Shown here: positions 1-37,840 of the stretch, piece after piece
Layout of the letters: each line of letters opens with the position of its first letter
How positions within the stretch are numbered: the first letter of the stretch is position 1
DNA from: a virus
Taxonomy: Duplodnaviria > Caudoviricetes
Reading direction: 5' to 3' (one strand)
Virus record (IMG/VR): IMGVR_UViG_3300023105_001410
Coordinates: 1 to 37,840 of that record
Length of the DNA: 37,840 nt
Position numbers and translations under genes: made by a program
The notes under the pieces: generated by a model
The model's input: the letters and a program-made list of their open reading frames with translations, nothing else
Told to the model about the DNA's origin: nothing
The model's database searches: none

Positions 1-333
1 AATAAAAAAATTTTTTCTGAGGGGTGAGGGGTATATAAATTAAAAATTGCAGAACTGCTACTTAAAGCTTAATGATCTCTTTTCCACTCTTTTTAAAAAT
101 TGGGTGATGCAGAATCACCACCTCACTTCTATAAGTACTTCCCTAGAAAAAACTGCGCAACAATTTTTTTTAGTGCAGAACCCATTTCGGGCGTCCTCTA
201 GTAGTATTGCGTGGTTGCAGTTGATCATCTACAGTAGTAGTGCTTAGTGTGTAAGCGCACAGTGTAAACAGTAGTAACAGTCTAGTCATACACATACTTA
301 TAAGCAAAAAAACGCTAGAGCACAGCGATAGCG

Positions 334-353
334 TATATGAGCTTGCTCATATA
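334..353. repeat. Perfect 9-bp inverted repeat TATATGAGC-tt-GCTCATATA
   Basis: Read directly from the sequence, in the non-coding left region. Confidence 0.8.
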
Positions 354-525
354 GTGTGTGTAACGAGAACCTCTTAACTGTGGCAATCACGATGTCTAAA
401 GGATAAGTAATTGTATGTGCGCACAGTGTAGTACACAGTTTGAACACTCATGTCTTACACGCTGGAGCATAGCTATATAGTAATTGCGAACTAGCTGTCA
501 CACTGTGCACACTATTATCTTTGTT

Positions 526-741
526 ATGTACACACTCAAACTCATATACGATCCAGAGCCAAGAACACAAACGCTCAAAGAGTCAGTAACATACTGTGCT
601 ACAATAGATCTATTTGTAGACTACGGTATAGAGTCATTTCAAACTAGTGCAAGTGAGATTGCATTTGAATCAGATAGGGATCGTACGTTTGCTGCACTAG
701 TACTAAGTGCTAGTCGTTCATTTACACCAGTGATACTCTAA
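526..741 (+). CDS. Hypothetical protein (71 aa from ATG 526)
   Basis: ORF 484..741 with an internal ATG at 526; protein-like composition; no recognisable motif. Confidence 0.5.
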   Translation: MYTLKLIYDPEPRTQTLKESVTYCATIDLFVDYGIESFQTSASEIAFESDRDRTFAALVLSASRSFTPVIL

Positions 742-916
742 ATAAGACTCATCTTTTGTGTAATCAGCATTGTAGAGGTGTTACAGCACACTGCAAACAG
801 TCTGTCGTTATGGTTGGTGTCTTTTTGTATCTTTGTGTGTGTACAGTATCATTGTAGTGGGGAATCGATTTTGCGCTGAGTAAAACACTGTAGTCTGCTG
901 TGCAACAAGTGTTTTA

Positions 917-980
917 CCGCTTCGCGGCTCTAGGATCTAGCGCAAGCGGCTGCGCCGTTTTTGGGCTTAAACGCTTCGCG
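917..980 (-). other. Cluster of GC-rich mini-hairpins with GNA triloops
   Basis: Minus strand CCGC-GAA-GCGG (917-927), CGGC-GCA-GCCG (947-957), CGC-GAA-GCG (972-980), lying between convergent genes. Confidence 0.6.
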
Positions 981-984
981 CTGT

Positions 985-1455
985 TTAGAATCGTCGCTCT
1001 AGTTGTATTTCAACAACCATACGCAGTACGTTTTCTGTTTGTGGAGCTTCGTGTAGTACTGGCAAATGTCGGGCATATGCTACCAAACTGTTTGGAGTGT
1101 ATTCCACTCTATCTCCGTCTATAACTGTTGCACCGTGCCACTGGCGATCCCATGTGATGCAGGGATGATACAACAGTGTGAGTTGTTCTACTTGTGCAGG
1201 ATCAGTTTCTGGTAATATGTGAGGTTGGCGTACAGTTTGTGCAATGCCTCTTGTTTGGGTAATTTGCCATGCGCCAGGTATGTGCGTGTGCACAAGACTG
1301 TGCACAACTGGTTCAAGTTCCTTGTCTAGGGGTGTTTGCCAACACACACGACTATCTAGTTCACCAGAGCTTAGTGTATAACTCCATGATTGAAGTTTAA
1401 GCTTGTGCACAAACTCTAGTTGATCACTGTAACTCAAACAGTCGTTTACAATCAT
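985..1455 (-). CDS. Degenerate 2OG-Fe(II) oxygenase-like protein
   Basis: LTLLYHPCITWDRQWHGAT ... YTPNSLV ... H ... R parallels the neighbouring oxygenase; the HxD Asp is absent; ATGA overlap with the upstream gene. Confidence 0.55.
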   Translation of the reverse strand: MIVNDCLSYSDQLEFVHKLKLQSWSYTLSSGELDSRVCWQTPLDKELEPVVHSLVHTHIPGAWQITQTRGIAQTVRQPHILPETDPAQVEQLTLLYHPCITWDRQWHGATVIDGDRVEYTPNSLVAYARHLPVLHEAPQTENVLRMVVEIQLERRF

Positions 1456-2030
1456 TGTGCATGAGGTCCTTGGAATTTAACAGCAATTGTAAATCGATAT
1501 CTTGGGCCTAGTGGTGTTTGTACATGTGCTAGATGCGGTATTACACTGTCAAATACTACTATACGTCCTGGCTGGAATCGCACCACATACTCTATTTCCT
1601 GTGCACCATCGTCTAGGAATACAGTTTCTCCTCCCCAGTGTGTTTGCCACTCTTTGTTAGCATAGTAGAGCAAAGTTTTAGTTTGGCCGTCATCGTCGTA
1701 TGCGTCTACATGTACTTCTTGTACATCACTCTTGATTCCTAGGTTTATGTATGCATTCCATACCGACCAATCTTTTGGAACAAGTTGTTGTATTGCACTT
1801 TCTCGCTTGCCTGTGGTTAGTGCAAACCTATCCAAGTGCTGTGGCGCAAGTCTTGACACTAGTCGTCTGTCTTCGATGTTTTGCACTTCTGTTGCATTTG
1901 TTTGTGATATAGAATATGGCAGTTGTAGTACACCTTCGTGTATACCGGTTATTTCACTAGTACTGAATAAGCCATCCAGTACTGTGATTGTGTGTCCGCT
2001 TTGTGTTGTGTGTTGTGTTTTTTTGATCAT
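1452..2030 (-). CDS. 2OG-Fe(II) oxygenase (prolyl-4-hydroxylase-like)
   Basis: HVD, TLLYYAN..W...WGGET, PGRIVVFDS.IPH and RFT motifs. Confidence 0.85.
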   Translation of the reverse strand: MIKKTQHTTQSGHTITVLDGLFSTSEITGIHEGVLQLPYSISQTNATEVQNIEDRRLVSRLAPQHLDRFALTTGKRESAIQQLVPKDWSVWNAYINLGIKSDVQEVHVDAYDDDGQTKTLLYYANKEWQTHWGGETVFLDDGAQEIEYVVRFQPGRIVVFDSVIPHLAHVQTPLGPRYRFTIAVKFQGPHAQ

Positions 2031-2036
2031 ACGTAT

Positions 2037-2065
2037 ACTATACAGTCAAAACAACAGTTTGTCAA
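2037..2065 (-). promoter_or_regulatory. Sigma70-type promoter, leaderless
   Basis: TTGACA-17-TATAGT-6 nt-ATG(2030). Confidence 0.8.
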
Positions 2066-2072
2066 TTGTTTT

Positions 2073-3500
2073 TTAGCTTGCTACGTTTGTGTTAGGGAAT
2101 GTGTTTGCTAGATATTGACGAACTTGAGCAACTTCATCATTAGTCAGTGATCGATCATAATAAATGAACTCGTACATATAACCTTGGTTGTATGAATAGC
2201 GACTGTAGCCTATGCCGTATATGTCTAGGTCTGAACCGTATGTGCCCCAGTTAGAAGTAACTGTGTCAATACTGCCTGTGTTTCCGATCCAGCGATATAC
2301 ATAACCATTAGTCGATCCCGGAGAACTGTATCTTACACCGTGTTGGTTAAATGAATCTGAGTTACCAGCTAGGCTAAAGTTAAATGGTCTGCCATCGTTG
2401 TTGTGAATATGGTAAAAGCTGTCATCGCCACTCCATTCGCCCAGTGTGCCTGGACCACCGTTTACATTGCCTAACCAGCCAAATGAGTTGCTGCCGTAGG
2501 CATCGTAGTACACAATAAACATTGTAAAAGCATTTTGCTGACTGCTGTTGAACATCCTAATGTTAGTACCATTTGAGAAACGTAGTGTTCTATTACCACT
2601 AAAGTCTACATAGGCATAACTTGTTCCGCCTTGGTTATTAGTATACTTTGTAGGACGACTGCCGTTACCACCACTTGTTAGATTATAACCAGTTCCATAT
2701 GAACCTTCGTTTAACCAAGCGTAGCTGTTACTACCATTGCTTACATTGTCACCAAGCCATGAATTTTTGTACCATAGAGCAGGCTCTGGAATAGAAGATT
2801 CAGGCTCTGGAGGAGTAACTGGATCCAAGCTTGTGTCTAGTAGCGTAACGTTTACAACTGCGTTGTTTATGTCTAGTGTAAATGTAAGTGTTTCGTCACC
2901 TTCAGTAGAGTTATCAGCTGTAGAAGTAACAGTAAGGATACCTACATTATTGTTGATAGTGATGTTACCTGTCAGACTTGCTCCGTTAATATCAGAGCTT
3001 ACTACACCACTTAGTGTATAACCTAAAGTTGTGCCGTCGGATATACCAGTTGTCCTAACAATAAAGTTGACACTGTTACCTTCGTTAATGCTACTTACAT
3101 CAGATGATACAACGTATGTAATTGGTATAGTGTAATTTGTTGCAGCAGGCAATGCTGACGAAACTTGCTGAACTTCAGCACCCATAACAACAGCACTAAT
3201 ATTACCAGTATCGGTTCTTATAACAACACTTTGACCAGCACCAACAAATACACCAGTTCTCTCAAAAACACCGTTAGGTTCTAGAACCATTCCGTGCTCT
3301 AACACCATCGCATTTAAATCGTCTCCAAGTGTTCCGTCATCGGTTACTGCTAACGAAAAAATTGTACTTTCTGTTGACGATCTATTACAGATGTTTATCG
3401 ATACTGTAGCAGTATTGCCTGGATCAGTACCGTCTGTTTGATATATAACTTGTTCGGTTAGTTGCCCTACGTCAACTGCTGATAATCTTCCTGTAGCCAT
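2073..3500 (-). CDS. Putative virion structural/adhesin protein (N-terminal anchor, Calx-beta/Ig-like domain, C-terminal LamG/ConA-like domain)
   Basis: G/S/T/N-rich; SINEGNSVNF...TEGDETLTFTL Ig-like motif; Pro-rich linker; C-terminal EFIYYDRSLTNDEV..V..YL; TAAATA upstream. Confidence 0.6.
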   Translation of the reverse strand: MATGRLSAVDVGQLTEQVIYQTDGTDPGNTATVSINICNRSSTESTIFSLAVTDDGTLGDDLNAMVLEHGMVLEPNGVFERTGVFVGAGQSVVIRTDTGNISAVVMGAEVQQVSSALPAATNYTIPITYVVSSDVSSINEGNSVNFIVRTTGISDGTTLGYTLSGVVSSDINGASLTGNITINNNVGILTVTSTADNSTEGDETLTFTLDINNAVVNVTLLDTSLDPVTPPEPESSIPEPALWYKNSWLGDNVSNGSNSYAWLNEGSYGTGYNLTSGGNGSRPTKYTNNQGGTSYAYVDFSGNRTLRFSNGTNIRMFNSSQQNAFTMFIVYYDAYGSNSFGWLGNVNGGPGTLGEWSGDDSFYHIHNNDGRPFNFSLAGNSDSFNQHGVRYSSPGSTNGYVYRWIGNTGSIDTVTSNWGTYGSDLDIYGIGYSRYSYNQGYMYEFIYYDRSLTNDEVAQVRQYLANTFPNTNVAS

Positions 3501-3537
3501 CCTATATTCCTAATAAAAACTTAGTTTTCTTATACTA

Positions 3538-3543
3538 TATTTA
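3538..3543 (-). promoter_or_regulatory. T4-like late promoter core TAAATA
   Basis: GATAAATA in the intergenic gap ahead of a structural-type gene that has an AGGA SD. Confidence 0.55.
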
Positions 3544-3552
3544 TCTCATTGT

Positions 3553-5208
3553 TCAAATGTATTTATTTTTATTAAGCTGCTCTCCCCACTGTTTGAATGA
3601 ATAGAGTTTTGCATCAGTAGTATGAATATAATCAGAATTGTTTTGATGTTTTACAACACCTTGTCCTGAAACTATATCACCGTCTCTGTATGCAAAGGGT
3701 TTTTGTATTGTTACATCTATGTATTCTCCATACCCTATACCTAGAGTAAGAAATGTAACCCAGCGTCCGTTCTTGCCACGAAACACTCTTCCATTTGCTA
3801 TTACACCTGCAAACTCTACACGCTCAAGCCATTGTTGTCGAACATAGCATCCTGGAATAAATCCGTGTTGCCACCAACCTGGTTTTGTGTCTATTCCTTT
3901 GCGATGTGCTTCACACTGATATACCCATGCTTTGTATGATCCTTGACAGTGTTTGAGGTTGGCTCTCCAGAATGCTTCTGGATTGTGTGCTTTTTGGTAG
4001 GCCAAGGCCCATATGAGCCTTCCAAGATTAACTGCGTGAGCTCTGCATAACCCAAAGCCGCTAAGTTCTTGCAGTGCAGCCATAGCCTCTTGCTTACGCG
4101 GATTGTTACCCAGTCTTTCAACAAATTCCAATATCTTTTCATCATTCTTTTTAGCAAATGCTCTCCTATACATATCTGCTTCGTACATATCTACACCAAT
4201 GATGTTTGATATAATATCAATAGCATCATCTTCAAACACTACTGAGTCTTGTACAACTTCTTGTGACCAGTCTTGGAACATGGCTGCTTTCTGTCTGCCA
4301 CTTAGTGCTACTGGTCTTATCATTGCTGTTGCAAACACACAGTCGTAAACTGATGTAGGCTGTATGGCACGGAACAATCTGCGCATAGCAGGGCTTTCTC
4401 CCTGGGTGACGCCTAGTACATCGCCTCTACATAGTAACGCTGCTGTACGGTCGTCGTATGCAGGATAAGACGCCAATTCAGTATCTGGGTCTATCTCCAT
4501 AAGTTGTGATAAACCTCTGTTTGCTAGTATGTCTACCTTGAGATGTTCAAGGTCTTCTACTTCATATTTGTCTAGTAGTATTTGGTTGTCTGCTGATATA
4601 AGTGATTTTGGTAATTGCCTTGTAAACATTACGATGCCTCCACAGTGTTTGGATATTGCTCTTTTCTTTCCCATAAGTTTGCGTTCAATCCGTTTTGCTT
4701 CTTTAGGATCAACGCCAACTGACTCGTATGAGAAGTTGCGTGGAAGATTACCTGTGGCACCGAGTCGCTTTGCAGCTTCTCTTCGTGCACTTTTTTCTTT
4801 GTAGGTTACGTAGTTGCTCAACCGAGCAGTCTTACCTGGCCATTTGCGGAATATCCTTTCCATGACTTCCGTCTGTCGATGATGTTCAAAGTCTATATCC
4901 ACGTCAGGTAAGTCGTCCCTCAAAGGGTTCATAAACCGTGCCACAGGTATGTTCCACTCTACCGGGTCTACATCTGTAATACCCAATAGATAGCACACAA
5001 GACTGCTGCCCGCAGAGCCTCTTGTCATATGAGTAAGGTCTGTGGTTAGGTCAATGATGTCACAAATTTGAAGGAAGTAATCAGTGAATCGCTGAGAGAG
5101 AATGAGCTCAAATTCTTCAGCTAAACGATTTTGATATTCGTCTCCTGGTGGGATAGGCCTCTTGAATCTATCTAATAGCCTTTGTATATTTTCTAAATCT
5201 GTTGCCAT
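3553..5208 (-). CDS. dnaE: Family C DNA polymerase (DnaE/DnaE2-like), lacking the PHP domain
   Basis: RGSAGSSLVCYLLGITDVDP, RFMNPLR..LPDVDIDF (D102/D104), KHCGG, KVDIL (D226), MIRP, GFGLCRAHA, C-terminal OB-like segment. Confidence 0.92.
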   Translation of the reverse strand: MATDLENIQRLLDRFKRPIPPGDEYQNRLAEEFELILSQRFTDYFLQICDIIDLTTDLTHMTRGSAGSSLVCYLLGITDVDPVEWNIPVARFMNPLRDDLPDVDIDFEHHRQTEVMERIFRKWPGKTARLSNYVTYKEKSARREAAKRLGATGNLPRNFSYESVGVDPKEAKRIERKLMGKKRAISKHCGGIVMFTRQLPKSLISADNQILLDKYEVEDLEHLKVDILANRGLSQLMEIDPDTELASYPAYDDRTAALLCRGDVLGVTQGESPAMRRLFRAIQPTSVYDCVFATAMIRPVALSGRQKAAMFQDWSQEVVQDSVVFEDDAIDIISNIIGVDMYEADMYRRAFAKKNDEKILEFVERLGNNPRKQEAMAALQELSGFGLCRAHAVNLGRLIWALAYQKAHNPEAFWRANLKHCQGSYKAWVYQCEAHRKGIDTKPGWWQHGFIPGCYVRQQWLERVEFAGVIANGRVFRGKNGRWVTFLTLGIGYGEYIDVTIQKPFAYRDGDIVSGQGVVKHQNNSDYIHTTDAKLYSFKQWGEQLNKNKYI

Positions 5209-5268
5209 GTTAGCCTCTTGCTTGTCTTTATATGCCTAGTACGCAATACATTGCGCAAGAGTATTTAG
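5209..5268 (-). promoter_or_regulatory. dnaE leader: TAAATA promoter, hairpin and AGGCA motif
   Basis: CTAAATAC (5261-5268), GCGCAA-TGTA-TTGCGT hairpin, TAGGCATA...GAGGCTAACATG. Confidence 0.5.
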
Positions 5269-5277
5269 CATCGAGAT

Positions 5278-6705
5278 TTATTCATCTCCTAAATTATTGA
5301 GGAATTGTCTTAGTTTTGTTGAATCTGTTTGGGCACGTATCTTACCTACAGTATCACCTTCAGTTGGATCTTCACGTTGTTGTCCTTCTTCTATAGGTCC
5401 ACCACTACTGCGTTTGATTTGATCAAATACTGTTGACTTACGTTTGTTAAACTCTTGATACTCTTCATCCTCTCCTAAGTCGCGAATACGTAGACTATCT
5501 ACGTCAAACTCTAAATCAATCTTTTGTCCAACGCCACTTGAACTTCTAGTCTTCATTAACTGTATTTGATAGCGTCCACGCTCACGCATAGCTCTACTTG
5601 TAAAGATACCTATGAGGTTGTCCGCCGTGTTAATTTTCGATATACCGCCACTAATATGACTATGGTCAAATTCAATCTCCTCTACTGAACTTCTGTTCAA
5701 CTGCGATGCTGTTACAAAGATACAGTTTAGTTCCATTGCTAGGTTGCGTAGTTCTTCTGAAACATACTTGTCTTTAACAAACAAGTTTTCTGCGCTAATT
5801 TTTGCTGCGATAGGATGCATAAGATCTAAGTAATCAATTAACAGCACATCTACTTTGCGTCCTGTCTTGATTTCATACTCTTTTAAATACGCTCTAATGT
5901 CATTTGCGTTCTTGCCGGTGGGCATGTACTTGACCTGAAATGCACCTGACTTCTTACCAATCATTTTAACTTTCATTTCAACATCGTCAATGCTCTTAAA
6001 CACATCACGACTTGGAATATCTGTGGTCATTGAATCAAGACGCATACTAACTAAGTTCTCTGAAAGTTCAAAAGTCAAATACAGTACATTCATGCCTGCT
6101 AAACACCAGTTCACACCCATGTTTGCTAAGAACAAACTCTTACCTGAACCAGAGCCACCTGCAAAGATGTTTAATTCGCCTCTGTTGAATCCGCCAAACA
6201 ATTTCTTGTCTAAGCTGGGCCAACCTGTGCTTACTTGTCCGTTCTTGTCTTTGATTGCTTCTAGACGTGCCCTTGGATCTGCAAAGTAATCTGTGCCTAG
6301 ATCTTTTTGCAAGCCAATCTGTACTGCTTTCTTAACCAAATCCTCCACCGGGCCATACTCCCCTTTTTCCAGCAAATCTGCGCTAGTAAGGATGGCCGCT
6401 TCCAAAGCCTTGTGTCTGGAGAATGTTTCAAACTCCTGAAGTAGCCAGTCATAGTGATTCTCCTGTAGTTGCCCTGGGTCTTTAAGATCAATACTTGTTG
6501 CAGCATTTATCATATCAAATGTAGGCAAACTGTTATGTTCTTCTACATAATCTTTTAAAAACTTTGCAGTATCTTGTAATCGTCTATCAAATGTTTTAGG
6601 ATCAAATACACCCTGACAGCGCACAAATGATTCTGCATCTGTCATAAACATTTCTAGATATACTTTCTGTATATCGTATCCGTAATCTGTGTTCTGTCTA
6701 GTCAT
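5278..6705 (-). CDS. gp41: Replicative DnaB-like helicase (T4 gp41 family)
   Basis: Walker A GGSGSGKS, LIDYLDLM, TASQLNR, KINTAD, MKTR. Confidence 0.93.
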   Translation of the reverse strand: MTRQNTDYGYDIQKVYLEMFMTDAESFVRCQGVFDPKTFDRRLQDTAKFLKDYVEEHNSLPTFDMINAATSIDLKDPGQLQENHYDWLLQEFETFSRHKALEAAILTSADLLEKGEYGPVEDLVKKAVQIGLQKDLGTDYFADPRARLEAIKDKNGQVSTGWPSLDKKLFGGFNRGELNIFAGGSGSGKSLFLANMGVNWCLAGMNVLYLTFELSENLVSMRLDSMTTDIPSRDVFKSIDDVEMKVKMIGKKSGAFQVKYMPTGKNANDIRAYLKEYEIKTGRKVDVLLIDYLDLMHPIAAKISAENLFVKDKYVSEELRNLAMELNCIFVTASQLNRSSVEEIEFDHSHISGGISKINTADNLIGIFTSRAMRERGRYQIQLMKTRSSSGVGQKIDLEFDVDSLRIRDLGEDEEYQEFNKRKSTVFDQIKRSSGGPIEEGQQREDPTEGDTVGKIRAQTDSTKLRQFLNNLGDE

Positions 6706-8198
6706 TGTTTTCCTGTGAATACTTTTACGTTATACATTGTAGCAAACTCTTGTGCATCTGTCAAGTCATTTACAATAGGCTTGCCTTTGATATTTAGGCT
6801 AGTGTTTAGCAGTACTGGACAGCCTGTTTCTTCATACCAACGTTCTAACAATTTTCTAAAGCCCACGCTTTGCGTTGCAGAAACTGTCTGTACCCTAGAG
6901 GTGCCGTCCCCGTGCGTGATTGCAGGTAGTCCAGGATCCGTGCAAGTTGCAGTGTATTGCATGAAGGGTCCGACAGGTCCGTTGAAATAGGCAGACGCAT
7001 GTTCCTCCAATACTGCTGGCGCAAAAGGTCTAAACTTTTGTCTTCTTTTGATTTCATTGACTCTGTCTTTGATGTCTGCGCCTCTGGGGTCTGCAAGTAA
7101 GGAGCGGTGTCCAAAAGCTCTAGGGCCAAACTCTGCCCTGCCATTAGCAACCCCACAGATGCCAGTAGTAAGTAGTTCTTGTAATGCTTCTTCAACAGGA
7201 TATTCTCCTTCTATATTATATCCAGTGTACATGTGTGGCATGGGCATATGTTCTTTTCGATGTGCCAGCACACACCCTACTGCTGACCCTGCATCTCCTG
7301 GATTTGCCATTATATGTACATTATCCCAATCACTTGTTAAAATGCTGTTAGCACTACAATTTAGTGCACACCCTCCCATAAAAACCAAGTTACCCGTAGG
7401 TGATTTCCATCTAGCCCAGTTGCTTATTATCTTTAGGATATACTGATAGACTGCTTGGGTAGCTGCTGCAATATCAAACATGTCTTGTTCTGTAGTTAAA
7501 TCAGGGCGCCACCATTTACAACCTCTATGAAGATTGTGTTTAAACTTAATACGTGGCTTGTCGTTGAATATGTGTAGCCAACTGGATTCGTCTGGCACTT
7601 CAATAAAATCGTTTAGAATGTCGTTGTACAAGCGTAGGGGGTCACCATATGCTGCCATGCCCATAAGAATATATTCATCCTCTTGTGGCTTTAGTCCTAT
7701 ACGCTGGGTCATAGCACTATACCACAAGCCTATAGAATGCGGGTATGATTGTCTATAAATTTGTTTGATTTCTTTGTCTTTTCCCTGCCAGATAGTGAGA
7801 GTGTCAAATTCTCCAATGCTGTCGATAACAATAATGCTGGCTTCTGTAAAAGGACTAGTATAATAACCGGCAGCAGCATGGGAGCGATGATGATCAATAT
7901 ACCTAATAGGAACATGTAGCCCATAAGATCCAAGATACTTAGTAATATTGTTTTCGCCCAACCGTATTCCTTGCCCTGCTCTATATTGTCTAAGAGTTTT
8001 GACAAGGGGTCTTTCGTACCAAATAATTTCATCTGGTTCTCCCCATTGTTTTGCATATTCTATTAATTCATTATTAAGATGGCTGTCATTCTTAACGCCG
8101 CTGAAACGTTCGCTATGACTTGCAAATTCTAAGCCTTCGTTGTTAAACACAGCCAAAGCAGCATCGTGACTGTTAGCACTAATTCCCCATGTTATCAT
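6702..8198 (-). CDS. Carbamoyltransferase (NodU/CmcH family)
   Basis: HDAA, ERFSGVKND, HHRSHAA, EYILMGMAAYG, GGCALN, GDAGSAVG, EFGPRAFGHRS, FRPFAP, LLNTSLN. Confidence 0.93.
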   Translation of the reverse strand: MITWGISANSHDAALAVFNNEGLEFASHSERFSGVKNDSHLNNELIEYAKQWGEPDEIIWYERPLVKTLRQYRAGQGIRLGENNITKYLGSYGLHVPIRYIDHHRSHAAAGYYTSPFTEASIIVIDSIGEFDTLTIWQGKDKEIKQIYRQSYPHSIGLWYSAMTQRIGLKPQEDEYILMGMAAYGDPLRLYNDILNDFIEVPDESSWLHIFNDKPRIKFKHNLHRGCKWWRPDLTTEQDMFDIAAATQAVYQYILKIISNWARWKSPTGNLVFMGGCALNCSANSILTSDWDNVHIMANPGDAGSAVGCVLAHRKEHMPMPHMYTGYNIEGEYPVEEALQELLTTGICGVANGRAEFGPRAFGHRSLLADPRGADIKDRVNEIKRRQKFRPFAPAVLEEHASAYFNGPVGPFMQYTATCTDPGLPAITHGDGTSRVQTVSATQSVGFRKLLERWYEETGCPVLLNTSLNIKGKPIVNDLTDAQEFATMYNVKVFTGKQ

Positions 8199-8401
8199 AC
8201 AATAATATCTATCCTTGGCATGTGAGGATGGTGTTTAACCTCCTCACCTTTTGCGTTATACGATTGAAACACAATTTCCTCAATTCGTGTTTGGCCTTTT
8301 TCTTTTATGTGCCGTACGTGAACTTCTGTGTCTACTTTAGGTGTAGAAAAGGTTTGTGTGTAGTAACTTAATACTTGATATGATCCAATATTTTCTATCA
8401 T
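8195..8401 (-). CDS. Hypothetical protein (68 aa)
   Basis: ATGA overlaps with both neighbours. Confidence 0.6.
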   Translation of the reverse strand: MIENIGSYQVLSYYTQTFSTPKVDTEVHVRHIKEKGQTRIEEIVFQSYNAKGEEVKHHPHMPRIDIIV

Positions 8402-8565
8402 TTATATATGAATGGATCCTGTTCTCTTAATTTTTTAATTTTGCGTCTAAATTCTATTTCGTCTTTGATCTTATGATATGGCCATGATATCACAGTCCAT
8501 ACAAATTTTAATATATTACATATTAAATTATACAATTTTTTTAAATATTTTTTAATGAAAACCAT
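8398..8565 (-). CDS. Small basic protein (55 aa) ending ...LREQDPFIYK; absent from the ORF track
   Basis: Manual translation MVFIKKYLKKLYNLICNILKFVWTVISWPYHKIKDEIEFRRKIKKLREQDPFIYK; fills the gap after primase; TGA overlaps the next ATG. Confidence 0.65.
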   Translation of the reverse strand: MVFIKKYLKKLYNLICNILKFVWTVISWPYHKIKDEIEFRRKIKKLREQDPFIYK

Positions 8566-9551
8566 GTTTTTGCTCTCAACTTTATTTTAACTTCTGATTC
8601 TTCAGCAGCTGATACAATGCTGTGTAATGTATATAGCCTTCCGTATATCTTTACTGCGTCATTTATGTCTTTACAATCCTTTTGCCAGTCTGGCATACTA
8701 ATTTGCCATCCTAGTTGCATAGCCTTCATCATCATTTGCCTACCAGGATAATCTCTATCAGGTACATAAATTATTGGTTTATTTAATTTTTTAAGTAGCA
8801 TTTCTTGCTGTTTAGATATGCTTGCACCTAACAATGCACAACCTTCAACGTGTATTGCATCCAACGGACCTTCACACACTATGCAGAAAGCTTTGTTATA
8901 TCTTTGTTCGTCTAAATTAAACACAAACCCTGGTTGGACTTCTTGCATGTATTTTGGCTTATCTACATACTTTTGACTTTTGTCCCATTGTATAACTCTA
9001 GTAATATACCCTACTATGCGACCTTCATAATAAAATGGTACAATTAGTTTATCTTTGTATGTAGGATGTGGTGACCAATAATAATCTGTATCGTCTAAAT
9101 TTAAACATCTGTCTGCCATGTATTCTAGCACAGCCAACAAATCATCGTTGACTTCTTTAACATCTGCAATCTTTACAGCCTGTGGTGGCAAGTCTACAGT
9201 TTCAAATTGAGGTATCTGAACTTTAAATTCTTTAATATCTGCATTTTCATTTTGTCGTAAAATATCAAAAGAAATCTTTGTGATATCATCATCTGATATA
9301 TTAATCCACTGCATAAACAGTTTCATATTACGACTAAGAGGACGTCCAGGTTGCCAACTTGCTTTGAAACCACAGTTAAAGCAATGATAACTAATTCCGT
9401 CATCGGCTTGTATAATACCGCCACGTTTTCTTGTGTCAGGCTTATGTCCTCTTTCATAGCAGCAAGGTGCATTAAAGGAAGTCCAGCCACTAGGAGTTTT
9501 TTTCCTATTTGCCGGAATCGAGAACATAATTGTATCAACTAGTAAGCTCAT
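8541..9551 (-). CDS. gp61: DNA primase (T4 gp61-like)
   Basis: Zn motif FNAPCC...YHCFNCG; PKYM; TOPRIM CEGPLDA and PDRD; KDINDA. Confidence 0.88.
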   Translation of the reverse strand: MSLLVDTIMFSIPANRKKTPSGWTSFNAPCCYERGHKPDTRKRGGIIQADDGISYHCFNCGFKASWQPGRPLSRNMKLFMQWINISDDDITKISFDILRQNENADIKEFKVQIPQFETVDLPPQAVKIADVKEVNDDLLAVLEYMADRCLNLDDTDYYWSPHPTYKDKLIVPFYYEGRIVGYITRVIQWDKSQKYVDKPKYMQEVQPGFVFNLDEQRYNKAFCIVCEGPLDAIHVEGCALLGASISKQQEMLLKKLNKPIIYVPDRDYPGRQMMMKAMQLGWQISMPDWQKDCKDINDAVKIYGRLYTLHSIVSAAEESEVKIKLRAKTWFSLKNI

Positions 9552-9557
9552 GTTATT

Positions 9558-9586
9558 ATTATAGCGTATGAGCAGTACATTGTCAA
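9558..9586 (-). promoter_or_regulatory. Perfect consensus sigma70 promoter, leaderless
   Basis: TTGACA-17-TATAAT-6 nt-ATG(9551). Confidence 0.88.
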
Positions 9587-9594
9587 GTGGTTAA

Positions 9595-9708
9595 TTAGTA
9601 AATAAGTCCATATGTTATACACCATAATTCTAAAACTACTTTGTATGTCATATAAACACCTAGTGTGCCTAAAACAAAATAGCTAGAACGTTTTACGATA
9701 TCCAACAT
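9595..9708 (-). CDS. Small membrane peptide (37 aa); absent from the ORF track
   Basis: GGAGG SD 7 nt before ATG; MLDIVKRSSYFVLGTLGVYMTYKVVLELWCITYGLIY; hydrophobic. Confidence 0.6.
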   Translation of the reverse strand: MLDIVKRSSYFVLGTLGVYMTYKVVLELWCITYGLIY

Positions 9709-11086
9709 AAATGTTCCTCCCTCCTAATTCATAATTAGGAATAATTGTATATTTGTTATCAAAAATATCTTGTATAGTTAAAAACCAATCGCCAATATTA
9801 TAATTAAAATCGGCAGTGTTTACACCTATATCTGTCCATGTGTAGCTAAACCATTTGTAGTTTATCTTTGCTCTGTATTCTGCTACGTAAGGTTGATCCG
9901 AATCTGTGTAACCAAGTGTCAACCAATTGTTGCTGTAGCGTAGTCCTTGTGTGCTGTATGTGCCTGTGTTTACAAACTGTGCTAACTCCCAATCGTAGTT
10001 TATTCCTTCTTTGAAGTCATATCTAAATGCTGAGAAGTTACCATAACCTATATCAACACCCACAGACTCCTCTGGATCTAATAATGGATTAGCTGCTACC
10101 CAGGCATCGCCTTCCATTTCATAGTCAGTAGGACGTCTATAACCTGAGCCAATGCCCAATGAAAACTTGTCTACTTGTACGCCTACACGCACAACAGCGT
10201 GTCCGTCTATTGCTCGTGCTGAAAACTGTAGCTCGTCAAAGGGCTGATACAGTGCATATGCTTCTTCACCGTTGTTATATGTTACACCTATAGTCCAATC
10301 GTTGTATGTATTACGTGCATCAAAATACACGTTGTCTGCGTCTGATCTGTATGTCCTTTCGCCATTAGTGTAGAAGTCTGTGTTATTAAATGAGTATCCC
10401 AATGTAATATTATCGTTACGTATGGACACGTTGCCTGTCATGCCTCGTTGCTCACAATCATCTGTGCCCCAGCAGTCATCATAATCGTAGCTGTAGTCTG
10501 TTACTGCTATTGATACATAGTCATCCTTGTACCGTGCTGTGACGTTCTCGTATAGGTCTCGTTCGTTGTTTGTAGTCATTGCAGAGCCATTGTCACCATA
10601 GGCATAGGAGAAGTTCATACGTTTAGAGGAGGCTGATAGTAAAGCTGAATTAGTACCTGCCCTGATAGCATATCCTGGTTTGATATCATCTTCAATGAAT
10701 ACAGTTCCTCCTAGTGATCCTGAACCATACAATGTGCTGTTAGCACCATGTGATACTGTTACACGTTCCTGTCCAGTAGGAATAATATGTCCGAAGTCAT
10801 ACCAGCCTGTGCTAGGATCATTAACAGGCATACCGTTACGATATACTGTAGTGTGAATAGTTTGTGCTCCTCGCTCACGGAAACCAGCGAAGCCACCCAT
10901 GCCACCTTGAGTAAATGGCTGGTCGATACTTATTGTTTCTATAAGTGAAAAATCTAATTGTGTATTAGTTTCTATTGTGGTAGTCTTTGTACCGAGCACT
11001 ACAATTTCTTCAATTTCTTGTGCTTGTAGTGACACACAAAAAAAGGCAGCAAGTAAACCTGCCGCCGCGTTTTTATTTTTAATCAT
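9683..11086 (-). CDS. TonB-dependent outer-membrane receptor (BtuB-like), compact
   Basis: Signal peptide, TonB-box-like EEIVV, plug motifs RG...HTTVYRNGMPVND and HGANSTLYGSGSLGG, NPLLDPEES, C-terminal GRNIYVGYRKTF beta-signal. Confidence 0.85.
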   Translation of the reverse strand: MIKNKNAAAGLLAAFFCVSLQAQEIEEIVVLGTKTTTIETNTQLDFSLIETISIDQPFTQGGMGGFAGFRERGAQTIHTTVYRNGMPVNDPSTGWYDFGHIIPTGQERVTVSHGANSTLYGSGSLGGTVFIEDDIKPGYAIRAGTNSALLSASSKRMNFSYAYGDNGSAMTTNNERDLYENVTARYKDDYVSIAVTDYSYDYDDCWGTDDCEQRGMTGNVSIRNDNITLGYSFNNTDFYTNGERTYRSDADNVYFDARNTYNDWTIGVTYNNGEEAYALYQPFDELQFSARAIDGHAVVRVGVQVDKFSLGIGSGYRRPTDYEMEGDAWVAANPLLDPEESVGVDIGYGNFSAFRYDFKEGINYDWELAQFVNTGTYSTQGLRYSNNWLTLGYTDSDQPYVAEYRAKINYKWFSYTWTDIGVNTADFNYNIGDWFLTIQDIFDNKYTIIPNYELGGRNIYVGYRKTF

Positions 11087-11092
11087 AGAATT

Positions 11093-11120
11093 ATTATAAC
11101 ATTATTTTGTTATTTGTCAA
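11093..11120 (-). promoter_or_regulatory. Sigma70 promoter (extended -10), leaderless
   Basis: TTGACA-16-TATAAT with TG-n upstream of the -10, then 6 nt and ATG(11086). Confidence 0.82.
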
Positions 11121-11912
11121 TCAATTTCTTACTAAAATTTTTGTTATTTTATCTGTTGGATTTGCGTTTGTTTTAAACCGTAAATGACTAAACACACCAT
11201 TAAAATTTATTGGAGTTGGTTCGCCTTCGTCTCCTATAAAAGAAACCGTTTTTACATCTGCCCAATTTGTACCTTCTGTAATCTGATTGTCTAATGTAGC
11301 TTGAACTATTACATCGCCTATATATTCATTAGTATAGATTGCTGCTGTGTGTAATGCTTCGTTGCCATTGATTGCAGGTTCGGCTGTGACAGATTCGCTA
11401 ATATATTCGTCCGTTTGCGTGTTTACTTGTGTAAATGTATCTACACTATACGAGTTTTTTGGACCTGGAAAGGCAGATCCGTTTACATAAATTGTTGCAT
11501 CATTATCAAAATGACTATGACTATATGTAAGAACTTTATCTGCATTAGTATCTACTAGATACACATTGTATTTTAAATATTGTTGTTTCAAATTTATTAG
11601 ATCATTTTCAGTAATTGTAATATTAAATTTGCCCCTGCGTGTTGCTGAGCCGTCATCTATGACTACGCCGTCGTGTTCTATTACCAATGTGTTATTTTCG
11701 TCAAACGCTACAAACTTAGGTGTCATACTAGGTGAATTTAAATTTACACCTTTTTGATCTGCGTTAACTACTTTAAATTCTAGGACATTATCTATCCCTT
11801 TATAAACTTGTATTTGTCTACTGTACACTGGTCTATACTCCGTCATGAATCCTGAATCATTAGAAACAATTGTAATTTTATTTGAGACTAAATATCTAGG
11901 TATTAATTGCAT
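11121..11912 (-). CDS. Putative virion structural protein
   Basis: Beta-rich composition; TAAATA directly upstream. Confidence 0.5.
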   Translation of the reverse strand: MQLIPRYLVSNKITIVSNDSGFMTEYRPVYSRQIQVYKGIDNVLEFKVVNADQKGVNLNSPSMTPKFVAFDENNTLVIEHDGVVIDDGSATRRGKFNITITENDLINLKQQYLKYNVYLVDTNADKVLTYSHSHFDNDATIYVNGSAFPGPKNSYSVDTFTQVNTQTDEYISESVTAEPAINGNEALHTAAIYTNEYIGDVIVQATLDNQITEGTNWADVKTVSFIGDEGEPTPINFNGVFSHLRFKTNANPTDKITKILVRN

Positions 11913-11916
11913 AATG

Positions 11917-11922
11917 TATTTA
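11917..11922 (-). promoter_or_regulatory. Late promoter TAAATA 4 nt before ATG
   Basis: AATAAATACATT-ATG(11912). Confidence 0.65.
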
Positions 11923-11926
11923 TTTG

Positions 11927-12295
11927 ATGTTAACTAAAGATATACAAGATAACTTTCCATTTTTAAGCGTAGTAACTTACGGTGGCGCTGAATATATCGG
12001 CATCATTATAAATCAAGATTCTACAGTAACAAGCATGTATGTTTATACAGACTTACGTTCACAAGACGAACAAACAAAGTTTTTAGAGTTAGGTGATACA
12101 TGGTGGTGGGAGTCAAATAGACTTATCCCAATTAATATTTTCCTAAAAAATGAAATGATCCCTTTTAGATATAGTATTGTTACTATGAATACAAAAGATG
12201 TACGTGTTACAATAGGACCATGTGTCAACTTAGGCAATCTTAGTGTAAAAAGAGTAAAAAGAAAAAGTGTGCAATTAGTTCGCAAACCTAAGTAA
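11927..12295 (+). CDS. Hypothetical protein; plus-strand gene within a minus-strand block
   Basis: Fills the gap between minus-strand genes; WWWESNR motif; CTAAATAT at 11888-11895 upstream. Confidence 0.75.
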   Translation: MLTKDIQDNFPFLSVVTYGGAEYIGIIINQDSTVTSMYVYTDLRSQDEQTKFLELGDTWWWESNRLIPINIFLKNEMIPFRYSIVTMNTKDVRVTIGPCVNLGNLSVKRVKRKSVQLVRKPK

Positions 12296-12908
12296 AATAT
12301 TTTCCGTACTCTTCGTAGTCTTTTTTATAAATTTCTTTTATTAAAGGTACGGCCTTTTCCTTATAGATATTATTACATTTTTTTTCCTTTTTTGGCGTAG
12401 TATTTGCATGAATCAACGGAACATCTACACCACTAATTTCTTTAATCAAAGGAATAAATTCTGTGTTTATATTTTTACTGTCTAATATGCGTGTGTAGTC
12501 AGTAGTCGTGTGGTAATCTAACGCCAAATAAATAGGCATCGTATGCCAGTATATATCCTCTAAATTTGATTTAATATACTCTAGATTAATTACAAAATCC
12601 AAAAATGTTTTTATTTTAGGATTGCTAAGTCTAAATTTCTGATTCTCTATCTTCTTTAGATAATGGTTGACATATACACTAAATAATCTGTCTACTGGAT
12701 TTCTTATAATTGCTATTCTATGTGGAAAATCAGTGACTTTCATAGATAGTGGATCGAATGTTAAAGCTTGGGCTAATATCTTATTTCGCCCATGTTCTAC
12801 CATTTTCAATAGAGGATAATATGCTGCATGCAAAGCCGTTGAACTTGCGCATTTTAATACAGTGGCAAGTAATAATGTATTTCCATTTTGATAAGTTATT
12901 TTGTACAT
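12288..12908 (-). CDS. Sulfotransferase family 2 protein
   Basis: KCASST (5'-PSB-like) and IRNPVDRLFSVY (3'-PB-like) motifs; YKKDYEEYGKY terminus. Confidence 0.72.
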   Translation of the reverse strand: MYKITYQNGNTLLLATVLKCASSTALHAAYYPLLKMVEHGRNKILAQALTFDPLSMKVTDFPHRIAIIRNPVDRLFSVYVNHYLKKIENQKFRLSNPKIKTFLDFVINLEYIKSNLEDIYWHTMPIYLALDYHTTTDYTRILDSKNINTEFIPLIKEISGVDVPLIHANTTPKKEKKCNNIYKEKAVPLIKEIYKKDYEEYGKYFT

Positions 12909-12918
12909 TTACAATTTT

Positions 12919-13470
12919 TCAAATTTCACAAATTAAATTCATGTGTACAACTACTACCATTGCATAACTTATAGCATGTGCTTTCTTAAAATAATATTCA
13001 CCATTTGCCGGCTTCGTCCAAACTTCTTTCATTATCTCCGTCCATGTCTTCCCAATCAAATGTCTCTTCGCGGGTCGTATCATAGCAAGGACGGCAGCCA
13101 ATTGCTCCACGGAAGTAGGGCAAGTCTGTTTCAGAATTGATGTGTGGCCATTTAAATGAAATAGTTGATCCACGAACTCTTCGTGTTGTAAAAGTTCCCA
13201 TAACGGTTCTCTTTCCATAAGCTTTTGTAAGTGTTGTTCATCTTTTACATCTTTGTATATACTTACATTCAAGAAGTCAAGTTTAAAATAACCTCTATCT
13301 TCAGCGGTTTTGTAATTAATAGTAGACAAATTATCCACAGGATTATGCGGAATTTCAGTTACATACACTCCTGTATTATGTTTTTTTTCTGAGCTAATAG
13401 ATGCAACACGATGATGTATTTTTGACAATATATCATCTCTATCTGCAAAATCTATGTCAATATCAGGCAA
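12919..13470 (-). CDS. Minimal DnaE-family catalytic core ('mini-DnaE', 183 aa)
   Basis: MPDIDIDF, KHNTGVY, GYFKLDFLN, LAMIRP, YFKKAHAISYA in canonical DnaE order. Confidence 0.85.
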   Translation of the reverse strand: MPDIDIDFADRDDILSKIHHRVASISSEKKHNTGVYVTEIPHNPVDNLSTINYKTAEDRGYFKLDFLNVSIYKDVKDEQHLQKLMEREPLWELLQHEEFVDQLFHLNGHTSILKQTCPTSVEQLAAVLAMIRPAKRHLIGKTWTEIMKEVWTKPANGEYYFKKAHAISYAMVVVVHMNLICEI

Positions 13471-13960
13471 AATTTCTCTCCAACTTACGAGCTTTTTTAG
13501 TAGCCATGTCCCATTTTAATTTTGATACTCTGTCTTTAAATGTGATGCCTTGTAAATGATCGTATTCATGCAAGTAACACTTAGCACTATATCCCTCAAT
13601 TTTTACAACTTGTTCTTGTAAGTTTTCGTTGTACCATTTAGCTAGTATTTCTTTAGGTCTTTTAATTTTAACAAAAATATTAGGAAAACTTAAACAACCT
13701 TCAACATCTACTGTTGTATCTTTTGTATATTGTAGTATAGTTGGATTGATGCAAATTGTAGAATTTTCTTTGCTATCTCCAAACACAAATACTTGTGCAT
13801 CTAGTCCTACTTGATTTGCACTCAATCCTATACCGTTACTAGATAACATTAGATCAATCATTTGTTCCTTTAGTTCAATAGGATCAAATCCTGGATCTTC
13901 AAGATTTACATCTTTGACTTTTTTATCTAAAAACGGATCTGGATAATAAACTAAATTCAT
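13463..13960 (-). CDS. def: Peptide deformylase
   Basis: GIGLSANQVG, EGCLS, HEYDHLQG. Confidence 0.95.
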   Translation of the reverse strand: MNLVYYPDPFLDKKVKDVNLEDPGFDPIELKEQMIDLMLSSNGIGLSANQVGLDAQVFVFGDSKENSTICINPTILQYTKDTTVDVEGCLSFPNIFVKIKRPKEILAKWYNENLQEQVVKIEGYSAKCYLHEYDHLQGITFKDRVSKLKWDMATKKARKLERNFA

Positions 13961-14370
13961 AACTTGCCTTCTTGTCTTAACTGTGCTCTTATTTGTGTTG
14001 CACTAATATTATGTATCTCTTCACCTAAGTCATGTTGTGTAAATGTATAACCTACACCACGACCGTAGCTAATGTCAACTATGTTTGGTACAAATATTAT
14101 AACATATTCTTCGCCTTCTGTAAAGCCATGATTTGCTAATCCTTGTATGATATTTTGTGTAACTGTTTCTACATCAAATGGATTATCATCTTGTTTTGCT
14201 GTACGTCCGCCGCCAGCATCTTGGCCCACAATGCCTCCGACATCTCGGATCATAATACATACTTGACCTGTTTCTAATAGTGCTTTCTTAAATAGTGCTG
14301 TGTGGCCATCGTGCCACGGCTGCCATCTGCCCAGCATTTGTGCAGTAGGCTTTTTCCAATCAAATGCCAT
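13957..14370 (-). CDS. HxGH nucleotidyltransferase (cytidylyltransferase-like)
   Basis: GRWQPWHDGH, NPF, ISATQIR. Confidence 0.78.
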   Translation of the reverse strand: MAFDWKKPTAQMLGRWQPWHDGHTALFKKALLETGQVCIMIRDVGGIVGQDAGGGRTAKQDDNPFDVETVTQNIIQGLANHGFTEGEEYVIIFVPNIVDISYGRGVGYTFTQHDLGEEIHNISATQIRAQLRQEGKL

Positions 14371-14926
14371 TTATAATTTCCTCCACTAAAGGATATAATT
14401 TTTGTTGTCTTAATAATTTTTTTGCTATTCCGTGTCCTGTATCTGGTATAACTGTTTTGAAAATATTAGGAGCGTCTGGTATTAAATTTAAATGTTTCAT
14501 TTCGTAATATTCGTCGCCTTGAAAAAAATGGTATTGTGTAGTGTCATTAAATTGTAATTCTGTAAACTGCCATTCTGTTCCGTAGTAGGCAAACTGAGGC
14601 CATTTCTCTTTTACCCAAGGTATTACTCTTGCACTTACACTATAAACTGCTGCAAAAGATATAACAGCATCTACTCGTGTAACTTGAGCAAAGCAGTTTG
14701 CATTAAATGCACCTAAACTATTGCCAAGTGCAATGATCTTTTTGTAGTCTTTTACTTTGTCTATTAGCCCATCTACGTCCACATCATTAAAAAAACTTCT
14801 TTGGTGATCAATAAAGTGTAAACTATCAACGTGTGTCCAGCGTTTAATACTTTGAAATTCTTCTCCAGGAGGCTTTCCACGTTCCGTACCTACTCCCGCA
14901 AAACATACAACAATAGTATCATTCAT
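14360..14926 (-). CDS. Alpha/beta hydrolase-like protein
   Basis: GNSLG nucleophile elbow; C-terminal GHG. Confidence 0.55.
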   Translation of the reverse strand: MNDTIVVCFAGVGTERGKPPGEEFQSIKRWTHVDSLHFIDHQRSFFNDVDVDGLIDKVKDYKKIIALGNSLGAFNANCFAQVTRVDAVISFAAVYSVSARVIPWVKEKWPQFAYYGTEWQFTELQFNDTTQYHFFQGDEYYEMKHLNLIPDAPNIFKTVIPDTGHGIAKKLLRQQKLYPLVEEIINGI

Positions 14927-15128
14927 TATTTAAACCAAATTTAATATGTTTATACCATATTCTTTCATGTCCATAATACAGTACAAATTTAATTATTAGA
15001 TCTGTAACAAAAACGGCTCCTACTGCTTTTGGAGGCAATCCGAAAAACCAAGCAATAAATGCTGTCGTTATACTTGCAATTATACGCCAGGTTGTTGCTT
15101 TTGCTAAATGCCTACTTCTTGATACCAT
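14919..15128 (-). CDS. DUF2061-like small membrane protein
   Basis: RHLAKATTWRIIAS and LYYGHERIW motifs; a family commonly found next to cysC. Confidence 0.75.
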   Translation of the reverse strand: MVSRSRHLAKATTWRIIASITTAFIAWFFGLPPKAVGAVFVTDLIIKFVLYYGHERIWYKHIKFGLNNE

Positions 15129-15543
15129 TACGCTCCATAAAAGTTGTAACTACTGGAACTAATGCTTCGTGTGTATCAGTAAACCATTTTGAAACTCTAT
15201 AATCCCAATGTGCAGGCTCTACAAACATCTTGTTTGTATCTTCAAATCTACCTTCGTTGATTGTGTCCATCCACACAGTAAAGTCTGGGTTAAATTCCAT
15301 ACGTGCTTGTTCTGTAGGGCATACAAAGTCTGCCACAGCAACTTTGCCCGCCATTACAACACCATCAGCTAGATATCGCATACGTGCTGCTTGTCGCATA
15401 CGACCTTCTGGTGTAAAATCCCAGTCGTCATAATGTTTGCGAACAGCATCTGCATTAATGTGTATTCCGCTAATTAAATCAGCAAACGGTTTTGCCAATG
15501 TAGTTTTTCCACTACCTGGCAATCCGAATATCAATATTTTCAT
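15112..15543 (-). CDS. cysC: Adenylyl-sulfate (APS) kinase
   Basis: GLPGSGKTTLA, NADAVR, DFTPEGR.RQ, DFVCP. Confidence 0.78.
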   Translation of the reverse strand: MKILIFGLPGSGKTTLAKPFADLISGIHINADAVRKHYDDWDFTPEGRMRQAARMRYLADGVVMAGKVAVADFVCPTEQARMEFNPDFTVWMDTINEGRFEDTNKMFVEPAHWDYRVSKWFTDTHEALVPVVTTFMERNGIKK

Positions 15544-16238
15544 AACTTAGATTCCTTTGCAACGTCTTTAACTAATTGCACATCATTTGGCAATCTTTTA
15601 AAACGTAGTGCCCAATGTTCTGGATTAATAACATGATAAACTAATTCTAATTGTTCATCATTAAATTTACTTAGCATTTCTTTTCCGCTTGCACAATTAA
15701 GTATGAGCCAAGGCGATATCTTTCCGTCCTTAATATCCCACACTGCTCTATTTAAACTTACATGATAAAAATAATGATTCCACGGAGCAGTCTTGTCTTC
15801 TGCCCAATCCATCATTGTTTTTACTGAACGTTCAAGAGCCGTTGCTACATCTTCTTTAAGTATAAGTTCGAGTGCATACTTTTCATACATTGTTTCCTTG
15901 CACCAATGGTCTAGCTTGACACCGCTTGTGACCACATAATCGATATATCGTTCAGGATATAAAGGTTTAACATTACTGATAAAACTACCAAACTTGACAA
16001 AAGCATTATAGTAAGGAGATGAACAAAAGTCTTCGTAAGTTTTATCTTTTTTAGCACCTGCGCTTAGTTTATAAAATCTTTGGAATGCATAAAATCCGTG
16101 ACGTACACGTTTTTCATCTTTTTGTAAAGCCCTACGTTTCTTTTCGCACATATGCGCTGCAAGCGTTTTTTCTCTTACATAACCACTACCACAGTATTCG
16201 CATTTATATGGTTTTTCAGAGTTTGGCATCGATTCCAT
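15540..16238 (-). CDS. Hypothetical protein with N-terminal C2H2/C2HC-type zinc finger (start 16238 or 16229)
   Basis: EKPYKCEYCGSGYVREKTLAAHMC. Confidence 0.65.
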   Translation of the reverse strand: MESMPNSEKPYKCEYCGSGYVREKTLAAHMCEKKRRALQKDEKRVRHGFYAFQRFYKLSAGAKKDKTYEDFCSSPYYNAFVKFGSFISNVKPLYPERYIDYVVTSGVKLDHWCKETMYEKYALELILKEDVATALERSVKTMMDWAEDKTAPWNHYFYHVSLNRAVWDIKDGKISPWLILNCASGKEMLSKFNDEQLELVYHVINPEHWALRFKRLPNDVQLVKDVAKESKL

Positions 16239-16680
16239 ATTCTTCAGCCAACTCTTTGAGTTCTTTTTTTGTAAGTATTCTAGCAAGTAATTCTACCTCA
16301 TCTTGTTTCATATTAGGATATATCTGTTCGATAACTTTGATGCCTTTGCCATTGTCTGCACCTTTTTTCTTAAAACCTATCCAAGGATGAAACTCATTCT
16401 TGCCTGTGTTACCGCATTGACATAACAAGTACCACTGTAGTTTTGCTTCTTTGTTACCTAGTACTGCCCAGTTCTTGTTATAGTATTCATTTGTTTTAAA
16501 CACAGCAAGTTCTTGTTTTTCACGTGAACCTTTTACACTACTCATATATCTGTTGAGATTCCAAAGGTCGCCTTTGATCTCTTTCTGTCCTTCTTCACCT
16601 GCTGCATCATAAAGTTGACGCATTCCGCCATCTAGCGCAGGAATCATTTCTTTGAATAAATCAATGTGTTTGTTGGGCAT
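16216..16680 (-). CDS. Probable clamp-loader small subunit (T4 gp62-like)
   Basis: Size and pattern LNRYMS...NE...LQW..L...FHPWI.KK...Y resemble gp62. Confidence 0.5.
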   Translation of the reverse strand: MPNKHIDLFKEMIPALDGGMRQLYDAAGEEGQKEIKGDLWNLNRYMSSVKGSREKQELAVFKTNEYYNKNWAVLGNKEAKLQWYLLCQCGNTGKNEFHPWIGFKKKGADNGKGIKVIEQIYPNMKQDEVELLARILTKKELKELAEEYGIDAKL

Positions 16681-17353
16681 TCCACGTCTCTACATCTTCA
16701 GGAGTATTAATCTCAGTACCATTAAATTGTACACTCAAACAACCAATTTGCCAACCGTTTTTTAACCAGCGTAGTTGTTCAAGTTTTTCTACACGTTCTT
16801 CTTTTTCAATTTGCATATGGTTATAGCATTGAAGTGCATTCTTAGTGTAGCCATAAACACCTAAGTGCCATAAGCCATACCCTGTCATACCTCTACCAAA
16901 CCAAAGTGCAGAATCTCCTCCACGTACCATTTTTACTGAGCTAGGATCATTTTGTTTTTCTTCTGGCATATCAGTGTACACTGTGCTAATTTGGTAATGA
17001 TTGCCTAAACTAAACACACACTTTTCAACCATTTCTTGTGTTACGTCTGGCATATCACCTTGCACATTTATAAAGTAATCGTAGTCATCAAATTTTCTAC
17101 TGTACACAGCACCTGCACATCTTTCTGTGCCGTTTTCATAATTAGCAGTATCTATATAAACGCCTACGCCTGATGCTTGTGCTGCCTGTGCAATTAGCTT
17201 ATGGTCTGTAAGTACATATGTGTCATAGCCAAAATCTTTACATTTCTCTGCCACAGTTTGTATCATTGTTTTGCCGTTTAGCATTGTAAGCGGCTTTCCT
17301 GGGAAGCGAGTGCTTCCGTATCTAGCCGGTATAAGAATAGCTGATAATTTCAC
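16661..17353 (-). CDS. kdsB: CMP-Kdo synthetase (likely GTG start at 17353)
   Basis: IPARYGSTRFPGKPL, GTER, INVQGD.P, HLGVYGY, EKLEQLRWL, INTPED. Confidence 0.93.
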   Translation of the reverse strand: MKLSAILIPARYGSTRFPGKPLTMLNGKTMIQTVAEKCKDFGYDTYVLTDHKLIAQAAQASGVGVYIDTANYENGTERCAGAVYSRKFDDYDYFINVQGDMPDVTQEMVEKCVFSLGNHYQISTVYTDMPEEKQNDPSSVKMVRGGDSALWFGRGMTGYGLWHLGVYGYTKNALQCYNHMQIEKEERVEKLEQLRWLKNGWQIGCLSVQFNGTEINTPEDVETWNAQQTH

Positions 17354-18083
17354 GTACTGTCCTTTCAAAGTCTTCTAGTCGTAACATATTAGGTCCGTCA
17401 CTTGGTGCATTGTCTGGGTCAGCATGTACTTCTAGAAAGAAATTCCTAATCCCCAAAGCACTAGCTGCACGAGCAAGGCCAGGAACGTAATCCCTATTCC
17501 CGCCGCTACTATCTCCTGCGCCGCCTGGCTTTTGTACTGAGTGCGTGGCGTCCAGTACAATAGGACAATCAAAGTTATCAAGCATATAGTTAAGGCCGGT
17601 GAAATCAACAACCAAAGTATTATATCCAAAACTAGTACCCCTTTCTGTAATCCAAACTTCTTTTGCACCTTTAGTTTTACTTAGTATACCTTTGACATCC
17701 CAGGGTGCAAGGAACTGTCCTTTCTTAATATTTACAATACAGTCTGTTGCACAGGCTGCTTCAATTAAATCTGTTTGTCTACAAAGGAATGCAGGAATTT
17801 GCAGCACATCTACAATATGTGTAAGGTATTGTATTTGATCAACTTCGTGTACATCTGTAAGTGTCTTTACATCTAACTCGTCTTTCAATGCAAGTATGTC
17901 GTGTACAAACGGGTGTAGTCCTACACCTCGTTTGCCGTTTACGCTTGTACGATTAGCTTTGTCAAAACTTGCTTTAAAATAATATTCAATGCCGTATTTG
18001 TCACATACACGTTTACACTCACGAGCAATCTCTGCACTCTGTGCTAGTGTTTCGTGTTGGCAAGGTCCTGCAATAATTCTCAT
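17322..18083 (-). CDS. kdsA: Kdo-8-phosphate synthase
   Basis: IAGPC, KASFDKANRTS, QIPAFLCRQTDL, KKGQF, ERG, DATHSVQ, SDGP. Confidence 0.96.
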   Translation of the reverse strand: MRIIAGPCQHETLAQSAEIARECKRVCDKYGIEYYFKASFDKANRTSVNGKRGVGLHPFVHDILALKDELDVKTLTDVHEVDQIQYLTHIVDVLQIPAFLCRQTDLIEAACATDCIVNIKKGQFLAPWDVKGILSKTKGAKEVWITERGTSFGYNTLVVDFTGLNYMLDNFDCPIVLDATHSVQKPGGAGDSSGGNRDYVPGLARAASALGIRNFFLEVHADPDNAPSDGPNMLRLEDFERTVREIISYSYTG

Positions 18084-18343
18084 TTGCTATCCTTTATTAA
18101 CCAGTATGTTGTTACTAGTTTATCCATTAGCTTTTTAAGTGTTTCATTTTCTTCACACAAATCACACAACTCTTGCCAATCGCCGTAGTGTAACAATTTT
18201 CCTTGAGCACGTGATACTCCGCCTGGATCACCTCCAACTATCCAGCGAGGAAGTTTATTGTGCGGAGGATCGCGATAACGAGCATAGACAACACCGTCTG
18301 CTCTCTCGTATATTAGAGCTTCATTTGGTATTAGATTTCCCAA
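18080..18343 (-). CDS. Hypothetical protein (probable TTG start near 18343)
   Basis: LIYERADGVVYARY; fills the gap between the cupin gene and kdsA; start uncertain. Confidence 0.6.
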   Translation of the reverse strand: MGNLIPNEALIYERADGVVYARYRDPPHNKLPRWIVGGDPGGVSRAQGKLLHYGDWQELCDLCEENETLKKLMDKLVTTYWLIKDSK

Positions 18344-18683
18344 CTTGTGTTCCACTTGTTCTACGTACAATGTCGTCGTGATTAAATTCTGCCCAGTATA
18401 GCTCAAATGCAACACCGTCTTCTAATCCTTCAAACTGATGAATTTTACCAGGCTTGACTTGTGTAAAGTCTCCTGCTTCTAAAATAGTTTCGTCAACTAG
18501 TCCTTGATCGTCTTGCCAAACACGAACAATCATTTTACCAGACTCTACAAAGAATCCATTCCATTTAAATCTATGTTCGTGTTCTGAGCATTTGTATCCT
18601 GCTTTGTATTCAATACGGTGAAATTCCAATACACCGTTAGCATGTATAAGTTCAGTTTGTCCCCAAATTTTTCCTGCTTTCAT
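18321..18683 (-). CDS. Cupin-domain protein (sugar isomerase-like)
   Basis: KIWG, CSEHEH...F.VESG, PGKIHQF; AAGGAG SD. Confidence 0.75.
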   Translation of the reverse strand: MKAGKIWGQTELIHANGVLEFHRIEYKAGYKCSEHEHRFKWNGFFVESGKMIVRVWQDDQGLVDETILEAGDFTQVKPGKIHQFEGLEDGVAFELYWAEFNHDDIVRRTSGTQVGKSNTK

Positions 18684-18692
18684 ATTTACTCC

Positions 18693-18941
18693 TTATAATT
18701 TAAATGCAATTACTAATAGGATAGCGACCAATAATATATTTGTAAACAAAATTTCAATTGCAAGAATTGTATGATACCATATCCATCTAGTTTTATACGC
18801 ATTCTCAATTGTTACCTCTGCAGGGTCAACATCATCCTTCATTACATCTACAACTTTTGGCTTTTCATCTACAGCAGGTAGTTCAACTTCTAATCCAAGA
18901 TCTTTAGATTTGATCCTAAATATTTTGTTAAGCCATTCCAT
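18693..18941 (-). CDS. Small membrane protein
   Basis: C-terminal hydrophobic helix. Confidence 0.65.
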   Translation of the reverse strand: MEWLNKIFRIKSKDLGLEVELPAVDEKPKVVDVMKDDVDPAEVTIENAYKTRWIWYHTILAIEILFTNILLVAILLVIAFKL

Positions 18942-18944
18942 AGT

Positions 18945-19550
18945 CTATTCCTTAATAATATAATCTTTAAATATTTCTACTGCTTCGTCCCAATAAATAT
19001 ATCCAGGTCCGTTAGGAACTCCTGGTACAAAACAAAGTGTCCATCTTCCTTTGTGTGGAGGACTATACGTATCATGTAATTGTCCTACATTTACTAAACT
19101 AGGACGATTTGTGTTTGCTTCATATACTAATGTGCAATCGTCTCTATTAGCAAGAACATTTGTATGTTCTCTTTCGCTAAATTCGTCTGCAACATCATTA
19201 TCTAAGTCATGTAACATTTTTTTTGCGGTTTCAATATCAGTAACGACTTGAGACTTTTTTGATTTCCACCATCGTATTTTTCCTTCTTCAGGACCGTAAG
19301 TAATGTTTATCTTTACGTGATCGTCTAAAGTTACATCATCTGCATGTACAGGTAAACTTGCACCTGCAGGTGTCCAAAATACCTCAGAATGATTACAATA
19401 CAACCCTAAACTTTCAAGCCATGAATCTATTTGTGGATCTCTATAAGGATTGATATCTAGATGCTTCATGTCAGTTGGTTCTGTATCACAAAGCGGGTGT
19501 TTTGTAATTTCAAAAGGTAAATCTAAATATCTATGATATCTATTATCCAT
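18945..19550 (-). CDS. Double-stranded beta-helix (2OG-oxygenase/cupin-like) protein
   Basis: PVHAD, KIN, PSLVNVGQLH, RWTL. Confidence 0.55.
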   Translation of the reverse strand: MDNRYHRYLDLPFEITKHPLCDTEPTDMKHLDINPYRDPQIDSWLESLGLYCNHSEVFWTPAGASLPVHADDVTLDDHVKINITYGPEEGKIRWWKSKKSQVVTDIETAKKMLHDLDNDVADEFSEREHTNVLANRDDCTLVYEANTNRPSLVNVGQLHDTYSPPHKGRWTLCFVPGVPNGPGYIYWDEAVEIFKDYIIKE

Positions 19551-20056
19551 TAAAGCAACTTTGAATTATCTATTACTTCACATTGCCTACTTATGTCTTT
19601 TACAAAGTAAGCACACTGAGGTTTATCTCCGTCAGTGATTGGCACTGTTAAAAGTTGTCCGTTTTTCATTTTAGGAAAATACCATTTTACATCCGTGTAA
19701 AAATTTGTTATATTCAATGTTCCAAACTCCATTTTATAACCAGATAAAGGATTAAAAAGAAATGCTTCAAATCCTCTATCGTTGATACTTGTTAACGGTA
19801 GGATTTCTAAATCTGTTCCTGCTTCAGAATCTCCTACTGCAATGTGCCAGTCAACTGGCATTGTAATTTCGTGTCCGTTAATTTCTAGCACCATTGCTGG
19901 AGAACTAAAAGATTCTAAGAAAATTAAAGGCACAAAAAAGAAATCAGGTTCTTTAGGATCTGAGTTATCTAAAACTGCAAATCTTATATCATCTTCAATT
20001 TGTTCTGGCAAGTCATCTAGCTGAAATGACTTGTCGTCTAATGTTAATATTCTCAT
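19550..20056 (-). CDS. Hypothetical protein downstream of uvsW
   Basis: ORF coupled to the uvsW stop (TAATG); no motif recognised. Confidence 0.7.
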   Translation of the reverse strand: MRILTLDDKSFQLDDLPEQIEDDIRFAVLDNSDPKEPDFFFVPLIFLESFSSPAMVLEINGHEITMPVDWHIAVGDSEAGTDLEILPLTSINDRGFEAFLFNPLSGYKMEFGTLNITNFYTDVKWYFPKMKNGQLLTVPITDGDKPQCAYFVKDISRQCEVIDNSKLL

Positions 20057-21519
20057 TAATTCCAATCCACTTTTTCTATTGTGAATGGGTACTGCGCCTC
20101 CTTGTAAAATTTCTTACGTTGAGTAAGGTGCCGCTTCGCAAACTTACAAGTGCTTGTAAGATCCCATATTTGAACGAAGTCTTTGTCCTTTGCCTTTCTT
20201 ACGCCTCTACCAATTGATTGGATTACTCTAACAAAACTTTTGCCTGGTTCTATAAGAACAAGATTAAAAATACGAGGGATATTAATGCCGACGGCAGCAA
20301 CGCCATACGTAGCAATGACCACGTGATTTGTTCCTTCGTTAATTTCATCGTATGCTTCCTTTCTGTCTTTTAATTTTACATCGCCTTTTACAAATGTAGA
20401 GCCTGGAATAAGTTCTTGTAACATTTCACCTGCACTAATACGATCTACAAGTATAAGTGTATTGCCTGACTCTTTAACTGTGTTTAGTAGTTTGCCTATA
20501 TATTCTATTCTTTCTGGGTTTGTAACTAGATACTTGAGTTCTGATTGATAGTCTCTGTGTACTTGGGTATCAACTAGTTGAACAATATTCACATGACACT
20601 GCGATAGTACACCTTTGTCTTGCAATTCTTTTGCACTAATTTGTCCAATTACGGGGCCAAGTGAAGCATGTATCGACTCGAACTCAAACTTCTCTTTAGG
20701 TACTGTACCTGTCAAACCCCAACGTATTGGAGCATTTTTTAAGTTGCGTGTAAGTAAATTCTTTAGTACTTCTGCCTTTGCTTGATGCACTTCGTCTACG
20801 ATAATAGTGCTTACACCATCTAAAAACTCTGCAAGAGATAATACTGCTTCTCCGTCTTTGTGCTTCTTATCTAATATGTTTAAACTTTGCCAAGTACAGA
20901 TTGTGTGAGTCTTGCCTAGTTCTTTTCTATCACCAAAATATACGCCAACGTCTAGTCCACAATTAATATAGTCTTCTTCAGTCTGTGTAACAAGTGATTT
21001 GTTAGGCACAATAACTATACTACGACCATATGGCTCACTGATGTGTGACAGTGTTGCAGTTGTAATTGTTTTACCTGCACCTGTTGCAATCTCTTGCAAG
21101 CTCTGTGGGTTTTGTAGAAAGTTGTTTATTGCTGTGACTTGATAGTCACGCAGAATAATTTCTTCACCTTCTGCTGGATGTCCTTTAGGCCATACAACGC
21201 CCTGGTCTGCCCAATATCGTTCGTCTATAGTAGGAAAATTAAACTGTACAGGATGTCTACGATCATCAATATCAACTATTTGAACATTATTTTTTTGTAG
21301 AACCGAAACAATAGTATCAAGATGATTAACGTAGCCTGTGCCGCCGATGCCAAAAAAAGCAACTTTACCGTCCCAACGTCCTAATTTATACTGGGGCATG
21401 TACCTTGCATAAGGCACTTCAAACTTAAGAGCACTGGCTAGTTTTCGTCGTACATCTACCTCTAGTCCTTCTAGCTTGATGTTTACTTCATCTTCAATTA
21501 TTAATCTACAACTAGCCAT
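20056..21519 (-). CDS. uvsW: SF2 DNA helicase UvsW
   Basis: WDGK, LRDYQ, ATGAGKT, DEVH, GLTGT, QSIGRGVR. Confidence 0.92.
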   Translation of the reverse strand: MASCRLIIEDEVNIKLEGLEVDVRRKLASALKFEVPYARYMPQYKLGRWDGKVAFFGIGGTGYVNHLDTIVSVLQKNNVQIVDIDDRRHPVQFNFPTIDERYWADQGVVWPKGHPAEGEEIILRDYQVTAINNFLQNPQSLQEIATGAGKTITTATLSHISEPYGRSIVIVPNKSLVTQTEEDYINCGLDVGVYFGDRKELGKTHTICTWQSLNILDKKHKDGEAVLSLAEFLDGVSTIIVDEVHQAKAEVLKNLLTRNLKNAPIRWGLTGTVPKEKFEFESIHASLGPVIGQISAKELQDKGVLSQCHVNIVQLVDTQVHRDYQSELKYLVTNPERIEYIGKLLNTVKESGNTLILVDRISAGEMLQELIPGSTFVKGDVKLKDRKEAYDEINEGTNHVVIATYGVAAVGINIPRIFNLVLIEPGKSFVRVIQSIGRGVRKAKDKDFVQIWDLTSTCKFAKRHLTQRKKFYKEAQYPFTIEKVDWN

Positions 21520-22743
21520 TTAAATTCCATAACGTCTTATATACGAGCTAGATCTATTTGCAAACGGACTAAGACTTTCTTCATAAGTTATAAACAAATC
21601 TGCGTTAAAACTTACATAAGCTTCTATTTCTCTAGAACTAAAACTATCAAAACATATTGCTGTAATAGGATTCCACCCCGAACTCAAGAGTACTTTTGGC
21701 ACTTTCTTAGCATTAATATACACTATTTTTGTATTGTTGTCAACCCAATTGTTTAAAGATTTATCTTTTACATAAACATTGAAATCATCATAACCTGTTT
21801 TTCTAAACATGACTGCTTGCTGTGAGCTAGGAATTACGTCTCTAAATATTTTGTATACACTATCTAATTGACTTAATGCTTGATTTTCATTTAATAAAAC
21901 TACAAGTGGAAATCTATCTAAGGTATGTAATGCCATAAGAACTTCTTGCAAATTGTGCTTGCTTGGTTTAATATGAACTGATGTACTATTTCTATATGCA
22001 ATTTTTTCAACAATACTTACACATTCTTTTTTATCTACTTGATATCCATACCTCAAACTTCTGTCAGCAACTTTAGTAAAATTATCCTTTGATATTTCTC
22101 CAATTTCTTTCTTTAAAAAATGTATAGCATTGGCATTTAGATTACAAATATTTTCTCCATCAAAATAAGGAATATAATTTGTTTTGTTTTCTTTAATTTT
22201 TTGAATATCGTTGTATCTGTCTAACAACTCTTGATCAATTTCAAATCCTTTATCTATAAACTTTCCTAATATTAGATCTGTGTTTAAATCAGTCAAAGCA
22301 TAAAAGTGTTCATGTGAACCTTTTTTATGATAATAATTTTCTGCACTAGCAATGTCATTTACTAAGATTATCAAAGATTTTTTAAACGGAAATCTTACTT
22401 TAATCCATTGCTGATCATTATCAATTCCAGCCAATGGAATTTCATCTTCAGACGGATTACAAATTTTTATATACTTACTACGATCAATTTCTCTTAAAGG
22501 CTGTCGCAGTTGCTCAATTACAAAATCAAAATCGCAGTCTATATTAATAAATTGATCTTTGTATACAGTGAGTTTTTGCTTCATAAGAGCAAATTGACGG
22601 TCTGTGAGAGCTGTGCCTTTAAACACTTGCCTAGCAATGCTATGCATAATTGTTATATCACTAGACTCTATTTGTATTTTAGGTCCTAACTGTAGACCTG
22701 CAACAAGTTCTAAACAATCTTCGATAGTAGTAATATTTGTCAT
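21520..22743 (-). CDS. Hypothetical protein (407 aa)
   Basis: Long ORF with its own sigma70 promoter, abutting uvsW. Confidence 0.75.
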   Translation of the reverse strand: MTNITTIEDCLELVAGLQLGPKIQIESSDITIMHSIARQVFKGTALTDRQFALMKQKLTVYKDQFINIDCDFDFVIEQLRQPLREIDRSKYIKICNPSEDEIPLAGIDNDQQWIKVRFPFKKSLIILVNDIASAENYYHKKGSHEHFYALTDLNTDLILGKFIDKGFEIDQELLDRYNDIQKIKENKTNYIPYFDGENICNLNANAIHFLKKEIGEISKDNFTKVADRSLRYGYQVDKKECVSIVEKIAYRNSTSVHIKPSKHNLQEVLMALHTLDRFPLVVLLNENQALSQLDSVYKIFRDVIPSSQQAVMFRKTGYDDFNVYVKDKSLNNWVDNNTKIVYINAKKVPKVLLSSGWNPITAICFDSFSSREIEAYVSFNADLFITYEESLSPFANRSSSYIRRYGI

Positions 22744-22749
22744 ACATTA

Positions 22750-22778
22750 AGTATAACTTAAAAAATCATATTTGTCAA
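22750..22778 (-). promoter_or_regulatory. Sigma70 promoter, leaderless
   Basis: TTGACA-17-TATACT-6 nt-ATG(22743). Confidence 0.82.
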
Positions 22779-23636
22779 TCGTTTAAGTGGAACACCGTTT
22801 TTAATTTCTTCTATAGTATATTCTGTCCAAGCATAGTCGTTGAGCCATTGTGTTCTATCTGGCATTAGAGGCTGTTCTATAGTATGTAAAAAATCAATAT
22901 CATTGCCTGCAGGGTAAGCAAGACTGTGAGTACTAACAAAAGCAGGCACTCCGTTAATGATACTGTGTATGCCCGGGTTACTTGAGTAACTGATAGTAGC
23001 CCAAACATTATTAAAGCCCATATCAAAGTCGTCGTAAGTATTAGTAACATGTCGAGGTTCCTGTCTTTCTACATAACGCAACCCACGTTCTATATGTTCA
23101 AGTCTACAGCGTGGATGCGGTCTGAATATTATAGGACGGTCTGTGTGTTTGCGTATTTCGTCGTATGTGTTTAAAAACCAATTGCTCATACGTGGCATGT
23201 TTTGCCATTGCAAACTTTTATCGTGTTGACCACATATAAGAATATACTCGCCGTCCGTACGCCAAGGTTTTACTTCAAGTCCAAGTAAACGGACACGGCT
23301 ATCGCTATTATTATCAATCCCCCAATAAGCATCTCTATTGATTCCATTCAATCCTACCTTCCATGTAGTACCTCTCTGTATGCCACCTACTTCCAGTACA
23401 ATTACAGGTCTGTTATTGTTTCTATTTACTTCCCATACTTGCTGATTGGAGGACATTCGTCCATTCCATAAAACACTCCATATTACAGCCACATCGTAAT
23501 TATTGTAATGATTCATTACTCTATACGGTTCGTTATAAATTACAGTATGTCCTGCATCAATAAGGCTGTGTGCAAATGCTTCAAATACAGGCTTACTATT
23601 CAATGCACCGTAATCTGTATATAAACAAAAAATCAT
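22758..23636 (-). CDS. Capsule-synthesis (KpsS/KpsC-like) GT-B glycosyltransferase
   Basis: VLEVG, ILICGQHD, FRPHP, SYSSNPGIHSIINGVP. Confidence 0.6.
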   Translation of the reverse strand: MIFCLYTDYGALNSKPVFEAFAHSLIDAGHTVIYNEPYRVMNHYNNYDVAVIWSVLWNGRMSSNQQVWEVNRNNNRPVIVLEVGGIQRGTTWKVGLNGINRDAYWGIDNNSDSRVRLLGLEVKPWRTDGEYILICGQHDKSLQWQNMPRMSNWFLNTYDEIRKHTDRPIIFRPHPRCRLEHIERGLRYVERQEPRHVTNTYDDFDMGFNNVWATISYSSNPGIHSIINGVPAFVSTHSLAYPAGNDIDFLHTIEQPLMPDRTQWLNDYAWTEYTIEEIKNGVPLKRLTNMIF

Positions 23637-24499
23637 TTTACTGTTTGCCAGTAAGGTTCAGTTCTATTGCCCATTAGATCTTTACGTTTTGATTTGCCGT
23701 CAAATTTTCTGGCGCCTTTCATATGGTCGATCCATTTACCTAATTCACTGTTTATCAAGGGATGTCCGCCGCCGCCAGTTTTTGCAGTTTTATTGTATAT
23801 GTTAGCACTATAATCTAGTGCCTTGTCTTTGAAGTCTGCAAAATTTTTGTTTAATAATTCGCCAAACACATAACTGTCGTGCCATTCTTCTAGTGTAAAG
23901 ATACCGTTGTCTGCATCTTCATACATACGTTCAAACGCTTCTACAAAACTACAACCTACTGGATGATTCATGTTAATACCATAAAATCCGCATTCTGGCC
24001 ATGTTTGAGATCCTTTGCCGCGACCTACATATGTTAGCCAATTGTTATAAGGCAGTAGTTCTTCAAACTGTTTAAGACTCCACGGACTATGTACATATGT
24101 GTCTGCATCCATCCAAACGATCCATCTACCTGTGCCATAATTTTTTGCACAAGCATCAAACACTGCATATACTTTATTTGCAAAACGTATCGCATGCCAT
24201 TTAAATTCTTTGTGCCAATCTCTTGGACGTTTAGCTTTTATATTATCTGGCGGGATACCATTTGCCTTTGGATCATCTTTCCAACGTTCTTTAAATGCAT
24301 TTAGTTTAGGTAATTCTTGCTTTGCATCAAGTATAGTAATTTGGTTAGGGTCAGGGTTAACTGGCGTACAGTCCTCTGCGTAAACGACTAATTTGATACG
24401 TTTAGCAACGTTTTGTGCAAAGCTATCTATAAAACGTTGTCCATATACTTCCATTCCTTCTGGATGGAAAGTTGTTACTACTATTATTTCTTGGCCCAT
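23633..24499 (-). CDS. GT-A fold glycosyltransferase
   Basis: RFANKVYA, WMDAD (DxD), ECGF, EWHDSYVF, DHMKG; start taken at MGQEII. Confidence 0.7.
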   Translation of the reverse strand: MGQEIIVVTTFHPEGMEVYGQRFIDSFAQNVAKRIKLVVYAEDCTPVNPDPNQITILDAKQELPKLNAFKERWKDDPKANGIPPDNIKAKRPRDWHKEFKWHAIRFANKVYAVFDACAKNYGTGRWIVWMDADTYVHSPWSLKQFEELLPYNNWLTYVGRGKGSQTWPECGFYGINMNHPVGCSFVEAFERMYEDADNGIFTLEEWHDSYVFGELLNKNFADFKDKALDYSANIYNKTAKTGGGGHPLINSELGKWIDHMKGARKFDGKSKRKDLMGNRTEPYWQTVK

Positions 24500-25416
24500 T
24501 GTCTTAGGTGCCTCCATGCTGTTCCGTCTTTAAGTTCGTCTAATGTCCAGTGCATCTGAGCCATTTTTCTAATCCACGATTCTCTATCAAATTCTCTTGG
24601 ATTTTCTAATTCGCTTAGACTATGATGTGATACGTCTGCTGCTTGACTACGATCAGGATCTAAAACAAATGTAGGAATTCCTTCTATTGCTGCTACAACA
24701 GCCGGACTACTGTTGTAATTAATAACTGCATAAGCATTCTTTAGATCTTTTAATAAACCATCCGAATTACTAGGTGCTACGCCAGGTAATCTATATCGTT
24801 GCAGAGCTCTTATATGCTGAATTCGGTTTTTATCACCAGGATGAAATCTAACTAATATCATACGATCGGAAAACTTTCTAATTATATTAATTGTTCTTAC
24901 AAGCCATGGCATAACTGGCTGGCCATCCATACTCCAACCACCGTCACGCTGACAGCAAATTAAAATATACTTGCCATGATATCTTGGTACTTGTAGTTCT
25001 ATTCCTATGTCTCTTTTTATTTGTTCCCATCTCGAAGGATCAGGCAAATCATTACAATACTCGCCTGTATTAGGAAATACGCCGTCATAGCTGTACCTTA
25101 AATATTTTTTTGTATTATCTGGATCATAAGATAAAAATAAATTACTATCGACAATGATGCTTCTTTTGCCTTCGATTTGTTGTTTATCAAAAACTCTTTT
25201 ACGCAAATCTAAATGCGGCATCTTTTTACTGCCAGGGTGCACAAATCCTTGTACTACAGCAACATCTGCATCAACAGGATTGTAATCTGTGACAATTGTT
25301 CCTTCGTCGCCGCTCTTCCATACACCTTCTATGAAGTTAACTATAATTGCAGGTTTTTCAGGATTTTTATTTCCTGGAGGTATACCCATTAGATAGCTTG
25401 CAACCTTTGTACCCAT
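24484..25416 (-). CDS. KpsS/KpsC-like GT-B glycosyltransferase
   Basis: ILICCQRD, VRFHP, NYNSSPAVVAAIEGIP. Confidence 0.6.
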   Translation of the reverse strand: MGTKVASYLMGIPPGNKNPEKPAIIVNFIEGVWKSGDEGTIVTDYNPVDADVAVVQGFVHPGSKKMPHLDLRKRVFDKQQIEGKRSIIVDSNLFLSYDPDNTKKYLRYSYDGVFPNTGEYCNDLPDPSRWEQIKRDIGIELQVPRYHGKYILICCQRDGGWSMDGQPVMPWLVRTINIIRKFSDRMILVRFHPGDKNRIQHIRALQRYRLPGVAPSNSDGLLKDLKNAYAVINYNSSPAVVAAIEGIPTFVLDPDRSQAADVSHHSLSELENPREFDRESWIRKMAQMHWTLDELKDGTAWRHLRQWAKK

Positions 25417-26240
25417 TATCTACGCTCCGTTAATATCTTCCAAGCAGTACCGTCCTCCATCTCGGCTTGCGTAAATTGTGCATAAGACAGGTGCTTCATG
25501 AAGGCATACATTTGCTTTTCACTAGGTATACGTGGATTTTCTATATTTTCCAGTTTTGTTTCGCATACAAGTTGAGCTGCATTTGGACCTAGCGTAATAG
25601 CAGGCTTGCCTTCCATCAATGCTTCGGTAGCAGCAATACTATTGTATGTTACTAAACAGTGTATGTCATCTGCTAGTGCGTCTTGTATTGTCTTTGTGCT
25701 GATACGTTCACTTCTAATAGGCTTCATTCTGATTACAACGGGTCTATTGGTTATTTTTCTTATTTGTGCAACACATTTTTTAGTCCATTCTTCGGCAGTG
25801 CCTTGATTAAACATATTCATTACTTTGTCACTCGGAGGACATACTAGAATTTTTTCGCCTGGCGTAAAAGGTTTGTATATATTTTCCCAATCCCCTAACT
25901 GTAACTTTAACCTATCATCTGGTCTATCTATAATAGACTCCATATTTTGTAGCGCATTATATGTTATACGATGCCATCTTTTGTGTTTGTCATTACCAAA
26001 ATATCCTGTATCGATTGCATAGAAAGGCCTCCCTGTACTCCAACAACGTTTTATAGCTTTTTGACTACCGCCGCCTAGGCCACGTACAATAAGGATACTA
26101 TCAGTATCCTCTTCAGCTTCCCAAGTAGATTCCTTTCCATCTACTCCTATCATAAAACTGCGCAAATACGGATCGTATTCGTGCCCTTTCTTATGATAAT
26201 TGTTTCCGCCTTTACTGTCTATAGCTGCTACTTTACCCAT
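25416..26240 (-). CDS. KpsS/KpsC-like GT-B glycosyltransferase
   Basis: IDTGYF, ILVCPPSD, IRMKP, TYNSIAATEALMEGKP. Confidence 0.6.
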   Translation of the reverse strand: MGKVAAIDSKGGNNYHKKGHEYDPYLRSFMIGVDGKESTWEAEEDTDSILIVRGLGGGSQKAIKRCWSTGRPFYAIDTGYFGNDKHKRWHRITYNALQNMESIIDRPDDRLKLQLGDWENIYKPFTPGEKILVCPPSDKVMNMFNQGTAEEWTKKCVAQIRKITNRPVVIRMKPIRSERISTKTIQDALADDIHCLVTYNSIAATEALMEGKPAITLGPNAAQLVCETKLENIENPRIPSEKQMYAFMKHLSYAQFTQAEMEDGTAWKILTERR

Positions 26241-26907
26241 TCATCATGTCCGCAAGTTCTTGTTTCCATAGATCACTGAATTCACAGTTTCTATAGTTTT
26301 CAAACCACGGTCCTCCTTCTGTATAATGTATTAGTTTTGGTGTTTCTATATCGTCATAAACACCAACAAGATAATTCCAAGTGTGATCCAATTCTCCAAT
26401 TTCTTCATCTTTTAACCAACTAAATCTGTGTAGATATGCTCCGTTTATTTCTGGATCATTAACTAAGTCTTGTGTTAATGCAGCATTGCTTGGATGACCA
26501 CAGTTAAACAACATTACACTTGACCAGTTTTTACGTGGATAGATAGTTTGCTTTTGTCCATCCATCTTTGTGCCTTCTTTAGGTGTATAATCATGTTGCA
26601 CACACATCACTGCATACTTTGGATCTGCTTGATCAAACAGTTCTTTGATGTCTGTTGTAAGGATCATATCGCAATCCATAAACAATGCCCAACCTTTAAA
26701 GTTGGTAAGCTCTGGTATTAGAAAACGTGTGAATGTAAACTCTGTACTTGCAAGTTTATCTATTGGTCTAGTATACCATCCTGCATCACGTAATTCCTGT
26801 TGTTTTAGGGGACGTACATCGGCTAGTTTACTCTTAGTTTCAATACTGTGTTTACAAACTTGGTAAGCAATATCTTCTCTAGTGTCATATCCTACAAATA
26901 CTTTCAT
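26233..26907 (-). CDS. GT-A glycosyltransferase (GT8-like)
   Basis: VFVGYD.RE, STEFTFTRFL.P, FMDCDM, YPRKNWSS, HYTEGGPW. Confidence 0.85.
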   Translation of the reverse strand: MKVFVGYDTREDIAYQVCKHSIETKSKLADVRPLKQQELRDAGWYTRPIDKLASTEFTFTRFLIPELTNFKGWALFMDCDMILTTDIKELFDQADPKYAVMCVQHDYTPKEGTKMDGQKQTIYPRKNWSSVMLFNCGHPSNAALTQDLVNDPEINGAYLHRFSWLKDEEIGELDHTWNYLVGVYDDIETPKLIHYTEGGPWFENYRNCEFSDLWKQELADMMNG

Positions 26908-27662
26908 TAATCTCTTCTTTCAATATCGTCTTCTGTTAAATGGTTCCCCATCCATACTTCAATTACTTTTGCAGTAACATCGCCTATATTACTTGCTTTA
27001 TGCCATGTTAGCATAGGAATATCTATACTATCGCCTGCTGTTAATCTTTTTGTATGGCGTAGTCCGTTTGTATATTCAAGGATCATTTTTATTTCACCTT
27101 CTACCACATGCCAATGTTCAGAACGTTTAAAATGCCGTTGGTCGCTTAATGCTTTACCTGCATAAAACGCTAATTGTTTTACCTGCCAACCGTCACCTTT
27201 GTGTAGCACAGTGTATTTGCCCCAGGCACGTTCAGTAGTAGGTTGACTCCATTCTTTGAGTATCCAACTGCTTGAATTCTTTTTATCTTCGCCACCAACA
27301 CCAAATACAAATTCAACATCGTCATATATCATTTCAGGAATGTTGTCTTTGGTTCTATCGCCGCCGTTAGCAAATACGACTTTAGTTTGACTGCCTACAG
27401 TGGACAGCACTTGAAATATTGCAGCACAGGCAGTATCGTCATCGTCATTGAATCCTATAACTTCATTTACACAATCTAGTTCTTTAATTATTGCACAACG
27501 TTCTTCAAAGGGCATAAATGCTTTACCCTTTTTACGTGTAAGCCATGCATCACTATTCACACCTACAACAAGGTGATCGCCTAATTCTTTTGCTGCTTTA
27601 AAATATTCTATGTGACCACTGTGTAACGGATCAAAGCCGCCTGTAACCAATACTACTTTCAT
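26907..27662 (-). CDS. Cytidylyl/adenylyltransferase (TagD/RfaE-like) fused to a type II mannose-6-phosphate isomerase-like cupin
   Basis: GGFDPLHSGH, GVNSD, FANGGDR, NSSS; then RAWG, LSDQRHFKRSEHW. Confidence 0.85.
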   Translation of the reverse strand: MKVVLVTGGFDPLHSGHIEYFKAAKELGDHLVVGVNSDAWLTRKKGKAFMPFEERCAIIKELDCVNEVIGFNDDDDTACAAIFQVLSTVGSQTKVVFANGGDRTKDNIPEMIYDDVEFVFGVGGEDKKNSSSWILKEWSQPTTERAWGKYTVLHKGDGWQVKQLAFYAGKALSDQRHFKRSEHWHVVEGEIKMILEYTNGLRHTKRLTAGDSIDIPMLTWHKASNIGDVTAKVIEVWMGNHLTEDDIERRD

Positions 27663-27667
27663 GTAGA

Positions 27668-27673
27668 TATTTA
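27668..27673 (-). promoter_or_regulatory. Late promoter TAAATA 5 nt before ATG
   Basis: ATAAATATCTAC-ATG(27662). Confidence 0.6.
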
Positions 27674-27692
27674 TGTGGGTATATAATGATTA

Positions 27693-28694
27693 TCAAGTTA
27701 TTTGATTTTTGTTTTCTTCTCTTAATTTTTTATATGTTTGTTCAATATTACTCATTTTAGTATCACAATAGTAGTACTCGAATAAGTTCATTATCATTGC
27801 AATAATTTCGTCTTTAGGATGTCGATTGTCTTCTTTAAATTTTTGGAAGAACAATTCTGTAACAATTTCGTAACTTGGAAAATAAAACAACTTGGTGTTT
27901 ACATCAGACCAATTGTCTCTATAAAATTCATCTAGTGCAGCTCTTAATATTGATTTGGATACACTGTTAGCACTCATACAACTTACTGGTCGGAAAGTAG
28001 CTGCTAAAGGTACAGGACTTAGAGTAAACAGCAGCTTTGCATTTGGTATGTGCTTGCGTATTATGTTATAAATTTTTTGTAGATTTTCTTTTGTTTCTAA
28101 TAATGTACACACTCTAAATTTATGCCTGCTTGGATCAACTTTGTCCTGTGGTACAGCTCTCCAAAATACTTCGCCAGTTACTTCGTCATACCATATCTCA
28201 GATAGTCCTAATGTGATAATAAAAAATTCTGTATTTAAAAATGCTTCTTTTGTTTTTTCTTTGATCTCATCTGAATAACCGTAATCTTCTGCTTTGTAAC
28301 CGTGCCATAATGCTTGTGTTGGCGTCTTATCTTCTAGTGCCCATTCAAATTGTTGTAGAAGTGAAAATGTGTTTACAAGACCTTCACCCATAGAACTAAT
28401 ATAGATATCAGGTTGTTCGTCTTTTGATAACGAATACCCTGCATTACTTAAATGGTTAGCAATGTTGCTTGCAAAACAACTACCAAATGCTGTAACCTTA
28501 GTGTTTTTGGTAATAATTTTATTATCAGGTTTCCAACCTTTAAACAGATAGTTATCAAGAAAATTTTCTTGTTCGAAGTCTTTTAAGTAAGGATTAAAAT
28601 TTACATACTCTCCTCTATAAAAAGATCTTCCTATCCTTTTTTTTGCGCCGCCGTCGTGTCCTTGATATTTTCCTTCTAAAGCAATTTTACTCAT
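27693..28694 (-). CDS. GSCFA-family protein (SGNH-like)
   Basis: GSCFA, ITLGLSEIW, TLSPVPL, SKSILR, YFPSYE, DNRHP; start at the ATGA overlap, 28694. Confidence 0.88.
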   Translation of the reverse strand: MSKIALEGKYQGHDGGAKKRIGRSFYRGEYVNFNPYLKDFEQENFLDNYLFKGWKPDNKIITKNTKVTAFGSCFASNIANHLSNAGYSLSKDEQPDIYISSMGEGLVNTFSLLQQFEWALEDKTPTQALWHGYKAEDYGYSDEIKEKTKEAFLNTEFFIITLGLSEIWYDEVTGEVFWRAVPQDKVDPSRHKFRVCTLLETKENLQKIYNIIRKHIPNAKLLFTLSPVPLAATFRPVSCMSANSVSKSILRAALDEFYRDNWSDVNTKLFYFPSYEIVTELFFQKFKEDNRHPKDEIIAMIMNLFEYYYCDTKMSNIEQTYKKLREENKNQIT

Positions 28695-29530
28695 ACTTGT
28701 TCTAAATCCTTCCACGAAGAAGATTTTCCTTTTTTTGTATCATACCATAGATTTCCGTATATTTGTGTTCGTTGTATTACTTTATGATCGTATTTTAACT
28801 TTACTGCATGTAATGTATTATTATCAGGAGCAAACATTGTAATAGAATTGTTCTTTACATGTTGAAAATTGGTCTCACACCAATCCCACGGCACCCAGCA
28901 TCGATCTACTGCTGTATTATCTTTCCAATAGTCATATATGTTTGATTTACTATCTTTAAATGACATAAAATGAGTATGTAAGTCTAGTTTTTCAGACAAT
29001 GCTGTATCAGTGTTGATGTTTATCATGTATGTTAAACATTTTGTTCTAATGTCAGGATGTGGACTAATTTCATATCCCGAAAGATATTTTTGTATAGCAG
29101 TTTCGACTATTGTTTTTTTTGTTTTCCCAAACTTTTCCTTAATTACATTATGAAAGGTATCTGAATTCAAAAAGTTCATTAATTCTTGTATCTTTTCGTT
29201 AGCATAGGATCTTAGACGCATACTCATTCCAAATCCTTCTAACAAGTCATCATTATGAAATCCTGTAGTTGTAGAATTGTTATACCAATCTAAATATTCA
29301 TTAACTGATGTTGTGCATCCTGGAAAAGGAACAGGTTTGTATTTTTTCGATTGAAGGTCTTCAATTAATTCCTCGGTAGAATTATATTTTTGTAAATTTA
29401 TTTGTTTATCTGAAGTAATTAATTCAAAGTCCTCTTGATTAAAGAAATTTTCTATATATAGATATTTAAACGGACTTTCAACAAAGTCAGCTCTGTGTAT
29501 CTTGTCTATAATGTAGTCAAAATGCGCCAT
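28691..29530 (-). CDS. 2OG-Fe(II) oxygenase
   Basis: ISPHPD ... TLHAV ... RTQIYGN. Confidence 0.7.
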   Translation of the reverse strand: MAHFDYIIDKIHRADFVESPFKYLYIENFFNQEDFELITSDKQINLQKYNSTEELIEDLQSKKYKPVPFPGCTTSVNEYLDWYNNSTTTGFHNDDLLEGFGMSMRLRSYANEKIQELMNFLNSDTFHNVIKEKFGKTKKTIVETAIQKYLSGYEISPHPDIRTKCLTYMININTDTALSEKLDLHTHFMSFKDSKSNIYDYWKDNTAVDRCWVPWDWCETNFQHVKNNSITMFAPDNNTLHAVKLKYDHKVIQRTQIYGNLWYDTKKGKSSSWKDLEQV

Positions 29531-29541
29531 TTATTTTCCTT

Positions 29542-30237
29542 CTATAAGCTTTTTAAAATATTTATAATTGGATTTAAATTTAATTGTCCAACTGTAAACA
29601 CAGGATGATCTACTGTAGAAATTGTAGCAATCAATCCTAACGCAGCATAATGATCTTTGAACTTAATTTTATCTCCTTTTATTTTATCAGAAAATTCTAC
29701 CCAAGCAGCAGGTATTCCATATGCGTGAGCTGCAATAATTCCGTGTAAAGAACTACTAATAATTTTCTTGCATTGAGATATTTCTTTAGCAACTTCTAAA
29801 GGATCGTCATTTATTACATTAATGATTTTATAGTTAGGATAATACTCTTTGACGTAATCGTAGTCAACAAAATGTGGAACAATACCAACGTCATATTTCT
29901 TTTCTTCTGCTGGACATAACAATGGCAATAGCATTGCTGCATCGCCATATATTTCAGGACAGCTGCCTCCGCAGTCTAATACACGTTGTCTAGTATAAGG
30001 ACCCCTCACAAATCTCCAGTCTGCGTTTGGATTTAATTTTTCTTTACGGCCATTTATCATGCCAGAACCTAATACAATTGTGCCGTCTTTTGCATGTCTT
30101 GCAATTGATCCTATACACAGTAGTTGGGCATCTTCAATTTTAGTAGGTGTATAATCAATATTAAAATAATCTAAGATATAAGGTGTAAGTAAATCTCCAA
30201 AGTTTTTGTCCTTTGTTAGCCACCATGCATTATACAT
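29542..30237 (-). CDS. Polysaccharide pyruvyltransferase (ExoV-like)
   Basis: NFGD, IGSI, VRGPYT, GDAA, IVPH, SSSLHGIIAAHAYGIP, KFKD. Confidence 0.85.
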   Translation of the reverse strand: MYNAWWLTKDKNFGDLLTPYILDYFNIDYTPTKIEDAQLLCIGSIARHAKDGTIVLGSGMINGRKEKLNPNADWRFVRGPYTRQRVLDCGGSCPEIYGDAAMLLPLLCPAEEKKYDVGIVPHFVDYDYVKEYYPNYKIINVINDDPLEVAKEISQCKKIISSSLHGIIAAHAYGIPAAWVEFSDKIKGDKIKFKDHYAALGLIATISTVDHPVFTVGQLNLNPIINILKSL

Positions 30238-30923
30238 TATACTTTTCCTAGATTTGAAGTAAGGCTATGTGTTTTTATATTCGAACCTTCACTATAAAAA
30301 GGATGTAATCTAGCAACACTAGGAACAGTTGTATTAGTTTCCAATACCCAATCTCCTATCTGTTGGTCAGCGGTAATGTGTCCTTCTTTTCTAATGTGTT
30401 GAACAAGTTTGTGGGCACCTTGGGGTTTGATGATATATGCATATGCCCCTTTGAAATAATTGCCAGTACCTAATTTCACAGGATTTTTAGGACTTAAATT
30501 AACATATTTTTCTATACGTAAATCTAGTCCAGCTTCTTCTTCTATAGATCTATTATAAGAATTACTATACGGATCAAGTCTGTCTAATTTAAGAACGTCG
30601 TTAAATTGGTGTACTATATTTTCTGGAAGTGGACGTAACATAAAACCGTCGTGTTCTAATACTAATATTGGCTTTTTTATTTTGATACATTCTTGCCAAA
30701 TATAGTAATGACTAAAAAAGCAACCTAGTACGCCTAGTTTACCTTTTTTTAACTTTTTCTTTGCTTGTATGCCTGTAAGTTCGTAATGTTTTTTCGCATC
30801 TAATCCGTTTATAGCTTTGAAATATTCTGGAGTAAGACCGACCTTTACAGCCTGATCAAAACACTCTTGTGCCATTCTACAAGAATGTGGATTTTCCTCT
30901 AAACGTATTATGTAGGTTTTCAT
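30237..30923 (-). CDS. GT25 (Lex2/LgtB-like) glycosyltransferase
   Basis: TYIIRL, AING, GCFFSH, LVLEHD, GAYAYII.P.GA; start at the ATGA overlap, 30923. Confidence 0.82.
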   Translation of the reverse strand: MKTYIIRLEENPHSCRMAQECFDQAVKVGLTPEYFKAINGLDAKKHYELTGIQAKKKLKKGKLGVLGCFFSHYYIWQECIKIKKPILVLEHDGFMLRPLPENIVHQFNDVLKLDRLDPYSNSYNRSIEEEAGLDLRIEKYVNLSPKNPVKLGTGNYFKGAYAYIIKPQGAHKLVQHIRKEGHITADQQIGDWVLETNTTVPSVARLHPFYSEGSNIKTHSLTSNLGKV

Positions 30924-31375
30924 AACGTAGCATCTTCCATACCTGCAACACGTAATTTTACAACATTTGTTATTTGCCATTGCTTTTGATCAAGGGCCTT
31001 TAAGACTCCTAACCATTTGTTACGCATTAGTGCAAACTCATTGATAATCTTTTCATAGTCAACAACGTCTGCCTCGCCGTCAACGTATTTTTCTACGTCA
31101 CGACTAGACAGAGCTCGTTGATAATTTTCAAGATATTTTTTGAAGAAAGAGCTACGCAGTCTACGTAGCTCAATGTTCAAATAATTTAGTATGGCTTCAA
31201 TTTCTTGAAGTTGATTAAAACGATGTTCTACAATACCGGGCATTGCTGCCGCCGACTTTTCAACATTGCCTACAAGTTTACATTCATTTTTTGCTATTGC
31301 AAGTTCTGTCTCAAAGTACTGTATTGCATCAGGTATTTTGTTTATGTCGCGACTTACTTCGCTGTACCAACCCAT
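30920..31375 (-). CDS. uvsY: Recombination mediator UvsY
   Basis: Helical ~150-aa protein near uvsX; KYVDGEADVV...KALDQKQWQITN resembles UvsY. Confidence 0.75.
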   Translation of the reverse strand: MGWYSEVSRDINKIPDAIQYFETELAIAKNECKLVGNVEKSAAAMPGIVEHRFNQLQEIEAILNYLNIELRRLRSSFFKKYLENYQRALSSRDVEKYVDGEADVVDYEKIINEFALMRNKWLGVLKALDQKQWQITNVVKLRVAGMEDATL

Positions 31376-31602
31376 TAATCATCCCATTCGTCGTAATCAT
31401 CATCTACGTTATCTAAATCTAAATAATAACTTATAGCTTCGTCAAGGACTCTATCGTGACCGATAGCTTCTTTGAATACTTGATCATCTACACCGTAATC
31501 TGCAAGTAAATCTATATATTTTTCTGCTATAACATCTATCTGTTTTTTATCTAGATATTCCTTAAACATGGTCCAAATATCTGCAATTTGGTCTTCACTC
31601 AT
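31375..31602 (-). CDS. Small acidic hypothetical protein
   Basis: Coupled between uvsX and uvsY. Confidence 0.7.
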   Translation of the reverse strand: MSEDQIADIWTMFKEYLDKKQIDVIAEKYIDLLADYGVDDQVFKEAIGHDRVLDEAISYYLDLDNVDDDYDEWDD

Positions 31603-32689
31603 TGGCTACTGTTTCCTCGATTAGTTCTACATCAGTTGCTTCTTCGTCAACTTCAGAGGTATTTACCACAGAAGCCTCCTTAATTAAGTAATCTGACATA
31701 ACTTTATCGAGTAGTTCACCGTTCCAGTTTTTACGATATTCTAATAGTTCTTCACCGTCAATTGTTTCATACTTTAGACGATTGCCTTGCTTAACAATAA
31801 CACCTTTTGCTTCAAACAGCTCAAGCAGTCCGCTATATGGATTCATACCTGTTTCGTATGGAATCTTAACTTGTACACCTTCAAACGGTTTAGCATAACG
31901 TGTTTTCATAACCTTACAAGCGGCACGAATACCACGCACTTCACTGATCTTGTTACCGTCTTCATCTTCTTTAAGTTTCAACTTCTTCATTGCAACTACG
32001 ATAGATGATGCGTAGATAAAGCCTTGACCGCCTGAGATTTTATCATCTGGGTCAAACATATCTTGCGATGCATAAGTGTGGTTAGTTGCTACTAAGCCTA
32101 CATTGTGCGAACCAAACATATTAACGGTGTTACGAACAAGTGCTGTTAGTGCTTTAGGCTTACGACCCATATCACCTTTCATATCACCTTTGTTAAACTG
32201 GTCAACGTCTGTAGGTGTTAGCAACATGCCTAGTGAGTCAACTACAAACAATACCTTAGGACGATCTTCTTCGTTCATTGCTTTGTAGTCTGCCATAAAC
32301 GTACTAATAGTCTTTGCTACGTCATCAATCATTGACATATTAAGTTTTAGCAGTTTATCTTCTGAAGTATCTACGTCAAGTGCTTGTAGCCACGCTTCGT
32401 CAAGTGCGTTCTCTGAGTCAATAAGAACTACAAAGATACCTTGATCTTGTGCTGACTTTACAATGTTGCCTGAACAGATATAAGACTTACCTGCACCAGA
32501 TTCGCCTGCAAATACGCTTACTTTGCCTAGCGGAATACCTTTGTTCCAATCACCTGAAATAAGATAGTTGAGTGCAAAGTTACCTGTGCTAATCCAATCA
32601 GTAGGATCGTTAAATCCTGCACTCATGCCTGTAATGGATTTCGTTAGCGATGTTCGAAACTTAGTAGGATCGAATGCCTTATTAGCCAT
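31595..32689 (-). CDS. uvsX: RecA-like recombinase UvsX
   Basis: GESGAGKS, IDSENA, VVDSLG, DMGRKPK, NHTY, SGG, KTRYAKPF. Confidence 0.93.
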   Translation of the reverse strand: MANKAFDPTKFRTSLTKSITGMSAGFNDPTDWISTGNFALNYLISGDWNKGIPLGKVSVFAGESGAGKSYICSGNIVKSAQDQGIFVVLIDSENALDEAWLQALDVDTSEDKLLKLNMSMIDDVAKTISTFMADYKAMNEEDRPKVLFVVDSLGMLLTPTDVDQFNKGDMKGDMGRKPKALTALVRNTVNMFGSHNVGLVATNHTYASQDMFDPDDKISGGQGFIYASSIVVAMKKLKLKEDEDGNKISEVRGIRAACKVMKTRYAKPFEGVQVKIPYETGMNPYSGLLELFEAKGVIVKQGNRLKYETIDGEELLEYRKNWNGELLDKVMSDYLIKEASVVNTSEVDEEATDVELIEETVANE

Positions 32690-32713
32690 AATTAATCTCC
32701 TAATCTAAAAAGC

Positions 32714-32736
32714 AAAATGGGGGATTGCTCCCCCAT
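32714..32736 (-). terminator. Rho-independent terminator after gp32
   Basis: ATGGGGGA-GCAA-TCCCCCAT followed by a T-run. Confidence 0.85.
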
Positions 32737-32742
32737 AATATA

Positions 32743-33732
32743 TTACTGTCCTTGACGTGCTCGGATCATTGCAAGAATGTCTTGCGCACCGCCGGCATCT
32801 CCTGTCGCTTCTGCTGCTGGAGCAGCTTCAGGTTCTGGAGTAGGTTCAACAACTGGTGCTGCCTCTGCTACCGGAGCAGGAGCAGTTTGACTAGTTGCAG
32901 TACCATTAGATGTCGCTACATTAGGATCACCTGTACGTGCAGCCATGCCGCTTGGACGGAAGTAATTGCTCCAACGATCTGCATCGTATGCTTCACCGTC
33001 TACTGACGCTTCAAACATTTCCTGCATCACCTTGACAGCAGTTTCGTCTGGCTTTTTGGGAAGGAAATCTGAAAGATTAAACAAGCCGTGTTCGTTAATT
33101 GCAGCCATTTCTACATCACTCAATGGACGCTCTCTACGTGCCCAATTAGATGTGCCATAATCTGCATAACCGCCTTTTGAAGTTTTATTAAGACGGAAGT
33201 CAACACCAGCAGTATAATCTGTTGGCAACTCTTCCATGTCTGGATCCATAAGCGCCTGCTTAATGATCTGGAAGATTTGTGGACCAATAATAAAGCGACG
33301 AATTGGATTGTCGGGTGCTTCATCATCGGCTAGCGGATTGTCCGTTACAAAGCCTTGGAAGATATACGAACGCTTTTTCCAATACTTACGACCCATATCT
33401 TCTAGACTTGGATCTTTAAACCAGCCACGTACTTCATTAAGAATGTTACATGTCTCGCCGTACATTTCCATACATGGAATTTGTACTTGTACTGGACGCG
33501 AACCTGTGTCGCCTTTTACTCCGCTAAAAGGAAGTTTAATCATCAGACGCTCTTTCCAAAAGAAAGTATTATCGGCGTCACCGTCAGGTAAGAAACGCAT
33601 AGTTGCGCTTTCGCCTTCTTTAATATTCCAGAATGGGTAAATTGGGTTAGGGCCGCTTGGGCCGTTTGATGCACCTGATGAACGTGCTTCTTGTTCTTTG
33701 AGCTTTGCTCGGATTTCTGCTAATGATGCCAT
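32743..33732 (-). CDS. gp32: Single-stranded DNA-binding protein (T4 gp32 family)
   Basis: MRFLP, CMEMYG..C, KYWKKRSY, IGPQIF, GVDF...K...GGYADY; Pro/Ala-rich acidic tail. Confidence 0.88.
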   Translation of the reverse strand: MASLAEIRAKLKEQEARSSGASNGPSGPNPIYPFWNIKEGESATMRFLPDGDADNTFFWKERLMIKLPFSGVKGDTGSRPVQVQIPCMEMYGETCNILNEVRGWFKDPSLEDMGRKYWKKRSYIFQGFVTDNPLADDEAPDNPIRRFIIGPQIFQIIKQALMDPDMEELPTDYTAGVDFRLNKTSKGGYADYGTSNWARRERPLSDVEMAAINEHGLFNLSDFLPKKPDETAVKVMQEMFEASVDGEAYDADRWSNYFRPSGMAARTGDPNVATSNGTATSQTAPAPVAEAAPVVEPTPEPEAAPAAEATGDAGGAQDILAMIRARQGQ

Positions 33733-33823
33733 AGTTATGCCTCCTATTGTTATGCCTATGTGCTTTGTGCCTATATTTGTGTAGCACAGTTATAATACTA
33801 CACTCGTTTATTTATCTTGTCAA
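33733..33823 (-). promoter_or_regulatory. gp32 control region: sigma70 promoter, nested TAAATA, hairpin/pseudoknot and AGGCA repeats
   Basis: TTGACA(33823-33818)-17-TAGTAT(33800-33795); TAAATA 33814-33809; GTGTAG/CTACAC stem; AGGCA at 15-nt period; GGAGG SD. Confidence 0.75.
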
Positions 33824-33842
33824 CTATTTATTTAATTATTTT

Positions 33843-34076
33843 TTAATCGTATTCTACGCCATCTTTTTGTAGAAGATCTCTAAGATACTTTTCTGTAATA
33901 AATCCGTCTACATATGCATCTCTTAGTGCGTATGAACATTCTTGCATAGTCAACTTAGAACCACCCTCTTTCAATTCTTGTACAATTGCTGCAACCATTC
34001 CTGGATAAGGTTTGTCTCCTCTTGCAACAAGTTCCAAACATCTTGTTTTTAATTCTTCTGTAGTTGTAATAGCCAT
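33843..34076 (-). CDS. Hypothetical protein (77 aa)
   Basis: AGGAG SD 6 nt before ATG. Confidence 0.7.
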   Translation of the reverse strand: MAITTTEELKTRCLELVARGDKPYPGMVAAIVQELKEGGSKLTMQECSYALRDAYVDGFITEKYLRDLLQKDGVEYD

Positions 34077-34091
34077 TTACTGCTCCTGTAT

Positions 34092-34128
34092 AGGAGTCTT
34101 GCAGGTTAGCGTAAACCTGCAAGCTCCT
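34092..34128. repeat. 15-bp inverted repeat (one bulge) straddling the stop codon of the 821-aa gene
   Basis: aggag(t)cttgcaggtt ... aacctgcaagctcct. Confidence 0.8.
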
Positions 34129-36571
34129 TCATTCTGTCAAACTCTTCTGTATCCAACTGCTGTGGTTGTGTATGCATCTGATACTCATCGAAGAGTGCTT
34201 GTACCTGTTCAATGAAAGCCTTTGCCGGTTCTATGAACTCTTCGCCGTAGTCTTTCTCAACCATAGTTAATACTGCGGTCTCGCCTTTTGGAAACAGGCC
34301 TGTTTCTCTGTCATAGTATGATAGTATAAACTCGCCTAATGGTGTCTTTTGTTCTTTGACGTCTTCTTCGTCATCTTTTCCCATTGCCTTTTTAATAGCA
34401 ATATCTTTTGCCTTCATATAATCATCTGAATCAATATCGCCGTCCTTGTCAAGATCTTTGCCTTTAGATTCGTCTTTTGGATCTTCCATTACATCTCTAA
34501 TATAAACCATCAATGGATATAATGCATTTACAATTTGATTACCAAAACGTGCATTTTCACCGCTGCCTGGCTTAGTTTCTAATTTCTTAGCTTCGCCACG
34601 TAACTGCATAACAGGTTCTAGAACTTCCTTTAGCTTAGGATCATTCATACCGCTAATACCTAATTTGCTATCCATCCAACTGTATACATCGTATACATCA
34701 CTTACATATTCATTGGCTAAGTTGCCATCATATGTGTCTTTGCCTGTTTCAATCTTTTTACCAATGCCACGCAAACGACCTAATGCTTCTACAGCGTCTT
34801 TGCGTGTTTTGATATATGCTTCTTCTAGATCATTTTCAGCTTCGCTAAACTGACCCATCATTTCTTCAAAGCCTTGTTCTAATGCAGTTTCTTCTGGAAT
34901 GCAAGAACCTTTAGATCCTCTTGTTGCACCTGGTTTTTTACGCCAACCGTCGCGGCACTTATCATAAATCTTACTATTGCCGTGACGTTCGCCTTCGTCA
35001 AATTCAATTTCTTCTGTTCTAGGTTCGTCGCCTTTGCCCATTAACCAATTTATTACTTTCTTGCCACCATATAATATAGCAATAACTGCAAGTACAGGTA
35101 GTCCATATTTAGCTGCTGATGCTCCAATTTGTCTAAGAGCGCCGCCGCCTAAAAATGCTGAAATTTCGTCTTGTATACCATTAATACCTTGAGAAGCTTT
35201 ATCCATAAGTTCTTCTGCACTAGTTGCTAAATCATCTATAGTATCGCTTACTTGCTTTCCAACATAAGCAGCACCGCCCAGTGCTGCGGTTGTTCCTGGA
35301 TTTTTTGCAATATAGTTTCCTGCGCCTCTTGCAACTTGTCCAGCTGCTTGTCCTGCGCTTCTTGCAACTTGTCCGGCTGCTTGCCCAACTGCTTGTCCGG
35401 CTGTTTGTCCTGCGGCTCTTGCAGCAATGCGGGCTTTTGCAGCTTTTATTGCAGCACCTCTTTTGGCTAATATTGAAGCACCCATTCTCGATAGTTGCGG
35501 AATTGCTGCTCTAGCTGCGGCCATTACACCTGCTGCTATAAGCGGAGCAACTTCGTCTAATTCTTCTTCTGACTCTCCTAGTACATCATCTGGACCTAGT
35601 TCTTTGGCCTTTGTACCTTCTTTTACTAGGTTGTATATGTATGGGAAGATATCTTGTAGTTCTTCATTAAACTGCTTAATAGTTAGTTCGTCTATCCAGT
35701 TTTCAGCAACATCACTTGGAACATCTTCTAGTACTGGGGGATTAAATGTTTCAAATGCTTCTTTGTAGTATGCTGGCTTTTGTAATGACGCTATTTCTTT
35801 TTTAACTGTAGCAATACGTTCTTTGACAATATCTGTATATCCTGCTAGGCTTTCTGCCATTACAGCTGAACGGCTCATATAGTTTTTGAACTTGCGTAGT
35901 TTTGCCATTTCTTCTGATAGGCCTACAATATGCTTACCAAAATCGTCATAGGCATTTCCGCCTTCTGCTACATGGCGAGCCATTGCCCTTGCGCCTGTAA
36001 GATGTTTGTAAGGATATTTGAATCTTTCACCTTCTGGTGATTCAATATAGATTTTTCCAATCTTTTGAGTTCTGCCTGTGGCACTTTCTTGATTAATATT
36101 TTCTGTATGCTTAATCATAATACGTGCTTCGCCAACCTTTTGATAGCTTACACGGCTTGTGCCATATAGTTTTGATTCTGTCATTTTATCGTCCCCAGAG
36201 CGATTTGCTAAAAAATTATAATCTCTCTTTGTTAAATTAGTTTTTGTAATATCTCTAATGCTAAAATCTAACATTCTTTTTTTGCTGAACGTTCTAAGTT
36301 CTTTTAAAAAATTAAACCACTGTTTTTTTGATATATCATCTTGATTTTCTACAATATCTTTTGAATATATAACTTTTAATCCTTCGTCTTCAGAAATGCT
36401 AATACTTACTTTGCCTATCTTATTTCCGTCGTTAGAATAGCTAAAATCAAAAAATCTAGCATCTTTTGGTTCATTAGTTACTGTACCACTTTCGTCACCT
36501 ATAGTGATATCGTTGAAACGGCTGCGTAATTTATTGAAAAGATCTTCACTTATGTTGTTCATTTTGCGCAT
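34106..36571 (-). CDS. Modular putative internal head/prohead-core protein (821 aa)
   Basis: Directly downstream of terminase, TAAATA promoter, repeated hydrophobic-x-E sites, C-terminal RMKELAGL. Confidence 0.55.
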   Translation of the reverse strand: MRKMNNISEDLFNKLRSRFNDITIGDESGTVTNEPKDARFFDFSYSNDGNKIGKVSISISEDEGLKVIYSKDIVENQDDISKKQWFNFLKELRTFSKKRMLDFSIRDITKTNLTKRDYNFLANRSGDDKMTESKLYGTSRVSYQKVGEARIMIKHTENINQESATGRTQKIGKIYIESPEGERFKYPYKHLTGARAMARHVAEGGNAYDDFGKHIVGLSEEMAKLRKFKNYMSRSAVMAESLAGYTDIVKERIATVKKEIASLQKPAYYKEAFETFNPPVLEDVPSDVAENWIDELTIKQFNEELQDIFPYIYNLVKEGTKAKELGPDDVLGESEEELDEVAPLIAAGVMAAARAAIPQLSRMGASILAKRGAAIKAAKARIAARAAGQTAGQAVGQAAGQVARSAGQAAGQVARGAGNYIAKNPGTTAALGGAAYVGKQVSDTIDDLATSAEELMDKASQGINGIQDEISAFLGGGALRQIGASAAKYGLPVLAVIAILYGGKKVINWLMGKGDEPRTEEIEFDEGERHGNSKIYDKCRDGWRKKPGATRGSKGSCIPEETALEQGFEEMMGQFSEAENDLEEAYIKTRKDAVEALGRLRGIGKKIETGKDTYDGNLANEYVSDVYDVYSWMDSKLGISGMNDPKLKEVLEPVMQLRGEAKKLETKPGSGENARFGNQIVNALYPLMVYIRDVMEDPKDESKGKDLDKDGDIDSDDYMKAKDIAIKKAMGKDDEEDVKEQKTPLGEFILSYYDRETGLFPKGETAVLTMVEKDYGEEFIEPAKAFIEQVQALFDEYQMHTQPQQLDTEEFDRMKELAGLR
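35318..35420 (-). repeat. In-frame tandem repeat (two 33-bp units plus 12-bp units) encoding AGQAAGQVAR-type repeats
   Basis: tcctgcgcctcttgcaacttgtccagctgcttg (35318-35350) and tcctgcgcttcttgcaacttgtccggctgcttg (35351-35383). Confidence 0.85.
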
Positions 36572-36575
36572 AAAG

Positions 36576-36581
36576 TATTTA
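36576..36581 (-). promoter_or_regulatory. Late promoter TAAATA 4 nt before ATG
   Basis: TGA-TAAATA-CTTT-ATG(36571), immediately after the terminase stop. Confidence 0.65.
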
Positions 36582-37840
36582 TCAATAGTTAGTGCTAATG
36601 AAGATTGGCATTGGTGCTTCGTAATCTTCTAAGTCTTCGGTTTGTGTAAACGTATTGTAAACTCTAGGATCCCAATCTTTTAAAACATCCATCATCCTTA
36701 GAGATAATAAAGTTGCACTGATTAGGTCGTCAGTCATTCCTGATTTTGCTTGATAGCTTGAACCAGTAGCAACATAACCTTTTAGTTCGGATATAAACGG
36801 CTTTGAATGCACAATCATTTTATCATTTTCTATCATTGTTTTGAGCCTAGAACAGGCCGTAACTTTGGTGCTGTGTGTTGTGTTAAACCCTTTACGAAAC
36901 TTCCTGACATGACCTTTACGTATCGGTTCAGATACAAACAGGCCTGGTATATTTTCTTCCCCAAAATCGTTTATAACGATTAGTGCTGCCTCACCTAAAC
37001 CATTGTTCTCTACACTCCAATATATCCCTGTCGGATTTTTGGTACATTCTTCAATATACCTACATATGTCTGCAAGGACCCTTATTTGTCCTGGGATTGC
37101 TGTTTGATTGTGCTGCCATTCTGCAACTTGTTCATATGTAGGCAATTCAAATACTTGTATAGCAGCATAGTCGCCGCCGGTGCCCATACTAGGATCTAGT
37201 GCGACACAATATGTGTATTGACTGGTAGGCTTTTTGTACCAGCGTGTTTGTCCCATATTTAATATCGGACTTCCGCCTTCCATTGCTGACAGTTTGATCG
37301 AATTTATTAGAGTTTCGTCAAATACCAAAAATTCACAGCCGTATTCACGTCTAAACTTTTCTTCGCCTATACGTCCAATCTCGTCTTTTTTCCATTCTTC
37401 GTCACGATCAGGATGTTCATGCCACTCTGCTCTAAATGCATGGAATCCATTTATACCTACTTCATTTTCGTTACCATGCTCGTCAAATTTTTGTTCTGCT
37501 TGTTTCCAAATAGTAGCAAACGTATCTTCGTCACTGTTAGGTGTGCTTGTAATAATAGCACGACCACCTGTTGCTAGTGTAGGTGATATTGAAGTCCAAA
37601 ATTCTTCTGCAATGTTAGGCATAACAAATGCAAACTCGTCACAGTATAGTAAAGAAATTGACATACCACGTCCTGTGTTGCCTGTTGTTGTTTGCGAAAC
37701 AATCCTACTGCCATTTTCAAACTCAATGCTACCTTTATTGTAACTTGTAACACCTGCTCTTATATGGTCTGGACACGTTTCATATACATAACGAATACGT
37801 GCCATAATCTCTTGCGCACCTGTATATTTGTGTGCAGCAA
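36582..37840 (-). CDS. gp17: Terminase large subunit (T4 gp17-like), 5' end outside the window
   Basis: Frame open to the window edge (AAHK...); Walker B LLYCDEFAF, TSTPN, FRREY.CEF, nuclease ALDPS.G.GGD, ENN, DDL. Confidence 0.93.
   Translation of the reverse strand, partial: AAHKYTGAQEIMARIRYVYETCPDHIRAGVTSYNKGSIEFENGSRIVSQTTTGNTGRGMSISLLYCDEFAFVMPNIAEEFWTSISPTLATGGRAIITSTPNSDEDTFATIWKQAEQKFDEHGNENEVGINGFHAFRAEWHEHPDRDEEWKKDEIGRIGEEKFRREYGCEFLVFDETLINSIKLSAMEGGSPILNMGQTRWYKKPTSQYTYCVALDPSMGTGGDYAAIQVFELPTYEQVAEWQHNQTAIPGQIRVLADICRYIEECTKNPTGIYWSVENNGLGEAALIVINDFGEENIPGLFVSEPIRKGHVRKFRKGFNTTHSTKVTACSRLKTMIENDKMIVHSKPFISELKGYVATGSSYQAKSGMTDDLISATLLSLRMMDVLKDWDPRVYNTFTQTEDLEDYEAPMPIFISTNY

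Follow-up and report, generated by a model that had tools for sequence, protein, structure and literature searches.

The stretch of viral DNA analysed here (37,840 nt, hereafter the window) covers about 10% of the genome of a T4-like phage, and its minus strand encodes at 12919..13470 a protein of only 183 aa that looks like the catalytic core of a family C DNA polymerase. This raises the question whether so small a gene is a decaying copy, a complete enzyme or one part of a polymerase whose remainder is encoded elsewhere, and what such an enzyme might do beside a family B replicase.

The 183-residue catalytic core

The reading frame is intact and starts with TTG, not ATG; a GGAG Shine-Dalgarno-like site (13478..13481, minus strand) lies 7 nt 5' of this codon, within the end of a peptide deformylase gene. 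The motifs that an earlier note on this DNA had read in the frame are present in the order given there: PDIDIDF at residue 2, KHNTG at 30, KLDFL at 63, MIRP at 130 and FKKAHA at 161. A Pfam search with the frame returned no match, and a single-sequence search of solved structures gave only hits with E values of at least 1.1. The protein matches PHROG_11778 over its full length (5e-65). It also finds 96 of 50,697 phage records, with coverage of 80% or more in every case, and 421 of 1.84 billion representatives clustered at 50% identity, so that a chance reading frame can be discarded. The phages among the matches listed include RaK2, GAP32, PA5oct, Atu_ph07 and XacN1-type phages with their kin, at 39-58% identity, and a 90%-identity collection holds at least 8000 matches.

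Profile alignment with E. coli DnaE, whose reference sequence was taken from an annotated record, places D3/D5 on D401/D403, K63/D65 on K553/D555, R132-P133 on R640-P641 and H165 on H760. The D3/D5 block alone scores weakly in this alignment; the structural alignment also begins at E. coli residues 401-402. D3, D5 and D65 are thereby placed on the three catalytic aspartates, as the earlier note had proposed. On the minus strand, the DxDxD motif formed by D3, D5 and D7 lies at 13450..13464, K63-L-D65 at 13276..13284, R132-P133 at 13072..13077 and H165, equivalent to the residue described as a presumptive sugar gate in the available text of PMC8485763, at 12976..12978. Spacings between these motifs are short. 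From the proline of the first motif to the KH pair there are 28 aa, compared with 86 in a 551-aa DnaE of the same window, much as the earlier note had counted, and 110 in E. coli; D5 and D65 are 60 residues apart versus 152 in full-length DnaE, and R132 and H165 33 versus 120, with about 85 residues of the fingers, including the R709/R710 helix, missing after R132-P133. The protein therefore lacks the thumb and the greater part of the middle fingers, in line with what that note had proposed, and by the same spacings it is without the full fingers and the PHP domain that a replicative alpha subunit has.

Modelled with AlphaFold, residues 2-183 reach a pLDDT of 96.4, and the best eight Foldseek rows of this model are Pol III alpha chains only. 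The model aligns end to end with PolC (3f2b; Z 9.5, rmsd 3.6, 178 residues) and with residues 401-778 of E. coli DnaE at Z 7.2, whereas the first unrelated row has Z 4.4. The predicted fold is thus that of DnaE/PolC minus the thumb and the middle fingers, and the Pol-beta-like palm with three catalytic aspartates, a trait of family C, is present by Foldseek as well as by profile and structural alignment.

Conservation was assessed in 82 sequences of 175-235 aa covering the query, drawn from the best 150 of the 421 representatives; the 68 left out were mostly partial matches, together with one repeat artefact and one fusion, and owing to the length filter the set itself leans to uniform sizes. 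D3, D5, D7, K63, D65, R132 and P133 are invariant in all 82 of these divergent full-length representatives, and H31 and H165 are each kept in 81. The start codon stands directly before P-D-I-D in 77 of the 80 IMG/VR loci of this gene, the other three starting one codon before D-I-D. Nei-Gojobori estimates of dN/dS, from the 407 of 2556 pairs whose dS fell in the range 0.02 to 1.5, have a median of 0.134 and a maximum of 0.295. The gene is thus confirmed as real and under purifying selection, as the earlier note had suspected from its catalytic residues, and the signs of decay named there (variable endpoints, lost aspartates, dN/dS near 1) are not seen among the homologs.

A second, shifted frame of 67 codons on the same strand (12998..13201), in the second half of the gene, is possibly an overprinted gene. 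An ATG followed by at least 55 open codons occurs there in 64 of 75 distinct sequences, a count that is not independent because the sequences are related, compared with a mean of 0.45 and a maximum of 3 under synonymous resampling; in RaK2, Atu_ph07 and Paride, stop codons end the frame early. Tests for amino-acid constraint in this frame were negative or saturated, and since divergence at four-fold sites is not lower in the overlapped region (0.64 vs 0.59), the frame shows stop avoidance and not constraint at the protein level.

A separate partner and its natural fusions

The earlier note also suggested that the protein may be half of an intein-free split polymerase whose GRGS-bearing partner ends just before the PDxD position. 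This proved right in related genomes, and it is no discovery of ours, since the same was published from sequence by Iyer et al. (2021; PMC7824862). According to the available text of that study, group 2.2 jumbo phages combine a family B replicase with a minimal Pol III alpha, which is divided between two genes far apart, one for an N-terminal unit that binds NTP and one for a C-terminal unit that binds Mg and the template, and which perhaps serves one strand or repair. Judged by its sequence, the 183-aa gene is to be assigned to the C-terminal unit (hereafter C-half) of this split enzyme of group 2.2 (RaK2/PA5oct-type) jumbo phages. No bench study or activity assay of the split minimal Pol III alpha was found in the literature, nor was any per-gene timing for PA5oct.

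A PF07733 search recovered the front part as a separate gene in four of five records (RaK2, Atu_ph07, Paride and G001), and a protein search found it in two of five incomplete contigs, G003 and G006, the latter of which had been chosen through its N-half; the three contigs lacking it all carry the C-half and are all incomplete. G003 and G001, with C-halves 80% and 74% identical to that of the window, both have a separate partner gene. The halves lie closest together in RaK2, at about 34 kb, and farthest apart in G003, at about 227 kb. A short GRGS-bearing frame of the kind that the earlier note proposed to look for thus exists in related genomes, but it is absent from the 38-kb window (about 10% of a genome), where the partner profile matches only the 551-aa DnaE, and we therefore infer, rather than see, a partner in this genome.

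The partner measures 169-185 aa in the four genes read directly and 169-187 aa in 86 loci, in all of which the stop falls within one or two residues of EF[LM]x. This end aligns with E. coli R390-N393 and the C-half begins at M399-P400, so that only about five linker residues have been lost; an intein-sized extension at the break was found in neither half (77/80 C-half and 86/86 N-half loci). All 65 aligned partners carry GVGRGS unchanged, and the median dN/dS is 0.188 (1313 of 1770 pairs). The partner matches 93 phage records (E 1e-9) compared with 96 for the C-half; judged by host tallies and not record by record, the two halves co-occur, with equal numbers for Escherichia (34), Pseudomonas (11), Erwinia (8), Salmonella (8), Xanthomonas (4) and Yersinia (4), and with 10 vs 11 for Klebsiella. 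The partner gene adjoins a GroES-like gene, outside the replication module.

The available text of PMC4374717 assigns R362-G363-S364 to the nucleotide pocket and names R390, R396 and R709/R710 among the contacts of dATP; K543 is named there too. Several of these residues are changed in the phage pair. The position of R390 is acidic in all 65 partners (E in 61, D in 4), nothing at the split corresponds to R396, the helix with R709/R710 is missing, and K543 aligns with Y53 of the C-half. Two near-invariant lysines are new, K135 (93%) and K162 (99%), and they could compensate for the lost contacts. A literature search found no paper that deals with R390/R396 together with the thumb.

The strongest evidence in this analysis that both halves would act as one enzyme comes from three natural fusions of 375-376 aa (P0229, P0271 and P0272, from ENA and Logan assemblies), in which the halves follow each other in DnaE order, with a short linker taking the place of the NPERVS of DnaE. 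P0229 matches PHROG_11127 and then PHROG_11778; the other two are 78-81% identical to it. In a tree of 45 N-half rows the fusions form one branch (100/100) within a clade of 25 rows (99/97), the other 22 being stand-alone, and this nested position suggests, given the midpoint root, that the fusion of the halves is secondary. The model of P0229 aligns with DnaE at Z 16.7 (rmsd 4.1, 257 residues). Its pLDDT is below 50 at residues 183-200 and 206-269, the palm being of low confidence because the C-half rows are out of register in the mixed alignment, and the model thus supports the fold assignment only, not the interface or the geometry of the active site. The first 75 residues of P0229, which correspond to the N-terminus of the partner, matched no DnaE structure in this comparison, which barely covers them. 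No fusion locus was found among the IMG/VR contigs, so that the fusions are without genomic context.

Genomic setting and possible role

In the window the C-half gene accompanies UvsW, SSB, DnaB and primase, replication genes of the T4-like group 2, as well as UvsX and UvsY. Its fixed neighbours are a convergent gene of PHROG_11637 (11924..12295, plus strand), downstream in 61/61 loci with at least 3 kb of downstream sequence, and a zinc-finger-like protein of PHROG_11058 (15540..16286, minus strand), upstream in 81/81 loci; atlas searches gave no name for either. Of the 61 loci whose downstream sequence extends to 3 kb or more, 60 retain the DnaG-type primase (8541..9551, minus strand), and of the 24 in which it reaches 9 kb or more, 23 retain the DnaB-type helicase (5278..6705, minus strand). 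UvsW belongs to this module in 41 of the 42 loci that have a flank of 9 kb or more. The primase looks intact and keeps its acidic motifs.

Other genes of the region are variable. The peptide deformylase gene (13463-13960, minus strand), which overlaps the start of the C-half gene, is found in 27 of 81 loci and the sulfotransferase gene after it (12288-12908, minus strand) in 2 of 81; both are passengers and not fixed partners. Upstream of the C-half gene (13957-15543, minus strand) are small genes for an APS-kinase-like protein, a hydrophobic protein of 69 aa and a nucleotidyltransferase-like protein of 137 aa, the first occurring in 27 and the last in 25 of the 81 loci. A TonB-dependent-receptor-like gene with a plug domain (9683-11086, minus strand) is inserted before the primase and is found in none of the 81 related loci. 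A cytidylyltransferase gene beside one of the DAHP/KDO8P-synthase family (16661-18083, minus strand) suggests phage-encoded sugar activation. The frame at 16216-16680, whose motifs made us guess at a clamp-loader small subunit, gave no match in a pairwise test with the gene that adjoins RFC in Slicko01.

Eight of nine related records encode a family B polymerase, with the three core motifs intact in the three that were read; the record without one (G002) is 73% complete and has no N-half either. None is annotated in the window, which is about 10% complete. In Atu_ph07, Paride, PA5oct and Slicko01 the family B match splits over two open frames. Alishewanella phages of 141 kb also carry the halves, the C-half being read in Slicko01 (L185, 6875-7486) and the N-half in Slickus01 (L186, 2249-2761), and the system is therefore not confined to jumbo genomes; Slicko01 has a family B polymerase as well.

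These observations led us to the reading, to which as a whole we give a probability of roughly 0.6, that the pair is a split, distributive DNA polymerase which works beside the family B replicase. The C-half would supply the three metal ligands and the H760-equivalent sugar gate, the N-half would contribute the R362-G363-S364 nucleotide pocket, and the two together would rebuild a dNTP-selective active site. Such a heterodimer might add a few deoxynucleotides to primer ends with low processivity, after which the family B polymerase would take over from the extended primer. Formation of a heterodimer is very probable and two-metal nucleotidyl transfer by the pair highly probable; the incorporation of dNTPs on a template is likely. 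Primer extension with a hand-off, which is argued by analogy with Bacillus subtilis DnaE acting for PolC, is the weakest step, and we would give it somewhat less than even odds. Distributive synthesis is predicted since the thumb and the C-terminal domains are missing, and in this polymerase family their loss is expected to leave a distributive enzyme. Primer extension with hand-off is preferred because the pair has core status and its C-half gene lies beside primase and helicase genes, whereas an acidic residue in the place of R390, the absence of both R396 and the R709/R710 helix, the tyrosine (Y53) aligned with K543 and the location of the partner outside the module count against a hand-off polymerase. 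Moreover, family B polymerases of the T4 type need no help to extend RNA primers, so that the need for a hand-off is not evident.

The same distributive heterodimer might instead serve repair or recombination, by filling gaps, bypassing lesions or extending invading 3' ends, and not act on every primer. The lack of PHP domain and thumb would suit short-patch synthesis, UvsW is held in the module in 41 of 42 loci, UvsX, UvsY and SSB are encoded in the window, and repair is one of the options named in the available text of PMC7824862. However, near one-to-one retention of the halves throughout the group and the fixed linkage with primase and helicase fit a core role better, and we regard a role limited to repair as unlikely.

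The changed dATP contacts keep a further alternative in play, namely that a DnaE palm has been repurposed for untemplated or non-DNA chemistry such as tailing, nucleotidylation of proteins or small molecules, or primer synthesis. The charge reversal at R390 (65/65), the loss of R396, the R709/R710 helix and the thumb, the new lysines K135 and K162 and the 75-residue N-terminus of the partner that matches no DnaE structure would all agree with this, but the sugar-gate histidine is kept in 81 of 82 sequences, K63 and the RP pair are invariant, and the gene lies within a replication module whose adjacent primase keeps its acidic motifs. The primer-making variant, which the earlier note had considered, is weakened in particular by this histidine and by the intact-looking DnaG-type primase; repurposing in general survives as an improbable reading. 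It is very improbable that the 183-aa protein is a complete stand-alone enzyme: although it is predicted to fold alone at a pLDDT of 96, has all three aspartates and lies in a window without a partner gene, it lacks the GRGS nucleotide pocket that the partner supplies, and both genes co-occur and are naturally fused.

The 551-aa PHP-less DnaE (3553-5208, minus strand) lies beside the helicase gene; one member of its cluster is named error-prone DNA polymerase, and its best phage match, at 35% identity, is in an uncultured 484-kb phage. The earlier note had compared the 183-aa gene with this paralogue and had read it as a precise deletion with kept catalytic residues. The two proteins share only 24% identity over 148 aa, and the longer one is accessory (7/81 loci, 5/24 loci with at least 9 kb downstream and 0/5 large contigs), so it is not the parent, and a derivation from it is ruled out. 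Pseudogene decay is ruled out by the conservation and selection data. That the gene is a decaying duplicate of its neighbour, as the presence of both in one window and their common motifs might suggest, can practically be dismissed in view of this distance and distribution, the fixed endpoints, and a dN of 0.085 against a dS of 0.894 between the C-halves of the window and of locus L004.

Returning to the primer-extending pair, we may tentatively imagine a T4-type replisome in which a two-gene family C primer-extender of about 360 residues, with a triphosphate pocket rewired through the acidic R390 position and the new lysines, works for the family B replicase; the natural 375-aa fusions would be this enzyme in a single chain and might be the smallest functional polymerases of family C, and another small gene would be overprinted on the C-half in the aquatic clade that the present sequences represent. 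Taken with all its parts, this picture is rather doubtful. If active, the split pair would define the least machinery needed by a polymerase of the bacterial replicative type and would explain why family C and family B polymerases are kept together in a large group of phages. The natural fusions make an activity assay a one-gene experiment.

Comparison with known split and full-length polymerases

Like DnaE and PolC (E. coli; G. kaustophilus, 3f2b), the C-half has a Pol-beta-like palm with three aspartates and equivalents of K553, the RP pair and H760, and it matches these enzymes over its whole length. Unlike them, the phage enzyme would consist of two chains of 183 and about 175 aa and not of one chain of 1160 aa; the pair is without PHP domain, thumb, middle fingers and C-terminal domains, and its R390 position is acidic. 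In cyanobacteria, dnaE is also carried in two distant genes, whose products are spliced by intein halves into one full-length chain; the phage split shares the two distant genes, but intein halves are absent at its break.

Bacillus subtilis DnaE briefly extends primers before handing them to PolC, as described in the available text of PMC3664799. The role proposed here would be alike in that a DnaE-type enzyme performs brief primer extension beside primase and helicase and then hands off, but the B. subtilis enzyme is of full length and delivers to a family C replicase, whereas the phage pair would deliver to one of family B.

The closest system is the split Pol III alpha of group 2.2 phages (PHROG_11778, with its partner PHROG_11127), which has the same C-terminal unit, catalytic core and metal-binding aspartates, so that the 183-aa gene adds an example to a family already in print. 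The available text of PMC7824862 describes group 2.2 phages without other Pol III domains, whereas the genome of the window also carries the accessory 551-aa DnaE. What the present analysis adds to that text is that the halves occur naturally fused, that the R390 position is acidic, that an open frame is nested in the C-half gene and that phages of 141 kb are among the carriers.
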